Below are positions 1 to 64,000 of a stretch of 64,000 bases of DNA, piece after piece. The translations under genes and the position numbers were made by a program. The DNA is from an uncultured Acidobacteriaceae bacterium (GTDB lineage: Bacteria > Acidobacteriota > Terriglobia > Acidiferrales > UBA7541). Under the pieces are notes generated by a model. The model had not been told where the DNA came from and made no database searches. It saw only the letters and a list, made by a program, of their open reading frames with translations. Each line of letters opens with the position of its first letter. Within the stretch, counting starts at the first letter, position 1. The stretch spans positions 2,600 to 66,599 of the forward strand of contig CAZIWR010000001.1 of NCBI GenBank assembly GCA_964542805.1. Reading direction: 5' to 3'.

Positions 1-2673
1 GCGTTTTTCCATTCGCGCCAAGTCATACACGGCGAGCTGCCCGGTTTCGTTCTCCACGCACAGCAGCTTGCTCGCCGACGACACCGTTGCGTTCCTCCCG
101 AACACGCGTCCTTTCTGCTCCCCGCTGGCTAGGGAATAGACTTGCACGCGGTTGCTGGAATCCACGATGACCACGTGGTCGCCCACGGCGTAGGCCCGTT
201 CGATGTGGAAAGACCCCTTGCCCGTCTCGATCAACAGCCGGCCAAGAGTTTTTCCACTGCGCGCTTCTACCGCTTCCAGCAAGTAATCACCCTCCTTTTC
301 TTTCATCGCCGCCAGCCGCGCCTTCAGCGATGGGTCGCTATTGATCGTATCCTTCGCGTGACTTTCATTCAGATGCCACCAGAGCACCATCGTCGGGGAC
401 CCTGCCCCGACGTACGTGCCCGGGCGTTCTTTGGGAAACGCGCGGGACCAAATGGCTTGCCGAGTGCGGACGTTTTGGACTTCCAGTGTCACGTTCTTTT
501 GCGTTCCGCCACCCTTCTTGTTCGCTTTGATCAACACGAGGTATTCGCCGTACTGCCGCGCGTTGTCCTCTTCGATCTTCGGGCCGTCAAAAGTTTCCCG
601 ATTGCCGAGGCTCAGCACTGCGATCTTCCGTTCGGTCTTTTCAAACTTCGGGAAATCGGCATACACCGCGCCGTCTTCGCCGAAGTACGCTCCGCGGAAG
701 CCGCGCGTGTGGAATACGCGCTCGCCCCTGTCGAGTTTCCAGACGCCTCCGCGGCTCTTTTGGGAAATGGCCAGGTATTGCATGTCCGTCGAGAGAGCGG
801 TGGCGCGCAGCGGGCCCAGCGTGCTCCGCGGCAGCGACACTCGCGCGATCGGGTTCTGGACATCCTTGCGGTAGAGCGCGATTTCGCCGCTGCGCCGCTC
901 GCTGACCCAGTCCTTGTCGAAAACATCAAATGCCTGCGTGCGGTTCGCTACGAAGATTTTTTTCGTGTCCAGGTCCATCACTCCGAGCGCAAATTTTTCG
1001 ATCGGACGTAGCAAAACGTAATTTCCCTTGGCTGGCGCGCTCACAGTAGCGGCGCCCACGATGATTTCGGTGATCACTTCGCCGGACGGGAACTTGACCA
1101 GCACCGCCTTGCCCTTCGAGTCGTCTTCGCGCGCGCCGATCAGCCGGTCGTCGTCATAAAATGCGAAGCTGCGCCCGAGCAGCCGTTTGATCGAACCCGG
1201 CAGTGAAATGGCAGTCTTCGTTTTCAGGTCGAACGCCAGCTCCCCATCGCGATGCGCGGCCACGAAATAGTGCGCATCCGGCGAAAAGCCCATGCGAACC
1301 CAGCTGATGGTGATGTCTTCTTCGGAAATCCGCGCAAGAAACATTAGAAAATACGCCTGAAAAAAGTCCGGGATAAAGAAACTCTTCTTCTGGTAGGCCA
1401 GCGCTCCGTCGGCCACGGTATAAAGGTTCAGATCGAAATCGCCGCTCAAGCAAGCGAGAAATTTTCCGTCCGGCGACAGAGCCGCCTGTATGCAGCCCTT
1501 GGAGACGGTCATCTCGAATACGTCCGTGCGTTGTTCGTCCTCGATGTTCCAGCGTTCCACGCGCAAGTCCGGGCGGTGGAACACCACCGATTTGCTGTCT
1601 GGTGTGAACTGCCCGGGGTAAGCCTCTGGCGCGTCGATGCGGAAAAGTGACGCCAGCGGTTCGCGGCTCAGGACGTAGATACTCGCGTCATTCTGGGCCA
1701 GGATAAACTTTCCATCGGTGCTGAATTTCAGGTGGTTGATATCGTCCTGCAGCGGCGGCTCGAGCACCTGCTTTTTCATCACCGCATGGAGCGACTCCCG
1801 GCGGCCCAACCCGGAATAGGCCACCACTGCCGCCTGCCATTTCTGATATTCCTCGGGCGGCGGCGCGGTTCGCGTAACCGTGCACGATGCCGGCAGAGCG
1901 TTTGCTTGTTTCAACATCTCGCGCAGGCGCTTCTGCTCCGCCGTCGTGAACCTGAAAAAGTCGCCCAGCGCGCTTCCGATCTTCCCTTTTACTTCCTGGG
2001 AACGGTCCCAGAACGCGGCCACTGCCGGAGGCGAGTAACCTGCTTGAGCCACCAGGTAGAGGCCGGCACGGTCGGCGTCGAACTGCCCTTCCTGCGCTTC
2101 TCGGTCGCTCGTTTTTAACGCGCCCGGCTTGGTGAGGAGGTTATCGATGAGCCGATTGTATTTTTCGAAGATGTCCTTACGGTCGCTGACCTGCGTCACG
2201 CCGATGACTTTCTCGAACCACGCCGACAAGCGGATGGCGTTTTCGCGCATCAAGCTGTGTCCGATTTCGTGCCCCAGCACGCCGGCCAGTTCGTCTTCCG
2301 TGTGCGTTTGCGCCACGAGTTTCCGGGTAACGTACACGCGCCCGCCGGCCAGCGTAAACGCGTTTACCACCGGAATGTCCACCAGAAGAAACCGATAGTG
2401 GATCCCGCTCTTGGGCAACGGCACCGTCAGCCGGTCGCCGATCTGCTGCAGATACTCTGTCACTTGATCGTCAATGACGCGGAAATTGCGCTGCAAATGC
2501 TCCGTGACTGCCTCGCCCAGGTCCATTTCCTGCTGTTCGCTGAATATGATTTTTTCCTTGGGGTTGGGACGAAAATTTGGCGGCGGGCAGCTCTGCTGTG
2601 CCTCGAGCGGCGACGTGCCGAGGCAGAATCCCAGCAATAGGATCAAAGCGGAAAATGACGCGCGCAATTTCAT
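1..2673 (-). CDS. M48-family zinc metallopeptidase fused to a long beta-propeller-like C-terminal region (C-terminus runs off the left edge)
   Basis: Absent from the supplied track because no stop lies in the window. The reverse frame is open from ATG (2673-2671) to position 1, 891 codons. My translation starts MKLRASFSALILLLGFCLG (signal-peptide-like) and contains LAGVLGHEIGHSL (HExxH zinc motif in M48 context). About 600 aa of repeat-like beta-rich sequence follow (SPDGKFLA, FSPDAHYF). Confidence 0.75.
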   Translation of the reverse strand, partial: MKLRASFSALILLLGFCLGTSPLEAQQSCPPPNFRPNPKEKIIFSEQQEMDLGEAVTEHLQRNFRVIDDQVTEYLQQIGDRLTVPLPKSGIHYRFLLVDIPVVNAFTLAGGRVYVTRKLVAQTHTEDELAGVLGHEIGHSLMRENAIRLSAWFEKVIGVTQVSDRKDIFEKYNRLIDNLLTKPGALKTSDREAQEGQFDADRAGLYLVAQAGYSPPAVAAFWDRSQEVKGKIGSALGDFFRFTTAEQKRLREMLKQANALPASCTVTRTAPPPEEYQKWQAAVVAYSGLGRRESLHAVMKKQVLEPPLQDDINHLKFSTDGKFILAQNDASIYVLSREPLASLFRIDAPEAYPGQFTPDSKSVVFHRPDLRVERWNIEDEQRTDVFEMTVSKGCIQAALSPDGKFLACLSGDFDLNLYTVADGALAYQKKSFFIPDFFQAYFLMFLARISEEDITISWVRMGFSPDAHYFVAAHRDGELAFDLKTKTAISLPGSIKRLLGRSFAFYDDDRLIGAREDDSKGKAVLVKFPSGEVITEIIVGAATVSAPAKGNYVLLRPIEKFALGVMDLDTKKIFVANRTQAFDVFDKDWVSERRSGEIALYRKDVQNPIARVSLPRSTLGPLRATALSTDMQYLAISQKSRGGVWKLDRGERVFHTRGFRGAYFGEDGAVYADFPKFEKTERKIAVLSLGNRETFDGPKIEEDNARQYGEYLVLIKANKKGGGTQKNVTLEVQNVRTRQAIWSRAFPKERPGTYVGAGSPTMVLWWHLNESHAKDTINSDPSLKARLAAMKEKEGDYLLEAVEARSGKTLGRLLIETGKGSFHIERAYAVGDHVVIVDSSNRVQVYSLASGEQKGRVFGRNATVSSASKLLCVENETGQLAVYDLARMEKR

Positions 2674-2784
2674 GCGGGCCCCCTTCTGGATGGGATACCC
2701 AGCCGTTATTTGGCGCGACGGTAACACTGCCGGCAAACAATTACAAGCAGCGGCCGGCGAACTTCGATTTTCGTTTTTCGTTGC

Positions 2785-3723
2785 TTACTTCTGGTAGGTG
2801 GACGCGTACCACTCCCACGTGCGCTTCAATCCTTCTGCGAACGCGACGCTGGGTTGGTAGCCGAGGATTTTCCGAGCCAGAGAAATGTCGGCCTGGGAGT
2901 GAAGGATGTCGCCGGTGCGCGGCGGATCGTACTTGGCCTGCGTGTTTTTGCCGGAGATTTTTCCCAGCAGGCGCAGCGTTTCGTTCAGCGTGAAGCGCTC
3001 GCCGGTACCCACGTTGAAGACCTTGCCCGACGCGCCGGGTGCTTCGCAGGCGCGCAGCGTGGCGTCCACCACGTTGGCCACGAAGGTGAAATCGCGCGAC
3101 TGCTCGCCATCGCCGAACACGCTTGGCTGCTTGCCTTCCAGCAGCGCGGTGATGAACCGCGAGAGCACGCCGGAATATTGCGAGGAGGGGTCCTGCCGCG
3201 GGCCGAACACGTTGAAGTAACGCAGCGAAACGTTTTCCAGCCCGTACACGCGCCCGCACACCTGCGCGTAGAGCTCGCCGACGAGTTTGGTCACGCCGTA
3301 GGGCGAAATGGGAGCAGGCTCCATGCTCTCTATCTTCGGAAGGGTGGGCGTTTCGCCGTAGGCCGAGGACGACGCGGCAAACACCACGCGCTTCACTTTG
3401 GCGTCGCGCGCGGCGATCAGCACGTTGAGCGTGCCGTCCACGTTGACGCGGTTGGTCTCGATCGGCTCCAGCACCGAACGCGGCACGGAAGTGCGCGCGG
3501 CCAGATGAATCACATAATCCCCGCCGCGGCACGCGCTCGCCACCGTCTCCAAATCGCAGACGCTGCCCTTGCGCAGTTCCACCTTTCCCGCCAGGTGCGC
3601 GAGGTTCGCTTCCTTGCCGCTGGAGAGGTCGTCGAGCACAGCCACGCTGTGCCCGCGGCGCGCCAGTTCCTCCGCGATATGCGAACCGATGAAACCCGCG
3701 CCGCCGGTCACCAGATAACGCAT
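2785..3723 (-). CDS. NAD-dependent nucleotide-sugar epimerase/dehydratase (extended SDR, UDP-sugar 4-epimerase-like)
   Basis: Track ORF 2785..3831 trimmed to the internal ATG giving MRYLVTGGAGFIGSHIAEEL (Rossmann GxxGxxG). It also has the SPYGVTK YxxxK catalytic motif and is typical length, 312 aa. Confidence 0.85.
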   Translation of the reverse strand: MRYLVTGGAGFIGSHIAEELARRGHSVAVLDDLSSGKEANLAHLAGKVELRKGSVCDLETVASACRGGDYVIHLAARTSVPRSVLEPIETNRVNVDGTLNVLIAARDAKVKRVVFAASSSAYGETPTLPKIESMEPAPISPYGVTKLVGELYAQVCGRVYGLENVSLRYFNVFGPRQDPSSQYSGVLSRFITALLEGKQPSVFGDGEQSRDFTFVANVVDATLRACEAPGASGKVFNVGTGERFTLNETLRLLGKISGKNTQAKYDPPRTGDILHSQADISLARKILGYQPSVAFAEGLKRTWEWYASTYQK

Positions 3724-3959
3724 GCGAGCTTTCCTCCCGAAGGATCCGTACTGCAAAGGAGATGTAATTTGCCGCCCAAACTTTCCGGCTGGAGTCGAGC
3801 GGAGGCCGGCCGCCTGTGCCGCCGCCGGCACTGCCGTGCAGAGGCAAAATCTCCACCGAACGAATATAGTATGCCGGACGGAGCAGGAGCAAGGTGCGGC
3901 GCGCCCCGAGACACGCGAAAGGCAACGCCGTCGCAGCCCTCGGCCTCCAACAGAAAGTC

Positions 3960-4781
3960 ATGCGAAGAAGAAACCATCCAGGCGGGGTGCGCCGCGGTGC
4001 GACTGCCATCGCGCTCGCGGTCGTGTTGTTTGGCGGCGCCTCGGCGGCGCAGCCACAGGCGAACCGACCGCCGAAGAGCAACCCTCCCAAGGCCGATCCT
4101 GTACCCCCGGCTCTGGCGGTGCCGTTCCCCGTTGGTGAAAAGCTGGAATTCCGCGGTGGCTGGCAGTTTTATGACGGCGCGGCGACGCTCAAGCTGGCTG
4201 TCGTCGACCAGCGCCCCTTCTCCGGCCGCGCCGCGTGGCATTTCCAGGCGCTGGCCACCACGCTGAACCCGCTGCGCTACATCTTCATCCTCGACGACCA
4301 GTTTGATTCCTACAGCGACGCCGCGGAGCTCGCCAGCCGGCAATATGAAGCCTACATCCGCGAGCAGAACAAAAAAGAAGACCGCATTTCCCGCATGAGC
4401 CACGAGGACGAACCCGCTCCGGCCGCCGGCGCGGCGGTGCGCGTGCCGCCGGGCACCCGCGATCCGCTTGGCGCGCTTTACTTTCTGCGCACGGTGGACT
4501 GGGCACGCACCCCTGCGGTGGCCATGCCAGTGTACGACGGGAAGAAGCTCTACGAATTGCGGGCCCGGCTGGGACTCGCCGCCGAGCCGATCGAAGTGCC
4601 CGCCGGAAAATTCAGCGCATCGCGCATTGATCTGCGCGTTTACCACCGCGGCCTGGAGCTGGCTCAGGTGCGCATCTCCTTGTGGCTGGCCAAAGACGCC
4701 GCGCACACGCCGGTGCGCGTCGAAGCGGAGTTGCCCTTTGGTTCCGTCCGTGCCGAACTTTCCAGCGCCGAAGGCCCATAA
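3960..4781 (+). CDS. DUF3108-like secreted protein
   Basis: Track ORF 3894..4781. The likely start is MRRRNHPGG, followed by a hydrophobic signal (AIALAVVLFGGASAA). The motifs GEKLEFRGGW, YFLR and PAGKFSASRIDL resemble DUF3108 beta-barrel proteins. This is recollection, not searched. Confidence 0.5.
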   Translation: MRRRNHPGGVRRGATAIALAVVLFGGASAAQPQANRPPKSNPPKADPVPPALAVPFPVGEKLEFRGGWQFYDGAATLKLAVVDQRPFSGRAAWHFQALATTLNPLRYIFILDDQFDSYSDAAELASRQYEAYIREQNKKEDRISRMSHEDEPAPAAGAAVRVPPGTRDPLGALYFLRTVDWARTPAVAMPVYDGKKLYELRARLGLAAEPIEVPAGKFSASRIDLRVYHRGLELAQVRISLWLAKDAAHTPVRVEAELPFGSVRAELSSAEGP

Positions 4782-4845
4782 CCCCGGGGCAGGCGAAGCT
4801 GCTCCAACCATTACAATCTGCTGGGATGTTTTGGGAGAATCCGTT

Positions 4846-5190
4846 TCAGCCGGAAGTTTTCTTGAGCGGTTTCTCGCCGGGCGGTGGGAAATGGATACGC
4901 CAGAACTTGGGAGAATCCACGGTGAATTCGATGGCCATCTGCTTTTGGCCTGTTTTGTTCTCGCCCACAGCAGCCACGCGGCAAGGAATTTCTTCCTCCG
5001 TCACCAGGTTGGTAAAGAGCAGGTGCATGCCCGCATGATAGGTTTCCTGGACGTTGAGCAGCGCCCCGTACGAGCTCACCGTGTCCGTGGTCACTTCTTC
5101 ATAGATGACGCTCTTGTCTTTCCGCGACCCGTAGATACGCCCCGGAATTCGCATGAAGATGCGTTGACTGCGTCGCCGCTCGAATTGCAT
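4846..5190 (-). CDS. PilZ-domain protein (paralog 1)
   Basis: 114 aa. The N-terminal ERRRSQR fits the PilZ RxxxR motif. The second motif reads TVSSYG, so SxxG is present but the D/N position is T. Shares a C-terminal FW..FPP signature with the next gene. Confidence 0.6.
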   Translation of the reverse strand: MQFERRRSQRIFMRIPGRIYGSRKDKSVIYEEVTTDTVSSYGALLNVQETYHAGMHLLFTNLVTEEEIPCRVAAVGENKTGQKQMAIEFTVDSPKFWRIHFPPPGEKPLKKTSG

Positions 5191-5413
5191 AGCCCTTCCT
5201 TCACTCGTAGAAATCGAGATGCGCGCGCCGTCCCCGGCAGTTGTATACGAAAGGAGTGATTTGCTCCGGTTCCAGCGGCTGTGATTATCTCATCGGCAAG
5301 CAACAAATCAAATCACCTGCCTGCGGAGATTGCCCCAGCAGCAACATGCAAAGAGGATTCGGCCGTTGAAGAAGTCTGCGCCCGCACTGCGCGCTACGCG
5401 TAGTGCGCGGCCG

Positions 5414-5803
5414 TTACGGTTCGGGCGGGGCCAGATTCTCCGGGGACCAATCCGCCGGCGGGAAGGTCACCCCCCAGAAGTGTCCGGCGGGATTGGCAAA
5501 CTCAAAGCCTACTTCGCCTTTTCCGTCCTTCATCGGCCCGAGGAAAACCACTGTAGCCTCAACCTGCTTGTTGGTGGCTTGGTTCAGCAAAGTAATTTTG
5601 TCGCCCACAGCGAGGATGGCCGCAATGGCAATCAGCCCGCCGTGCGCGCTCACCACCATCGTCTGGGTCTCTTCCCGAAACACCTGTTGCTGCTGGTCCG
5701 TTCCCTCTACGCAGACGGGAATGCGCAAGAGCAGGCGGTGGCTGCGCCGCTTCTCGTGGTGCGGAAGCAGGACGTATGGTGGGGAACCCGTAGCCATGCG
5801 CAT
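5414..5803 (-). CDS. PilZ-domain protein (paralog 2)
   Basis: 129 aa. EKRRSHR (RxxxR), VVSAHG (SxxG, D/N position is V) and C-terminal HFWGVTFPP. Alignable by eye with 4846..5190. Confidence 0.55.
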   Translation of the reverse strand: MRMATGSPPYVLLPHHEKRRSHRLLLRIPVCVEGTDQQQQVFREETQTMVVSAHGGLIAIAAILAVGDKITLLNQATNKQVEATVVFLGPMKDGKGEVGFEFANPAGHFWGVTFPPADWSPENLAPPEP

Positions 5804-5881
5804 ACCCTAGCGCGGCTCTTGGGTTATGGCAACCGGAACTGTCGAGATGCCCAGAGCCAGCCCCGCCAAGATGGCAGAAAC

Positions 5882-6478
5882 TCACGCCCCGCCGCGCGCC
5901 GCGCACATTTTCTCGATCAGCCCGCAGACGATGTGGCCGATGGTGATGTGTGCTTCCTGGATGCGCTGCGCATCACGCGAGGGCACGTTAATCAGCAAGT
6001 CCGCGAGCGGGGCCAGCTTGCCGCCGGTCTCCCCGGTTAGCGCGACAACGTACGCACCGCGCGCGCGTGCGGCTTCCGCGCCATGCACGATGTTGGGGCT
6101 CATGCCGCTGGTGGAGAGCGCCACCAGCACGTCACCCGCCGTCACCAGCGATTCCACCTGCCTCGCGAAAATCCTCTCGAAGCCATAGTCGTTGCCCGCG
6201 GCCGTGAGCACCGACGTGTTGGTGGTCAAAGCCAGCGCCGCCAGTCCCGGCCGCTCGGCTTGCAGACGCACGGTCAGCTCCGCGGCCAGGTGCTGCGCGT
6301 CTGCGGCGCTGCCTCCGTTGCCGAAAAACACAATCTTCTTCCCTTGCTGGAGCGCCGCCGCGGATTTCGCCGCGAATTCTGCCATGCGCCGCAGCAATTC
6401 CTCGGAAAAGCTCTGCTTCACGCGGCAGCTTTCCGCGAGTTGCTCCCGAATTTGTGACAGGGGATCGCTCATTGCCAA
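5882..6478 (-). CDS. gmhA: D-sedoheptulose-7-phosphate isomerase (SIS domain)
   Basis: 198 aa. FFGNGGSAADAQHLAAEL and ALSTSGMSPN are classic GmhA/SIS motifs. Confidence 0.85.
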   Translation of the reverse strand: MAMSDPLSQIREQLAESCRVKQSFSEELLRRMAEFAAKSAAALQQGKKIVFFGNGGSAADAQHLAAELTVRLQAERPGLAALALTTNTSVLTAAGNDYGFERIFARQVESLVTAGDVLVALSTSGMSPNIVHGAEAARARGAYVVALTGETGGKLAPLADLLINVPSRDAQRIQEAHITIGHIVCGLIEKMCAARGGA

Positions 6479-6512
6479 TTGTGCTGGGGCCTACGGAATT
6501 GGCCCGCCGTAC

Positions 6513-7868
6513 TCAACACAACACAACCTTTTCCCGGTTCCGCGTGATGCGCCGCGTGGCGTTGCGCGTATCCACCACCAGCTGCGACGCATCCACGATG
6601 GCTTGCATGTCGTAGCTGGAATGATCAGTGGCCAGCAGCACGCAGTCGTACGCGGCCAGATTCTGCGGCGTTAACTCCACGGATTTCAAATGCGAGTAGT
6701 CGTAGTGCCGCATCTTGGGGAGTTGCGGGAAGTACGGGTCGTTGTAGTGCAGGATGGCGCCGCGCTCGTTCAGCAACTGCATCAGCTTCAGCGAAGGCGA
6801 CTCCCGCAGGTCGTCCACGTCCTTCTTGTACGACACGCCCAGCAGCAAAATCTTCGAGCCTTTCAGCGCCTTGCGCCGCTGGTTCAGCGCGTCGGCCACC
6901 GAGTTAATCACGTGGTACGGCATGGACGTGTTGATTTCGCCGGCCAGCGCAATGAAGCGCGCTTCGAAGTCGTACTCGCGCGCCTTCCAGGAAAGGTAGT
7001 AGGGGTCCAGTGGAATGCAGTGCCCGCCGATGCCCGGCCCCGGCTGGAAGGCCATAAAACCGAATGGCTTCGTCGCACTGGCCTCAATCACTTCCCAGAT
7101 GTCTATGCCCATGCGCTGCGAAAGCAGCTTTAGCTCGTTTACCAGCGCGATGTTCACGCTGCGGAAAATGTTTTCGAGCAGCTTGCTCATCTCCGCTTCG
7201 CGCGTCGAGCTTACCGGGATCACCCGCGCCACGATCTGCCCGTAGAGCAGCTCCGCCGCGCGACGGCTCGGCAGGTTGATGCCTCCCACCACTTTCGGAA
7301 TCTGCGCCAGCCCGAACTGTTTGTTGCCGGGGTCCTCGCGCTCCGGCGAAAACGCCAGATAGAAATCCGTTTTCACGTTGTCGTTGGTTCCCGCGCGCGC
7401 GATGGGACACTTCAGCCCGCCCTCCTCCAGGATGGGCAGCACCAGCTCCTCCGTGGTGCCGGGGTAGGTGGTGCTCTCCAGCACGATCAACTGGTTACGC
7501 TGCAGGTTCGGCGCAATGGCCCGCGCCGTTTCTTCCACGTAGGACAGGTCCGGCTCGCGCCGCTCGTCCAGAGGCGTTGGTACGCAGATCAGCACTGCGT
7601 CCATCTCTTTCAGCCGCGCAAAATCCGTCGTGGCGCCAAAGCATTTTTCACCGACGAACTTTGCAATCGTGGCTTCGGGGATGTGCAGGATGTAGGTTTG
7701 CCCGGCGTTGAGCTTTTCCACTTTTTGCTTGTCGGTGTCGAAGCCGGTCACTCGATGGCCTATCTCGCAGAAGCGCAGCGCCAGCGGCAGCCCTACGTAG
7801 CCGCACCCGATGATCCCGATGTGCAGGTCTTTTCCTCCAAAAAACTCCGGCTTGCGCTCTGTGCCCAT
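6513..7868 (-). CDS. Nucleotide-sugar dehydrogenase (UDP-GlcNAc/UDP-ManNAc 6-dehydrogenase family)
   Basis: Track ORF 6513..8129 trimmed to the ATG at 7868 (MGTERKPEFFGGKDLHIGIIGCGYVGLPLA, an NAD-binding GxGxxG). The catalytic-Cys context GGHCIPLDPYYL is present. 451 aa. Confidence 0.85.
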   Translation of the reverse strand: MGTERKPEFFGGKDLHIGIIGCGYVGLPLALRFCEIGHRVTGFDTDKQKVEKLNAGQTYILHIPEATIAKFVGEKCFGATTDFARLKEMDAVLICVPTPLDERREPDLSYVEETARAIAPNLQRNQLIVLESTTYPGTTEELVLPILEEGGLKCPIARAGTNDNVKTDFYLAFSPEREDPGNKQFGLAQIPKVVGGINLPSRRAAELLYGQIVARVIPVSSTREAEMSKLLENIFRSVNIALVNELKLLSQRMGIDIWEVIEASATKPFGFMAFQPGPGIGGHCIPLDPYYLSWKAREYDFEARFIALAGEINTSMPYHVINSVADALNQRRKALKGSKILLLGVSYKKDVDDLRESPSLKLMQLLNERGAILHYNDPYFPQLPKMRHYDYSHLKSVELTPQNLAAYDCVLLATDHSSYDMQAIVDASQLVVDTRNATRRITRNREKVVLC

Positions 7869-8030
7869 GGTGATGAGTTCAACTCCCTTCGAAGCTCTCG
7901 CAAAATGAACACCGACTATAGCAAGATTCGGCTTTGCGAAACAGCCACGCTGCACCGCCGGTGTGGATTCGCTAACGTCCTGCAGTTCCATCAATTTGAT
8001 AGAATGACGGCGTTTCGGCGGGGCCGCACA

Positions 8031-8288
8031 ATGCCCGCCACAGGGAACCCCGTGAGCAAACACAAAAAGGCGGCCAGGAAGGCGTCCACAAGACTCTCCG
8101 CCGATCAGGCCACGGAACAAATCGTGCAAATGATCGCGAGCAGCATCGCGTCGCTACCCAAGAAAGAGCGCCTCGCTGCCATGCAAGCATTCGACCTGAC
8201 GGCAAACGCACTCTCCGCGAGCAGAAAGAAAACGGCGAAGCCGCGGAAATCTCCGGCGTCACGCCCTTCCCGCACGCGCCACAAATGA
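8031..8288 (+). CDS. Hypothetical small basic protein
   Basis: Distal part of track ORF 7683..8288, whose 5' part is antisense to the dehydrogenase. Lys/Arg-rich with no recognisable domain. Start uncertain. Confidence 0.25.
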   Translation: MPATGNPVSKHKKAARKASTRLSADQATEQIVQMIASSIASLPKKERLAAMQAFDLTANALSASRKKTAKPRKSPASRPSRTRHK

Positions 8289-8420
8289 CACGAACCCGCC
8301 GCGCCACTGCTTCGCGCTTTTCGCCGGCCAATCGAAGCCACGCGCTTGCGAATTCCTGTTGCCCCGCGCCGCAGCCATGCCGCAATATGGCGTGCGCGTC
8401 CCGCAGGACTGTGGAATCGC

Positions 8421-9275
8421 ATGTCTGAGGTATTCCTACTCTTGCTGCTTGGCCTGGCCGTCGGCGTCACTGTCGGCCTGATGGGTGTTGGCGGCGGCAT
8501 CGTCCTCGTGCCCGCGCTCATTTACCTCCTCAACATGGACCAGCACGTGGCGCAGGGCACCTCGCTGCTTCTGCAACTCCCCCCTATCGGCATCGGCGGA
8601 CTGTATTTTTACTGGAAGCAGCGTCACGTGGATCTGCGCGCCGGCCTCGTCTGTGCACTGGGTTTTCTCTGTGGCGGCTACTTTGGCAGCAACCTCGCGC
8701 TCAGCATTCCTTCCCGCGATCTCCACGCCATGTTTGGGATTTTCCTGATGTTCGCCGCCGTCATGCTCTGGCGGCAAACCCGTTCGGCAGGCTCCCCTCG
8801 GCAAATCTCGGGGCAAGCAGGGCAGGCGCGCGTGCCCAAGTCGGCATCCGCGGACGCGCCCGCAGCCGACGCGTCCAACCCGGATGCCGTGGCCAAAAAG
8901 AACGGCACTCGCGATTTGAGTATTTTTCTGGTCGCTTCTGCTGTGGGCGTGATGGGCGGAATGTTCGGCGTGGGCGGCGGGGTGATGCTGGTGCCACTGC
9001 TCGTGCTCCTCTTTCACTTCGACCAGCACACCGCGCAGGGCACCAGTCTCGTGGCGCTCGTGCCGCCCACCGGCCTGCTGGCCTTTCTCAACTACTGGCA
9101 CGCCGGCGACGTTCGCTTCCAGGTCGGCTTCTTGCTGATGCCCGGCGTTTTTCTCGGCGCGCTGGCCGGCAGCAAGTTCGCCTTGCAGCTCTCTCCGCGA
9201 GGCATGCGCCGCGTCTTCGCCGTCCTCCTCTTTCTCCTTGGCTCATGGCAGGCGATTCGTTCTTGGCTTCGCTGA
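8421..9275 (+). CDS. TauE/SafE (TSUP, DUF81) family anion-exporter-like membrane protein
   Basis: Track ORF 8346..9275 trimmed to MSEVFLLLLLGLAVG. It has the duplicated motif GVGGGxxLVPxLxxLxxxDQHxAQGTSL in both halves, typical of TSUP transporters. Confidence 0.8.
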   Translation: MSEVFLLLLLGLAVGVTVGLMGVGGGIVLVPALIYLLNMDQHVAQGTSLLLQLPPIGIGGLYFYWKQRHVDLRAGLVCALGFLCGGYFGSNLALSIPSRDLHAMFGIFLMFAAVMLWRQTRSAGSPRQISGQAGQARVPKSASADAPAADASNPDAVAKKNGTRDLSIFLVASAVGVMGGMFGVGGGVMLVPLLVLLFHFDQHTAQGTSLVALVPPTGLLAFLNYWHAGDVRFQVGFLLMPGVFLGALAGSKFALQLSPRGMRRVFAVLLFLLGSWQAIRSWLR

Positions 9276-9437
9276 ACTCTGGCCCTCTTCGTGCAATTCC
9301 ATCCTCTCGATAAGTCAAGCCGTCGCCAAGATGCTTGCTTTTCAAGAGCGAATCGCGGCGGCAGGAGCCGGGGTGCGCCCCAATCTGGCACGCCTCCGCA
9401 ATGGTCTGTCCCTTTTTGATATCGCGCCCGGCGTGGC

Positions 9438-10817
9438 GTGGAGAGGTGTTCCATTCCTCGAGAAGAATTCAACCGATCCGACATCGACGGACGCTGCACC
9501 GCCGCGCCACGCCGCGCCGCGCGCGCGCTGCAACTGGTGTTGCGCCTGATTCTCCTGCTCGCTCTGGTCTACGGCATTTACCAGGTGGTGCGCCGCGCGG
9601 CAGCCTCGTGGTTTGTCAGCCGCGCCAGCCGCGCCGCCAGCCAGCCCGGTAACGCCTCGCCCGAGATCGCAGACAATCTGCGCCGCGCCATGCAATGGGA
9701 TCCGGACGACCCGCGGCATCCTGCGCTGCTGGCGCGCGCCCTGCAATTCTCACTCGAGGGCGGCGACATCGCCGACGTGCTCCGCCTTTCCGAACGCGCC
9801 GCCACACTCGGTCTGCACCGTGCCGGCGTGTGGGTGAATCTTGGCGCCGCCTACGAGTGGGCCAGCCACGCCGCCGCCGCGCAGCGCGCCTACGCACGCG
9901 CTCTCGCCCTTTTCCCCAACTCGCCGGAGATCAACTGGCAACTGGGCAACTATGCGTTGCGCTCGGACCGCATTCATGAGGCCGCCGCATATCTCCGCAC
10001 CTGCGTGTTGCGCGACGCGGCGCTGCGCCGCCCGGCGTTCGACCTCGCCTGGCGCGCCACCAGCGACGCTGCGTTCGTCCTCAACGAAGTTGTCCCGCCG
10101 GAAACGCACGCGCTCCTCGCCTATCTCGACTATCTTTCCGAAACCGCGCGCATGGATGCAGCCGCGGATGTCTGGGCGCGTCTGCGCGACGCCGGCCTCG
10201 CCTTCGAGCCCAATGTCGCGTTTCGCTACCTGGACGCCCTGATCGAGCACCGCCGCATCGCCGAGCTCGATGCTGCGTGGACCGCGCTGGCCGCGCGATA
10301 CCCGGACAAACTTCCGCAACGCGGCCCGGTAGAAAACCTCATGGTGAATGGGGATTTCGAGACCGCGCCGGTGAACGGTGGCCTCGACTGGCGCGTCATG
10401 AAGGCGCCGGGTGTGGTCGTGCGGACGGTCAGCAGCGTGTTCTACAGCGGCGGCCGCTCGCTGGAAATTGAATTTGCCGATACGGAAAACATTTCCTACG
10501 GCCAGGTGGTCCAGTTTGTGCCGGTGCGCCCGCGTACGCGCTATCGCTTCAGCGCGTATCTGCGCGCCGAGGGCATCACCACGGACAGCGGCCCGCGCCT
10601 GCAAATCCATGAGCCGCACAACCCGACGTCCCCTCCCGTGACGCTTCCGCAGGTGATGGGCAAGACGAGCTGGACCGCCGCCACAGCGGAATTTGTCACC
10701 GGACCGCAGACGACGCTGCTCACGGTGCGGGTGGTTCGGCTGCCCAGCGAAAAGTTCCTGAAGCAGTTTCGCGGCACTGTGTGGCTCGACCATCTCTCCC
10801 TCGTCTCTATTCCGTAG
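9438..10817 (+). CDS. Membrane-anchored TPR-repeat protein with C-terminal carbohydrate-binding-module-like jelly-roll
   Basis: GTG start as given in the track. One TM segment (LQLVLRLILLLALVYGIY). TPR-like helices (AYARALALFPNSPEINWQLGNYAL). The C-terminal NGDFE...GLDW...YRFSAYLR pattern is typical of CBM4/9-like modules. Start uncertain. Confidence 0.55.
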   Translation: MERCSIPREEFNRSDIDGRCTAAPRRAARALQLVLRLILLLALVYGIYQVVRRAAASWFVSRASRAASQPGNASPEIADNLRRAMQWDPDDPRHPALLARALQFSLEGGDIADVLRLSERAATLGLHRAGVWVNLGAAYEWASHAAAAQRAYARALALFPNSPEINWQLGNYALRSDRIHEAAAYLRTCVLRDAALRRPAFDLAWRATSDAAFVLNEVVPPETHALLAYLDYLSETARMDAAADVWARLRDAGLAFEPNVAFRYLDALIEHRRIAELDAAWTALAARYPDKLPQRGPVENLMVNGDFETAPVNGGLDWRVMKAPGVVVRTVSSVFYSGGRSLEIEFADTENISYGQVVQFVPVRPRTRYRFSAYLRAEGITTDSGPRLQIHEPHNPTSPPVTLPQVMGKTSWTAATAEFVTGPQTTLLTVRVVRLPSEKFLKQFRGTVWLDHLSLVSIP

Positions 10818-10853
10818 GCTCGTTGGCCTCTCTACTTTTTGTTTCGTCGACGC

Positions 10854-12272
10854 TCATGAATGTTCATCGGCCGTACTTTGGCTGCTCCCCAGCCCCAACA
10901 CGACGGCAAACACCAAGCCATTCGCCGGAATATACAAATTGAAATCCGTCAGGCTGTGCAGCAGCAGCGCGGCCAGCGCGCCGGTAGCGCCCAACGAAAT
11001 AGCCTGTCGCGTGCGGTTCGCGGGTATCCAGCACGCGCGCGCCGTGCGCGTGGCCAGTGTGAAAATCATCGCCCAAAAGCAAATCGCGGCGGGCACGCCG
11101 AGCTCGGCGGCGACTTGCAAGTAATCGTTGTGCGCGTGGTCCACGCGGGCGTTCACGTCCACCGTCTGCACTTTTGTGTACGCCGCCTCGAACGCGCCCA
11201 GGCCGATTCCCGCCAGCGGCCGCTCGCCGATCAACCGCAGCGTGTCCGCCCACACCGCCAGCCGGCCGCCCGCGGCTCCGGGCCCTAGCTGATCGGAAAG
11301 CGCCGCAAAGCGCGAAAACACAGGCTCCGGCCCCATCCAGATCATCAATGCGGCGGACCCGGCGAGAAGCAGGAGGATGAGTCCTGCGCCCAGCACCCCG
11401 CGCGGCGCCGCGGGATTCCGCCCGCGGCGCCTCAACACCGCCGCCATCGCCGTCAGCGATCCCACACACGCGATCAGGCCCATGCGCGATTCAGAGAAAA
11501 CCACCGCTAGCACCAGCACCGCCGCCAGAAAAAGAAACATCGCGGCTTTCCCCGCCGCGCCGTGCGCCCGGTGATTCCCTGCGCGCGGCAGGGCCACCAG
11601 CGCTCGCGCCACCGCGAACGGAATCACCATCTCCAGAAATCCGGCGTAATGGTTGTGGTTGACGTAAGTGCCCGTGGCGCTCTCGCGGTAGTACACCCGC
11701 TCGTACCACAAAATCTTTTGCCAGCCGGTGAGGTACTGCACCAGGCCGTAAGCCGCTTCGAAGACGCCGAGCAGCAGCAGCGCGAGGATCAGCCGCTGCG
11801 CCGAGCGCTCATCACGCGCCACCCTGCGCGCCGCCGCGAACGCGCTGCCGTACACAAGCAGGCGCACGAACATTTCGCTGGTTGCCCAGCGATCGAAACT
11901 CGTCACCGCGTCGAACGACGCAAGCCACTGCGTCGCGATCCACGCCAGCAGCGCCGCCGGGATGATCCAATCACGCGACTGCAGCGCGGGACGGCGAAGC
12001 TGTTCACAAGCCAGCGCAACACCCATCCCCAGCAAAAGAATTTGCACGGCGGCCCAGGAATACGTTTCCGTGCCGCCGAAAAAGACTACGGCCACCGCAA
12101 TGGCGGTAATCAGCCCGACGAGATAAATCCGCACCCCGGCGGCGTGGCCATGGGGAGCCAGCGGCGCGGAAAACTCAAAAGCGTCCGCCGCGTTCCGTTT
12201 TGGGAAATTGCTCAAGGGTGCGTGCCTTACACCCACTGCTGTGGCAATTCTATTTCCATTCTTCATACGCAT
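10854..12272 (-). CDS. O-antigen ligase / Wzy_C-family polymerase-like membrane protein
   Basis: 472 aa, polytopic. Wzy_C-like loop with SESRMGLIA and the HAHNDYLQVAAELG motif. Confidence 0.75.
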   Translation of the reverse strand: MRMKNGNRIATAVGVRHAPLSNFPKRNAADAFEFSAPLAPHGHAAGVRIYLVGLITAIAVAVVFFGGTETYSWAAVQILLLGMGVALACEQLRRPALQSRDWIIPAALLAWIATQWLASFDAVTSFDRWATSEMFVRLLVYGSAFAAARRVARDERSAQRLILALLLLGVFEAAYGLVQYLTGWQKILWYERVYYRESATGTYVNHNHYAGFLEMVIPFAVARALVALPRAGNHRAHGAAGKAAMFLFLAAVLVLAVVFSESRMGLIACVGSLTAMAAVLRRRGRNPAAPRGVLGAGLILLLLAGSAALMIWMGPEPVFSRFAALSDQLGPGAAGGRLAVWADTLRLIGERPLAGIGLGAFEAAYTKVQTVDVNARVDHAHNDYLQVAAELGVPAAICFWAMIFTLATRTARACWIPANRTRQAISLGATGALAALLLHSLTDFNLYIPANGLVFAVVLGLGSSQSTADEHS

Positions 12273-12378
12273 GATTCAGTGAGAGTTAGAGTCATTTTTC
12301 GCCGCTTTTCGGCGGCCATCGCTCTATCTTTCACCCTGCATCACTACTGCCATTGAAATTGCAAGGAATCCTGCACCG

Positions 12379-14025
12379 GTGTTGGCTCTGCCGGCGAATC
12401 CGATGAATTGCGTCTCGCAAACGACGACCGAAGTATTGCCGCAGACTCCCCCGCCCGTGGCCCGAGTCAACGCGCAGGCCGCCTCCAGTTTTCTTCTGCT
12501 GGTGTTGCTTGGCGTGCTCGCCAAGGGCGTGGGCCTGGTGCGCGAGATGGTGCTCGCCGCGCAATTCGGCGCCAGCGGTCCCATGGACGCCTACCTCGTG
12601 GCGCAGACCCTGCCCTCCGCCGTGCAGCGCGTCTTCGACGAATTGCTCGGCGCCAGCCTGCTGCCGCTGTTTGCCGGATGGGTGGTGGCCGCCGGTGAAG
12701 CCGCGGCGTGGGCGCGGTTGAAAAGCCTGCTGCGCTTTCTGCTGTGGAGCAGCGCGCTGCTGGTTCTCATTTCGCTGCCGCTGGCCGCACCGCTGGTGCG
12801 CGTGCTGGCACCGGGACTCGGCCTCGGCGAATCCTCCTTGGCCGCGCGCGCCCTGCTCATTCTTTTGCCGGGCATTGCCTTTGGTGTGGCCGGCAGCATT
12901 TTCGCCGCGCTGCTCAACTATCACCGCCGCTTCGTCTGTGCCGCCCTGTTTGCGCTGGCCGGCAACGCACTGGCGCTCGCGTGCATTTTCCTTTTCGCCG
13001 GACGCATCGGCATATACAGCGCCGCCGCGGGCGTCACCGCCGGCGCGCTGCTGCTCGCGCTGCAATGGTTCTATCTCCCCGTTGCGGGACGCCGAGAGCC
13101 GCCCGTCTCTTCCACTGTGGCCACTCGTTCCGAATTCTGGCGCCTGGCCGGACCGCTCGCTGCGGGCATCGCGCTCTTCAACCTCATCCCGCTCGTCGAA
13201 CGATTTCTGTCTTCGTTTCTTCCCACCGGCGGCATCGCGCTGCTCAACTACGCGTTCAAAGTGGACTGGCTGGCCTACCTGGTTCTTGTCGTCCCCATCA
13301 CCACCATCGCCTTTCCGCGACTGGCCGACGCGGGCGCCGCCGGCGACACCCAAAAATTTCTCGGCGCGCTCCACCTCGCACTGAAGGGCGCGTTTCTCGC
13401 GCTTCTTCCAGCGATGATTTTTCTCGGTATCGCGGCTCCCGCCGTGATCGCCCTGCTTTACGAGCGCGGCAGCTTCACCACTGTCCACACGGCGGGGACC
13501 GCGGCCATCTTGCGCGTCTACCTTTTCGGCCTGCCCGGCGCGGCCGCCACGCTCATCCTCTTTTACGCGATCTACGCGCTGCGGCAGCCCGCCGGGCGCG
13601 TGGCTGCCAGCGTGGCTGGATTATTTCTCGCGCTCAGCTTCGGCTGGCCCGCGGTGCGTGCCTGGGGTGCAACAGGCATTGCCGCCACGCACGCCGTCAA
13701 CTTCACCGCCCTTGCGCTGCTGCTGGGTGCGTACCTCACGCGCTCGCTCGGCCGCGGCTGGTGGCGGCCGCTGCTTGGATTCTCTTTGCGCGCCGCCGTC
13801 GCGGCCGCAATCGCCTGGTTCGCAGGGCAGCAACTCCTGCGGCTCTGGATCGAGGCCGAGACCTTTCCGCGCAGCATGATGGAACTTCTTGCCGGAGCCG
13901 CCGCGTCGGTGGTCTTTGTCCTGCTCGCTTGGCTCTTCCGGTTGCAGGAAATCCGCGACCTCGTTTCCCAGATCGCTCGTAGCGCCGAGCTTCCTCCGGC
14001 AACTCATCCGGGAGGTGAATTGTGA
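12379..14025 (+). CDS. MurJ/MviN-family lipid-linked oligosaccharide flippase
   Basis: 548 aa, polytopic. N-terminal LAKGVGLVREMVLAAQFGASGPMDAYLVA is the characteristic MurJ/MviN opening. The start may instead be the downstream ATG (MNCVSQ). Confidence 0.75.
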   Translation: MLALPANPMNCVSQTTTEVLPQTPPPVARVNAQAASSFLLLVLLGVLAKGVGLVREMVLAAQFGASGPMDAYLVAQTLPSAVQRVFDELLGASLLPLFAGWVVAAGEAAAWARLKSLLRFLLWSSALLVLISLPLAAPLVRVLAPGLGLGESSLAARALLILLPGIAFGVAGSIFAALLNYHRRFVCAALFALAGNALALACIFLFAGRIGIYSAAAGVTAGALLLALQWFYLPVAGRREPPVSSTVATRSEFWRLAGPLAAGIALFNLIPLVERFLSSFLPTGGIALLNYAFKVDWLAYLVLVVPITTIAFPRLADAGAAGDTQKFLGALHLALKGAFLALLPAMIFLGIAAPAVIALLYERGSFTTVHTAGTAAILRVYLFGLPGAAATLILFYAIYALRQPAGRVAASVAGLFLALSFGWPAVRAWGATGIAATHAVNFTALALLLGAYLTRSLGRGWWRPLLGFSLRAAVAAAIAWFAGQQLLRLWIEAETFPRSMMELLAGAAASVVFVLLAWLFRLQEIRDLVSQIARSAELPPATHPGGEL

Positions 14026-14822
14026 ACCCTGCGGCCCCCGTCTGCGGCACCGAGCAGAACCCGAATTTTGTTTCGTTTGAGCAGCAATATCGACGACGCC
14101 TGCGCATGCCCCTGCGGCTCAACTTCGAGCTGCAGACGAAACTCGCTATGTTCCGTCGCCTCGCGCGCCGGATTCCGGCGCTCCCGCCCGGCGCCCGCGT
14201 GCTCGACCTCGGCTTCGGTCACGGCTTCATGCTCTTCTGGTTTCCGCGGCATTGCGAACTCGGCGGCGTGGACCTCACGCCCACTGCGGTCGAGCACATT
14301 TCCCGCGTCGCGACGCGCCGCGGCTATCTCCGCTCCCGCTTCGAATGTCTCAACCTCGACCGCGAGACCCTTCCGTGGGACGCCGCATCTGTTGACGTGC
14401 TCATCTGCTCGCACGTGATCGAACACGTGGCCGACGACGTCCGCCTGCTCGCGGAAATTCGCCGGGTCTTGAAACCCGGCGGCCACCTCATCCTGATGGT
14501 TCCCATTCACGAGACCGACCAGAATGCGAACCCACTTCACCTGCGCCGCTACACCGAAGATGCTCTGAAGAAATTGCTCTCCGAATACGACTTGCGCGTC
14601 GAAAAAGATGACCGCGCTGACACACTGTATCAAGTCTTCGACTGGCTCAGCCGCCCCCAACTCCCGCGCCTGCTCGACACCGTCCGTGGCAAGGCCATCG
14701 CCGTGCTCGGTGCACTCAGCGTGCTCCTTCCGCCGCTCTGGAGCCTGCGCTTCTGGGGCCTGCCGCGGGACTATGGCGTTCTGGCCGTCCGCAACTCTGC
14801 GCCGGAGGAAAAAACGCCTTGA
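14022..14822 (+). CDS. Class I SAM-dependent methyltransferase
   Basis: GTG start overlapping the flippase stop by 4 nt. VLDLGFGHG (motif I) and LKPGGHLILMVP (post-motif). 266 aa. Confidence 0.8.
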   Translation: MNPAAPVCGTEQNPNFVSFEQQYRRRLRMPLRLNFELQTKLAMFRRLARRIPALPPGARVLDLGFGHGFMLFWFPRHCELGGVDLTPTAVEHISRVATRRGYLRSRFECLNLDRETLPWDAASVDVLICSHVIEHVADDVRLLAEIRRVLKPGGHLILMVPIHETDQNANPLHLRRYTEDALKKLLSEYDLRVEKDDRADTLYQVFDWLSRPQLPRLLDTVRGKAIAVLGALSVLLPPLWSLRFWGLPRDYGVLAVRNSAPEEKTP

Positions 14823-16258
14823 AATCCTGGCACGCCATCGGCCTGACGCTATTTGCCCTGTGTATTCTGCAGGCCTTACTGGCGTCCCCGCTGATTCCAC
14901 TCTTCCTGGCGGCGGCGCTGGTCGTTCTGCTGTTGTCGCTGCGCTTTCCGGTGGCGCTGGCGGCGGGCGCGTTCGCGATCGGCTTGATGCCGCACTCCTA
15001 CATGATTGCCTGGGGACTCCCGCAGATTGGAATCAACTTTCTGGATCTGGCGGTGCTGCTGATGTTCGTGGTGGTGCTCGCCAGGTGGCCGGAAGTGCGA
15101 GCGGCACTTTCCACTGAAACCCTGCTACGAGTTTTGGTGGTATTCGTCTTCGCCGCGGGTGTTGTGGCCCTGGCGCACGGCCAACTGGAGGGCTTTGGAA
15201 CCCGCACGGCGTTGCGCAGCTTCCGCTTTTACTTTCATGTGTTGATCACGTTTCATTTTGCTGCTCTATTGCCGCGTCCCGCACAGCACATCATTCTAAT
15301 TTCCGCGTGGATGGTTCTGGTGCCTCTGCAGCTCTTTCTCGTCGGAACCAACTCAATTTCCTACAGTCCGGACGACCCCGGGACGCTGCTGCTGGCGCCG
15401 GACATCTACTGGACGAGCGCGCATTTTCTTCCTCTGAAAACTTTTTATCCTGCCCTGCTCGCGCTGGCCATGCTGGCCGTGGGGCGCAAACAGCCGGTGC
15501 TGCTCACCGCAGGCTTGTGGAGCTTGGTCGCTCTCGAGTTCACCGTCCTGGCATTCACCTATAAGCGCTCGCAGTACGTAGGTCTGACCTCCGGACTGCT
15601 CGCCGTTGGGCTGGGAGCGCTGTTTGTCGAGTTCCACCGGTCGCGGCGCTTCCTGGCGGTGCTCTTCCGTTGGCTTGCAGTGGTCGTGTTCCTGGTGGTG
15701 GTCACGGGTGCCGCGTTCCAACTCGCGCTGCGGAGTGTGCCGGAGGATGCAGAGCACGTGCAGGAGAATCTGCTGCGGCGCGCTCTGTTCCTGCAAGAAT
15801 CGGATACGGATGCTCCCATTCAGGATCGACTGGAGGGCTTGCGCGTCGGCTGGAATGACATTCGGGACAACCCGGTATTCGGCACCGGACTAGGCGACTC
15901 GGTTACTTATGTTCGCGCGCAGATTTTCCACAGCGGTTGGCTGTGGGTGGCTGTTTCGGCGGGACTTCCCGCGGCACTAGCGCTGCTGTTGGTCGTTAGC
16001 CTCACCGGCACGCGGACTTTGCGCACCCTGGCAATCCATTCCGAACCTCCTCTGACTTCCGCGCTGCGCCTGGGCTTCCTCGCCTGCCTGGTATCGCTGG
16101 CTGGAAATGCGATGACCTGGGGTTCGACGCTCGACATCGGCGACGTTTCCGATTGGGGCCTGTTGCTGGGCCTGCTGGCTGTGACCGCGCCGCGCCCTTC
16201 GCCGAAGGAAACATCGGCAGTCCGCCTGGAGGAACCTGCGATGGCGGCTGTCCGATAG
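14819..16258 (+). CDS. Polytopic membrane protein, Wzy/O-antigen-polymerase-like
   Basis: TTG start overlapping the upstream stop (TTGA). About 10-12 hydrophobic segments. A periplasmic-loop region followed by IFHSGWLWVAVSAGLPA resembles Wzy_C. Weaker than 10854..12272. Confidence 0.55.
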   Translation: MKSWHAIGLTLFALCILQALLASPLIPLFLAAALVVLLLSLRFPVALAAGAFAIGLMPHSYMIAWGLPQIGINFLDLAVLLMFVVVLARWPEVRAALSTETLLRVLVVFVFAAGVVALAHGQLEGFGTRTALRSFRFYFHVLITFHFAALLPRPAQHIILISAWMVLVPLQLFLVGTNSISYSPDDPGTLLLAPDIYWTSAHFLPLKTFYPALLALAMLAVGRKQPVLLTAGLWSLVALEFTVLAFTYKRSQYVGLTSGLLAVGLGALFVEFHRSRRFLAVLFRWLAVVVFLVVVTGAAFQLALRSVPEDAEHVQENLLRRALFLQESDTDAPIQDRLEGLRVGWNDIRDNPVFGTGLGDSVTYVRAQIFHSGWLWVAVSAGLPAALALLLVVSLTGTRTLRTLAIHSEPPLTSALRLGFLACLVSLAGNAMTWGSTLDIGDVSDWGLLLGLLAVTAPRPSPKETSAVRLEEPAMAAVR

Positions 16259-16264
16259 ACGAAC

Positions 16265-18295
16265 ATGCAGACAAAAGAATCAAATTGCTCGAACACTGCT
16301 GCGGTTGATCACCGCACGGGCGTGTTGTTCTTTACCTCCGCGCCGTTTCTCGGCGGCACTGCTTACGGAGCGCGCAGCATCATCCGTCAGCTGGACCACC
16401 AGCGCTTCCGCCCGGTACTGGCGTACCCCGAAAGCAACCCGGCGGTGGCGGAATTCTTCCGCGGCATAGATGTCTGCCTCCAGCCCATCGCCACGCGCCC
16501 GCTCGCGCGTTGGAGCCCCGCGGTGCCGCTCGACCTGTTGAGTACGGTTCGCGAGCTCGCACGGATCTGCCGCTCGCAGAACATCCGCATCTTTCACAGC
16601 ACGGCGCCGCGCGCCGCCGTGCTCGGTCCGCTGCTGCGCGCGCGCACCGGCGTGAAATTCGTCTGGCAGATCGCCATGCTCGGCCAGCCCTGGTTTCTGC
16701 ACTTTCTGTCGCGCTTTCCCGATCGCGCGCCTTGTGTTTCCCATGCCGTCTGCGAGGAATTCGGCCGCCGCTCCAACATGCAGGTGATTTACAACGGCCC
16801 GTGGACCGAACTGCTCACGGATGCAGAATGGCACGACCGCCGCGGCGCACTGCGCGCCGAACTCGGCATTGCCGAAGACGCCCTCGTCGTTGGCGGCATG
16901 GCCAACCTGCAATACTGGAAAGGCGTGCATGTCCTGCTCGAAGGCTTTGCCCTGGCGGCCCGGGAGATGCCGGGAATTATTCTCGTCCACCTCGGCGGTC
17001 CAGCCCCCGGCTACGAAAAATATTCGCAGCAGATCGATTCGCAGATTGCCGCGCTCGACCTCGGCACGCGAATCCGCCGGTTCGGTTTCCGCGCGGATGG
17101 TTATCGCTATTTCCCGCTTTTCGATCTCTTCGTTCACGTCCCCGTCCCCGAGGAGCCCTCTGGCATCACCGAAGCCTTTGGCCACTCTGTGGCGGAGGCG
17201 ATGGGGTATCGCCTGCCGGTCATTTCCTCCCGCCTTGGCGGCCCCGCGGAGATTGTGGAAGAGGGCGTTAGCGGCGAGCTTATCGAGCCGGGCAACGCAC
17301 GCGAACTCGCTGAAAAAATCCTTCAACTCTTGCGCGATCCTGCCCGCCGCCTCCGCATGGGAGCGGCCGGCTATGCCCGCTATCAGGAACACTTCACGAT
17401 CGAGCGCGAAGTGCGCGCGTACGAACAGATTTATCTGCAACTCGTTTCTTCCAACGGTCGCAGGAGATCGCCGCGTCTTCTGCCGCCAAACTCCGGAAAC
17501 GAAGGCGGCAATTTTCGTCCCTACTGGAGTGCCCTGCTGCGGGCGGACGGAAGGGCTGAAAAGCTGGCGCTCATGGAGATCGAGCAGGCCCCCTTTGCCG
17601 CCATGCTTCGGCGGTTTCTCAATGGCACGCGCTGTTCGCTACGCGTTTTGGAAGTTGGGACCGGTTCGGCCGCGGCTCTCCGGCAACTCGCGCAGTCTGT
17701 CTCCGGCGTGCTTTGCGGTCTGGACCTGATGCCGGAAGCCTTGCAGGTGGCGCGTCAGGCAGAGGCGCTCTCGCCCGCTCCCAAGGTCCGGCTGGTGGCC
17801 GCTGATGTGTTTCACGCGCCTTTTCCGTACGAATCCTTCGACCTGGTCTTCAGTCAGGGTCTGATCGAACACTTTCCCGATCCTGGTGGAATTCTCCAGG
17901 CGCAGGCACGACTCGTGAAGCCCGGCGGCTGGTTAGTCGTGTCTGTGCCGCAGACGTTGAATCCCTACACGCTTTACAAGCACCTGCGGATGCGCCGCGG
18001 TGCGTGGGGGCCCGGCTGGGAAACCCAATACACGCCGAATCAGCTGGCCCGGCTGGCCGCCCGCATTGGCTTTGACCTTCTCGGAGTAGACGGCTATGGC
18101 TCGTTTCTCTCCCGGGTGTGCGCCCGCCTGTTTCGGCCCGTGCTCTCGTTGCGCGGCGCCTCGCGGCTGATTCGCACCGCGAATTCCTTGGACCGACTTT
18201 TCGGGAAACAACTCCGCGCCTGGCTCTCCCTGAATGTCGTGGCCTGCTATCGCAAGCCGGAGTTTCGGGATTCCGCTGCGGCGGAGGATGAATGA
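16265..18295 (+). CDS. Fusion protein: GT4 glycosyltransferase (N) + class I SAM methyltransferase (C)
   Basis: 676 aa. The GT4 EX7E region is EAFGHSVAEAMGYRLPVISSRLGGPAEIVEEGVSGEL. The C-terminal half has LEVGTGSAAA (motif I), DLVFSQGLIEHF and LVKPGGWLVVSVP. Confidence 0.8.
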   Translation: MQTKESNCSNTAAVDHRTGVLFFTSAPFLGGTAYGARSIIRQLDHQRFRPVLAYPESNPAVAEFFRGIDVCLQPIATRPLARWSPAVPLDLLSTVRELARICRSQNIRIFHSTAPRAAVLGPLLRARTGVKFVWQIAMLGQPWFLHFLSRFPDRAPCVSHAVCEEFGRRSNMQVIYNGPWTELLTDAEWHDRRGALRAELGIAEDALVVGGMANLQYWKGVHVLLEGFALAAREMPGIILVHLGGPAPGYEKYSQQIDSQIAALDLGTRIRRFGFRADGYRYFPLFDLFVHVPVPEEPSGITEAFGHSVAEAMGYRLPVISSRLGGPAEIVEEGVSGELIEPGNARELAEKILQLLRDPARRLRMGAAGYARYQEHFTIEREVRAYEQIYLQLVSSNGRRRSPRLLPPNSGNEGGNFRPYWSALLRADGRAEKLALMEIEQAPFAAMLRRFLNGTRCSLRVLEVGTGSAAALRQLAQSVSGVLCGLDLMPEALQVARQAEALSPAPKVRLVAADVFHAPFPYESFDLVFSQGLIEHFPDPGGILQAQARLVKPGGWLVVSVPQTLNPYTLYKHLRMRRGAWGPGWETQYTPNQLARLAARIGFDLLGVDGYGSFLSRVCARLFRPVLSLRGASRLIRTANSLDRLFGKQLRAWLSLNVVACYRKPEFRDSAAAEDE

Positions 18296-19170
18296 ATTTG
18301 AACCTCAATACGGAGACGGTAGCTTGCGCATTGTGTGGCGACGCCAGTTCCACGCCACTCCATGTGAATGATTCGCTGCAGGTGGTGCAATGCGGTCAGT
18401 GCCGCCTGGTGTACGTGAACCCGCAGCCCACCGCGCAGGCGGTGGCCGATTACTATACCGCGCGCGACATCGCGGCCCAGGTCGGTTGGGTCAATGGGAC
18501 GGCAAATCTCAACGCGCAGCGCCAGGCTCTCTGGCGGGAACGCTGGAGCGATGTACAGCGCTGGAAGTCCGGACCCCACCTGCGCGTCCTTGATGTCGGT
18601 TGTGGTTGGGGTGACTTTCTCTTGTTGGCCCGGCAAGCCGGATGGGACGTCCACGGGCACGAGTTATCGCCGGACCTCGCGCAGCTTGTCCGCCGTCAAA
18701 ACCAGATTCCCGTCACGGTAGGAGACTTGGAGAAGGCCCCTTTTCTGCCGGGCTCTTTCGACGTCATCACCATGTGGCATGTCCTTGAACACACGCGCGA
18801 CCCGCTTAGGGCACTCCGTCACATCCGTGGCCTGCTTCGCCCGGACGGCCTTCTCGTTCTCGAGGTGCCCAACCTCAACTTCATCGCTCGCAAGTCTTAC
18901 CGTTGCCCCTTTTCGTCTGTGCTCCACCTCTTTCATTTCTCGCCGGCCACCTTGTCTGCGCTCTTCCAGAAGGCCGGACTCAAACTTCTGGATTGTCGAC
19001 CCGGTCACACCGGCTATCTCTGCACAAACCCCGTGAAGGCCCTGGCGAAACGCTGCCTCAACACCCTAACCGCAGGCATCCACAGTGTCTCCGGCTTCAA
19101 CGTCGGCGACTGCATCCGTGCATATGCTTGCCCTGCTTCTCCGCAGAACGGTGCCGCATGCACGTCGTGA
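18292..19170 (+). CDS. Class I SAM-dependent methyltransferase with N-terminal CxxC...CxxC zinc-ribbon
   Basis: ATGA overlap with the upstream gene. CALCG...CGQC, then VLDVGCGWGDF (motif I) and LRPDGLLVLEVPN. Confidence 0.8.
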   Translation: MNLNLNTETVACALCGDASSTPLHVNDSLQVVQCGQCRLVYVNPQPTAQAVADYYTARDIAAQVGWVNGTANLNAQRQALWRERWSDVQRWKSGPHLRVLDVGCGWGDFLLLARQAGWDVHGHELSPDLAQLVRRQNQIPVTVGDLEKAPFLPGSFDVITMWHVLEHTRDPLRALRHIRGLLRPDGLLVLEVPNLNFIARKSYRCPFSSVLHLFHFSPATLSALFQKAGLKLLDCRPGHTGYLCTNPVKALAKRCLNTLTAGIHSVSGFNVGDCIRAYACPASPQNGAACTS

Positions 19171-20264
19171 TTGATGGCCGCATGGTCTCCAACACCGGCA
19201 TCGGCCGCTGGCTGGAAAATATCGTTGCGCACCTGCTGCGCGCCAACTCCGGCCACCGCATCACCGTGCTGGTGGACCCCGAGAGCGAGCGCCTGCGCGG
19301 CTTCGACGGCGCCGCCCGCTGCCTCCCGCGCCGTGCTCCCATCTATTCCCTCCGCGAGCAGTGGGTGCTCCCGCTCGAGCTGCGCCGCTGCCGCCCCGAC
19401 CTCGCGCATTTCCCCAACTTCAACGTGCCGCTTGCCGCGCGCGCTCCCTACGTGCTCACCCTCTGCGACATCATCTATTACTGCGACCCGGCGGCCTGCC
19501 CTTCGCGCCTGGCCCACCGCTACGCCCGCGCGATGATCGCTTTCGCCGCGCGCCGCGCGCGCAAAATCCTCACCATCTCAGAATATTCCAAGCGCGAAAT
19601 TGTCCGCCACCTCGGCCTGCCCGCGGAGAAAATCGCCGTGGTCTATCCCGCGGTGTGCGCCGAGCGCTTTCGCACCGGACTGCCCGCCGCGGAGATCGAA
19701 GCTGCCAAGAAAAAATTCGGCATCCACCGGCCCTACATTTTCTATACGGGCAATCATGAGCCGCGCAAAAACCTGCCCGCGTTGCTCCGCGCCTTTCGCA
19801 GCCTTGCCACGCGCCGGCGCTGGCAACTCGTGCTCGGCGGCCGGCTCGACCCGCGCCGCCAGTCGCTCTACGACGAAGCCGCCGACCTCGTCGCCGGCGG
19901 CGACCTCCGCCTGTGCGGCGAAATTCCCGAGTCCGACTTGCCGCTGCTCTACGCCGGCGCTTCCGTGTTTGTTTTCCCGTCGTCCTGCGAAGGCTTCGGC
20001 CTGCCGCCGCTCGAGGCCATGGCTTGCGGCACGCCGGTGATCTGCGCGGATTCCACCGCGCTCCCCGAAGTGGTCGGCGAGGCTGCGCTGCTCGTTCCCC
20101 CCGGCGATCCGAACGCGCTTTATGTGGCGCTCGAGCGCGTGCTCTCGAGTCCCGGGCTGCGCGAAGAGTTGCGCGATAAAGGACTCGCTCGCGCCCGCCG
20201 CTTTTCCTGGGACCGCGCCGCCCGCGAAGTCATTGCCCTGTACGAACAGGCGCTCTCGGTATGA
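19158..20264 (+). CDS. GT4-family glycosyltransferase
   Basis: Track ORF 18903..20264 trimmed to the ATG at 19158 (MHVVIDGRMVSNTGIGRW). C-terminal FVFPSSCEGFGLPPLEAMACGTPVICADSTALPEVVG is the GT4 signature. Confidence 0.85.
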   Translation: MHVVIDGRMVSNTGIGRWLENIVAHLLRANSGHRITVLVDPESERLRGFDGAARCLPRRAPIYSLREQWVLPLELRRCRPDLAHFPNFNVPLAARAPYVLTLCDIIYYCDPAACPSRLAHRYARAMIAFAARRARKILTISEYSKREIVRHLGLPAEKIAVVYPAVCAERFRTGLPAAEIEAAKKKFGIHRPYIFYTGNHEPRKNLPALLRAFRSLATRRRWQLVLGGRLDPRRQSLYDEAADLVAGGDLRLCGEIPESDLPLLYAGASVFVFPSSCEGFGLPPLEAMACGTPVICADSTALPEVVGEAALLVPPGDPNALYVALERVLSSPGLREELRDKGLARARRFSWDRAAREVIALYEQALSV

Positions 20265-21436
20265 AACTCGCCATCGTTCACGACGCTCTCGTCAACCTCG
20301 GCGGCGCCGAGCGCGTTGTCGCCACCCTGCATGAAATCTTTCCCGACGCGCCCATCTACACCACCGCCTACCTTCCCGCGCGTACGCACGCCGCGCTGCG
20401 CGGCGCGGACATCCGCACATCGTTCCTCCAGCCGCTGGCGCGCAGCGAAGCGCAGTTGAAGCTGCTCTTCCCGCTGACTATCGCCGCCATGCGCCGCTTC
20501 GATCTTTCCGCCTACGACCTCGTGCTCAGCTCCTCCACGTTTTGCGCCAAAGATGTCAGCGTCCCCGACCCCGCGCGCCACGTTTGCTACTGCTACTCCT
20601 ATTTCCGCCCGGTGTGGGAGTTTGACAGTTACATCGCGCGCTTCGCCTGGAACGGTTGGAAAAAAGCGGCCGCGCGTCAATTCTTCTCCGCGTTTCGCGG
20701 CTGGGACTTTCGCGCCGGGCAGAAGCCCGGCCGCATGATTGCGATCTCGCTGGAGTCCGCGCGCAAGATCGAGCGTGCTTACCGCCGCACGACTTCCATT
20801 ATTTATCCGCCCGTGCACGTGGCGCGCTACCCGCTCTCGCATCGCTCTGAGGATTTCTTTCTGGCCGTCTCGCGCCTGATGCCCTACAAGCGCATGGACA
20901 TCGTGGTCGAAGCATTCCGCGAATTGCGCTGCCCGCTCAAAGTGGTCGGCACGGGACCCGACCTCGCCCGGCTGCGCGCGCTCGCCGGCCCGGAAACAGA
21001 GTTCACCGGCGCGGTCTCCGAAGACCGCCTGATCGATCTCTATTCCCGTTGCCGCTGTTTGGTTTTTCCCGGCGAAGAGGATTTCGGCTTGGCGCCGCTC
21101 GAAGCCCACGCTTGCGGCAAGCCGGTGATCGCCTTCGGTCGCGGCGGCGCGCTGGAAACTCTCATCCCCGCCAATCCCGCGCCGGGGTCTGTAGGGGCTA
21201 GCTGCAACCCAGCCCAAGTCGTTGCGCCGACCGCTGTCTTTTTCTACGAGCAGACTTCCGCGGCCGTGGTGGCCGCCGTGCGTCAATTCGAACGAATGAA
21301 TTTTTCTCCCGAAGCCGCGCGGGCCCAGGCCATGCGCTTCGACACGAGCCGCTTCCGCCGCGAACTGCTTACGCATCTCGACCTGGCTGCACGCTACGCG
21401 CCGCTGCCCGCGCGCGGCTCTGCCGTGGCAGATTGA
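20261..21436 (+). CDS. GT4-family glycosyltransferase
   Basis: ATGA overlap with the upstream gene. MKLAIVHDALVNLGGAERV and LVFPGEEDFGLAPLEAHACGKPVIAFGRGGALE. Confidence 0.85.
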   Translation: MKLAIVHDALVNLGGAERVVATLHEIFPDAPIYTTAYLPARTHAALRGADIRTSFLQPLARSEAQLKLLFPLTIAAMRRFDLSAYDLVLSSSTFCAKDVSVPDPARHVCYCYSYFRPVWEFDSYIARFAWNGWKKAAARQFFSAFRGWDFRAGQKPGRMIAISLESARKIERAYRRTTSIIYPPVHVARYPLSHRSEDFFLAVSRLMPYKRMDIVVEAFRELRCPLKVVGTGPDLARLRALAGPETEFTGAVSEDRLIDLYSRCRCLVFPGEEDFGLAPLEAHACGKPVIAFGRGGALETLIPANPAPGSVGASCNPAQVVAPTAVFFYEQTSAAVVAAVRQFERMNFSPEAARAQAMRFDTSRFRRELLTHLDLAARYAPLPARGSAVAD

Positions 21437-21473
21437 AATCCGCCCCTGCTTTTTGTTTTCAATTTTCGGTTTT

Positions 21474-22436
21474 CTATTTTCGACCCGTGCCGGCCAATTC
21501 CTGCAAGGTATCGCCCAGCGCGTCGGCCAGCGACTGTGCGAAGGAAATCTGCGGCCGCCAGCCGGTGCGCCGGCGAAGTTTCGCGGCACTCCCGGCAATG
21601 CGTGCGGGATCGTTGCTGCGGATTCGCGCGCGGTCGGTGCTTACGGTGATCTTCATTCGAGAAAGGCGCCGCAGCAGGTTCACCGCCTCGCGCAGCGAGT
21701 GCGCGCGCCCGGAGCAGATATTGTACGTCTCGCCCGGAAAACCCTTGCGCAGCGCCAGGTACATGGCGCGCACGCCGTCGCGCACGTCCAGAAAGTCGCG
21801 TTGCCGCGAGAGGTCGCCTGTGCGCAGCACCGGATCGCGGCTGTGCAGCAGGATCTCCGCCACCTGCCGCGTGAAGCTCCCGATGGAGAAGGAGTCCGAC
21901 TGTCCCGGACCAATCATGTTCGCCGGGCGGACAATTACCGCGCGCAGCCCGGACTCCTCCGCGGCGCGGCGCACCAGCATTTCTCCCACGGCCTTGCTGG
22001 CCGCGTACGCGTTGGCCGGCGCGAGCGGCGTTTTTTCCGTGAGCAGCTTTCCGCCCGGCGGCAGGGAGTGAACCTGCACGGTGCTGACAAAAAGAAATCG
22101 CGGCCGGCCCAGCGCGGCGGCGGCGCGCAACAGGTGGCGCGTGCCTTCGATATTTACGTCGAAGGCGAGTCCGGGATGTTCGCGCGCGAACGGCACCGAG
22201 GAGATTGCCGCGAGGTGATAGATTTCGTCGGGACGCGTTTTTTCGACGATGGCCGCGAGTGGCTTCGCATCGGTGATTTCACAGCGGTAGAGCGGCACGC
22301 CTTCGAGAGCCTGCGCTGTGGCCGCGGGCAGCGCGAAGTCCTGCACGATGCCAGTGACGCGGTAGCCACGCGAGCGCAGCAGGCGCACCAGATGCACGCC
22401 GGCGAATCCGGCAATGCCGGTGACCAGCGCCTTCAT
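21474..22436 (-). CDS. rmd: GDP-4-dehydro-6-deoxy-D-mannose reductase-like extended SDR
   Basis: MKALVTGIAGFAGVHLV and the YAASK YxxxK motif. 4-nt overlap with gmd immediately upstream. Assignment as Rmd rather than another GDP-sugar reductase is an inference from context. Confidence 0.7.
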   Translation of the reverse strand: MKALVTGIAGFAGVHLVRLLRSRGYRVTGIVQDFALPAATAQALEGVPLYRCEITDAKPLAAIVEKTRPDEIYHLAAISSVPFAREHPGLAFDVNIEGTRHLLRAAAALGRPRFLFVSTVQVHSLPPGGKLLTEKTPLAPANAYAASKAVGEMLVRRAAEESGLRAVIVRPANMIGPGQSDSFSIGSFTRQVAEILLHSRDPVLRTGDLSRQRDFLDVRDGVRAMYLALRKGFPGETYNICSGRAHSLREAVNLLRRLSRMKITVSTDRARIRSNDPARIAGSAAKLRRRTGWRPQISFAQSLADALGDTLQELAGTGRK

Positions 22437-23422
22437 CCGCGCGCCGCTCCCGCCAGCGTTTCCGCGCGCACCTGTTGCAGGTCCGCGTCCACCATCATGT
22501 GCACCAGCTGCGCAAAGCTGGTGGCCGGCTGCCAGCCCAGCTTCTCGTGCGCCTTCGTTGCGTCACCGCGCAGGTGTTCCACGTCCGCCGGGCGCAGCAG
22601 CGACGCTTCCGTGGTCACGTGCGTTTTCCAGTCCAGCCCGGCCTGCGCGAACGCCGTTGTCACCAGTTCCTCCACCGAATGGCATTCGCCGGTGGCGAAC
22701 ACAAACTCCTCCGCCTGCGGCTGCTGCAGCATGCTCCACATCCCGCGGACGTAATCGCCCGCAAATCCCCAATCGCGCACCGCGCGCAGGTTGCCCAACT
22801 TCAAATCCTTTTGCAGTCCGAGCTTGATACGCGCCGCCGCGTGCGTGATTTTTCGCGTCACAAATTCCAGCCCGCGCCGCGGCGACTCGTGGTTGAACGA
22901 AATCCCGCAGCAGGCGAAGAGCCCGTAGCTTTCGCGGTAGTTGATGGTGATGTAGTGCGCGTACGCTTTGGCCACCGCGTAAGGGCTGCGCGGGTGGAAC
23001 GGCGTGTTCTCGTTCTGCGGCGTTTCTCGCGCAGCGCCGTACTGCTCGCTGCTGGACGCCTGGAACATGCGGATTTTCGGGTTCACTTTGCGGATGGCTT
23101 CCAGCAGCCGCGCCACGCCCACGCCGGTCACCTCCGTGGTGAAGATGGGCTGGTTCCAACTGGTGGCCACGAACGATTGCGCCGCCAGGTTGTACACTTC
23201 GTCCGCTGCGGATTGCTCGAGAGCTTTCGTAAGCGAGTTGTCGTCCAGCAGGTCGCCGGGGATCAACGTGATTTTGTCCACAAGGTGCCGGATGCGGTCC
23301 ACGTTGGGGCTCGACGACCGCCGCATCAACCCGTACACACGGTAGCCCTGCTCGAGCAGCCATTCCGCCAGGTAGCTTCCGTCCTGCCCGGTCACTCCCG
23401 TGATCAACGCGCTTTTGCTCAT
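22433..23422 (-). CDS. gmd: GDP-mannose 4,6-dehydratase
   Basis: MSKSALITGVTGQDGSYLAEWLLEQGYRVYGLMRRSSS, SPYAVAKAYA and GISFNHESPRRG are highly characteristic Gmd motifs. Confidence 0.95.
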   Translation of the reverse strand: MSKSALITGVTGQDGSYLAEWLLEQGYRVYGLMRRSSSPNVDRIRHLVDKITLIPGDLLDDNSLTKALEQSAADEVYNLAAQSFVATSWNQPIFTTEVTGVGVARLLEAIRKVNPKIRMFQASSSEQYGAARETPQNENTPFHPRSPYAVAKAYAHYITINYRESYGLFACCGISFNHESPRRGLEFVTRKITHAAARIKLGLQKDLKLGNLRAVRDWGFAGDYVRGMWSMLQQPQAEEFVFATGECHSVEELVTTAFAQAGLDWKTHVTTEASLLRPADVEHLRGDATKAHEKLGWQPATSFAQLVHMMVDADLQQVRAETLAGAARG

Positions 23423-23456
23423 TACCTGCTCTTTCTCTTTTGCTATAAGCGGCGGG

Positions 23457-24011
23457 TCACAAGCTACCCGCGACTCTTAGTTTCTGCAACTCCCGTAAGA
23501 TTATCTTTGCCGCTTCCGGCAGCGACGCGGCCACGTGCTCCGGTTTACTCGAGCCCGCGTCGGAGTATGCTCCAGCGATGAAAATCATGCGGCAGCCCGC
23601 CGCCCGCGCCGCTTCCACGTCTTTCCAACTATCTCCTACCATCCAGGTGTGTTCAAGGTCCAGATGAAAATCCGTTGCGGCGCGCAAGAGCAGCCCGGGG
23701 AGCGGCTTGCGGCAAGTGCAGTGGTCGGAGTCATCGTGGGGGCAAGTGTAGATCCGATCCACCGGCACGTGGCCGCGCAGGAATTCATGCATTCGCTCCA
23801 GTTCTGCTGGCTGGAGCAATCCGCGCGCAATGTCCGGTTGATTGGTGACGACGACGACGGGCTGGCCGGCTTCGCGCAACCGTGCCACCGCCGCAGCCAC
23901 GCCGGGCAGCAGCTTGAACTCCGCGAATCTTCGCGGGGAAAAGCCGCGGCCGAGACGCACCCGGACGGAGTTCAACACTCCGTCGCGGTCAAGCAGCACA
24001 CCGGGCCGCAT
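23457..24011 (-). CDS. gmhB: D-glycero-D-manno-heptose-1,7-bisphosphate phosphatase-like HAD-IIIA hydrolase
   Basis: LLDRDGVLN (DxDGT/V HAD motif I), the CPHDDSDHCTCRKP zinc-binding loop typical of GmhB, and VGDSWKDVEAA. Confidence 0.8.
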   Translation of the reverse strand: MRPGVLLDRDGVLNSVRVRLGRGFSPRRFAEFKLLPGVAAAVARLREAGQPVVVVTNQPDIARGLLQPAELERMHEFLRGHVPVDRIYTCPHDDSDHCTCRKPLPGLLLRAATDFHLDLEHTWMVGDSWKDVEAARAAGCRMIFIAGAYSDAGSSKPEHVAASLPEAAKIILRELQKLRVAGSL

Positions 24012-24609
24012 GAGAGTTGCGGATTTTCTCCGCCAGGCAGAAGGTGATCAGGTGATGGAGCACCACGTGGAACGCCTCCACGTGCGGCGTGGTGTTGTAA
24101 GGTACCACCACGCAGACGTCGCACAATTCCTTCATGGCGCCGCCGTCGAACCCGGAAAAGCCGATGGCGTGCCCGCCGTGGTCTTTGGCGTACTGCAGCG
24201 CGCGCAGCAAGTTTTGCGACCATAGCCCGGCTTTGTCGCGCCCGTTGCCGCCGTGAACGCTGATGGCCAGCACCACGTCGCCCGCGCGGAACAGCGTCTT
24301 CAACTGCTCCTCGTACACTTTGTCCCAGCCGTCGTCGTTGGTGAGCGCGCTCATCAGCGGAATGTTGTCCACCAGGCTCATCGCGCGCAGGCGCGGCCGA
24401 CCGTCGGCGATGGTGCACTTGAACAAGTCGCACGCCAAGTGCGTGGCGGTGCCTGCGGAGCCGCCGTTGCCGACGGTGTAGATGGTGTTGCCGCGCTGCC
24501 ACGCGGCGAAAATCATTTCGATGACGCGGTCGATGGCCGCGCGGTCGATTTTCTCCGTCACTTCGCGCACGCCCTCAAGAAACCGCTCGATGTACTCGTG
24601 GTTCTGCAT
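23989..24609 (-). CDS. SIS-domain phosphoheptose-isomerase-like protein (second, divergent GmhA-like copy)
   Basis: Track ORF 23989..24786 trimmed to the ATG at 24609 (MQNHEYIERF). TVGNGGSAGTATHLACDL and AISVHGGNG fit the SIS fold but diverge from the canonical copy at 5882..6478. Confidence 0.7.
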   Translation of the reverse strand: MQNHEYIERFLEGVREVTEKIDRAAIDRVIEMIFAAWQRGNTIYTVGNGGSAGTATHLACDLFKCTIADGRPRLRAMSLVDNIPLMSALTNDDGWDKVYEEQLKTLFRAGDVVLAISVHGGNGRDKAGLWSQNLLRALQYAKDHGGHAIGFSGFDGGAMKELCDVCVVVPYNTTPHVEAFHVVLHHLITFCLAEKIRNSHAARCAA

Positions 24610-25633
24610 ACTCCTCCTTTGCGGAAAGGGAAACGGCACGCCGCTCGCGCGCCGAAGCGTACGCTGCTTCCACCAGATGCAGCGCCGCCAGTCCATCCTG
24701 CCCGTCACCCACCGGCGGACGCTCCTCGCGGATGGCGGAGAGAAACTCCCGCCACTCGCGCTCCCAGGAGGAATCTTCGCCGTCAAAATCCATTACGCCT
24801 TCTTGCGGCGCGCCGCCATTCGCTGCGCGCTGTCCAATCACCAGCCGCTCCGCGCCGTAGCTCCCGCCGAGACCTTCGGCCAGCAGGTAGCCACGCGCAC
24901 CGCACAGTTCGAAGCTGAACAAGTTCTTCCACTGCGTCCAGCTGGCATGGAGATGGGCTACTTCGCCGCCCGCCGTGCGCAGCGTGCAAAACGCGTTGTC
25001 CTCCACCGGCATCGGCCAGAACGAGTTGGAAAGCGTCGCGGAGATTTCATCGAAGTCGCCCAGAAACCAGCGAAACAAATCCAGCGCGTGCACGCCCTGG
25101 TCGAGCAGCTCGCCGCCGCCGCTTTCCTCCGGGCTGGCGCGCCATTCGTGCTCGTAGCCAGGACGCCCGCCGTGCCCGTAGCGGCAGCGGATCCACAGCG
25201 GCCGCCCGATTTCGTTGCGCTCGAACATCTGGTGCGCCATGTTCAGCGACGCATGGAAGCGGTGGTTGAAGCCGGTCATCAGCCGCGCGCCGTTGCGCGT
25301 GGAGGCCGCCACCACCGGCCGCGCCTCAGCGGCGTTGCGTGCCAGCGGCTTTTCGCACAGCACGTGCTTGTGCGAATCCAGCGCGCCCAGCGACACGCGC
25401 GCGAGCCAGCGGTGCGTGGTGGCCACGATTACCGCGTCCACCTCGCGGCTGCTCACCAGCGCTTCCCAGTCTGTGCCGCTGCGGCAGGAGTATTCCCCGG
25501 CCAGCGCGCGCGCCCGCGTGGCGTCGGAGTCCACCACCGTCACCAGCCGCGAATCGTGCGCGCGGGCCACCTCTCGCGCCCGTTTCGCGCCGATTTTTCC
25601 CGCGCCGACAATGCCCACGCGCAGCACGCTCAC
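24575..25633 (-). CDS. Gfo/Idh/MocA-family NAD(P)-dependent oxidoreductase
   Basis: LRVGIVGAGKIGAKRA, then HVLCEKPLA, the family hallmark EKP motif. 352 aa. Confidence 0.85.
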   Translation of the reverse strand: MSVLRVGIVGAGKIGAKRAREVARAHDSRLVTVVDSDATRARALAGEYSCRSGTDWEALVSSREVDAVIVATTHRWLARVSLGALDSHKHVLCEKPLARNAAEARPVVAASTRNGARLMTGFNHRFHASLNMAHQMFERNEIGRPLWIRCRYGHGGRPGYEHEWRASPEESGGGELLDQGVHALDLFRWFLGDFDEISATLSNSFWPMPVEDNAFCTLRTAGGEVAHLHASWTQWKNLFSFELCGARGYLLAEGLGGSYGAERLVIGQRAANGGAPQEGVMDFDGEDSSWEREWREFLSAIREERPPVGDGQDGLAALHLVEAAYASARERRAVSLSAKEEYAEPRVHRAVS

Positions 25634-26496
25634 CGTGTTACCTCCGCGCGCACTTCGTCAAAATTCCGCCCGTCAATCCGCCGCAGCGTGAACAGCGCCG
25701 AGCCCGCCAGTTCCGCCCCGCGTCCCGCCAGGGATTTCCAGTCGTCCCACACGGCGCTGAGCAGCCGCCCGGTAATGCCCGCGGCCTCCGGCGAGGCCAG
25801 AAACACCGCCAGCTCGGCAGCGCGCTCCGGCGGGGTGCCGCCCTTGGACTTCTGTTCGCGCGCCTTGGCGTAAAACTCTTTCCCCACGCGCTCCTCGCCG
25901 GCCTCCAGCGCTTCGTCCAGCAACCGCGTGTTGACCGCGCCCGGCGCAATGGCGTTGACGCGCACGCCGTACTCCTTGACCTCTTCGCCGACCGTTTCCG
26001 TGAGCCGCACCACCGCCGCCTTTGACGCGCTGTACGCCGAAAACCGCGGAAACGGACTCACCGCGCCGCCGCCGGAGAAATTAATGATGCATCCCTCGCG
26101 CCGGGCGATCATCCCCGGCAGCACCGCGCGCATTGTGAAGGCCGTGCCCAGCAGGTTGGTTTCGATCGCCGCCGCCCAGCGCCTCATGTCGCATTCCGCC
26201 AGCGGCCCGATGGGCCCATAGATCCCCGCCGCATTCACCAGCACGTCAATTCGGCCGAACGCTTCGAGTGCCTGCGCCGTGGCGCGTTCCACGTTTTTCT
26301 GCTGCGCCACGTTTGCCAACACGGACATCACCTGCACGCCCAGCTTGCGTCCTTCCTCCGCGACGCGCTCCATGCCTGCCGTGCTTCGCGCCACCAGCGC
26401 CAGATGCGCGCCCGCGCGTGCGAACGCCAGTGCCACTGCTGCGCCGATCCCCCGGCTGCCGCCGGTGATGAACACGGTTTTTCCTTCGAGTCGCAT
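25630..26496 (-). CDS. Short-chain dehydrogenase/reductase (classical SDR)
   Basis: GKTVFITGGSRGIGAA (TGxxxGxG), NAAG and the YSASKAA catalytic YxxxK. 4-nt overlap with the downstream gene. Confidence 0.85.
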   Translation of the reverse strand: MRLEGKTVFITGGSRGIGAAVALAFARAGAHLALVARSTAGMERVAEEGRKLGVQVMSVLANVAQQKNVERATAQALEAFGRIDVLVNAAGIYGPIGPLAECDMRRWAAAIETNLLGTAFTMRAVLPGMIARREGCIINFSGGGAVSPFPRFSAYSASKAAVVRLTETVGEEVKEYGVRVNAIAPGAVNTRLLDEALEAGEERVGKEFYAKAREQKSKGGTPPERAAELAVFLASPEAAGITGRLLSAVWDDWKSLAGRGAELAGSALFTLRRIDGRNFDEVRAEVTR

Positions 26497-26499
26497 GGT

Positions 26500-27855
26500 T
26501 CACCTCGCTCCGGCCCGCGCGCTCTCCGTCGCAGTCCCGCGGCTCGGAAACTCCGGCAAGCCGATGCCCACGTAGAGGAAGCCGGCATCGCGCGCCGCGC
26601 GGTCGTCGAGAAAATTGTGCGCGTCCAGCAGCACCGGCTCGCGCATCAGTTGCCGCAAGTGACGCAGGTCCAGCCTCCGGAACTCCGGCCACGGCGTGAG
26701 TAGCGCCACCGCGTCCGCGCCGGTCACCGCCTGCGCAACGTCCGTGCAAAGTCGAATGCCCTGCGTGTCAGCAGTGGGCTCGCTCACTTGCGGGTCGTAG
26801 GCCTGCACCGTTGCGCCTTCTTTGACCAGCAGCCGCGCAAACTCCACGGCGTGCGAGCGCCGCAGCGTGCTAGTGCCCGGCTTGTACGTGAGTCCCAGCA
26901 GGGCCACGCGCTTGCCGCGGAGTGCCGAGGCTTCCGGACCGCACGCCGCGCGAAGTTTTTCCACCAGCCGCGGCAGCCGCGCGCTGTTCACTTCCAGCGT
27001 GGCGTCGAGCAGCCGCGTCGCGCGCCCCCCGCGTGCCGCCAGGCTGCGCAGGGTCTGCACATCGCGCCCCAGCGTGCCACCGGCAAAGCCCGGCCCGGGA
27101 TTCAGGAACGCGTAGGCGCCGATGCGGCGGTCGTGCTTCAGCGCGCGCACCACGTCGCGCACGTCCGCGCCGGCGGCTTCCGCCGCGTCCGCCAAATCGT
27201 TCACGAAACTGATGGACGTGGCCAGAAACGCATTCAGCGCGTGCTTGCTCATCTCCGCGCTCGACCAGCTCATCACCAGCCGCGGCACGTCGATTACGTC
27301 GCCCAGCGGCAGCCACCGCCGGATGGCGGTTTCATTTTCCGCGCCCAGCACGATGAAGTCGGGATGCCGGAACGTCTCCAGCGCTTCGCCCAGCCGCAGG
27401 TTTTCCGGCTGGTACACCAGCGAGAAGCGCAGCTCCGGTGCGCGCGCCCGCAGCCGCGTGTCTAACTGCGCGCAGGTGCCCGCCGGCACCTGGCTCATCA
27501 CCACAATCTGAATGTCACCGCTGGCGAATTCGCCGATGGCGTCCACGGCGCGCTCGATGGGCGCAAGGTCGCTCTCATCGTGCGCGTTCACCGGCGTGTC
27601 GAACGCGATTACCGCGTAGTCCGCTCCGGCCAGCGCTTCTTTTGTGTTTTCGCGGAACGCCAGGCGACCCTCGCGCACGCGCTTGCCGATGGCTTCCGCC
27701 AACCCCGGCTCAAACAGTGGCGGCGCGCCCTGTTGCAAGTGCCGCACCGTCTCCGCGTCGAAGTCCGTGCCGCAGACCACGTGCCCGCGCTCCGCAAGCA
27801 CCGTGCCCACTACGCACCCCAAATGCCACAACCCGATCACCGCTACCCGCGCCAC
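26500..27855 (-). CDS. UDP-glucose/GDP-mannose dehydrogenase-family protein
   Basis: Track ORF 26500..28740 trimmed to an in-frame GTG at 27855 preceded by GAAGGAG (Shine-Dalgarno-like). The N-terminus is VAVIGLWHLGCVVG, and FLNPGPGFAGGTLGRD is the catalytic-loop region. Note that the usual catalytic Cys position reads T. Confidence 0.75.
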   Translation of the reverse strand: MARVAVIGLWHLGCVVGTVLAERGHVVCGTDFDAETVRHLQQGAPPLFEPGLAEAIGKRVREGRLAFRENTKEALAGADYAVIAFDTPVNAHDESDLAPIERAVDAIGEFASGDIQIVVMSQVPAGTCAQLDTRLRARAPELRFSLVYQPENLRLGEALETFRHPDFIVLGAENETAIRRWLPLGDVIDVPRLVMSWSSAEMSKHALNAFLATSISFVNDLADAAEAAGADVRDVVRALKHDRRIGAYAFLNPGPGFAGGTLGRDVQTLRSLAARGGRATRLLDATLEVNSARLPRLVEKLRAACGPEASALRGKRVALLGLTYKPGTSTLRRSHAVEFARLLVKEGATVQAYDPQVSEPTADTQGIRLCTDVAQAVTGADAVALLTPWPEFRRLDLRHLRQLMREPVLLDAHNFLDDRAARDAGFLYVGIGLPEFPSRGTATESARAGAR

Positions 27856-27926
27856 GCCTGCTCCTTCGCACTGCGATTTTCGAATGTCTAATTTCGAGTT
27901 TCGTTCTACATAAGCGAATACTTTTC

Positions 27927-28988
27927 CTACGCCGTTGCTCCCACGCCGGCGGCCGCTGCCATCGTGGCCGCTCGCGGCCAGTCCGTCTGGTAGGTGCCGT
28001 CGGTGAGGTTGGCCACCACCTGGGTGCCCTCGAAATCGAAGTGGTAGCGCATTTCGCGCAGCCCGGCGCGGCGCATGGCCTCGCGCAGCTGCGCATGCCG
28101 CCGCTCGGTGTACAGCAGCAGGAAGCCGCCGCCGCCCGCGCCGGAAATTTTTCCGCCCAGCGCACCGTTGCGCCGCGCCAATTCGTACAGCTCGTCGAAG
28201 CGCGGGCTGCTGATCTTGCTGGAGAGCCGCTTCTTCAACTGCCAGTGCGCGTCGAGCGCCAGGCCGAAGCTCGTGAGGTCGCCCCGCTCGATCATTTCCC
28301 GTATGCGGTAGCCCATCTCTTTGATCGCGTGCATGCTCTCCACGGTCTGATTGTTTTTCTCCGCCACGCCGCGGCTCTGCTCGAGCAGGATGTCCTGGCT
28401 GGACCGCTCCACGCCGGTATAAAACAGCAGCATGTTGTGTTGCAGGTCGTCCAGCGCGCTTTGCGACACGCGCGGCTTGGAGACGTGCACCCGTCCGTCC
28501 GGCTCGATCTCCAGCACGGTGAGCCCGCCGAACGACGCCATGTACTGGTCCTGTTTTCCGATGGGCTTTTTCAGGATGTCCAGTTCCAGCCGACAGGCTT
28601 CTTCGGCCAGTTCGTGATAGGTCACCGGCTGGCGGCGCATGGCGTGCAGCGCGTTCAGCAGTCCCACCGCGTAGCAGCTCGAGCTGCCCAGGCCGGTGCC
28701 CGCGGGCACGTCGGCCATGGACACAATCTCCACGCCGCATTCGATCCCCACCAGCCGCAGCGCCTCGCGCGCAATCTCGTGCTGCACGGCGTCGCGGTGG
28801 GACACAATTTCCGAGCGCGTGTACTTCACGCGCACCAGGTCGTCCACCACCGGCCGGTTCACGTTGATGAACATGTACCGGCTGATGGCCGCGGCGAACA
28901 CGAAGCCGCCGTGCCGCGAGTAGTACGACGGCAGGTCCGTGCCCCCGCCGCCCAGCGTGACCCGGAACGGTGTTCGCGTGATGATCAT
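27927..28988 (-). CDS. hddA: GHMP-family sugar kinase, D-glycero-D-manno-heptose-7-phosphate kinase-like
   Basis: Track ORF 27927..29735 trimmed to the ATG at 28988 (ATGA overlap with the upstream gene). MIITRTPFRVTLGGGGTDLPSYY, PAGTGLGSSS (GHMP motif II) and KISGAGGGGFLL (motif III). Confidence 0.8.
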   Translation of the reverse strand: MIITRTPFRVTLGGGGTDLPSYYSRHGGFVFAAAISRYMFINVNRPVVDDLVRVKYTRSEIVSHRDAVQHEIAREALRLVGIECGVEIVSMADVPAGTGLGSSSCYAVGLLNALHAMRRQPVTYHELAEEACRLELDILKKPIGKQDQYMASFGGLTVLEIEPDGRVHVSKPRVSQSALDDLQHNMLLFYTGVERSSQDILLEQSRGVAEKNNQTVESMHAIKEMGYRIREMIERGDLTSFGLALDAHWQLKKRLSSKISSPRFDELYELARRNGALGGKISGAGGGGFLLLYTERRHAQLREAMRRAGLREMRYHFDFEGTQVVANLTDGTYQTDWPRAATMAAAAGVGATA

Positions 28989-30127
28989 GCGCTTCCTCCT
29001 CTGCCCGCGGCGCTCGTCGCCGGACGCAGCACGCCCTGCTGCTTCATTTCTTTGGCCGCTTCTTCGGAGCGGTCCGGCACCTCGTCCTGCCCGGCCACCC
29101 AGGCCACGTAGTCGCGGACGATTTCTTCCAGCGCATAGCGCCGCATCCAGCCCAGCCGCTCCAGGCGCGCCGAGTCCGACACGGTGTGCCGCGTGTCCCC
29201 TACGCGGAATTCCCCCGGCACTTGCGGTTCCACCTCGCGCCCGCAAGCCGCCGCCACGGCCTGCGCGAACTCCAGCACGGTGACGCCGCGCCCGCCGCCC
29301 ACGTTGAATGCCGCGTAATCGCAAGCCTTGTGTTCCAGCGCGAAGAGGTTGGCCTCGGCGACGTCCCGCACGTGGATGTAGTCGCGCAATTGCCGGCCGT
29401 CTTCGAATACCACCGGCGCGCGCCCGTGCAGGATGCGTTGCGTGAAGATGCGGCACACGCCGGAATAGGCGTTGTGCAGCGAGTTGCGCGGGCCCTGCAC
29501 GATGGAGTAGCGCAGGGCCACCGTGGGGATGGCGTAGCGCTGCCCTAGTTGCAACGCGAGCAGTTCCGCGGCGTACTTGGAAATCCCGTACGCGGTGTGC
29601 GGGTTCACCACCGATTCGTCGAACGCGGCCGATTCCATGATCCGTCCGCACGTGGGGCACAGCGGGTCCCACTCGCCGCGCGCGAGCTGCGTCACCGGCC
29701 GCGGCCCGGGATACTCCGCGCCGTGTTTCGCGCACACGTACTTGCCTTCGCCATAGATCGCCTGCGACGACGCCAGCACGACTTTTTCAATCGGAAACCG
29801 TTGGTCGACGATCAGCTCGTAGAGCAGCGCGGTGCTTTCCGCATTCACGCGGATGAACGTGCTGAAGTCCGGCATGTAATCCTGGTAGGCGGCCAGGTGG
29901 AACACGCAGTCCATGCCTTCCAGCGCGCGCGCCCACACTTCGCGGTGGCGCACGTCGTCCACCAGCAGCTCTACATCTGTGGGGAGCCACGGTGGCCGCC
30001 CATTCGGGTGCACCCGCGATTGCAGGCAATCCAGCACGCGCACCTCGTACCCGCGCTCCAGCAGCAAATCGCAGGTGTGCGACCCGATGAATCCCGCGCC
30101 GCCCGTCACCAGCACACGCCTCATCAC
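28985..30127 (-). CDS. Extended-SDR nucleotide-sugar epimerase/dehydratase with an inserted CxxH...CxxC zinc-ribbon-like segment
   Basis: RVLVTGGAGFIGSH and YGISKYAAE (YxxxK). About 40 aa are inserted between them (YVCAKHGAEYPGPRPVTQLARGEWDPLCPTCGRIM). There is also a C-terminal ~30 aa polar tail. Confidence 0.8.
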   Translation of the reverse strand: MMRRVLVTGGAGFIGSHTCDLLLERGYEVRVLDCLQSRVHPNGRPPWLPTDVELLVDDVRHREVWARALEGMDCVFHLAAYQDYMPDFSTFIRVNAESTALLYELIVDQRFPIEKVVLASSQAIYGEGKYVCAKHGAEYPGPRPVTQLARGEWDPLCPTCGRIMESAAFDESVVNPHTAYGISKYAAELLALQLGQRYAIPTVALRYSIVQGPRNSLHNAYSGVCRIFTQRILHGRAPVVFEDGRQLRDYIHVRDVAEANLFALEHKACDYAAFNVGGGRGVTVLEFAQAVAAACGREVEPQVPGEFRVGDTRHTVSDSARLERLGWMRRYALEEIVRDYVAWVAGQDEVPDRSEEAAKEMKQQGVLRPATSAAGRGGSA

Positions 30128-30136
30128 TCCCCCCGC

Positions 30137-31609
30137 TCAGTACGCGCCTCTCCCCCGCAGCACCGCCGGAATCGTCTGCAATAAAATTTTGCAGTCCGTC
30201 CACATCGACGCGCGCTTGATGTACTCCAGGTCCATCCGCGCCCATTCCTGGAAACTCGAAATGTGATTTCTTCCGTTCACCTGCCACAGGCAGGTGATTC
30301 CCGGTTTTACGCACAGCTTGCGGCGCTGCCAGAACTCGAAGCGGTCGGCTTCTTCCTTGAACGTGGGGCGCGGCCCCACCAGGCTCATGTCACCCTTCAG
30401 CACGCTCCACAGTTGCGGCAATTCGTCCAGGCTCCACCGCCGCAGCCCGCGCCCCAGCCAGGTGATGCGCGGGTCGCACTTCATTTTGAAGACCGGTCCA
30501 TCCATTTCGTTCTGCGCCAGCAGCTCCGCCTTGCGCTGCTCCGCATCCGGTGACATCGTGCGGAATTTGTAGCCCACGAACGGTTTCTTGTTTTTCCCGA
30601 CTACGTGCCAGCGGAAAAACACCGGCCCGCCGGGTGACGTCAGCTTGATCAGCGCGGCAATCACCGCAAACACCGGCGCAAGCAGCGCCAGCGCCATTGC
30701 CGATACGGCTACATCCGCGGCGCGCTTGGTCGCCAGGTACACCCACGACTGCCGCACCGTGGAAATCGCCGCCACCGGCAACCCGGCAAACGTTTCCAGC
30801 GCCACTTCCGGCGCATCCAACTCGTACCCCATGCGCGGCAAATAGACGTCCGGCACCACCAGCACGCGCAGCCCCAGTTCCACCGCGGCTTCCATCAACT
30901 CGTGTGCTCCGGGAACTCGATCCGGCGGCATGGCGAACACCACCATGTCCACGGGCTGCGAGAAAACGTACTCGCGCAGCAGTGACGTCGAGCCCAGCAT
31001 GGGAGCACCTTCCACTTCTGCGGGTGCTAGCTCCGGCTGGGGGTCCACGCACCCCAGCACCGCGCAGTCCATGTCCTCCGCGTGGCGCACCCGGCGGATG
31101 AATTCCGCCGCGCGCTTCCGCGTACCCACCACTAGAATGTTGGGAATGGAATAAATGTGCCCGCGGTGCGCCGCGAGCAGCACCCCTGCCAGCCAGCGCA
31201 GTCCCAGGGACACCGGCACGTACATCGCGCAGTAGCCAAACACCAGCAGCCGGCTCGCTGTCTGCAGCTTGAGTGCGAAGAACACCACCGATAGCAGCGC
31301 CAGCCCCACCAGTTGCACCTGCGCCGTGCGTCCCAGCACGACGCGCCATGCCATGCGGGTCTCCGCATGCAGACCGGCGCGACGCAGCAACGCCAGCCAC
31401 AGCGGCACAATCAGCAGCAGCATCCACGCGTGCACCTCGAGCGGCCCCTCGGAAAATTCCCCGGGGCGTAGGTATGGACGGTAGGTGGGCAGCAGCCGGT
31501 AGGAAAGATAGAAACTCGCGAAGATGGAAAGCAGGTCAGCCAGCACCAGCGCGTGCCGCGCTGAAAGACCCTGCTCGGATTGGCGTTGGCGCGTCATGCC
31601 GATGGACAT
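30137..31609 (-). CDS. Polyprenyl-phosphate hexose-1-phosphate transferase (WbaP/EpsB-type priming enzyme)
   Basis: 490 aa. N-terminal TM bundle, central Rossmann-like domain and the C-terminal bacterial sugar transferase domain (KRAADVAVSAMALALLAPVF...LPQLWSVLKGDMSLVGPRP...KPGITCLWQV). Confidence 0.9.
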   Translation of the reverse strand: MSIGMTRQRQSEQGLSARHALVLADLLSIFASFYLSYRLLPTYRPYLRPGEFSEGPLEVHAWMLLLIVPLWLALLRRAGLHAETRMAWRVVLGRTAQVQLVGLALLSVVFFALKLQTASRLLVFGYCAMYVPVSLGLRWLAGVLLAAHRGHIYSIPNILVVGTRKRAAEFIRRVRHAEDMDCAVLGCVDPQPELAPAEVEGAPMLGSTSLLREYVFSQPVDMVVFAMPPDRVPGAHELMEAAVELGLRVLVVPDVYLPRMGYELDAPEVALETFAGLPVAAISTVRQSWVYLATKRAADVAVSAMALALLAPVFAVIAALIKLTSPGGPVFFRWHVVGKNKKPFVGYKFRTMSPDAEQRKAELLAQNEMDGPVFKMKCDPRITWLGRGLRRWSLDELPQLWSVLKGDMSLVGPRPTFKEEADRFEFWQRRKLCVKPGITCLWQVNGRNHISSFQEWARMDLEYIKRASMWTDCKILLQTIPAVLRGRGAY

Positions 31610-31634
31610 TTCCGCCGTGCCCGGTGATGTGAAG

Positions 31635-32336
31635 CTACGCCGCGCCCGCGGTGGTGGCGCGCGCCATCGAAATTTGCTGCACCGCTTTGGCCGCGTCCTG
31701 GTTGAACTGCTTCACCGTTTCGCGCGTGTACTTGTGATCCACCATCTTGGCGATGAAGGCAGGCGGGATGGTGACGATGTGCGCCCCGGCCAGCGCCGCG
31801 GACTGGATGTCCATCACCGCGCGGATGCTGCCGACAATAATTTTCGCCGTGTAGTGCCACGCATCCAGCCAGTCGCGCGTGCGGCGGATCACCACCGCCG
31901 GGTCGTTGCCCTCGTCGGCCAGCCGCCCGGCGAAAATCGACACGTAAGTCGCTCCCGCCTTGGTAGCCAGCAGCGCCTGGTTGAAGGAGAGAATTGCGGT
32001 GACGTTCACGCGGATGCCTTCGCGCGATAGTGCGTTCACCACACGGAGGCAGGAAACGCCCTGTTCGTTCACCACCGGAATTTTCACCACGATGTTTGGC
32101 GCCCAGCGCGCGAACCCGCGCGCCTGCCGCAGCATTTCAGCATGCTCGTTCGAGGTCACCTCCACGCTCACCGGACGCTCGCCCAGCAGCCGGCACAGAC
32201 GCCGCGCGCCGTCCTCCAGGTCATACACGCCGTCCTTGAACATGATGCTGGGATTGGTGGTCAGCCCGTCCACAATCCCTTCACCGAGCCACTTTTCGAT
32301 TTCCTTGCTGTCCGCCGAATCCAGAAAAATTTCCAT
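31635..32336 (-). CDS. tal: Short (type 3B) transaldolase / fructose-6-phosphate aldolase family
   Basis: Track ORF 31635..32375 trimmed to MEIFLDSADSKEIEKW. TTNPSI, VKIPV (Schiff-base Lys context) and VSIFAGRL are family motifs. Confidence 0.85.
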   Translation of the reverse strand: MEIFLDSADSKEIEKWLGEGIVDGLTTNPSIMFKDGVYDLEDGARRLCRLLGERPVSVEVTSNEHAEMLRQARGFARWAPNIVVKIPVVNEQGVSCLRVVNALSREGIRVNVTAILSFNQALLATKAGATYVSIFAGRLADEGNDPAVVIRRTRDWLDAWHYTAKIIVGSIRAVMDIQSAALAGAHIVTIPPAFIAKMVDHKYTRETVKQFNQDAAKAVQQISMARATTAGAA

Positions 32337-32375
32337 CGCCCTCTCCTCCCCCCTCAAGCACGTTTCTTTCACCAA

Positions 32376-34715
32376 TCACTTAGCACGAGCCACCTTCTCC
32401 TCTTCTTCCTCTTCCTCGCGCTGCTTGTAAGAATCGTAGTGATAGGAGTAGTACCCGTAACCGTCGTGCCGCGCGTCCAGCTTGTTCAGCACTACGCCAA
32501 TCAGGTTGGCGCCCACATGTTGCGCAGCGGCCTGCGAGCGCCGCACCAGGTCACGCGGCGTTGCCCCGCCCTCGACCACCAGCACCATGCCCTCGACCAT
32601 GGTGGCCAGGATGCGGCTGTCGGCGACATTCAGTAGCGGCGCGGAATCCGCCAGCACCATGCTGTACTCACTGCTGGCCTGCGCGATGAGCGCGCGCATG
32701 CGTTCGCTGGACAGCAGTTCCGCCGGATTCGGCGGCAGCGGCCCGCACACCAGCACGTCCAGTCCCGGCTGGTTCGTCGCGCGCACGCACGCTCGCCAGT
32801 CCGCGCCGCCGGTCAGATAGCGCACCAGGCCGTGCTCGTCCTGCATGCCGAAGGCTCTGTGCACCGACGGCCGCCGCAGGTCGCCGTCGATCAGCAGCAC
32901 GCGCTGCCCGAGCTGCGCCAGCGAAATGGCCAGGTTGATGGCGATAGTGGTCTTGCCTTCGCCCGGCCGCGAACTGGAAATCAGCAGCGAGCGCGGCGGG
33001 CGTTCGGCGCTGGACAAAAGCACCGACGTGCGCAGCCCGCGAAACGCTTCTGAAAGCGCGGAATGCTGCGCCCCGGTGTCGATGCGATACCACCCTGCGC
33101 GGGAGATGGCTGCGCCATTGTTTTTTGCGGTGCCGCCGGTCAGCGACGGAGAGCGCCCCGCGTGCCCGTAAGCTCCGTAGCCGTACGCGCCGTGCCGTCC
33201 GTTCAGCGTCTGCGCCGCGGGGATCACCGCCAGCGACGGCAGCCGCAGGAAGCGCTCCACGTCTTCGGAAGTCTTCAGCGTGTTGTCGAGATATTCCTGC
33301 AGAAACGCCGCGCCCACCCCCAGCATCGCGCCCAGAATAATCGCCGAGGCCAGGTTCAGCAGCAGATTGGGCCGCGCCGGGCGCTTGGGCGGCTCCGCGG
33401 CGTCCACCACGCGGATGTTGGAGGCCTTGAGGCCCGCGCTGACGCCGGCTTCCCGCAGCCGCTGCAGCAGCCCGTCGTAGAGCTGCTTGTTGGTGTCCAC
33501 TTCGCGTTTCAGAATGTTGTACTGCACCGAGCGCTCGGCGATGGTTTCCGCCTGGCGCTGCTGCTGCTCGAACGCTTGCTCGATCAGCTTTTCCCGCCGC
33601 ACCGCCGCGTAATACTCGTTGGTCATGCGCTTGGCGGCGCGCTCGCGCTCCGCCGCCAGCACCGATTCCATCTCGTCAATCTGGCCCTGTAACTGTTTTA
33701 CCTTGGGGTATTCGGCATTGAATGTGGCGGTGAGCTGCGCATGCTGCTGGCGGATCTCCGCCAGCCGCACGGTGAGGTCCTGCATGAGCTTGCTGTCAAA
33801 CACGCCGGGGAGCGACCCGTAGTCGCCTGCCTGCACCAGCCGGTGGAGCGATTCCTTCTCATAGCGCGCGGCTTGCGCCCGCGTGCGCTCCTCCTGCAAT
33901 TGCCGCAGCCGCTCGTTGACGATGTTTTCCGGCGCGCCCTGCGCCGTCTCCAAAAACACCAGCCCGTTTTCCCGCACGTACTGCTGCATCTCGGTCTCGC
34001 TCTTTTCCAGCTTGGACTTCATGCTCACCAGTTGCTGCGAAAGCCATTCCGAAGCCTTCTGCGTGGCCTCCCAGCGCACTTCCAGGTTCTGGTCGATGAA
34101 GTTGGACGCCAGCGTGTTCACCACGCGCGCCGCCAGCTCCGCGCTCTCCGACTCGAAGCTCACGGCCACCAGCCGCGAGCGTTTCACCGGCTCGATGGTC
34201 AGCCGCTCGCGGAAGCGCTTCAGCGAGGTCTCCCGCGTTTCCGCCTCGCGATCCGCGGCGGAAATATTTTCCTGCGAACCCAGCATCCGCCCCAGCCAGC
34301 CCGGCGGCGGATTGAATTCCGCGCGCTTCTCCAGCCCCAATTGCGCGATCACCCGCCGCGCCAGCGTGTCGCTTTCCAGAATCTTGTACTGGCTCTCCAA
34401 GTAGCTGTCGGAGACGTTTTCCAGCTCGAACATCTCCTTCACCGTCAAAATCTCCGGATTCTCTTTCTGGATTTCCAGCAGACCGCGCGAGCGGAACACC
34501 GGCTTCTGCTTCAGCGTGCCCAGCAGCACCACGGCCACAAAAATCACAAAGACCGTCAGTACCATCCAGCGACGCTTGTGCAGCGTGCTCCAGTAGGCCA
34601 GCAGGTCCGGCGCGGCTTCCATTTCCAGCATCTGCAACGGTGCGCCGATGTAGCGCGGCGCGCGCCGCTCCAGCGCGGCCGCTTCCACCCGCTCGATTTG
34701 TGTCTCGTGGTCCAT
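32376..34715 (-). CDS. Polysaccharide co-polymerase / BY-kinase fusion (Wzc/GumC-EpsG type)
   Basis: 779 aa. N-terminal Wzz domain with a TM segment, long coiled-coil and a second TM. The kinase has Walker A SSRPGEGKTTIAINLA, Walker A' LLIDGDLRRP and Walker B VLADSAPLL. The C-terminal Tyr cluster GYGYYSYHYDSY is followed by a run of Glu residues (QREEEEEEEKVARAK). Confidence 0.9.
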   Translation of the reverse strand: MDHETQIERVEAAALERRAPRYIGAPLQMLEMEAAPDLLAYWSTLHKRRWMVLTVFVIFVAVVLLGTLKQKPVFRSRGLLEIQKENPEILTVKEMFELENVSDSYLESQYKILESDTLARRVIAQLGLEKRAEFNPPPGWLGRMLGSQENISAADREAETRETSLKRFRERLTIEPVKRSRLVAVSFESESAELAARVVNTLASNFIDQNLEVRWEATQKASEWLSQQLVSMKSKLEKSETEMQQYVRENGLVFLETAQGAPENIVNERLRQLQEERTRAQAARYEKESLHRLVQAGDYGSLPGVFDSKLMQDLTVRLAEIRQQHAQLTATFNAEYPKVKQLQGQIDEMESVLAAERERAAKRMTNEYYAAVRREKLIEQAFEQQQRQAETIAERSVQYNILKREVDTNKQLYDGLLQRLREAGVSAGLKASNIRVVDAAEPPKRPARPNLLLNLASAIILGAMLGVGAAFLQEYLDNTLKTSEDVERFLRLPSLAVIPAAQTLNGRHGAYGYGAYGHAGRSPSLTGGTAKNNGAAISRAGWYRIDTGAQHSALSEAFRGLRTSVLLSSAERPPRSLLISSSRPGEGKTTIAINLAISLAQLGQRVLLIDGDLRRPSVHRAFGMQDEHGLVRYLTGGADWRACVRATNQPGLDVLVCGPLPPNPAELLSSERMRALIAQASSEYSMVLADSAPLLNVADSRILATMVEGMVLVVEGGATPRDLVRRSQAAAQHVGANLIGVVLNKLDARHDGYGYYSYHYDSYKQREEEEEEEKVARAK

Positions 34716-34740
34716 TAGATTCTCGCGCTCGCGACGGTTT

Positions 34741-35835
34741 TCACCGCCGCCAGATCACTACACCGGTCACGATCGAGAGCACTGCTTCGGAGCCGCGCGC
34801 CAGCGCGCTGCGCGCCGCGCTGTTGGGCACGAATAAAATGTCCCGCGGACGCAGCCGCATGTCTTCGGCCTTGCCAGCCAGCACGCGCCCCAGATCGATG
34901 GGCAACTCCGCGCGCTGCCCGCTGGCTTCGTCCGTGCGGATGATTCGCGCATGTGACTTCGCCGACGTGCGCGTCAGTCCTTCAGCCAGTGCCAGCGCCT
35001 GCAGCACGGTGATGTTTTCGTTGCTCTTCAAGGTGAACCCACCCGGCCGCCGCACTTCGCCCACTACGTAGACAACGCCGGCCCGCGTCACCTTCACGAT
35101 GTCCCCGGGATAAACCGTCGCGTTGTAGCGGGGGTCGCCGGACTCCAGCAGGCTCTTCAGATTGATTTCCAGCGTCTCGGCATTGGCGTCTGTTTTTTCT
35201 CCGCGGGCTTCTGGCGCCGCGCCGCTCGCGCCGGGAAAGCCTGCGCCGCGCATCACCAGCACCGTATCGCCGGCGTCGGTGGCCAGGCCCTCGGCCAGCG
35301 AAAGCATTTCCAGCACGGTCTTTGTGCCACGCACCTGGAACACGCCTGGCTTGAACACCGCGCCGAACACCGACACCGGATGGCTCTGCAGCTCCTTCAC
35401 GAACACCCCCACGTGCGGGTCCTTCATGTACGTGCGCCGCAGCAACTCCGCCAGCACCGACTCCAGCTCTCGCGGCGTCAGCCCCGCCGCGCGCACTGCG
35501 CCCAGCAGCGGGAGAGAGATTTCTCCGTTCGCGGCCACACGCAGTGCCCGGTTCATCTCTTGCGCTTCAAATACCGTGATCTCCAGCAAGTCTTCCGGCC
35601 CGATGCGGTATTCGCTCGGCAATCCGTTTTCCCCCGAGGCCGCCAGCATTCGCTTCATCTGCGCGAGCCGCTGGTTGTATTCCTCTGTCGTTTCCAGCGC
35701 CGGCTTCTGCGCCGGCGCCGCGTTATGCACGGTGCTTGTCTGCCCCGCGACTCCGCCGCCGCTCAGCAGCGCCGCCAGCAGCAGCATTCCCGCGCGTTCC
35801 GCCATGGAGTGTTTCCTCATGAATTCCATTCGCAC
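34741..35835 (-). CDS. Polysaccharide export outer-membrane protein (Wza family: Poly_export + SLBB)
   Basis: Signal-like N-terminus. YRIGPEDLLEITVF...NGEISLPLLGAVRAAGLTPRELE is the Poly_export signature, and two SLBB-like repeats follow. Several in-frame ATGs make the exact start uncertain. Confidence 0.85.
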   Translation of the reverse strand: MRMEFMRKHSMAERAGMLLLAALLSGGGVAGQTSTVHNAAPAQKPALETTEEYNQRLAQMKRMLAASGENGLPSEYRIGPEDLLEITVFEAQEMNRALRVAANGEISLPLLGAVRAAGLTPRELESVLAELLRRTYMKDPHVGVFVKELQSHPVSVFGAVFKPGVFQVRGTKTVLEMLSLAEGLATDAGDTVLVMRGAGFPGASGAAPEARGEKTDANAETLEINLKSLLESGDPRYNATVYPGDIVKVTRAGVVYVVGEVRRPGGFTLKSNENITVLQALALAEGLTRTSAKSHARIIRTDEASGQRAELPIDLGRVLAGKAEDMRLRPRDILFVPNSAARSALARGSEAVLSIVTGVVIWRR

Positions 35836-35945
35836 TTTCTTCCTGAATTCTGAATTCTGACTTCGCGTTTCTTAGCAAGGCTCCGCCAGCTGTGTTCCGC
35901 GCGTGGGCGGAGCCGCCAGGGAAAAAATAAGGAATGGCCCGCCGA

Positions 35946-36635
35946 CTACGGGCAGGTAATCGTGAACGGGGAAGTGGTTCCCGTTACGCGACAATCGCTC
36001 GGGTTGGGGCGGTTGAAGGCCACGATACCGAGCGTCAGGCCCACCACGCCCGCCACCAGGCCGGACACGATGGCCACTGTCTCCAGCGCCGTCAGACCCG
36101 CCGAGGCGCCTGCCGGACCTTGCGGCGGTGGCGCCACCGTCGCGTCCAGCGTGTTCCCTTCGGTGACATCCACAGTGCGGTTCGACGCTTCCACACGCGC
36201 CGTACCCTTGCGTGCCGCCACCTTCAGCGACGCACCCTTCACCACGATCTCCAGGATTCCCGCGCCGGACGGCACAATTCTCACGCCCCCGGCCAGCACC
36301 GCCACCGGCTGCGCCCCGCGGCTCACCACCACCAGCCCGCCACGCTCCAGCGACATCTCCACACGCCCGCCGGTCTGGCGAACCAATGCCGCGCTGAGCT
36401 CCGGCAGAAACACCTGGTCACCGCCGGAAAGCGCTAGCGCCGCCGCTGTTTTGGCTCGCGTGGAAATGCGGTCGCCGCTAAACACGCTGGCTTCCGCTGG
36501 AGTCACCGTGCCGTTCAATTCCACGGTGCCCTTCGTGCTCATTTTCGCCACTGCCGCAGAGGTTTCCGCCGGCGCCACTGGCGCAAACACCAGCGCCGCG
36601 CACACCGTTACCACTAGCACTGCTTTCACTCGCAT
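35946..36635 (-). CDS. Secreted, C-terminally membrane-anchored protein with FecR-like beta-sandwich region (first gene of the minus-strand EPS operon)
   Basis: Track ORF 35946..36683 trimmed to MRVKAVLVVTVCAALVFAPVAPA (signal peptide). It has one C-terminal TM segment (VAIVSGLVAGVVGLTLGIVAF). The FecR-like call is weak and pattern-based. Confidence 0.45.
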   Translation of the reverse strand: MRVKAVLVVTVCAALVFAPVAPAETSAAVAKMSTKGTVELNGTVTPAEASVFSGDRISTRAKTAAALALSGGDQVFLPELSAALVRQTGGRVEMSLERGGLVVVSRGAQPVAVLAGGVRIVPSGAGILEIVVKGASLKVAARKGTARVEASNRTVDVTEGNTLDATVAPPPQGPAGASAGLTALETVAIVSGLVAGVVGLTLGIVAFNRPNPSDCRVTGTTSPFTITCP

Positions 36636-36715
36636 GGTCTTCCTCCTCAGAAGATTCGGTCCCCGGACAAATTCACCCCGCATTCGGAATTCTTAACGGA
36701 ATGGGGTAGGACTCC

Positions 36716-36748
36716 CTGAACCCGGAGGAAGGGGAAATAGGGGTTCAG
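36716..36748 (-). promoter_or_regulatory. Stem-loop in the ~400-bp leader/divergent-promoter region ahead of the minus-strand EPS operon
   Basis: CTGAACCC-N17-GGGTTCAG is an 8-bp perfect inverted repeat, about 80-110 nt upstream of the ATG at 36635. Confidence 0.35.
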
Positions 36749-37040
36749 ATACGCCCCGGAATGTGCTGCTTCCGCTCAGTCTACCGCGGACAGTTTCGCT
36801 TGGCGTCTTTCCCGTGCTTCGCCTCGCGCGCATTCCCAAAACGGAATGGAAATGCCCATGTCCCGTGCTATCAATTGCAATAGGGGGGCCAATTGGTCGG
36901 GGGAGTTTGCTTTTCTCTGGCGAGTAAACTTTCTTGCTCGCTCCGCTACTTTTTATTCGCCCGCTGCGCGCCTCTCAGGTATTCTCCTTCCGTGCGGCAC
37001 ATCTCCCCGAGCTGACGTATCTTCGTCTGGCTGCTTACTG

Positions 37041-37823
37041 ATGATTGATATTCACTGCCATCTTCTCCCCGGTCTGGACGACGGTCCCGACACCCTCGAG
37101 GAGTCCCTGCAGATGGCCGAAATGGCCATCATTGACGGAATCACCCACGTCATCGCTACCCCTCACGCTAACGACACCTATCCGTTCCTTCCCGAAATGG
37201 TGCAAAAGCGCCGAGATGAAATTCAGGCCCACATCGGCAATCGTCTCGTTCTTGCCACAGGCTGCGATTTTCATCTCAGCTTCGAGAACATTCAGGACCT
37301 CCGCAAGAACCCCGCGAAGTACACCCTCAACCAGAAAAACTACCTACTGATCGAGTTTGCCGACTTCTCCATTCCGCCCACCATCGACAACACGCTGCAC
37401 GAGCTGCATCTCTCCGGCCTGCGCCTCATCGTCACCCATCCCGAGCGCAATGCGCTGATCCGCGCCAACCCTGCGCGGCTCGCCGGCTGGGTCCGCCAGG
37501 GATGCCGCGTGCAAGTGACCGCGCTTTCGCTGCTCGGCCGCTTTGGCCGCTCCGCGCAGGAATTCGCGGAATGGCTACTGGATCACGACGCCATTCACTT
37601 CATAGCCAGCGATGCGCACAACACCTCTGCGCGTGGCCGCCCGCTTCTGCTGCGCGACGCCTTTAACTTCGTCGCCGAACGCCGCGGCGCTCCCGTGGCT
37701 CGCGCGCTGTTCCACGACAACCCGCTGGCCGCCTTCGAGGGCCGCCCGTTGCCCTATTCCCCCGACCCGCCCGACGTCGAAGCCCCCGCCCGCCCGAAAC
37801 GCAAACGCTTCTGGTTTTTCTGA
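37041..37823 (+). CDS. PHP-family (CpsB/YwqE-type) protein-tyrosine phosphatase
   Basis: Track ORF 36846..37823 trimmed to MIDIHCHLLPGLDDGP (hallmark CpsB N-terminus). ATPH, THPER and ASDAHN are the metal-binding motifs. Confidence 0.85.
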   Translation: MIDIHCHLLPGLDDGPDTLEESLQMAEMAIIDGITHVIATPHANDTYPFLPEMVQKRRDEIQAHIGNRLVLATGCDFHLSFENIQDLRKNPAKYTLNQKNYLLIEFADFSIPPTIDNTLHELHLSGLRLIVTHPERNALIRANPARLAGWVRQGCRVQVTALSLLGRFGRSAQEFAEWLLDHDAIHFIASDAHNTSARGRPLLLRDAFNFVAERRGAPVARALFHDNPLAAFEGRPLPYSPDPPDVEAPARPKRKRFWFF

Positions 37824-37916
37824 TTCCGGCGTGGACGCTGAAAAACTTTTTCTCCTTCGTTACACTTTTCTGTGCTCTCCGCGCCTCTGCGGACTCGGTG
37901 TCAAAGTTTTTGCTTT

Positions 37917-37950
37917 TCAATCTGTATTCATCTGTGTTCATCTGTGATTC
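37917..37950. repeat. Short intergenic repeat, tandem TTCATCTGTG x2 (CATCTGTG family)
   Basis: AATCTGTATTCATCTGTGTTCATCTGTGATTCC lies just upstream of wecB. Related copies occur at 41206-41224, 45036-45052 and 57132-57148. Confidence 0.7.
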
Positions 37951-37955
37951 CATAA

Positions 37956-39164
37956 ATGTCCGCTCCGCGCAAACTCCGTCTCCTGCTCGTCGCCGGCGCC
38001 CGGCCCAATTTCGTCAAGATCGCGCCGCTCATGGACGCCCTGCGCGCCCGCGCCGACCGCGCGGAAACTCTTCTCGTGCACACCGGGCAGCACTACGACG
38101 AAGCGGTCTCCAAATCCTTTTTCGACCAGCTGGGCATCCCGCGCCCCGACGTTAATCTCGAAGTCGGCTCCGGCTCGCACGCCAGACAGACCGCTGAAGT
38201 GATGACCCGCTTCGAGCCCGTCGTCCTGGACTGGAAGCCCGACGTGGTCGTGGTCGTCGGCGACGTCAACTCCACGGTGGCCTGCGCGCTGGTCGCCGCC
38301 AAGCTCGGCGTGCGCGTGGCCCACGTCGAATCCGGCCTGCGCAGCTTCGACCGCACCATGCCCGAAGAAATCAATCGCCTGCTCACCGACGCCATCTCCG
38401 ATTTTCTGTTTGTCACCGAACCCAGCGGCATGGAAAACCTGCAGCGCGAAGGTGTCGCGCCGGAGAAGATTCATCTCGTCGGCAACGTGATGATTGATTC
38501 GCTCAAAAAATTTCTGCCCATCGCCAAACAATCCTCCGCCCTGCGCGAATTCCATCTCCTCCCGTCGAAAACCGCTGGCAACATGCCCTGGGCGGATTCT
38601 TCCTACGGCTCGCTGCCCGGCGCGCGCCCTCTGCCCTTCGCGCTGCTCACTCTCCACCGCCCGTCCAATGTGGACGACGCGGAATCGCTCGGCAAACTTC
38701 TCGACGTGCTCAACGAAATCGGCCGCGACCTCCCCGTGCTGTTTCCCGTGCACCCGCGCACCCGCGAACGCCTGGACCGCTTCGGCCTCACCCGCTTTGC
38801 GCGCACCGCATGGACCCACGAAGAGCTCGTCCACAAACACGCCTGCGTCCTGCTCACTCCGCCCGTCGGCTATCTCGAATTCCTCCACCTGATGAGCGAA
38901 GCCACTTTCGTCCTCACCGACTCCGGCGGCATCCAGGAAGAAACCACCGCGCTCGGCATCCCCTGCATCACTTTGCGCGACAACACCGAGCGCCCCATCA
39001 CCGTTACGCAAGGCACCAATCAACTCATCGGCTCCAACCCCGAAAAAATCCTCCCCGCCGTGAAAGCCATCCTCCGCGGCGAAAGCAAACCCGGCTGCGT
39101 CCCCGACTTGTGGGACGGCGCCGCCGCCCAACGCATCATCGCCATCCTCCTGCAATCTTCGTAG
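37956..39164 (+). CDS. wecB: UDP-N-acetylglucosamine 2-epimerase (non-hydrolysing)
   Basis: GARPNFVKIAPL, HTGQHYD, VGDVNST, HVESGLRSFDRTMPEEINR and TDSGGIQEE are canonical WecB motifs. Confidence 0.9.
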   Translation: MSAPRKLRLLLVAGARPNFVKIAPLMDALRARADRAETLLVHTGQHYDEAVSKSFFDQLGIPRPDVNLEVGSGSHARQTAEVMTRFEPVVLDWKPDVVVVVGDVNSTVACALVAAKLGVRVAHVESGLRSFDRTMPEEINRLLTDAISDFLFVTEPSGMENLQREGVAPEKIHLVGNVMIDSLKKFLPIAKQSSALREFHLLPSKTAGNMPWADSSYGSLPGARPLPFALLTLHRPSNVDDAESLGKLLDVLNEIGRDLPVLFPVHPRTRERLDRFGLTRFARTAWTHEELVHKHACVLLTPPVGYLEFLHLMSEATFVLTDSGGIQEETTALGIPCITLRDNTERPITVTQGTNQLIGSNPEKILPAVKAILRGESKPGCVPDLWDGAAAQRIIAILLQSS

Positions 39165-39222
39165 GGGCGCACATGCCTGCCCTGAGCCAGCCGAAGGGCG
39201 TGTGCGCCCTCCCAAAAAACAA

Positions 39223-39242
39223 CGGGCGGCTTTCGCCGCCCG
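39223..39242. terminator. Bidirectional intrinsic-terminator-like hairpin between convergent wecB and the HMT/MTHFR gene
   Basis: CGGGCGGC-TTTC-GCCGCCCG is an 8-bp GC stem. An A6 run lies upstream (39214-39219), which gives a T-run on the minus strand. A T-rich CATTTCGAGTTTCG lies downstream. Confidence 0.6.
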
Positions 39243-39264
39243 CATTTCGAGTTTCGACTTCCGC

Positions 39265-41106
39265 TTATCCGAAAATTTCTAAAATCTCCTCATACCTCTT
39301 GAACGGTGGAATCAAATACGCTCCCGCCAGTTCCGTCTTGGCCCAATCCAGCATGCGCCGCGCCAGCAAGAACCCGCGCGCGCGCGCCTCGGTTCCCGCC
39401 GCTTCCAATTCTTTTTGCACGTTTTCCGGAATCACGATCCCCGGCACTTCGTTGTTCAGCCGCAGCGCTTGCTTGTAGCTGATCAGCGGCCACACGCCGA
39501 CCATCACTGGAATCGGGCATTTTCCGCCAATCTTTTTCACGAACGCGTGCCAGTGCTCCGGATCAAACAGCGGCTGGGTCATCGCGAAATGCGCCCCGGC
39601 CTCCACTTTCGCCATGAAGCGTTCGATTTCTTCGTCGAGGTTGTCTGCCACGGGGTTGACCGCCACGCCGATGGAAAAATTCGTTGCGCCGCCGAGCGTT
39701 TTGCCCGCCCAGTCCATGCCCTGATTCAGCCGCGCCAGAATTTTCACCAGGCCGATGGAGTCCACTTCGTACACTCCGCTGGTTTCCGGGTGGTCGCCCA
39801 GCGACGGCGGGTCGCCGGTAATCGCCAGCACGTTGCGCACGCCGCCCACCGACCACGCTCCCAGCAGCGCCGCCTGCAAGCCGATGATGTTCAAGTCGCG
39901 CGTGGTGAGGTGCGGAATCGTTTCCACGCCGCGCGCCTCCAGCGCCCCGCCGAGCATCAGCGCGTCCATGCCCACACGCGCCAGCGTTCCGCTGTTGATG
40001 TCGATGGCGTCCACTTTTCCCGACGCCATCACTTTCTCCACCTGCTCGAATATTCTCTCCAGTGACACGCCCTTCGGCGGATCAATCTCCACGCTGGTGA
40101 CGAACTTCTTCTGCTGAATTTTCTTCCACAGCTTGCTTTCCGGTTCGTGGACCACGCGTGCTTTCGGCGCGGCCGCCGCCACGCTGCTGGGCGTGTGCCC
40201 TGCGTGCCTCGACGGGTGAAGATCCTTCACCGCTTCGGCGATGGCATGGATGTGCGCCGGCGTGGTGCCGCAGCAGCCGCCCAGGATGCGCACGCCCAGC
40301 GCCGCCGCCTCGCGCGCAAACATCGAAAAATATTCCGGCGACGACTTCGGATACACCACGCGGTCGCCCACGCGCTTGGGGAAGCCCACGTTGGGCATCC
40401 CGCTCACGCCCGCGATGGTGCCGGCCTCCAGCCCGCAAAACTCCTCCAGGATGGGCATCAGCGCCTGCGGCCCCAGTGTGCAGTTCGCGCCGATCACTTG
40501 CACATCCTTCTTGCTTAGCCGCTGCCAGGCGTCCGCCGGCGTGGTGCCGCCGAACGTGGTGGCTTCTTCGGAAAATGTCAGCTCCGCCACAATCGGCAGC
40601 CGCGAAAATCCGCGGACGGCGTCAATCGCGGCGATCAGCTCCTCGATGTCGGAAAAAGTTTCCAGCACAAATAAATCCACGCCGCGCTCTTCCAGCGCCT
40701 GCGCCTGCTCGCGGAAGATGTCGCGGATTTCCTCAACCGGCAACGGGTTCACCTGCCGCGTAGCGCCCAGCGGCCCGACGGACCCGGCGATGAGCACTTC
40801 GCGCGCCGCCGCCTCGCGCGCTTCGCGGGCCACTTTCACGCCGCGGTGATTCAGCCGCGCTACGCTTTCGCCCAGGCCCAGCAGCCCGAGCTTGTAGCGG
40901 TTGGCGCCGAAGGTATTCGTCTCGATGATTTGCGCGCCGGCCTGGATGTACGCCTGGTGCACGCGGAAGACGGCTTCCGGCTCCGTGGCGTTCAGCTCGT
41001 CGAAGCAGCGCTGCGGCCCCAGCGACTCGTACAGCATCGAGCCCATCGCCCCATCCGCGACGAGAATCGCGTCCTTCAACCTCGCATTGAAATCTTCAAT
41101 CCTCAT
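39265..41106 (-). CDS. Bifunctional homocysteine S-methyltransferase / 5,10-methylenetetrahydrofolate reductase (YitJ-like)
   Basis: 613 aa. N-terminal Hcy-binding domain (ILVADGAMGSML...ETNTFGAN...GGCCGTTPAHI) and a C-terminal MetF-like TIM barrel (FVTSVEIDPPKG...ITGDPP). Confidence 0.85.
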   Translation of the reverse strand: MRIEDFNARLKDAILVADGAMGSMLYESLGPQRCFDELNATEPEAVFRVHQAYIQAGAQIIETNTFGANRYKLGLLGLGESVARLNHRGVKVAREAREAAAREVLIAGSVGPLGATRQVNPLPVEEIRDIFREQAQALEERGVDLFVLETFSDIEELIAAIDAVRGFSRLPIVAELTFSEEATTFGGTTPADAWQRLSKKDVQVIGANCTLGPQALMPILEEFCGLEAGTIAGVSGMPNVGFPKRVGDRVVYPKSSPEYFSMFAREAAALGVRILGGCCGTTPAHIHAIAEAVKDLHPSRHAGHTPSSVAAAAPKARVVHEPESKLWKKIQQKKFVTSVEIDPPKGVSLERIFEQVEKVMASGKVDAIDINSGTLARVGMDALMLGGALEARGVETIPHLTTRDLNIIGLQAALLGAWSVGGVRNVLAITGDPPSLGDHPETSGVYEVDSIGLVKILARLNQGMDWAGKTLGGATNFSIGVAVNPVADNLDEEIERFMAKVEAGAHFAMTQPLFDPEHWHAFVKKIGGKCPIPVMVGVWPLISYKQALRLNNEVPGIVIPENVQKELEAAGTEARARGFLLARRMLDWAKTELAGAYLIPPFKRYEEILEIFG

Positions 41107-41117
41107 TGGTTTTTCTT

Positions 41118-41144
41118 GTCATCCTGAGCGGAGCGAAGGATCTC
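41118..41144. repeat. Intergenic repeat GTCATCCTGAGCGGAGCGAAGGATCTC
   Basis: Only one copy is in this window. I recall near-identical elements (translating as VILSxAKDL) recurring in intergenic DNA of soil-bacterial genomes. That is unverified recollection. Confidence 0.4.
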
Positions 41145-41239
41145 TCCTCCAGTTCAGAATTTTGGCATCCATCTGCGATCTTTTCCGCTGGTGAATTGCC
41201 AGCGAAATCTGCGTTCATCTGTGGACAAAAAGTTTTTTC

Positions 41240-42628
41240 CTACCGCACTTGCTCCACCAGCCCCGCAATGGTCCCCATCAAATCGTATTTCGTCAGTATT
41301 TCGTACTGTCCGCCGCCCATGTCCACGAACACGGCGGGGCTCTCGTGGCCCAGCAGGTGGGTCAACCGCTCCACCGGCGCGTCCTTCGGCACGGTGGGCA
41401 GCGCCTTGCCCATCACTTCGCGGATCACCAGCTTGCGCAGATCTTTTCCTTGCAGCGCGAGATTCAGGATCTGGTCCTCGAAGATCGTGCCGATCAGCGC
41501 GCTCTCCTCGAAGACGGGGAGTTGCGAGATGTCCTGCCCCTGCATCACGCGCAGCGCGTGGAACACCGTCTGATACGGCCGCGCGATTTGCAGTTCGCGT
41601 GTTTTTCCTTGCGCGTGCTTCACGCGCACCACATCTTCCGCGCGCAGCGCCGTTTTCGCGTCCACGTACGCATGGTCGCGCATCCATTCGTCGTTGTACA
41701 CGTTGGAGAGGTAGCGCATCCCTGTGTCCGGCAGAAAGGCCACTACGCAGGCCGTGGGGGGCAGCGTCCGCGCCAGGTTCAGCGCCGCGGACACGCATCC
41801 GCCGCACGACCCGCCGGTGAAGATGCCTTCCATTTTCGCCAGCCGCCGCGTGTACACGAAGCACTCCTCGTCGCCCACCTGCACCACGTCATCGAGCAGC
41901 GAAAAATCCAGCGTGTCGTGCAGGCTGTCGCCGCCGATGCCTTGCACCACGTACGTCGTCCCCTTGATCATTTTTTTGCTTTTGAAGTAGTCGAAGTAAA
42001 TCGACCCGACGGGGTCCACGCCGACAATCTGAATCTTCGGATTTTTTTCCTTCAGGAATTGCGCGATGCCCGTGGTTGTGCCGCCGGTGCCCAGCCCGCA
42101 GACGAAGTGCGTGATTTTTCCGTCCGTGTCTTCCCAGATTTCCGGACCGGTCGTTTCGTAGTGCGCCCGCGGGTTGTCCGGGTTCGAATACTGGTCCGGG
42201 TAATACGAATTCGGAATCTCCTTGGCCAGCTTCTGCGCCACCTGATGGTAGTGTCGCGGGTCGGTGGGCTCCACCGCCGTGGGACACACGATCACTTCCG
42301 CGCCCACCGCTTTCAGCAGGTCAATTTTTTCTTTCGACTGCTTGTCGTTGATCGTGAACACCACTTTGTACCCGCGCACCGCCGCCACCAGCGCCAGGCC
42401 CATGCCCGTGTTCCCGCTGGTCGCTTCGATGATCGTGCCGCCCGGCTTGAGCAGGCCTTTCTTCTCCGCCGCGTCAATCATAGTGATCCCGATGCGGTCC
42501 TTCACCGAGCCGCCCGGGTTCAGGTAGTCCGCCTTCACGAACACATCGCAGGCGATGCCCTCCGCCATGCGGTTCAACTTGATGAGCGGCGTCTTGCCCA
42601 CGGCATCCAATATGCTGTTGCACTTCAT
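41240..42628 (-). CDS. Cystathionine beta-synthase-type PLP enzyme with C-terminal CBS-domain pair
   Basis: Track ORF trimmed to MKCNSILDAVGKTPLIKLN. PGGSVKDRIG (PLP Lys) and TSGNTGMGLA. The C-terminal ~130 aa have CBS-pair character. Confidence 0.85.
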   Translation of the reverse strand: MKCNSILDAVGKTPLIKLNRMAEGIACDVFVKADYLNPGGSVKDRIGITMIDAAEKKGLLKPGGTIIEATSGNTGMGLALVAAVRGYKVVFTINDKQSKEKIDLLKAVGAEVIVCPTAVEPTDPRHYHQVAQKLAKEIPNSYYPDQYSNPDNPRAHYETTGPEIWEDTDGKITHFVCGLGTGGTTTGIAQFLKEKNPKIQIVGVDPVGSIYFDYFKSKKMIKGTTYVVQGIGGDSLHDTLDFSLLDDVVQVGDEECFVYTRRLAKMEGIFTGGSCGGCVSAALNLARTLPPTACVVAFLPDTGMRYLSNVYNDEWMRDHAYVDAKTALRAEDVVRVKHAQGKTRELQIARPYQTVFHALRVMQGQDISQLPVFEESALIGTIFEDQILNLALQGKDLRKLVIREVMGKALPTVPKDAPVERLTHLLGHESPAVFVDMGGGQYEILTKYDLMGTIAGLVEQVR

Positions 42629-42768
42629 TCGCGCGCTTCTCCTCGCTTCCAACGCATGCCCTGAATCCTGATTCCTTTTCCGCCTAGTATCGCACGTCGC
42701 CCGCGCGCCTTGCCACCTTGTTACTTCCCGCCTGTTTCCGGCGTAGAATCATTGTAGAGAGGTGCCCT

Positions 42769-43251
42769 ATGCTCTCGCCGGATAATCCCCCGCTGAATCC
42801 GATGCAGCTTGCCGGAGTCTTACTCCTCGTGCCGGTCTTCTGGGGCCTGATCATGGTGGTTTTTGGCCGCGTATCCGGGTGGTTCCGCCTGGCCGAGGAC
42901 TACCGCTCCGACGACGAAATGCCATCCACGCGATTCCGTTTTCGCAGCGCCATGCTTCGCTGGGCCCATTACGGAAATTGCGTCGTGTTCGGAGTGGACC
43001 ATCGCGGTCTGCATCTCGCTTCCTTCGGACCGCTGCTTGGTCACCCACGCTTGCTCATTCCCTGGTCCGACGTTACCGTCACCCCCAAAAAAGTCTGGTG
43101 GACTCGCTGCGCCGAACTTCGTTTCCGCCGCGCCCCGGACATCCCCGTCCTCATCAGCGCGCGCCTCGCCGACAAAATCTCCTCCGCCGCCGACCCAACG
43201 TGGTCGGAAGCTTGGCATCACCCTTCCGTCCCCGCCCGCGCCGCTTCGTAG
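42769..43251 (+). CDS. Hypothetical membrane protein
   Basis: Track ORF 42718..43251, likely starting at MLSPDNPP. One TM segment (LAGVLLLVPVFWGLIMVVFG). No recognisable domain. Confidence 0.4.
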   Translation: MLSPDNPPLNPMQLAGVLLLVPVFWGLIMVVFGRVSGWFRLAEDYRSDDEMPSTRFRFRSAMLRWAHYGNCVVFGVDHRGLHLASFGPLLGHPRLLIPWSDVTVTPKKVWWTRCAELRFRRAPDIPVLISARLADKISSAADPTWSEAWHHPSVPARAAS

Positions 43252-43289
43252 CGGCCGCTGCAACATTCTTGTGAGATAATTTCCAATCG

Positions 43290-43871
43290 ATGAAGGGAAA
43301 ACAAACTGCGCTAACGCTGAAATACTTTCCGCTCACGCCTTCGCGCTGGCCCGATCTCGTCTCTCTCTTTGGCGCGCGCGGCGCCTGCGGAGGCTGCTGG
43401 TGCATGGCCTGGCGCCTGCCGCATTCGCAATGGGCCCAGCAGAAGGGAACTCGCAACCGCAACGCCCTGCGCAAAATTGTCATTGCCGGCCCGCCGCCGG
43501 GAGTGCTGGCCTACGCGGGAAGGCAGCCCATCGGCTGGTGCGCGCTCGCTCCGCGCGAACAGTACGTCGCGCTCGGCAGATCGCGCGTGCTGGCGCCGCT
43601 CGACGCACAACCCGTCTGGTCTATCTCCTGTTTTTTCGTGGAGAAATCGTTTCGCAAGCGCGGCGTTTCTGTCGCGCTGCTCCGCGCCGCCGCAGCCTTC
43701 GCCAAAAAGCGCGGCGCAAAACTTCTGGAAGGCTATCCTTACGATTACTCCGCCGGGAAAATGCCTGACGTCTTTGTCTGGACCGGCCTCCCCGGCACAT
43801 TCCTCAAGGCCGGCTTCTCCGAAGCCGCTCGCCGCTCTCCCACTCGCCCCATCCTGCGCCGCGTGCTGTAA
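43290..43871 (+). CDS. GNAT-family N-acetyltransferase
   Basis: 193 aa. FFVEKSFRKRGVSVALLRAAAAFAKKRGAKLLEGYP matches the GNAT motif A (R/Q-x-x-G-x-G/A) context. Confidence 0.7.
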   Translation: MKGKQTALTLKYFPLTPSRWPDLVSLFGARGACGGCWCMAWRLPHSQWAQQKGTRNRNALRKIVIAGPPPGVLAYAGRQPIGWCALAPREQYVALGRSRVLAPLDAQPVWSISCFFVEKSFRKRGVSVALLRAAAAFAKKRGAKLLEGYPYDYSAGKMPDVFVWTGLPGTFLKAGFSEAARRSPTRPILRRVL

Positions 43872-43919
43872 TCGTCTCGCGTTTTCCTGACCCCTGATCC
43901 CTACCCCCCGACCCGTGTC

Positions 43920-44918
43920 TTATTTCGCCCACGCCATTCCGTCCGGCTCGGTGCCCGTCTCAAACGTGCTCGCCACTTTCCGCGCGGCAATATCAATCAC
44001 GCTGACTTTGTTGGCATTCGTATTGGCCACAAACGCGCGTTTCCCGTCCGGCGTCATTTGAATGCCCACGGGCACCACGCCGACTTCGATTTTCGCCAGC
44101 AGCGCGCGCGTTTTCGCGTTGAACACGCTCACCATGTTCGACTGCGCGTTGGAGACGAACACTTCTTTCCCATTCGGCGTGAATTTCACGCGGATGGGCA
44201 TTTTTCCGCCGCTGTCGAAGCTTTCCTTCACCGCATCGCTGGCCACGTCAATCACCGAAATCGTATTCGCCCCGCGGTTGGTCACCCACACTTCTTTCCC
44301 GTCCGGCGAAATCGCGATGCCTTCCGTCCCCGCCGCGGTCACGATGGTTTTCACCGCGTCCGTTGCGCGCGTAATTACCGACACGCTTCCCGATCGAATG
44401 TTGGAGACGTACAATTTCTTCTCATCGAGTGTGGGTACCACCATGTGACTTGTTTCCTGCTCCGTCTTCCACGACTTCAATATTTTTCCGTTCGATGTCT
44501 CGATTTCGAGCACGGCCTTGTTTTCTTCCACCGTCACCCACAATCTTTTTCCGTCGCGGCTCACCACAATGCCATGCGGCCGCTTGAACTCGCCTAGCGT
44601 CCACGTCGCTGCCACCTTGCGCGCTTTCAGGTCGAGCACCGTAATCGTTTCTCCCGGCTGCTGCCGCTGCTCGCCCGGACGAACCATTCCGTACGCGCCG
44701 TAATTCGATATATAGGCCATCCGCCCGTCCGCCGACACAGCCACTTCGTGCGGCCCTTTGCCCGTCGCCAGCCGCGCCGTCACTACAAACGTCGCCGGAT
44801 TCACCAGCGCCGCCTCGTGGTCCGACTTGTTCAGCACAATCAACGTTTGCGCACTCGCCGCTCCCGCCAGCGCAACGCTTACCGCCACCAGCGCCAAAAG
44901 CATTTTCATGACTCGCAT
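43920..44918 (-). CDS. Secreted YVTN-family beta-propeller repeat protein
   Basis: Signal peptide [20 protein letters not shown]. Repeated units of the form ...P.G.A.SPDGK..YV.N...N.VSVID. Confidence 0.75.
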
Positions 44919-45038
44919 GGCCTCACCTCCGGCTTTTGTCCGGCCACTCTAGCACAATCGCGCGCGCAGAACCCCGCGTGCCCACTTTGCTCCTCCTATT
45001 GTCTCTTTTCTCTTTTCGTTTTCCCTTCAACTGTGTTT

Positions 45039-45052
45039 ATCTGTGGTTTCAT
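45039..45052. repeat. 14-mer ATCTGTGGTTTCAT (copy 1, upstream of ridA)
   Basis: Identical to 57135-57148. It lies 20 nt upstream of the ridA ATG. Confidence 0.7.
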
Positions 45053-45071
45053 TGTCCGAGGTGGACACGTC

Positions 45072-45461
45072 ATGCAGCGTCAAAACATCTCCAGCGGCAC
45101 CAAGTGGGAACCCATCGTCGGCTATTCGCGCGCGGTGCGCGTCGGCCCGCACGTGCACGTGTCCGGCACCACCGCCACCGACGCCGGCGGCAAAATCGTC
45201 GGTGTGGGCGACGCCTACGCGCAGGCCATGCAGACGCTGGCCAACATTGAAGCGGCGCTCAACCGCGCCGGCGCCAAACTCGCCGACGTCGTGCGCACGC
45301 GCATCTACGTTACCAACATCACCAACTGGGAAGCCATCGCCAGCGCCCACGGCAAATATTTTGCGGAAATTCGCCCGGCGACGTCCCTAGTCGAAGTTTC
45401 CCGCCTCATTGCGCCGGAGATGCTTGTCGAAATCGAAGCCGACGCATACGTGGCCGAATGA
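45072..45461 (+). CDS. ridA: RidA/YjgF/UK114-family reactive-intermediate deaminase
   Basis: Track ORF 44748..45461 trimmed to the ATG at 45072. [16 protein letters not shown]...DVVRTRIYV...[11 protein letters not shown]...VEIEADA fits the family. 129 aa. Confidence 0.85.
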
Positions 45462-46477
45462 TGGACACCCCCGTGCGCACCTGCAACCTCTGTCTTCTCG
45501 GCTTCGGCAACGTTGGCCGCGCCTTCGCTCGTCTGCTGCTCGACAAATCCGCCGAACTTCGCGAGCGCTACGCCATTGAAGCGCGCATCACAGGTGTCGC
45601 CTCGCGACGCCTGGGCTGGCTGGCCAACCAGAGTGGTTTCGACGTAGAAAAACTTCTGGCCGGTAATTTCGCCGGCGGCACGAAGTGCGGTTTCATTCGT
45701 GAATGGCTCTCCCGCAGCCGCCCCGACGCGCTGTTTGAAATCTCCTCCGTCAACGCGCAGACCGGCCAGCCGGCCATCGACCACATCCGCGCCGCGCTCG
45801 AGCACGGCGCCCATGCCATCACCGCCAATAAAGGCGCCGTGGTCCACGGCTATGCGGCACTGCGCGACCTGGCCGCCGCGAAAGGGAAGCGTTTTCTTTT
45901 TGAAGCCTGCGTGATGGGCGGCACGCCAATTTTTTCTCTCTTCCGCGAGACGCTTCCCGCCACGCAGCTTCTGCGCTTCCGCGGCATCCTGAACTCCACC
46001 ACCAGTCTCATCCTTTCCGAAATGGAAAACGGAATCTCCTTCGACGACGCCGTGAAAAAAGCGCAAGCCCTCGGCATTGCCGAGACCGATCCCTCCGCCG
46101 ACCTCGACGGCTGGGACGCCGCCGTGAAAGTCCACGCCTTGGCCACCGTGCTGATGGACGCGCAGCTGCAGCTCGGCGACATCGCCCGCGAGAGCATTCG
46201 CGGCATTTCGCCGCAACAGGTGCTTGCCGCGCGCGCCGCCGGCAAAAAGATTCGCCTCGTCGCGCAAGCCGAAAAATCTCCCGCGGGAATTGTCGCCTCC
46301 GTGCGTCCCATGGAAATTCCCCTGGGCGATCCTCTCGCCGCCGTCAGCCCCACCGGCCTCATTCTGCATTTCGAACTCGACACGCTCCGTGACCTCGTCG
46401 TCGCCGCCGACCGCCAGGGCCCCGACACCACCGCCTATGGTTTGCTCGCCGATTTCCTTTCCGCCATCCGCACATAG
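45458..46477 (+). CDS. hom: Homoserine dehydrogenase
   Basis: ATGA overlap with rid[12 protein letters not shown] (NAD-binding), [17 protein letters not shown] and [17 protein letters not shown] are characteristic. Confidence 0.8.
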
Positions 46478-46530
46478 TGTCGGGTTGATCCCGCCATCTT
46501 TGTCGACCCTTGATCCCTCTTCCGAATTTG

Positions 46531-46551
46531 ACTATCAACTATCCACTATCG
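46531..46551. repeat. Three tandem heptamers ACTATCN
   Basis: ACTATCA ACTATCC ACTATCG lies 18 nt upstream of the cassette's methyltransferase ATG (46569). A TGATCCCT motif at 46511-46518 also occurs at 43895-43902 and 58252-58259. Confidence 0.7.
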
Positions 46552-46568
46552 CCTATAAACTTTCCCCG

Positions 46569-47372
46569 ATGTCCTCTCACGCCCAGCACGAATACTCCGA
46601 CGTCTTTGCCGAGTTCTACGACCACACGCCGCTCTATCGCACGCGTCCGGACATCGCTTTCTACGTCGAAGAAGCCCGCCGCGCCGGCTCCGTCCTCGAG
46701 CTGGGCTGCGGCAGCGGCCGCATTTTGATTCCGACGGCCGCGGCCGGCGTGCCCATCACCGGCCTCGACCTTTCCGATTCCATGCTCGCGCGCTGCCGCG
46801 AAAAGCTCGCCGCGCAGCCCGCCGAGGTGCGCGCTCGCGTGCGCCTCGTCCATGGCAGCATGACGGATTTCGATCTCCCGGAAAAATTCGCGCTCGTCAC
46901 CACGCCCTTCCGCGCGTTCCAACACCTCATTTCCATCGACGACCAGCTCGCCTGCCTGCGCTGCGTGCACCGCCATCTCGCCCCCGGCGGACGGCTGATC
47001 CTCGACATGTTTCAAGTGAACGCCGCGGGACTGGGCGATCCGGAATGGATGCGCGAGCGCGAAGACACGCCCGAAACCAAACTTCCCGACGGTCGCAGCT
47101 TCCGCCGCACCGCGCGCATTGCCGCCTTCCATCGCGCCGAGCAGGTCAACGACATCGAGTTCGCCGTGTACCTCACGCACCCCGACGGCCGCACCGAGCG
47201 CCACACGCAGACCTTTCCGATGCGCTATTTTTTCCCCAAGGAAGTCGAGCATCTGCTGGCCCGCTCCGGCTTCCGCGTGGTCACCGTCTACGGCGATTTC
47301 AACCGCTCGCCGCTGGCCAACGATTCGCCTGACATGCTCACCATTGCCGAGAAATCCGATGAGCGCGGATGA
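46569..47372 (+). CDS. Class I SAM-dependent methyltransferase (first gene of the RiPP-like cassette)
   Basis: Track ORF 46224..47372 trimmed to the ATG at 46569 (MSSHAQHEYSDVFAEFYD). VLELGCGSGR (motif I) and LAPGGRLILD. The 3' end overlaps the next gene by 14 nt. Confidence 0.8.
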   Translation: MSSHAQHEYSDVFAEFYDHTPLYRTRPDIAFYVEEARRAGSVLELGCGSGRILIPTAAAGVPITGLDLSDSMLARCREKLAAQPAEVRARVRLVHGSMTDFDLPEKFALVTTPFRAFQHLISIDDQLACLRCVHRHLAPGGRLILDMFQVNAAGLGDPEWMREREDTPETKLPDGRSFRRTARIAAFHRAEQVNDIEFAVYLTHPDGRTERHTQTFPMRYFFPKEVEHLLARSGFRVVTVYGDFNRSPLANDSPDMLTIAEKSDERG

Positions 47373-48477
47373 CGCGCGTTCTCTCCGGCAGTTGCTTGCG
47401 CTCTGCATCCGCCCCGCCGAGTGCGAGCTCCCTGCCGGCGACGCCGAATGGAACGCGCTTCTTCCGCTTGCTCTCGCTCACGGAGTCGGCCCGCTGCTCT
47501 TCGCCAATCTGCGCGAGCGCGTTCTCCCTGTCCAAGCCCGCGACCAGTTACGCCACGTCTACCTTTCCAATTCCTTCCGCAACGAAAAACTTCTCGCCGA
47601 GCAGCAGCGCATTCTCGACGCTTTCTCCAAAAAATCCCTTGCCGTCTGGCCGCTGAAGGGACCGCATCTTTCACAAACACTCTATGGCGACCCTGCCGCT
47701 CGTCAGGTCGCCGATTTGGATCTCCTCATCCGTCCTGAAATCCTCGCCGCTTGCGATGAGCTTCTCCATTCCTTCGGCTACACGCGCCAGGCGCAAGGCG
47801 ACATCGCCACCCTGCGCGACGCCGGCGAACTTATCTATCTTCGCTCCGCCCCGGACGTTGCTGGCTCGATGAACTATGCGGTGGATCTCCAGCAGCGCGT
47901 GCTGCCCTATGGCCGCCGCGACCCGCTCGCCGACCGCATACGTACGCACGGCCTCACGCCGGAAAATCTTCTTCTACTTCTTTGCGTCAACCAGATTGCT
48001 CACCGCTTCTCGCGCCTCAAATATCTCCTTGACGTCGCCGCCTGTCTTCGCGCGCTCCCCGCAAATTTCGATTGGAACGATTTCACCGCCACTGCGCAGC
48101 TTCTTCACTTCACTCCCGGCATCTACTGGAGCCTCTATTGGGCTCGCGACGCTGCCGGTGCGCCGGTGCCCGAGCTTGTGCTGGAAGAATTGCGCCCAGG
48201 CTGGTCTTCGCGCAGGCTGGCATCGCGCGTGCTGGGCGGCGATCCACTTGCCCTGCTCGCACGCGGCGCTTCGCTCGACGGCCCTGCAGGCGCTTGGGCC
48301 ATCCTAGCCTGCTCGCGTCCTGGCCTCCCGCGCCTCGGACAGTTCTGGCGGCTGCTGTTTCCTCCCCGCGCCACTCTTCGCCAGGAATTCTTCGACGCTC
48401 CCGGACGCTCCATCCTTTATCTCTATTTCGTCCGCCTCGCCCGCAAACTCCCCGCCGCACTGCGCCGCCATTCGTAG
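47359..48477 (+). CDS. PF14907-like 'uncharacterised nucleotidyltransferase' family protein
   Basis: Track ORF 47119..48477 trimmed to the ATG at 47359 (MSADDARSLRQLL). AVWPLKGPHLSQTLYGDPAARQVADLDLLIRPEILAACDELLHSFGY matches my memory of the NTP_transf_5 core (LKG...Y...R...D-D-L). Confidence 0.75.
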   Translation: MSADDARSLRQLLALCIRPAECELPAGDAEWNALLPLALAHGVGPLLFANLRERVLPVQARDQLRHVYLSNSFRNEKLLAEQQRILDAFSKKSLAVWPLKGPHLSQTLYGDPAARQVADLDLLIRPEILAACDELLHSFGYTRQAQGDIATLRDAGELIYLRSAPDVAGSMNYAVDLQQRVLPYGRRDPLADRIRTHGLTPENLLLLLCVNQIAHRFSRLKYLLDVAACLRALPANFDWNDFTATAQLLHFTPGIYWSLYWARDAAGAPVPELVLEELRPGWSSRRLASRVLGGDPLALLARGASLDGPAGAWAILACSRPGLPRLGQFWRLLFPPRATLRQEFFDAPGRSILYLYFVRLARKLPAALRRHS

Positions 48478-48601
48478 AGGCGAACGGAATACTCTCGCGG
48501 GTGACCATGCCCCCTTTCCCTATTCCGGAAATATACGGTTTTAAACCCTAAATTGTAGTTATTAGAGGGTGTAGATTTGGTACCCGGAACTCTGTCATTT
48601 A

Positions 48602-48631
48602 TTGACAGACATGAGCTTAGGCACGTAAAGT
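48602..48631 (+). promoter_or_regulatory. Sigma70-like promoter candidate (TTGACA-N18-TAAAGT) upstream of the kinase/PqqD/radical-SAM/peptide genes
   Basis: A perfect -35 hexamer at 48602-48607 and TAAAGT at 48626-48631, inside the only conspicuously AT-richer gap of this block (48478-48732). The -35 is embedded in the palindrome CTGTCA-TTTAT-TGACAG (48592-48608). Confidence 0.4.
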
Positions 48632-48732
48632 CGCATCACCCGAATTTTGGGTCGGCGCACAATCTTCCTCTCGCGGACCGTTTTGGTTCGCTGGCGCCTG
48701 CCCAGTCTGGGATTCGAGGAGGCCTTACCGGG

Positions 48733-49494
48733 GTGGCTCACGCCCCTCAGAGCACGCCGCTGTCTGTGTCCATCGGCCGCGTTCCCCTGACGCTATTCTT
48801 TCGTGAAGCCGCACTCCAGCAAAAGGCCGCCGCGCGCTATTCCGCCTTCCACAATTCTTCGGAAAACGGCTTCCCCGTTTACCTCGAACCGGATAAGAAT
48901 TTTCATCCCGGCACGGGTTTCGATTTTTCCCTCCACGGCGCCACGCTGCGCCTGGACTCCGCCGCCGCGCGCATCTCCGGCATTCAGTCCGACTACACGG
49001 TGGATTCGCTCCTGCGCGTGCTGCTCTCCATGATCTTGCTGCCGCATCGCGGCTTCCTGCTGCATGCGGCCACTATCGAGCGCCACGGCCGGGCCCACAT
49101 CTTCATGGGCCGCTCGGGCGCGGGCAAAAGCACCGTCGCCGGACTGGCGCCTGCCGGCACGCCACTTACTGACGAAATCTCTCTGCTGCGCGGCGACGCC
49201 GATGGCTGGCGCGCGCACGGCACGCCTTTTTGGGGCGAGTTTCGCGCCGGCGACCGCAATTGTCACATGCCTGTCGCGGGTATTTACGCGCTGATGCAGG
49301 CTGAAGAAAACCGCCTGGAAAAGATTGCGCCGCGCGAAGCCCTGCGCGGGCTGCTCGAAAATGTTCTGTTCTTCTCCGATGACCGTGCCTCGCGCGAACA
49401 GCTGTTGAGTATCGTCTCGGCCTGTGCCGAAGCGCTGCCCTTCTTTCGCCTTCACTTCAAGCGCGACTCCAGCTTCTGGGAGGTGCTCCCGTGA
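48733..49494 (+). CDS. HPr-kinase-like (HprK C-terminal domain-like) P-loop kinase
   Basis: FLLHAATIERHGRAHIFMGRSGAGKSTVAG is the HprK-like H-A-(A/S)...G.SG.GKS P-loop. I chose the GTG at 48733, preceded by GAGGAGG 10 nt upstream. The track start at 48577 (TTG) is an alternative. Confidence 0.7.
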   Translation: MAHAPQSTPLSVSIGRVPLTLFFREAALQQKAAARYSAFHNSSENGFPVYLEPDKNFHPGTGFDFSLHGATLRLDSAAARISGIQSDYTVDSLLRVLLSMILLPHRGFLLHAATIERHGRAHIFMGRSGAGKSTVAGLAPAGTPLTDEISLLRGDADGWRAHGTPFWGEFRAGDRNCHMPVAGIYALMQAEENRLEKIAPREALRGLLENVLFFSDDRASREQLLSIVSACAEALPFFRLHFKRDSSFWEVLP

Positions 49495-49811
49495 GCGCCC
49501 CGCAGCCGGCACTCGCCTCCGTTCGCCCGGCGCAGAATCCGCTGGCCGCCTGGCGTGAAATTGACGGCGTGGTGGTGGTGATTTCGCCCGAGGATAGCGT
49601 GCTGCACGAGCTCAACCCCACGGCCGGATTCATCTGGAAGCACTCCACCGGCGAGCGCACCGCCGAAGAAATCGCCCGGCTCCTCGTGGACGAATTCGAA
49701 GTAGACGCCGCCACGGCGCTGGCCGACACGCGCGAGCTCATCGCCGAGCTGGCTGCCAAAAAGCTTCTGCATACGGAAGCCGCTGCTGCCGCGGAGGTGT
49801 CCCGTGGCTAG
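49491..49811 (+). CDS. PqqD-family peptide chaperone (RiPP recognition element-like)
   Basis: 106 aa, GTGA overlap with the kinase. WREIDGVVVVISPEDSVLHELNPTAGFIWKHSTGERTAEEIARLLVDEFEVD is the classic PqqD/RRE pattern. Confidence 0.8.
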   Translation: MSAPQPALASVRPAQNPLAAWREIDGVVVVISPEDSVLHELNPTAGFIWKHSTGERTAEEIARLLVDEFEVDAATALADTRELIAELAAKKLLHTEAAAAAEVSRG

Positions 49812-50961
49812 CGCGGCCGTGATGGACCGTCTGGTGGCGCGTTCGCTGGCGCGCAACGCCCCGCTCAACGTGCATTTCGACGTCACCTACCGCTGCAACG
49901 AGCGCTGCGTGCACTGCTATCTAGACCATGCCGACCACGGCGAGATGACCACCGCGGAAATCAAGCGCGTGCTCGCCGAGCTGGCCGACGCCGGCACGCT
50001 CTTCCTGACCTTCTCCGGCGGCGAGATTTTTCTGCGCCCCGACTTCTTCGACCTGCTGGCCTACGCCCGCCAACTGCGCTTCGACGTCACCCTGAAGACC
50101 AACGCCCTGCTTATCACCGAGGAGCGCGCCGCGCAGCTCCGCCGCCTGGGCGTGCGCCGCATTCAGATCAGCTTGTACAGCGCGGACGCCGCCATCCACG
50201 ATTGCATCACCAAGGTGCCCGGCTCCTTCGCGCGCACTCTCGAGGCGCTGCGCTTCTGCCATGCGCAGGGACTGCTGGTCAAAATCTCCTGCCCGCTCAT
50301 GAAGCAGAACATCGCCGTCTGGCGCGAAGTGCAAGCGCTGGCTGATTCGCTCGGTGTCACTTTCATTATGGACCCCACCATCACGCCCATGATGGACGGC
50401 AATCGCAGCACGTTGGACATGCGCCTGGCTCCCAGCGAGTTGCTGCCCGTGATGCAGGCCCCGGTCTTTGACACGCCCGCGCCGGCGCCCGCCAAAGCCG
50501 GGGGCGCAGAAATGGCCGCGGCCTTCGACAACATCCCATGCAGCGCCGGGCACAACAGCCTCTACATTTCGCCCTACGGAGATATTTATCCCTGCGTGCA
50601 AATGCCGCTGCCCACCGGCAACCTGCGCGAAAAATCCTTCTCCGATATCTGGTACAGTTCGCCAAAAATGCTGCGCGTCCGCAACGTCAGGGAAAGCGAC
50701 CTGGCCACCTGCAATGACTGTGACATCCGCCATCACTGCCAGCGTTGCCCGGGCCTCGCCTTCATGGAAGACGGCGATCTCGGCGGTCCTTCCGAGCGCG
50801 CGTGTGAGTTGGCGGAAGCCGCCGCGCGCCTGGCCGGCGTTCGAAATCCCGTGAGCGGCCTGCGCGCCCTCGGCCGCCTGCACGCCACATCGAATTCCCA
50901 TCCCGCTCAGCTCGTTCACATCGCTGCGCTGAGCACTTCACAGGAGCGAGATGCCCTATGA
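49804..50961 (+). CDS. Radical SAM enzyme with full C-terminal SPASM domain (peptide-modifying maturase type)
   Basis: CNERCVHC (CxxxCxxC) and FSGGE. SPASM cysteines: CSAGHNSLYISPYGDIYPC (Gx4C), CNDCDIRHHCQRC, and a further C in ERAC. The GTG start is preceded by GGAGG at 49793-49797, and it overlaps the PqqD gene by 8 nt. Confidence 0.9.
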   Translation: MASAAVMDRLVARSLARNAPLNVHFDVTYRCNERCVHCYLDHADHGEMTTAEIKRVLAELADAGTLFLTFSGGEIFLRPDFFDLLAYARQLRFDVTLKTNALLITEERAAQLRRLGVRRIQISLYSADAAIHDCITKVPGSFARTLEALRFCHAQGLLVKISCPLMKQNIAVWREVQALADSLGVTFIMDPTITPMMDGNRSTLDMRLAPSELLPVMQAPVFDTPAPAPAKAGGAEMAAAFDNIPCSAGHNSLYISPYGDIYPCVQMPLPTGNLREKSFSDIWYSSPKMLRVRNVRESDLATCNDCDIRHHCQRCPGLAFMEDGDLGGPSERACELAEAAARLAGVRNPVSGLRALGRLHATSNSHPAQLVHIAALSTSQERDAL

Positions 50962-51125
50962 GCACAAACAAGCAGAACGCCACGACCGCGGCCGGCACTT
51001 CCCAGCGGAAGCCTTACGTCAAACCGCAGTGCCTCTCGGAGAAGATTTTTGAGACCACCGCGCTCGCCTGCGGCAAGCTGCCCGCCGGCGGCGGTCTGTG
51101 TGCCGGGGCGCCCAAAGCTTCTTAG
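50958..51125 (+). CDS. Candidate RiPP precursor peptide, 55 aa, unannotated (below the ORF-track size cutoff)
   Basis: ATG at 50958 overlaps the radical-SAM stop (ATGA). AGGAG lies at 50942-50946. My translation is MSTNKQNATTAAGTSQRKPYVKPQCLSEKIFETTALACGKLPAGGGLCAGAPKAS, with TAG at 51123-51125. By my count about 43 of 54 codons end in G/C, like the neighbouring genes. It has three Cys, a Gly-rich C-terminal part and a C-terminal Ser. Confidence 0.55.
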   Translation: MSTNKQNATTAAGTSQRKPYVKPQCLSEKIFETTALACGKLPAGGGLCAGAPKAS

Positions 51126-51215
51126 TAGGTGAGACGGGGGGCGTGCCGTCTGCTGTCAGGCAAACAGCGCCGGCCCGCAACCAGATTGCGTATGCACGAG
51201 TTTTGCGGAGGAGCC

Positions 51216-51797
51216 ATGAAACGACACATGAAAGTCCTGGGCGGCGCAATTCTTCTGACGGGCGCACTGCTGGCTCTGGCAGCGCCCGCCGTCGCGCAGA
51301 ATCGCCGGCCTGAGGGCCGCGGGCGCACGGATGCGGATGGCAAGAAGGTGAAGCCGCTCAAGCCGACGGTGAATGCTGTCACCGAGGTTTTCTTTTGTGA
51401 GAGCCCCACCACGGAGTGCCGCTCCACCAACACCACGTTCACCGTTGGCAAGCTCCGCGACATCTTTGTGTTTGTCACCTGGCCCAACGTCTCCGGAGAC
51501 TTGGTGCAGACCGTGGAGTTCTTCCTGCCCGACGGCAGCCTCTACGTCAAGAAGGCTACGCCGTTCCGCGCCAGTACGGCGCAGCCCCGCGCACGCGCCG
51601 TCCTAGGGGCCTCTCCTGTGGTCGACGCGTTCCTGACTTCCAGCCGCGGCACTCCCACGGTGATTACTCCGCTCGCTGTGGCCGGCACCTACATTACCCA
51701 GCGCAGCCTGCTGGGTACCTGGACGGTGCGTGTCCGGCTCGGCGACAAACCCGTACAGAGCGCGCAGTTCACGTTGAAAGCGCCCGACCAGAAGTAA
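51216..51797 (+). CDS. Secreted hypothetical protein (Ig-like/beta-sandwich character)
   Basis: Track ORF 51129..51797 trimmed to the ATG at 51216, preceded by GGAGGAG. Signal peptide MKRHMKVLGGAILLTGALLALAAPAVAQ. No recognisable catalytic motif. Confidence 0.55.
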   Translation: MKRHMKVLGGAILLTGALLALAAPAVAQNRRPEGRGRTDADGKKVKPLKPTVNAVTEVFFCESPTTECRSTNTTFTVGKLRDIFVFVTWPNVSGDLVQTVEFFLPDGSLYVKKATPFRASTAQPRARAVLGASPVVDAFLTSSRGTPTVITPLAVAGTYITQRSLLGTWTVRVRLGDKPVQSAQFTLKAPDQK

Positions 51798-51902
51798 CGC
51801 TTTCGCGACGCCCAAGCAGCTTACTGATTGGCCAACTCACCGCAATGCTGTAGAACAGATTGCGATGTGTTTTGAGGGTGGGCAGTTTCTAGGAGGGCTC
51901 GT

Positions 51903-54161
51903 ATGAGTGCGTTCCATCGAATTCGATGCATCGTATCCCTGGTGCTGGTGGCTTTGCTCGCGTTACCGGCGCCGCCGCTCCGCGCGGACGAGGTCACCAC
52001 TCTTACCGCTTCCGCGGATTCCTTTCTGCGACAAAATGCCGCCACCACCAATTCCGGAGCACTGACCACGTTCAACGTGTCATCCACCGCAGCAGGCACA
52101 GCAAGGGAACGCGGCATTGTGCAATTTGACCTGTCTTCCATCGTCTCCACCGCGGCCGTGAAAACCTCCTTCGTGAAACTCTTTTTATTGACTGCCCCCA
52201 ACCCCGCCCGTTCCAATAGAATCCATCGCGTGACCGCTGCCGGGGCCTGGGTTGAGAGCCAGGTGACTTGGAACAACCGAGCGACCGCAACTGCATGGAC
52301 AGCCGCCGGCGGCGATTTCAATGCGACCGCCGCCAATACCCAGAGCACTGGCACCACCAACAACGTCACCATCACCTACACTCTGCTCGGCGATGGCACC
52401 GTCGCCAACATCCCCCAGGGTTGGGTCGATGGCTCCCTTACCAATCGGGGACTCATGGTCCTCGACTCGAACGAGACCTTTCAGAACAAAACATCTACGT
52501 ACGCCTCCAAAGAAAACGCCACCGTCGCCAATCGCCCGAAGGTCGAGGTTCATTTTCTTCGCGACGTTACCGTCGGCTCGGTTACCCCGGGCGTTTCCGA
52601 AGTCACTCTGAATTTCACTTTTCCGGCCGGTGCCACGGGCGCCAACTATGATGGCGCCCTGATAGCCAGAAAGCCCGGCGCGACCGCTCCCACGTTCGCT
52701 CCCGTCGACGGCACTACCTACATCTTCGGCAGCCAGCCCGTCCTCGGCGAAACGATCGCCTCCAACGCCGCCAACTTCGCCGCCTCACCCGCCACCGTCA
52801 CCGTCACCGATGAGAACGGCTCTGACAATGTCATCACTCCGTCCACCCAATACAGCTACAAGATCTACACTCGCGACAACAACTTCATCACCGGCGCCGC
52901 GGTTGTTGCTCCTCCACATTTCTCTTTGGGCAGTGCCGCCACCTCCACGGTGACCACCTCCGCCTCAGGCGGCGCCAACAAGAATTGGAGCTACAAAACC
53001 TCCAGTACCATTCTCGCGCCCCCCGGTCTCGATCCCGGCAACAAAGTCGTAGCTGGCTCGGATGACTTCGATGTTCACAGCATGAATGCCGTAACCGGCG
53101 CGCGCAATTACCAGCCCTCCAGCCCCATCGGCACCACCGGCGACATGATTCAGACCCGTCCCGCAGTGATTTCCTCGGCGGACAGCACGCTTGCCGTTGA
53201 CGTCACCTATGTTGGCTCCAACGATGGTCGCGTCTATGCGTTCAATGCCAACACCGGGGTGCTGATTTGGGTCACTCCTGCGCCCGGTTCCCCCGGCGCT
53301 CTGGTTGCTGTGGGCGGCATCATTCAGGGCGGCATCGCCTTGCAGCTCAAGAGTTTTGCCAACGGCGGCTTCACTCCCACCACGGATCTGGTCTTCGTCG
53401 GCACCCGTGAGTTCTCCACCACTGCCAACAGCGTGTACGCCCTGAACGCGAATACTGGCGCGATCGTCTGGACCTTTACCCCTGGCAACATGGACCATGT
53501 CAATTCCACTCCTGTCGTGGACTACGCTAACAACACCATTTGGGTCTCCACTCTTTCCAACCTCGGTGGCCAGCCAAGCCTCTGGAAAATCGACAGCGTG
53601 ACCGGCGCGGGCATCTCCAATTTCAGCCTCGGCGACATCAGCGGCTCTCCCACGCTGAATTTCGACAACAAGGTCGTTTACGCCGTCACCGATTCAGGCG
53701 ACCTCGTTGCCGTGCGCAACGACATCGCCTCCTGCGTCAACACGTTCTCCTTTGGCGCCACCTCCGGCACCGGCTTCCCCATTCCCATCGGCACTGGACT
53801 TCTCCGCAACGAAAACATTTTCTTCACCACCACCACCGCCGGCGCCAGCACCATTCGCAAGGTCAACTTCATTTACAACCTCACCTGCGGGGGCGAAACC
53901 ATCGGCGCTGCCGGCGGTTACACCAACCCCTCCGGCATCGGCACCATCTCCGGCCCCATGTTTAATCCCTTTACCAGTTTCATTTACGTCGGCTCCTCCG
54001 ACGGCAACCTGTACAAGATTGACCCGGCCGCCGGCACCGTCCTCGCCAGCCGCACCGTCAATGCCGGCGTGGTCATCGGCGAGCCCAGCTTCGACGTCTA
54101 TCTCCTCAAGCTCTACGTCGGCGACACCCAGGGCCGCATCTATTCCTTCGACGTCTTCTAA
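51903..54161 (+). CDS. Large secreted protein: N-terminal DNRLRE/CBM-like domain, FN3-like segment, C-terminal PQQ-like (BamB-type) beta-propeller
   Basis: Signal peptide IVSLVLVALLALPAPPLRA. The N-terminal LRQNAATTNSGA...GIVQFDLSSI...VTWNNR pattern is like DNRLRE domains. C-terminal repeats GRVYAFNANTGVLIW, NSVYALNANTGAIVW, GDLVAV, GNLYKIDPAAGTV and GRIYSFD are PQQ-like propeller blades. Confidence 0.6.
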   Translation: MSAFHRIRCIVSLVLVALLALPAPPLRADEVTTLTASADSFLRQNAATTNSGALTTFNVSSTAAGTARERGIVQFDLSSIVSTAAVKTSFVKLFLLTAPNPARSNRIHRVTAAGAWVESQVTWNNRATATAWTAAGGDFNATAANTQSTGTTNNVTITYTLLGDGTVANIPQGWVDGSLTNRGLMVLDSNETFQNKTSTYASKENATVANRPKVEVHFLRDVTVGSVTPGVSEVTLNFTFPAGATGANYDGALIARKPGATAPTFAPVDGTTYIFGSQPVLGETIASNAANFAASPATVTVTDENGSDNVITPSTQYSYKIYTRDNNFITGAAVVAPPHFSLGSAATSTVTTSASGGANKNWSYKTSSTILAPPGLDPGNKVVAGSDDFDVHSMNAVTGARNYQPSSPIGTTGDMIQTRPAVISSADSTLAVDVTYVGSNDGRVYAFNANTGVLIWVTPAPGSPGALVAVGGIIQGGIALQLKSFANGGFTPTTDLVFVGTREFSTTANSVYALNANTGAIVWTFTPGNMDHVNSTPVVDYANNTIWVSTLSNLGGQPSLWKIDSVTGAGISNFSLGDISGSPTLNFDNKVVYAVTDSGDLVAVRNDIASCVNTFSFGATSGTGFPIPIGTGLLRNENIFFTTTTAGASTIRKVNFIYNLTCGGETIGAAGGYTNPSGIGTISGPMFNPFTSFIYVGSSDGNLYKIDPAAGTVLASRTVNAGVVIGEPSFDVYLLKLYVGDTQGRIYSFDVF

Positions 54162-54244
54162 TCCTCATCGTACTGGTCTTCGCCTTTTTGCTTCGTAGGA
54201 GCGCATGGTCCCGATTCAGAGGATGTGTGGATCGACGAATTTCG

Positions 54245-54276
54245 CTGTCACTCTGCAACTCTGTCACTCTGCAACT
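54245..54276. repeat. Perfect 16-bp tandem direct repeat (CTGTCACTCTGCAACT x2)
   Basis: Positions 54245-54260 and 54261-54276 are identical. It lies 56 nt upstream of the S24/S26 peptidase ATG. Confidence 0.85.
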
Positions 54277-54301
54277 TTCTATCCGCGCGCATCTATGCTT
54301 T

Positions 54302-54307
54302 TATAAT
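54302..54307 (+). promoter_or_regulatory. Perfect TATAAT hexamer 25 nt upstream of the S24/S26 peptidase start
   Basis: TATAAT at 54302-54307. No convincing -35 at 17±1 bp (CTATCC). It follows a perfect 16-bp tandem duplication. Confidence 0.3.
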
Positions 54308-54331
54308 GCTTCGACCATTCTGCACTCTCAC

Positions 54332-54826
54332 ATGAACACCATCTCCACGGCTGCTCCCCCCGAACTCGTTCCCGACGACGTCCGCCTCCGCGCCGAGATG
54401 CTCGCCGACGTCCTCCGTTCCGGCGGCACGGTCACGCTCCGCGTCTTCGGCGGCAGTATGTGGCCCTGGCTGCGCTCCGGTGACGCGATTTCCGTTCGCC
54501 GCGAAGACGCTGCGCGCATCCATCTTGGCGAAGTGGTGCTCTTTGCCCGCGAAGGCCGCCTCTTCGCCCACCGCGTAATCCGCAAACTCGCTCGCGATGG
54601 CCGCGCGGTACTCATCACCAAAGGCGATGCGCTGCCCCACGCCGATGCCCCGCTCGAATCCGCTGAACTGCTCGGCCGCATCTTCCGTGTCCGCCGCGCC
54701 GGACGCGAGTTCGCTCTCGATTCGCCGCAGCGCCGCGCGCTCGGCCGCGCCGCTGCGTTGCTCACCCACTCCAGCCGCTTCTGGTACCCTCTGGCCCGCG
54801 CCCTCAAACGCGCCTTCTCCCCGTAG
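54332..54826 (+). CDS. S24/S26-family (LexA/signal-peptidase-I-like) serine peptidase
   Basis: Track ORF 54188..54826 trimmed to the ATG at 54332. FGGSMWPWLRSGD (nucleophile Ser in the GxSM context) and LITKGDA (general-base Lys context). 164 aa. Confidence 0.65.
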   Translation: MNTISTAAPPELVPDDVRLRAEMLADVLRSGGTVTLRVFGGSMWPWLRSGDAISVRREDAARIHLGEVVLFAREGRLFAHRVIRKLARDGRAVLITKGDALPHADAPLESAELLGRIFRVRRAGREFALDSPQRRALGRAAALLTHSSRFWYPLARALKRAFSP

Positions 54827-54934
54827 CGTCCACCCCTCGGCGGCTCCTGTGTGTTTGAGCTGTGTCCTCTGCGCCTTCTTTGCGTCCTCTGTGTTAGTGT
54901 TTGGCCTGTTCCCATCGTCTTTTGCGAGGCTTCC

Positions 54935-55555
54935 ATGCACTTCATTTCTGCCATCTGCAATCTGAAAATCTCCATTCTGCGAATCATCGTCGTTTGCATT
55001 TTGTTGTTTGCTGTACCGTCATCGCGCGCGCAGGCCCCTCCTCCCGTCCGAGTCCTCTTCGAAACCCAGCTCGGCGCCATCACCATCGAAGTGGACGCCG
55101 CCCGCGCGCCCGTCACCGCGGCCAATTTCCTGCGCTACGTCGACGCCGGTTTCTACAACGGCGGCGTCTTTCATCGCACCGTGCGCCTTAGCAACCAGCC
55201 CGACAAGAAAGTGAAGATCGAAGTCATTCAGGCCGGCGCCGACCCCGCCCGCGCACGCAGCGGATTTCCGCCCATCCCTCTCGAGCGCACCAACAAAACA
55301 GGACTCGCCCACACCGACGGCTGCGTCTCCATGGCCCGCGACACTCCCGACACCGCCACCTCCGATTTTTTCATTTGCATCGGCGACCAGCCCGCGCTCG
55401 ATTTCGGCGGCGCTCGCAACCCCGATGGACAGGGCTTCGCCGCCTTCGGCCGTGTGATCAAGGGCATGGACGTCGTTCGCAAAATTCAGGCCGCCCCTGC
55501 CGACGCGCAGAAGCTTACCCCTCCCGTCAAAATCCTCTCCGCCAAGCGCCTGTAG
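54935..55555 (+). CDS. Secreted cyclophilin-type peptidyl-prolyl cis-trans isomerase
   Basis: Trimmed to the ATG at 54935. Signal-like ISILRIIVVCILLFAVPSSRAQA. AANFLRYVDAGFYNGGVFHR, VSMAR and DFFICIG...FGRV are cyclophilin motifs. Confidence 0.85.
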   Translation: MHFISAICNLKISILRIIVVCILLFAVPSSRAQAPPPVRVLFETQLGAITIEVDAARAPVTAANFLRYVDAGFYNGGVFHRTVRLSNQPDKKVKIEVIQAGADPARARSGFPPIPLERTNKTGLAHTDGCVSMARDTPDTATSDFFICIGDQPALDFGGARNPDGQGFAAFGRVIKGMDVVRKIQAAPADAQKLTPPVKILSAKRL

Positions 55556-55677
55556 CGGCCACCTCTAAGTGGGCATCTTGCTTGCTTCGAACTTCGTCTT
55601 TATTCCGCTCCCCAGCCGCGCCGCCCCCTCGTGCTACCATTCGAACGAATTGATTTGCACGGGTGCCGGACACACGC

Positions 55678-57075
55678 ATGTCGCAACTCGGTCGTTACGA
55701 AATCCTCGATGAACTGGGCAGCGGATCGATGGGCACGGTCTTCCGCGGCCGCGATCCCATGATTGACCGCGAAGTCGCGGTGAAGACCATTCGTCTGCAG
55801 GGTTTCGCCCCGGGAGAAACCGAAGGTTTTCGCGAGCGCTTTTTCCGCGAGGCCCAGGCCGCGGGAAAACTCTCCCACCCGGGCATCGTCACCATTTACG
55901 ACGTCGGCGTGGACGAGACCGCCCGCACTCCCTTCATCGTGATGGAGCTCATCGCCGGCCGCACGCTCCTGTCCTTGGTCGATGCCGCTCCCGCTCCGCT
56001 CCCGGTCGGCGAAACTCTTGGCCTCGTCAAACAGATCGCCGAAGCGCTCGACTACGCGCACTCCGCGGGCATCGTGCACCGCGACATCAAGCCCGCCAAC
56101 ATCATCGTCACTCCCGCCGGCCGCCCCATCATCACCGACTTCGGTGTGGCGCGACTCCGCAAATCGCAGGTCACCGTGCAGGGCGAAATGATTGGTACTC
56201 CCGCCTTCATGTCGCCCGAGCAGGTGCGCGGCGAGCGCGTGGACGGCCGCGCCGACCTTTTCTCTCTCGGCGTCATCCTCTACTGGATGCTCACGCTCGA
56301 AAAGCCTTTCACCGGAGAGCTCGCCGACCTTATGTTCAAGATCGTCTATCGCGATCCCGCTCCTCCCAGCGCGCTCATCCCCGCTTTGCGTCCCGACTTC
56401 GACGCCGTCATTGCCCGCGCTCTCGCCAAGCCCCGCGAGTCTCGTTATCAAACCGGAGATGAATTTGCCGGCGACCTCGACTGCCTCCTGAGCGGCCAGG
56501 CTCCGCACGCACCGGTTCCTGCTCCGGCTGGCGCCGCTCCCGCAGCCGAACAGACCATGCGCCTGCCAACTGCGGAGGCTTCCGCCACGTTGCCCCTGGC
56601 GGTTGGCCCTCGCGAACGCGCCTCGGATCTCGCCACGCATGTGATCGGCCGCGTCCGCGCCTGGAGCGCGCGCCGCAAGCAAGTCACGCTCCTCGTCGCC
56701 GTGCTTGCCCTGTTGGTGCTCGTGCTGTGGGCGTTCCTGCCGTCGGCCCAATCCGTCCTGGCAATCTCTCTGCAACACAACTTTCGCGCCGGCGCTATTT
56801 CCGTCTGGGTGGACGACCGCCTGGTCCTGGAGGAAAACCTCGTGCATGACGAAGTGCATCGTTTGCCCTTCGCCGCCCCGCGTTATGTCGGCAGGTTTTC
56901 CGAGTCCGTGATCCTCCGCGCCGGCGAGCGCACCATTCGGGTGCGCGTCAATTCCCCCGACGCTGGCTTTGACGAAGTCCGTGAACTCAGCGGCACATTT
57001 CCCAAAGACGGGGACCGCTCGCTCTCCATCAACTGCGACGCGAAAAGGAATTCCCTCACCCTCTCCCTCCGCTGA
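55678..57075 (+). CDS. Hanks-type Ser/Thr protein kinase with TM segment and C-terminal extracytoplasmic domain
   Basis: GRYEILDELGSGSMGTVF (Gly-rich loop), VAVK, HRDIKPANI, DFG and SPE. TM segment VTLLVAVLALLVLVLWAFL. The start may be the GTG at 55663 instead. Confidence 0.85.
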   Translation: MSQLGRYEILDELGSGSMGTVFRGRDPMIDREVAVKTIRLQGFAPGETEGFRERFFREAQAAGKLSHPGIVTIYDVGVDETARTPFIVMELIAGRTLLSLVDAAPAPLPVGETLGLVKQIAEALDYAHSAGIVHRDIKPANIIVTPAGRPIITDFGVARLRKSQVTVQGEMIGTPAFMSPEQVRGERVDGRADLFSLGVILYWMLTLEKPFTGELADLMFKIVYRDPAPPSALIPALRPDFDAVIARALAKPRESRYQTGDEFAGDLDCLLSGQAPHAPVPAPAGAAPAAEQTMRLPTAEASATLPLAVGPRERASDLATHVIGRVRAWSARRKQVTLLVAVLALLVLVLWAFLPSAQSVLAISLQHNFRAGAISVWVDDRLVLEENLVHDEVHRLPFAAPRYVGRFSESVILRAGERTIRVRVNSPDAGFDEVRELSGTFPKDGDRSLSINCDAKRNSLTLSLR

Positions 57076-57086
57076 CTTTTGTCCTC

Positions 57087-57120
57087 CGATTTTCGTTTTT
57101 CGATTTTTCGGTTTTCGTCT
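57087..57120. repeat. T-rich TTTCG-type low-complexity intergenic repeat
   Basis: CCGATTTTCGTTTTTCGATTTTTCGGTTTTCGTCT. Related tracts occur at 21449-21485, ~27880-27905, ~35840-35870, 39243-39262 and 59787-59825 (ATTTCGAGTCTCGAATTTCGCGTTTCG). Confidence 0.65.
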
Positions 57121-57134
57121 TTCTATCTCTGCTC

Positions 57135-57148
57135 ATCTGTGGTTTCAT
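57135..57148. repeat. 14-mer ATCTGTGGTTTCAT (copy 2, upstream of uxs)
   Basis: Identical to 45039-45052. It lies 30 nt upstream of the proposed uxs TTG start. Confidence 0.7.
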
Positions 57149-57177
57149 ATCCCTTCTTCTGTTCGGGAGACTCAACT

Positions 57178-58131
<954 letters not shown>

Positions 58132-58207
58132 CCCGCCTCTTTCGCGCCTTTTGCGCCCCGACCGTTTTTGTCGGGGAGAGGCGGGGCCTCGTCGCATAAA
58201 GCAAAAA

Positions 58208-58227
58208 GCGCCGGCTCTCGCCGGCGC
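58208..58227 (-). terminator. Intrinsic-terminator-like hairpin downstream of ugd
   Basis: GCGCCGGC-TCTC-GCCGGCGC is an 8-bp stem. On the minus strand it is followed by TTTTTGCTTTATG (A-run 58203-58207 on plus). A second hairpin, CCCCGAC-N7-GTCGGGG at 58156-58176, may serve the convergent uxs gene. Confidence 0.55.
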
Positions 58228-58270
58228 CCCTGATGCCTGCTCCCTGGTCCCTGATCCCTTTTCTAGCTGC

Positions 58271-59623
58271 TCACTCCGGCCTCCCAATCGAATGATATTC
58301 AAAACCCATCCCGCGCATTTCTGCCGGGTCCAGCAGGTTTCTGCCGTCCAGAATCAACGGCCGGGCCATGGATTTGCACACGCGCGGCCAGTCCAAATTC
58401 TTGAACTGCGCCCATTCCGTCACGATCATCAGCGCCTCCGCGCCCTCCGCTGCTTCATACTCATCCTTGGTGTAGCGCAACTCCGGATAGACCGCCCGCG
58501 TTCGTTCCATGGCTTCCGGATCGTACGCCGCAATCTTCGACCCTTCCGCCAGCAGCCGCTTGATCAGGTCGATCGCCGGCGCGAACCGTATATCGTCGGT
58601 GTTGGCTTTGAACGCCAGTCCTAGCATGCCGATCTTCTTATCTTTCAGCACCCACAGCGCGTGTTTCGTAATTTCCAGATAATGGTCGATGCGCCGCTTG
58701 TTGATGCGTTCAACTTCCTTCAGCAGCGTGAAGTCCACTCCGGCTTTCTCTGCCAACCGCATGAACGCCTGCACGTCCTTCGGCAGGCAGAATCCGCCGA
58801 AGCCCAGCCCCGCCTTGAGGAACTGCGGCCCGATGCGCGGGTCCATGCCCATCGCCCGCGTCACTTCTTCCACGTTGGCGTCCAGCCGCTCGCACAAATC
58901 CGCCAGCGCATTGGCATAGGAAATCTTCAGCGCCAGAAAACTGTTCGACGCGTGCTTGATCAGCTCCGCGCTGTTGATGGTGGTCACGATGAACGCCGGC
59001 AGCGGCACCTTCGGCCGCATGGCCTCCGGCAGCGGACACTGGAAGCTGCGCTCCAAAATCGGCCGGTAGATTTCGCGCAATGTCTTTTCCGCGTCGCCGT
59101 TGTCCACGCCCACCACGATTCGGTCGGGGTAGAGAAAATCCAGCACCGCCGTGCCTTCCCGCAGGAACTCCGGGTTCGACGCCACCGCAAACTCCACGCC
59201 GCCGTGCCGCCCGTACACCGCCAGCGCGCGCTTCAGTTGCTGCCCGGTCTGCACCGGCACCGTGCTCTTCTCGATCACCAGCTTCGAGCTGGTCGCTTCC
59301 GTGGCGATCAGCCGCGCCACGTTGTCGATTGCCGAAAGGTCCGCTTCGCCCGTCTCCAGCGGCGGCGTGCCCACGCAGATGTACACCACTTCGCCGCCGC
59401 GCACCGCCTCGCCGCCATTGGCCGTGAACGTCAGCCGCCCGTCCGCGCGCATCCGCGCCACAATGCCGTCCAGCTCCGCTTCGTAAATGGGCAGCTTCCC
59501 CGCGTTCAGCGTGCGGATTTTCGACTCGTCGTTGTCCGTGCACACCACGTGATGCCCGATCTCCGCCAGGCACGCGCCCGTCACCAGCCCCACATATCCG
59601 CAGCCAATCACCGCAATTTTCAA
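58271..59623 (-). CDS. ugd: UDP-glucose 6-dehydrogenase
   Basis: MKIAVIGCGYVGLVTGACLAEIGH, EKSTVPV and GLGFGGFCLPKD (catalytic Cys). 450 aa. Confidence 0.9.
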   Translation of the reverse strand: MKIAVIGCGYVGLVTGACLAEIGHHVVCTDNDESKIRTLNAGKLPIYEAELDGIVARMRADGRLTFTANGGEAVRGGEVVYICVGTPPLETGEADLSAIDNVARLIATEATSSKLVIEKSTVPVQTGQQLKRALAVYGRHGGVEFAVASNPEFLREGTAVLDFLYPDRIVVGVDNGDAEKTLREIYRPILERSFQCPLPEAMRPKVPLPAFIVTTINSAELIKHASNSFLALKISYANALADLCERLDANVEEVTRAMGMDPRIGPQFLKAGLGFGGFCLPKDVQAFMRLAEKAGVDFTLLKEVERINKRRIDHYLEITKHALWVLKDKKIGMLGLAFKANTDDIRFAPAIDLIKRLLAEGSKIAAYDPEAMERTRAVYPELRYTKDEYEAAEGAEALMIVTEWAQFKNLDWPRVCKSMARPLILDGRNLLDPAEMRGMGFEYHSIGRPE

Positions 59624-59761
59624 GGAGTCCCTCTTCGTATCGCCGGCCCGAGGAATTTGTTTTCTCTCACGACGCTATTCTAATGCGCAATGAGTCCCGC
59701 TATTCTCGCGCATACTCTAACTCCCCGTCCAATCCAATTCCACTTTCGCGCCCAAAATAAT

Positions 59762-59786
59762 AACGGGCGGCTCCTCGCCGCCCGTT
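59762..59786 (-). terminator. Intrinsic-terminator-like hairpin downstream of the bi-domain oxidoreductase gene
   Basis: AACGGGCGG-CTCCTCG-CCGCCCGTT is a 9-bp stem. On the minus strand it is followed by ATTATTTTGGG. Confidence 0.6.
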
Positions 59787-59823
59787 ATTTCGAGTCTCGA
59801 ATTTCGCGTTTCGTGCTTTCGAT

Positions 59824-61923
59824 TTAGCCACTCGCTACTTGCAGTGTTGCCCTCGCCGTCGCCACCCACTCCGCAAACTCCATCGGCATTTTCCCGCTGG
59901 CCACGCCCGCCAGGAACGCTGCCACCATTTCCGCTTGTCCCTTCCCGCGGAAGCTCATCGTTTTCTTTCTTCCATCGCTTGCGAACGTTGCGCGCGCAAA
60001 ATCATCCAGGGTGGCCGTGCGCCCTGCCGCGGAAATCTCAATCCGTTCTTTCGGCACATCCGCGGGCGCAAGGCAATCGTAGGCAATCGTCGCCAACGAC
60101 CCATCCACAAAATGCAGCACTGCGTTCACATCCTCGTTGGGCAGCTCGCCCCGCCGTGTCGCCGCGATCTTCGTCACCGGCGCACCAATCATCGCGCGGC
60201 ACCAATCCACAAAATGACAGACCTCGCCCAGAATTCTTCCGCCCTGCGCCGGGTCGCGCAGCCAATGCTTTTCCGGCAGCGGCCCCGCGTGCACCGTGTA
60301 GCCAATTTTCATCGGCCGCGCGCCCGCGAAAAACTCTTCGAGCGCTCGCGTAGCTGGCGCGAACCGTCGGTTGTGCCCCAGCATGAACGGCACCGGATTC
60401 CTCGCGTGCGCCGCCACCATCCGCTCCAGTTCTACTTCGTTCAGGCACATCGGCTTTTCGAGGAACACCGCCTTGCCCGCCCTTATCGCCGCCACGGCCA
60501 GCGCCGCATGCCAGCGGTGCCTCGTCGCGATGATCACCGCATCAATCTCCGCATCGCGGAGAATCTCCTCAGCGTCCGTAGTGCATCGCGCAAACCCAAA
60601 TTCTTCCCCTGCCTTTTTTGCCGAGACGCCCCTCATGTTGGCGACGCTCACCAGCCGCACGCGCGCATCGCGCTTCAGCGCCGGCAGTAGATACGCTTTC
60701 GCGTAGCTTCCTGCGCCGATCACGCCGACGCCAATTGTTCCTGCCTTCCGCGCCGCCAACTGCGCCAGCTGCATTGTTGCCGATGGGTTCCGCTCCGCCT
60801 TTGAATATTCCAGCAGCACGCCCAGCGACGCCGCCTTACCGTTCGACACCACCTCGTACGCCCGCGTCACGTCGTCCACCGCGAAGCGGTGCGTGATCAG
60901 TGGTGCCACGGCAATCTGTTTTGTCTTCAGCAACGATAAAAACTCTTCCAGGTTTCGCCGCAGCGACCACCGCACCAGTTCGATCGGGAAATCCTCGCCG
61001 CCCTCTTCGTACGCCGGATCGTACCGCCCCGGCCCGTAGGACCTCGCGTAAACCACGGAAAGTTCTTTCGCGTAGCACGCATTCCGCGGCAAATCCGTTC
61101 GCACGTCGCCCACCACCACCAGCATCGCGCGGTCCGCCGCCGCTTCCACAGCCCATTCCACCGGCTCCGCGCTCTTGCTCGCCGCGGCGATAAACACGCG
61201 CGCAAAGCCGCGAAACACTCCCCAGCCGCGCAGCGTCTCGTGCAAGCTGCTGCGCTCCGCCTGCGCCACGTGTTCGAATCCAAGCTTCCGCGCCACCGCG
61301 ATGCGGTCTTCGCGCAAATCAAATCCCGCCACGTGGCATCCCGACGCACGTAGCACCTGCGCCAGCAGTAGCCCAACCGGCCCCAATCCCAGCACCGCCA
61401 CATGTTCGCCGGGCGCCGCGTTGGACAAATGCGCCGCGTGCAGCGCAATCCCTCCCAGTGCTACGAACGAAGCCTCCTCGAAACTCACGCCCTCGGGAAT
61501 CGCCGCGCACAAATTCCGCGGCACAAAATTAATCTCCGCGTGCGTGGCCGCGTCCGTGCCCACGCACGCCACCCGCGTCCCCGGCGTAATTTCGCACTCG
61601 CGCGCTTCCAGCACGGTGCCCGCGCATGAGTAGCCCATCGCCCGCGTCACGTCCAGCCGTTGCTGCACCTTCTGCACCGTTTGCGCCAATCCCTCCCGCC
61701 GCAAGTTAGAGAGCACCTGCTTCACCTGGTCCGGCCGCTTCAGCGCCTTCCCGAGCAGGCTCGACTTCCCCAGCTCCACCGCCGCGCGTTCCGTCCCCGG
61801 ACTAATCAGCGAGCACGCCGTCGCCACCAGAACTCCGGGCGCGCCGAATGCTCCCGCCGCCGGCGCCGGCACTTCCTCCACGCCGATTCTTCCGTTCTTC
61901 AGGTTTTGCACTACCTGCTTCAT
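59824..61923 (-). CDS. Bi-domain oxidoreductase: N-terminal MDR/zinc-type alcohol dehydrogenase-like + C-terminal Gfo/Idh/MocA
   Basis: 699 aa. The N-terminal half has VAVLGLGPVGLL (Rossmann) after a GroES-like segment. The C-terminal half has IGVGVIGAGSYA and VFLEKPM (EKP motif). Confidence 0.8.
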   Translation of the reverse strand: MKQVVQNLKNGRIGVEEVPAPAAGAFGAPGVLVATACSLISPGTERAAVELGKSSLLGKALKRPDQVKQVLSNLRREGLAQTVQKVQQRLDVTRAMGYSCAGTVLEARECEITPGTRVACVGTDAATHAEINFVPRNLCAAIPEGVSFEEASFVALGGIALHAAHLSNAAPGEHVAVLGLGPVGLLLAQVLRASGCHVAGFDLREDRIAVARKLGFEHVAQAERSSLHETLRGWGVFRGFARVFIAAASKSAEPVEWAVEAAADRAMLVVVGDVRTDLPRNACYAKELSVVYARSYGPGRYDPAYEEGGEDFPIELVRWSLRRNLEEFLSLLKTKQIAVAPLITHRFAVDDVTRAYEVVSNGKAASLGVLLEYSKAERNPSATMQLAQLAARKAGTIGVGVIGAGSYAKAYLLPALKRDARVRLVSVANMRGVSAKKAGEEFGFARCTTDAEEILRDAEIDAVIIATRHRWHAALAVAAIRAGKAVFLEKPMCLNEVELERMVAAHARNPVPFMLGHNRRFAPATRALEEFFAGARPMKIGYTVHAGPLPEKHWLRDPAQGGRILGEVCHFVDWCRAMIGAPVTKIAATRRGELPNEDVNAVLHFVDGSLATIAYDCLAPADVPKERIEISAAGRTATLDDFARATFASDGRKKTMSFRGKGQAEMVAAFLAGVASGKMPMEFAEWVATARATLQVASG

Positions 61924-61944
61924 CGCTTCAGCGCCTTCAACCTC

Positions 61945-63945
61945 TCAATTTGTGTCCGCCGCCAAAAACGCAAATCCCACGCTCACCGGCAGCTTCGCCT
62001 CGCACCGAAAATGCACCACCGCCGCTTCTTCGCGCTGCCCGTACCGCGGCGCCACCCAACCACTTTTCAATGTCGTTTCCAATGGCACATTTTCCGGCGC
62101 GGCTGCAATCATCAGCAACGGCCCCACGCGCCATGCCACCTGAAACAGAAATCCCGCCGCTTCCGGCGCCAATTCCGCCATCGCTACGACGTCGCCAGAC
62201 CATGCCTCCCCAGGGCGGAGCGGCTCTGGAACAATCCCGGGGGCCAGATGAAAAAACCATTCCAGCTCGTGCGTTCCCTTGCCGCGCAGCGTGTCGTTAA
62301 CAAACAGAATGTCGCGCTGCCGATCCAGCGCTACTCTCCGCGTCACGCCCAGCTTGCCGCGCAGCCGCTGGTAGCCGGAATGCTCGCCCACGAATTCGAC
62401 GCGCTCCAGGCCCGCGCGCCACACCTTCGCGTCGCTGCGCGTGTCGTCCATCATGCGGAAGAGCAGCCCGGGCCAGAAACGATTTTGCTCCTTACCATCC
62501 ACCATCACAGTGTTGTGCGCTCGCGTCGAGCGAAACTCGTTGCGCTCCGCTGTGCTGCCGGAGTAGCGATACGTCCCCGGATCTACCACCACCGGCTTGC
62601 CGTCCCAGCAAAATTCCACGTTGAGCTGATCGCAGTGTGCGTGGTTGGCCCAGCCGTTGATTCCCAGCGGCCCGCAGCGCACGCTTCCGCGCATCCGCGG
62701 TGACGCGAAGAAGAAATATCCCGAATGATGGAACGCCACGCTTTCCCGAAAAACGCTTCCCGGCGAACTCGGCGGTTCCGGCGCGCGTCCCAGACGCCAC
62801 CAGCCTTCCTCGCAACCGTGCGCGCCGCTCGGCCAGTCGCTGCGCCCAAAGAGCGCGCGACCCACGCTAAGCAGGTGTGCGGCAGCCTCGCCTTCCATTG
62901 CGCAATACGGCAGCAGCCGCCCGTCGTCCGCGTCGCCCAGGATGGGCGTCCGCTCGCGTCCCGCTGCAAGCGCGGCCGCGAACTCAAACATTTTTTCCAG
63001 CCGCGCCGTAAACTCTTTGCCGCAACTTTCCGCTAGTTGCGCCCACGCCTCCGGCGCGCTGTAGCAAAGGCGATCAGCCTGTGCGCCATCTCTTGACGCG
63101 TCCAATCGCGTCAGCAGCAGCGCCCCGCTCAAGAACATCTCTGTCAAAAAAATGTGGTATCCCGACGAGCCTTCGTGCGCCACGCCGTCCTCGCGCACCT
63201 GCGCGTTCATCTCGCGCACAAATTCCCGCCGCGCAAACCGCAGCCAGCGCTGCGCCTCCGGCTGATCGGCAAAGAGCGTGCCGATGTGCAGCAGTCCGAC
63301 GACACATGCCAGGTAGTGGTTCCCGCGCGCCACCGGATTCCATTCACGGTGCGCGTACACAAACCGGCCGTGCAAAAATAGCGCGCGCAAATATTTCTGC
63401 CAGAACGGTTCATGGAGCGCTTCGTCCGTGGCGAAAAACGCCCCCGCCGCTATCCAGTTCACACCGCGGATGGCCGCTTCCATGGGCATGGCCCAGTGGA
63501 TGCCTCGCGGGTATGGGTTTTCCTTCACCCAGTGCAGAATCTGCGCCGCGAATTCTGCGGCATGCCGCGGCTCCCGCGTCAGCAGGTAAGCCTTCGCCAG
63601 CGGCAGCAGATGGTGAAATCGCGCCAGCTCCCACGGCCGCTTCACGTCCGCTTCGGGGGCCGCGTTCACGATGCGCAGTTCGCCCGCGTTGCGCAGCGGC
63701 CAGCGATGACCGCTTTTCGGATCGCGGTGCCAGTCGATTTCCGCGCCGCACGCGTAGCGCTCGCCGAATATCTCGAATTCGTGCTTGTGGATCTCCTCCA
63801 CGCGCGCGAGCGCCGTTTCCGCCGCTCGCAAATAGTGGCTGCCAAACTCCGCCGCTTGCAGCGCCCGCGCTGGATAGAACGGCTGGAAGCGCGAGCGCAG
63901 CAGGTAGCTCGAAAAGCTGGGCAGGTCGCGCTCCAGCGAGTTCAC
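61945..63945 (-). CDS. Heparinase II/III-like (alginate-lyase-fold N-domain + Hepar_II_III C-domain) protein
   Basis: 666 aa, GTG start. DWHRDPKSGHRWP, NHYLACVVGL and ANHAHCDQLNVEF are motifs I associate with heparinase II/III-family proteins encoded in polysaccharide loci. Confidence 0.75.
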   Translation of the reverse strand: MNSLERDLPSFSSYLLRSRFQPFYPARALQAAEFGSHYLRAAETALARVEEIHKHEFEIFGERYACGAEIDWHRDPKSGHRWPLRNAGELRIVNAAPEADVKRPWELARFHHLLPLAKAYLLTREPRHAAEFAAQILHWVKENPYPRGIHWAMPMEAAIRGVNWIAAGAFFATDEALHEPFWQKYLRALFLHGRFVYAHREWNPVARGNHYLACVVGLLHIGTLFADQPEAQRWLRFARREFVREMNAQVREDGVAHEGSSGYHIFLTEMFLSGALLLTRLDASRDGAQADRLCYSAPEAWAQLAESCGKEFTARLEKMFEFAAALAAGRERTPILGDADDGRLLPYCAMEGEAAAHLLSVGRALFGRSDWPSGAHGCEEGWWRLGRAPEPPSSPGSVFRESVAFHHSGYFFFASPRMRGSVRCGPLGINGWANHAHCDQLNVEFCWDGKPVVVDPGTYRYSGSTAERNEFRSTRAHNTVMVDGKEQNRFWPGLLFRMMDDTRSDAKVWRAGLERVEFVGEHSGYQRLRGKLGVTRRVALDRQRDILFVNDTLRGKGTHELEWFFHLAPGIVPEPLRPGEAWSGDVVAMAELAPEAAGFLFQVAWRVGPLLMIAAAPENVPLETTLKSGWVAPRYGQREEAAVVHFRCEAKLPVSVGFAFLAADTN

Positions 63946-64000
63946 CAGACGCAGCCGTCCGCGCCGCCAGATTTCCCCGGCGGAAAATTTAGCTGTGGCC

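What the first reader, a model, noticed from the sequence alone, without database searches (positions are those of the whole stretch)
50958..51125. Unannotated 55-aa three-cysteine ORF overlapping the radical-SAM stop codon: candidate precursor peptide
The ORF is absent from the supplied track because it is shorter than 60 aa.
- **Coupling.** ATG at 50958 shares ATGA with the radical-SAM stop. AGGAG lies 11 nt upstream.
- **Translation (mine).** MSTNKQNATTAAGTSQRKPYVKPQCLSEKIFETTALACGKLPAGGGLCAGAPKAS.
- **Coding character.** Third-position G/C is about 80% by my count, similar to the flanking genes. The alternative overlapping frame from 50951 is AT3-rich.
- **Layout.** A polar, Cys-free N-terminal ~24 residues look leader-like, with a KPYVKPQ motif. 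The C-terminal ~30 residues carry Cys25, Cys38 and Cys48 interspersed with Glu, Thr and Gly, which is core-like.
- **Position.** It sits where precursor genes lie in many rSAM/SPASM RiPP operons.
Basis: seen in the sequence. Interest (0 to 1): 0.85.

Follow-up and report, generated by a model that had tools for sequence, protein, structure and literature searches.

The report
Conserved precursor peptide of undescribed RiPP family
The 55-codon ORF is a real, strongly conserved gene for a small precursor peptide that neighbouring enzymes most likely cut and chemically modify. It belongs to a large, multi-phylum peptide family that I could not find described anywhere.

Summary
**Observation: confirmed.** The ORF at 50958-51125(+) has the stated translation, ATGA overlap, AGGAG and GC3 of 0.80.

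**It is a real gene.**
- 34 word-search homologues of 55-59 aa (one of 81).
- 864 profile hits at 50 % clustering, 181 with E <= 1e-10.
- pN/pS is 0.26-0.48 against close loci.

**Conserved neighbours.** Across Acidobacteriota, Methylomirabilota, Binataceae, Proteobacteria and Elusimicrobia the gene lies in shuffled orders beside:
- a discrete PqqD protein;
- an rSAM/SPASM enzyme;
- a ScmC-family P-loop protein;
- often an NTP_transf_5 nucleotidyltransferase;
- a soluble Sec11/SipW-type S24 peptidase.

**Layout corrected.**
- The leader runs to about residue 35-37 and carries a lasso-type YxxPx(hydrophobic) motif.
- Cys25 sits in that motif and is not conserved.
- The core is C-G-K-x9-C-x6-Ser-COOH. 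179 of 182 members end in Ser.

**Kinase link.** The ScmC-like protein is homologous to BsfK, a proven peptide kinase helped by a peptide-binding (RRE) protein (hhalign 96.5 %).

**Inferred mechanism (not shown).**
- PqqD binds the leader.
- The rSAM crosslinks at the invariant Cys/CGK.
- The kinase, then the nucleotidyltransferase, decorate the terminal Ser.
- The S24 peptidase removes the leader near A-L-A|C.

**Novelty.** No Pfam or NCBIfam model and no paper matches the family. I file it as a new variant of a known kind.

The parts
50958..51125 (+). Precursor peptide gene (55 aa plus stop)
   Evidence: ORF and translation. 34 homologues. 864 profile hits. Conserved synteny. pN/pS 0.26-0.48.
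50942..50946 (+). AGGAG Shine-Dalgarno-like site, 11 nt before the ATG
   Evidence: Read directly from the sequence. Function is inferred.
51015..51032 (+). Leader motif Y20-V-K-P23-Q-C25, of the form YxxPx(hydrophobic)
   Evidence: Y in 178/181, P in 178/181 and a hydrophobic residue (F/V/C/I/M) at the sixth position. Same motif and spacing as the lasso leader YxxPxL at -17..-12 (PMC10368454).
51048..51068 (+). Invariant leader/core junction F31-E-T-T-A35-L36-A37; candidate protease site
   Evidence: F 173/182, E 176/182, T 166/182, A 177/182, L 178/182; last position A109/S50/T12. It fits the small -3/-1 rule of signal peptidases. The exact cut is not determined.
51069..51122 (+). Predicted core C38-G-K-x9-C48-x6-S55
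   Evidence: C 182/182, G 178/182, K 182/182. The nine-residue spacer occurs in 150/182 and the six-residue spacer in 171/182. Terminal Ser in 179/182.
49491..49811 (+). Discrete PqqD-family protein; presumed RiPP recognition element (RRE)
   Evidence: PF05402 at 62 bits. Best NCBIfam hit is the lasso PqqD chaperone, below its cut-off. BLASTP to lasso BsfB1 gives E 5e-5. Within 6 kb of the peptide in 25 of 30 well-flanked loci.
49804..50961 (+). Radical SAM/SPASM enzyme
   Evidence: PF04055 plus PF13186. It reaches no NCBIfam equivalog cut-off. Nearest solved structures are SkfB (1e-11) and PqqE (1e-10). Present in 21 of 30 loci.
48733..49494 (+). ScmC-family (PF27840) P-loop protein; predicted precursor-peptide kinase. 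The real start is GTG 48733, not TTG 48577.
   Evidence: Homologues are about 253 aa and carry PF27840. The AF2 model (pLDDT 90) matches ATP-PEPCK and then HprK/P. hhalign to lasso kinase BsfK: 96.5 %, E 9.6e-10. Invariant H111, GxSGAGKST, D147-E148.
47359..48477 (+). NTP_transf_5 nucleotidyltransferase
   Evidence: PF14907 at 140 bits against a cut-off of 31. Present in 17 of 30 loci.
46569..47372 (+). Class I SAM-dependent methyltransferase
   Evidence: Methyltransf_25/12/11/23. Found in the close relatives L007/L010, and on the opposite strand in L004 and several Methylomirabilota loci.
54332..54826 (+). Soluble Sec11/SipW-type S24/S26 peptidase (164 aa); candidate leader peptidase
   Evidence: PF00717. 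TIGR02228 at 50.8 against a cut-off of 51.85. Aligns to SEC11A across the catalytic motifs. Ser42, His80 and Asp99 are conserved in 38-42 of 44 sequences. No transmembrane segment. Present in 24 of 30 loci and often adjacent to the peptide.
51216..51797 (+). Secreted 193-aa Ig-like beta-sandwich protein. It co-occurs in Acidobacteriota and Methylomirabilota loci; role unknown.
   Evidence: Signal peptide. No Pfam match. AF2 plus Foldseek give generic Ig-like matches. Present in 9 of 30 loci.
51903..54161 (+). Secreted CBM96/DNRLRE plus PQQ_2-type beta-propeller protein. It co-occurs with the cluster; role unknown.
   Evidence: Pfam and NCBIfam. Co-occurrence.

Best explanation
**What it is**

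The ORF encodes the precursor (A) peptide of an uncharacterised, widely distributed RiPP (ribosomally made, post-translationally modified peptide) family. The family is built on a discrete PqqD-type peptide-recognition protein (RRE).

**Shown here**
- The peptide is a real gene under purifying selection.
- It is genomically linked across phyla to PqqD, an rSAM/SPASM enzyme, a ScmC-family P-loop protein, an NTP_transf_5 nucleotidyltransferase and a soluble signal-peptidase-like S24 protease.
- The ScmC-like protein is a homologue of a proven RRE-assisted precursor-peptide kinase and keeps that kinase's catalytic residues.

**Inferred**
1. PqqD binds the leader through Y20-x-x-P23-x-hydrophobic25, as lasso B1 proteins bind YxxPxL.
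2. The rSAM/SPASM enzyme makes one or two crosslinks at the invariant Cys38 (in the C-G-K triplet) and/or Cys48. The most likely product is a Cys-derived thioether.
3. The kinase phosphorylates the near-invariant C-terminal Ser55, as in paeninodin-type lasso precursors.
4. The nucleotidyltransferase then decorates that phosphate, as in pseudomycoidin.
5. The methyltransferase adds a further tailoring step.
6. The soluble Ser/His/Asp S24 peptidase removes the leader in the cytoplasm at the invariant A35-L36-A37|C38 junction.

The expected product is a peptide of about 18-20 residues of the form C-G-K-x9-C-x6-Ser(P-X).
For: **Real gene**
-.

**Linkage in shuffled gene orders and five or more phyla**
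-.
- Counts in 30 well-flanked loci: PqqD 25, S24 24, rSAM 21, ScmC 20, NTP5 17.

**Leader motif**
- Y 178/181, P 178/181 and a hydrophobic sixth position.
- The BsfA lasso leader reads IYKKPQL; the window reads PYVKPQC. With the same 17-residue ruler, the core would start at A37.
- The PqqD's best NCBIfam hit is the lasso PqqD chaperone.

**Kinase**
- hhalign of the ScmC family against BsfK gives 96.5 % probability and E 9.6e-10 over 141 columns.
- H111, the P-loop GRSGAGKST and D147-E148 are invariant. They correspond to BsfK H148, K169, S170, D186 and D187, which are shown to matter for catalysis (PMC10368454).
- The predicted fold is PEPCK/HprK-like.

**Terminal Ser**
- 179 of 182 members end in Ser, with a fixed C-x6-S spacing in 171 of 182.

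**Peptidase**
- Ser42, His80 and Asp99 are conserved.
- There is no transmembrane segment.
- It is adjacent to the peptide or to PqqD in many loci.
- The junction has A at -3 in 177/182 and a small residue at -1 in 171/182.
Against: - No experiment bears on any step. None of the chemistry is shown.
- Armatimonadota peptides keep C-G-K, the second Cys and the terminal Ser, yet only S24 and PqqD, with no rSAM or ScmC, lie within 10 kb. A second Armatimonadota subgroup has no detected machinery nearby at all. So these invariants are not explained by the rSAM and kinase alone, unless those enzymes are encoded elsewhere in those genomes.
- NTP_transf_5 is missing from about 40 % of loci.
- The -1 residue is R or Q in 4 of 182 members, which does not suit a signal-peptidase site. 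Cuts after A35 or L36 fit equally well.
- BsfK itself phosphorylates Ser3 of its core, not a C-terminal Ser, so homology does not fix the site.
- The rSAM reaches no characterised family's cut-off, so its reaction type is a guess.
- No exporter or immunity gene is conserved in the cluster.
Confidence: 0.75

Rival explanations
1. **Same precursor, different purpose.** The product is not a secreted antibiotic-type RiPP. It is a conserved housekeeping small molecule, such as a peptide-derived cofactor, metal ligand or signal. It is made and perhaps used in the cell, or together with the co-encoded secreted beta-propeller and Ig-like proteins. PQQ and mycofactocin are the precedents.
For: - The core is unusually invariant across phyla: C-G-K 178-182/182, fixed x9 and x6 spacers, terminal Ser 179/182.
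- No transporter or immunity gene is conserved.
- MftC and PqqE are among the better rSAM hits.
- Secreted PQQ_2-type beta-propeller proteins recur next to the peptide in Acidobacteriota, Methylomirabilota and one Armatimonadota locus.
Against: - The PqqA (E...Y) and MftA (C-terminal VY) signatures are absent.
- The MftC and PqqE models are far below cut-off: 128 against 265, and 105 against 381.
- No redox enzyme is consistently linked.
- The propeller proteins carry carbohydrate-binding modules and are missing from many loci.
Confidence: 0.25
2. **Kinase used for dehydration rather than decoration.** The kinase phosphorylates Ser55, or Thr33/34. Phosphate elimination gives a dehydro-amino acid. 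Cys48 adds to it, forming a lanthionine-like C48-S55 ring. This is the logic of class III/IV lanthipeptides.
For: - The C-x6-S spacing is fixed in 171 of 182 members, and both residues are near-invariant.
- A peptide-kinase homologue is present.
Against: - No phospho-Ser/Thr lyase or cyclase domain occurs in the conserved gene set.
- The presence of NTP_transf_5 argues that the phosphate is kept and extended, as in pseudomycoidin.
- A C-terminal dehydroalanine would be unstable (my own knowledge).
Confidence: 0.1
3. **Unmodified small protein.** The ORF encodes a small partner, regulator or substrate of the S24 protease and PqqD. The rSAM and the other enzymes act on something else.
For: - The most constant neighbours are S24 and PqqD, not the rSAM.
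- Some Armatimonadota copies stand alone. One stands next to an ECF sigma factor.
Against: - PqqD-family proteins are known as peptide chaperones for modifying enzymes (PMC9389541).
- The rSAM gene is translationally coupled to, or adjacent to, the peptide gene in most loci.
- The leader motif is the one used by RiPP recognition elements.
Confidence: 0.07
4. **Lasso peptide precursor.**
For: - YxxPx(hydrophobic) leader motif with lasso-like spacing.
- A PqqD/B1-like protein, a kinase and a nucleotidyltransferase, as in phosphorylated lasso clusters.
Against: - No lasso cyclase (Asn-synthetase-like) or B2 transglutaminase-type peptidase occurs in the window cluster or in the conserved gene set of about 45 loci.
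- No conserved Asp/Glu lies at core positions 7-9.
Confidence: 0.02
5. **Chance ORF in GC-rich DNA, or a conserved non-coding element.**
For: - Many spurious ORFs of this size exist in the region.
Against: - Protein-level homologues reach E 1e-28.
- 864 profile hits end at the protein C-terminus.
- pN/pS is below 0.5.
- There is no Rfam match and no significant RNA structure downstream.
Confidence: 0.01

Closest known systems
Phosphorylated and phosphoglycosylated lasso peptides (paeninodin PadeK; ThcoK/SyanK; pseudomycoidin PsmK/PsmN; Bradymonas BsfA/B1/K/N)
   Same: - Leader carries YxxPx(L or other hydrophobic) at the same distance from the junction.
- A discrete PqqD-type recognition protein is present.
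- An HprK/PEPCK-fold peptide kinase is present, homologous to BsfK (hhalign 96.5 %).
- An 'uncharacterised nucleotidyltransferase' is present.
- The precursor ends in Ser, the site those kinases (other than BsfK) phosphorylate.
   Different: - There is no lasso cyclase and no B2 cysteine protease.
- An rSAM/SPASM enzyme and a Ser/His/Asp S24 peptidase stand in their place.
- The core has two invariant Cys and no ring-forming Asp/Glu.
SynChlorMet (SCM) cassette: ScmC, ScmD (PqqD) and ScmE/ScmF (two rSAM/SPASM). NCBIfam TIGR04248-04251; Pfam PF27840.
   Same: - The triad of ScmC-family P-loop protein, PqqD and rSAM/SPASM is shared.
- Homologues of the window protein carry PF27840.
   Different: - Every SCM equivalog model scores far below its cut-off: ScmC 45 against 125, ScmD 29 against 100, ScmE 104 against 400.
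- There is one rSAM, not two.
- S24 peptidase, NTP_transf_5 and a methyltransferase are extra.
- From my own knowledge, no precursor has been assigned to SCM. Here the precursor is evident.
rSAM/SPASM thioether RiPPs (sactipeptides such as SkfA/SkfB and subtilosin/AlbA; ranthipeptides/SCIFF)
   Same: - An rSAM/SPASM enzyme acts with an RRE on a Cys-containing core.
- SkfB is the nearest solved structure by sequence.
   Different: - The RRE is discrete rather than fused.
- There are only two Cys.
- No family cut-off is reached.
- The core is far more conserved than is usual for bacteriocin-type RiPPs.
Tryglysin (WgkB acting on a W-G-K motif)
   Same: - An rSAM/SPASM maturase acts on an invariant X-G-K triplet (PMC9389541).
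- The WgkB model is among the better hits, at 109 bits.
   Different: - The first residue is Cys, not Trp, so the chemistry cannot be the same.
- The score is far below the 650 cut-off.
- This is an analogy only.
Sec11/SipW (ER-type) signal peptidases and the soluble S26 maturation protease of Ni-SOD (SodX)
   Same: - The Ser/His/Asp motifs GxSMxP, HR and GD are present.
- An A-x-A-type junction lies in the presumed substrate.
- Like SodX (from my own knowledge), it lacks a membrane anchor and would trim an N-terminal extension in the cytoplasm.
   Different: - It has no transmembrane segment.
- It is encoded with an RRE and a RiPP precursor.
- I know of no characterised RiPP leader peptidase of this type.

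Membership tests
RRE-dependent rSAM/SPASM RiPP precursor (generic) | Short ORF genomically linked to an rSAM/SPASM enzyme and a PqqD-type RRE, with the linkage conserved across taxa | tested here: met
   21-25 of 30 well-flanked loci, in shuffled gene orders and five or more phyla.
RRE-dependent rSAM/SPASM RiPP precursor (generic) | Bipartite peptide with a conserved leader recognition motif | tested here: met
   The YxxPx(hydrophobic) motif is present in at least 178 of 181 members. Binding itself was not tested.
RRE-dependent rSAM/SPASM RiPP precursor (generic) | The peptide is modified by the rSAM enzyme | not testable with these tools
   Needs co-expression and mass spectrometry.
Lasso peptide precursor | YxxPxL leader motif 17-12 residues before the core | tested here: met
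   Y20 and P23 are present, and position 25 is hydrophobic. With the lasso ruler the core would start at A37.
Lasso peptide precursor | Lasso cyclase (Asn-synthetase-like C) and B2 transglutaminase-type peptidase in the cluster | tested here: not met
   Neither appears among the Pfam/NCBIfam hits for the cluster genes or in the conserved neighbour families.
Lasso peptide precursor | Asp/Glu at core position 7-9 for the macrolactam | tested here: not met
   No conserved acidic residue follows the junction.
SynChlorMet cassette | ScmC, ScmD, ScmE and ScmF equivalog models above cut-off; two rSAM/SPASM genes | tested here: not met
   Scores against cut-offs: 44.8 against 125, 28.9 against 100, 103.5 against 400, 71.3 against 400. 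Only one rSAM is in the cluster.
SynChlorMet cassette | ScmC-family domain (Pfam PF27840) | tested here: met
   All 120 listed homologues carry PF27840, down to 97 % identity. The local Pfam copy lacks this model.
Sactipeptide / ranthipeptide | Maturase reaches a characterised family model (AlbA, StsB, SCIFF maturase) | tested here: not met
   StsB 108 against 625 and AlbA 88 against 850.
Sactipeptide / ranthipeptide | Cys-to-carbon thioether crosslinks in the product | not testable with these tools
   Needs MS/MS or NMR.
PQQ / mycofactocin precursors | PqqA E-x3-Y or MftA C-terminal Val-Tyr; PqqE/MftC equivalog | tested here: not met
   No conserved Tyr occurs in the core and the C-terminus is Ser. 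PqqE 105 against 381 and MftC 128 against 265.
C-terminal-Ser phospho(glyco)sylated RiPPs (tailoring module) | HprK/PEPCK-fold peptide kinase with an intact catalytic set | tested here: met
   hhalign to BsfK gives 96.5 %. Invariant H, P-loop and D-E. Fold matches.
C-terminal-Ser phospho(glyco)sylated RiPPs (tailoring module) | Precursor ends in Ser | tested here: met
   179 of 182 members.
C-terminal-Ser phospho(glyco)sylated RiPPs (tailoring module) | Nucleotidyltransferase homologous to PsmN/BsfN | tested here: inconclusive
   PF14907 scores 140 bits. No PsmN or BsfN sequence was at hand. The plasmid search was uninformative.
C-terminal-Ser phospho(glyco)sylated RiPPs (tailoring module) | Phosphate actually placed on the terminal Ser | not testable with these tools
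   Needs an in vitro kinase assay and MS/MS.

The most novel reading that the evidence does not exclude
**Most novel reading not excluded**
- The family is a previously unrecognised RiPP class found in several phyla.
- Its defining core is the trio of RRE (PqqD), a soluble Sec11/SipW-type Ser/His/Asp leader peptidase, and a C-G-K-x9-C-x6-Ser peptide. This would be a new type of RRE-guided leader protease.
- A lasso-derived leader, RRE, kinase and nucleotidyltransferase module has been recombined with an rSAM/SPASM enzyme.
- The near-invariant product has a conserved physiological role (cofactor, metal ligand or signal, perhaps working with the co-encoded secreted beta-propeller proteins), rather than being an antibiotic.
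Probability: 0.25. Interest if true: 0.8.

Novelty: new variant of a known kind. Interest (0 to 1): 0.66.

Why it matters
**A missed gene with a large family behind it**
- The gene was left out of the track because it is shorter than 60 aa.
- It is the key to a nine-gene cluster.
- It represents at least 864 sequence clusters in soil and groundwater phyla that are hard to culture: Acidobacteriota, Methylomirabilota and Armatimonadota.

**What knowing the substrate makes testable**
- The function of the uncharacterised ScmC protein family (PF27840) can now be tested.
- So can the function of an orphan rSAM/SPASM clade.
- So can a candidate new kind of leader peptidase.

**An evolutionary link**
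- The leader motif, PqqD, kinase and nucleotidyltransferase resemble those of phosphorylated lasso peptides.
- This points to module exchange between lasso and radical-SAM RiPP pathways.

**An unusual core**
- The core is nearly invariant, which is unusual for RiPPs.
- That hints at a conserved cellular role.

Tried and rejected
- **Pfam and NCBIfam scans of the peptide and all 34 homologues, even at E <= 10:** no family.
- **Full-text searches:** 'FETTALACG', 'SynChlorMet', ACGX/TIGR numbers, PF14907, and combinations of SPASM, RRE, kinase and Acidobacteria gave nothing relevant.
- **Third-position variation inside FETTALACG across L010-L054 as a selection test:** rejected as circular, because that peptide was the scan pattern. 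Redone outside the pattern.
- **Terminator or attenuator after the ORF:** no terminator-like site lies there, and folding is no better than shuffles.
- **Rfam on the whole window:** no hit.
- **Structure of the downstream 193-aa secreted protein:** a generic Ig-like sandwich, uninformative.
- **tblastn of NTP_transf_5 against plasmids to find lasso-linked homologues:** only weak hits. One Crinalium plasmid has an 'HPr kinase' about 6 kb away. Inconclusive.
- **Lipoprotein lipobox reading of A-L-A-C:** rejected, because no hydrophobic signal segment precedes it.
- **Lasso precursor reading:** rejected on gene content.
- **My PqqD HMM:** it cross-hit the rSAM ORFs, because the stop-to-stop ORFs overlap. 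Those hits were excluded from the counts.
Full report
**1. The observation**

The region 50800-51400 was read directly.
- An ATG at 50958 opens a 55-codon ORF that ends at TAG 51123-51125.
- The ATG shares ATGA with the stop of the upstream 385-aa ORF (49804-50961). That ORF is a radical SAM plus SPASM protein.
- AGGAG lies at 50942-50946.
- GC at codon positions 1/2/3 is 0.54/0.59/0.80 in this frame. GC3 of the neighbouring genes is 0.71-0.82. The frame of the competing ATG at 50951 has GC3 0.59.
- An ORF of this length means little in itself in this GC-rich DNA. There are 123 ORFs of 40 aa or more within 14 kb. The case therefore rests on conservation.

**2. Is it a gene?**

- A word-indexed search of 5.8 billion proteins found 34 relatives. 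E-values run from 1e-28 to 4e-3 and identities from 100 % to 52 %. Nearly all are 55-59 aa (one is 81). Where named at all, they are 'hypothetical protein'.
- A profile built from them was searched against 1.84 billion cluster representatives. It gave 864 hits at E <= 1e-3 and 181 at E <= 1e-10. Almost every match runs to the last residue of a protein of about 50-110 aa.
- The ORF is intact, with the same 55 codons, in the related Acidobacteriota loci L007, L010 and L012.
- In L007 the peptide gene is separated from the rSAM stop by 15 nt. Conservation therefore does not depend on the overlap.
- Nei-Gojobori counts were made after removing the nine codons that served as the search pattern. pS/pN is 0.48/0.12 for window vs L010 and 0.36/0.17 for window vs L007.
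- My first test, third-position variation within FETTALACG, was circular for loci retrieved with that pattern. I discard it.
- There is no Rfam match in the window and no notable RNA structure after the ORF.
- Conclusion: this is a protein-coding gene under purifying selection.

**3. The neighbourhood**

Gene starts were corrected from homologue lengths. The + strand carries:

| Coordinates | Gene |
|---|---|
| 46569-47372 | Class I SAM methyltransferase |
| 47359-48477 | NTP_transf_5 (PF14907) |
| 48733-49494 | ScmC-family P-loop protein |
| 49491-49811 | PqqD |
| 49804-50961 | rSAM/SPASM |
| 50958-51125 | Peptide |
| 51216-51797 | Secreted 193-aa protein |
| 51903-54161 | Secreted CBM96/DNRLRE plus PQQ_2 beta-propeller protein |
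| 54332-54826 | S24 peptidase, 164 aa |

Flanking genes look unrelated: homoserine dehydrogenase, cyclophilin, a Ser/Thr kinase and an epimerase.

**4. Synteny elsewhere**

Exact-protein look-ups and a scan of one genome per species gave 45 loci. They come from Acidobacteriota, Methylomirabilota/Rokubacteria, Armatimonadota, Elusimicrobia, Binataceae and Proteobacteria. I compared them with the window proteins by tblastn and by HMMs built here.

The same genes recur in different orders:
- Window, L007, L010: MTase-NTP5-ScmC-PqqD-rSAM-pep-sec193-propeller-S24.
- Methylomirabilota: propeller-sec193-S24-ScmC-PqqD-pep-rSAM-NTP5.
- Many Terriglobales, Binataceae and a proteobacterium: pep-S24-ScmC-PqqD-rSAM.
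- L004: S24-ScmC-PqqD-pep-rSAM-NTP5.

Among the 30 loci with at least 3.5 kb on both sides, the counts within 6 kb are as follows.

| Neighbour | Loci of 30 |
|---|---|
| PqqD | 25 |
| S24 | 24 |
| rSAM | 21 |
| ScmC | 20 |
| NTP5 | 17 |
| sec193 | 9 |
| Propeller | 9 |

- All-against-all clustering of neighbouring ORFs found no conserved transporter, lasso cyclase or B2 peptidase.
- Rearranged but persistent linkage is the strongest evidence that the peptide belongs functionally with these enzymes.

**5. Anatomy of the peptide family**

Counts are from 182 distinct members, numbered from the C-G-K cysteine as position 0.

| Position | Residue counts |
|---|---|
| -18 | Y 178/181 |
| -16 | K 163 |
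| -15 | P 178/181 |
| -13 | Hydrophobic: F102, V26, C23, I10, M5 |
| -10 | E 177 |
| -7 | F 173 |
| -6 | E 176 |
| -5 | T 166 |
| -3 | A 177 |
| -2 | L 178 |
| -1 | A109, S50, T12, V5, R3, Q1 |
| 0 | C 182/182 |
| +1 | G 178 |
| +2 | K 182/182 |

- Nine residues separate this Cys from the last Cys in 150 of 182 members.
- Six residues separate the last Cys from the C-terminal residue in 171 of 182.
- The C-terminal residue is Ser in 179 of 182.

In the window:
- The leader motif is Y20-V-K-P23-Q-C25.
- The junction is F31-E-T-T-A35-L36-A37.
- The core is C38-G-K-(x9)-C48-(x6)-S55.

**6. The leader looks like a lasso leader**

- Lasso precursors carry YxxPxL at -17 to -12. The discrete PqqD-like B1 protein binds it (PMC10368454).
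- The Bradymonas precursor BsfA reads ...L-I-Y-K-K-P-Q-L-...(11 residues)...|G1. The window peptide reads ...K-P-Y-V-K-P-Q-C-...(11 residues)...A37.
- The window PqqD's best NCBIfam hit is the Streptomyces-type lasso PqqD chaperone (E 9e-9, below cut-off).
- The window PqqD aligns with BsfB1 over 90 residues at E 5e-5.
- I infer, but have not shown, that PqqD binds this motif.

**7. The ScmC-like protein is a peptide-kinase homologue**

- By sequence it hits only weakly: TIGR04249 ScmC, two 'HprK-related kinase' models, and the P-loop of PEPCK.
- Its homologues (at least 850) carry Pfam PF27840 'ScmC'.
- An AF2 model from 45 sequences has pLDDT 90. It matches ATP-dependent PEP carboxykinases (E 1e-8, TM 0.5-0.58) and then HPr kinase/phosphorylases (E 6e-4 to 1e-2). 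This is the PEPCK/HprK P-loop superfamily.
- The sequence of BsfK was taken from the paper's methods. BsfK is a lasso precursor kinase whose activity is strongly stimulated by its RRE BsfB1.
- BsfK aligns with the ScmC family profile at 96.5 % probability and E 9.6e-10. The alignment covers 141 columns, from the His-P-loop segment to the C-terminal strand.
- The residues shown to matter in BsfK are H148, K169, S170 and D186/D187. They correspond to the invariant H111, K132, S133 and D147/E148 of the ScmC family.

**8. Which residue would be phosphorylated?**

[quoted passage not shown] In pseudomycoidin a nucleotidyltransferase adds hexose to that phosphate (PMC8498205; PMC7533575).
- In this family the only near-invariant hydroxyl residues are the terminal Ser (179/182) and Thr at -5.
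- The cluster also carries an 'uncharacterised nucleotidyltransferase' family gene.
- The terminal Ser is therefore my best guess. BsfK's own site is Ser3 of its core, so homology alone does not settle it.

**9. The S24 protein**

- It aligns with human SEC11A/C across GxSMxP, HR and GD.
- In 44 family members, Ser42, His80 and Asp99 are conserved in 38-42 sequences each.
- It nearly reaches the archaeal-type signal peptidase I model: 50.8 against a cut-off of 51.85.
- Neither it nor four called homologues has a hydrophobic segment.
- It is the most constant neighbour besides PqqD. It is often directly adjacent to the peptide or overlapping PqqD.
- Signal peptidases want small residues at -3 and -1. 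A-L-[A/S]|C fits in about 94 % of members, but T-x-A|L fits too, and the lasso ruler would put the cut after L36.
- I propose it is the leader peptidase. The exact bond is open.

**10. The rSAM enzyme**

- It has the CxxxCxxC motif and a SPASM domain.
- It has no fused RRE, since the rSAM motif starts at residue 31.
- It resembles many peptide maturases about equally: MftC, WgkB, StsB, GeoRSP, PqqE, ScmE, ACGX and AlbA. It reaches no cut-off.
- SkfB and PqqE are the nearest solved structures.
- The invariant targets available are Cys38, Gly39, Lys40 and Cys48.
- A thioether from Cys is the most economical guess.
- WgkB acts on a W-G-K triplet. This shows that an X-G-K site can be an rSAM target, but it is only an analogy.

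**11. What does not fit**

- One Armatimonadota group has the operon acetyltransferase-SpoIID-S24-PqqD-peptide, with no rSAM, ScmC or NTP5 within 10 kb.
- A second Armatimonadota group has the peptide with none of these nearby. In L038 it sits between an ECF sigma factor and a 1590-aa propeller/Ig protein.
- These peptides still keep C-G-K, the last Cys and the terminal Ser, and they add a third Cys.
- Either the missing enzymes are encoded elsewhere, or these invariants serve the product's function or recognition by S24/PqqD.
- No exporter is conserved.
- The near-invariance of the core and the recurring secreted beta-propeller proteins leave room for a non-antibiotic role.

**12. Comparison and novelty**

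- The system works like an RRE-dependent rSAM RiPP pathway with a lasso-type tailoring module.
- It is not a lasso peptide. The cyclase and B2 peptidase are absent, and there is no ring-forming acid.
- It is not a member of the SCM cassette. All equivalog models are far below cut-off, and there is one rSAM rather than two.
- It is not a member of any characterised sacti/ranthi, PQQ or mycofactocin family.
- No Pfam or NCBIfam model covers the peptide.
- Full-text searches for the motif and for the gene combination found nothing. The searched library does not include most subscription journals.
- I therefore call it a new variant of a known kind. The finding is well supported as a precursor peptide. 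The chemistry remains to be determined.

Noticed in passing
L001 5271-8177 (also L019, L022, L025, L029-L031): Armatimonadota version of the locus. The conserved operon is Antibiotic_NAT acetyltransferase - SpoIID-domain protein - S24 peptidase - PqqD - peptide. No rSAM, ScmC or NTP_transf_5 lies within 10 kb. The peptide core has a third Cys (ACGKCTSGPFSQFAC...NS).
   Followed up: partly
L027 9983-10171 and 12283-12456: Two precursor genes in one Terriglobales locus. The second is divergent in the 'invariant' block (FETMALACAK) and lies directly upstream of S24-ScmC-PqqD-rSAM.
   Followed up: no
L038 6882-12847; L036 9225-10090: Stand-alone peptide copies in Armatimonadota. In L038 the peptide sits between an ECF sigma factor and a 1590-aa Ig/beta-propeller protein. 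In L036 it follows a PIG-L deacetylase and a 149-aa protein with no Pfam match.
   Followed up: partly
L034 5089-6855(-), L047 7839-9689(-), L017, L027, L039, L042, L048, L053: A family of secreted Thr/Gly-rich proteins of about 600 aa, with no Pfam match, recurs beside the peptide cluster in 9 Terriglobales-type loci. It may be the counterpart of the window's beta-propeller protein.
   Followed up: partly
window 48478-48732: A 255-nt gap lies between NTP_transf_5 and the corrected ScmC start. It contains the only sigma-70-like match in the region (TTGACA-18-TAAAGT at 48602-48631). ScmC-PqqD-rSAM-peptide may therefore be its own transcription unit.
   Followed up: no
window 48577, 47119, 54188: The mechanical ORF starts (TTG) of ScmC, NTP_transf_5 and S24 are over-extended by 52, 80 and 48 codons. 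Homologue lengths point to GTG 48733, ATG 47359 and ATG 54332.
   Followed up: yes
window 51216-51797: The secreted 193-aa protein downstream of the peptide is an Ig-like beta-sandwich. It has two invariant Cys (C61, C68) and a disordered, basic linker of about 30 residues after the signal peptide. No family match.
   Followed up: partly
L056 (Crinalium epipsammum plasmid NC_019735.1, 8433-21386): An NTP_transf_5 homologue sits in an operon with an ABC transporter, a TPR protein, glycosyltransferases and a methyltransferase. A gene annotated 'HPr kinase' lies about 6 kb away. This is another possible kinase plus nucleotidyltransferase tailoring pair outside lasso clusters.
   Followed up: no
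window 43920-44918(-) and L007 2146-3144(-): A YNCE/lactonase-type beta-propeller gene on the opposite strand lies upstream of the cluster, both in the window and in the related locus L007. This is probably shared ancestry of the region rather than part of the system.
   Followed up: no
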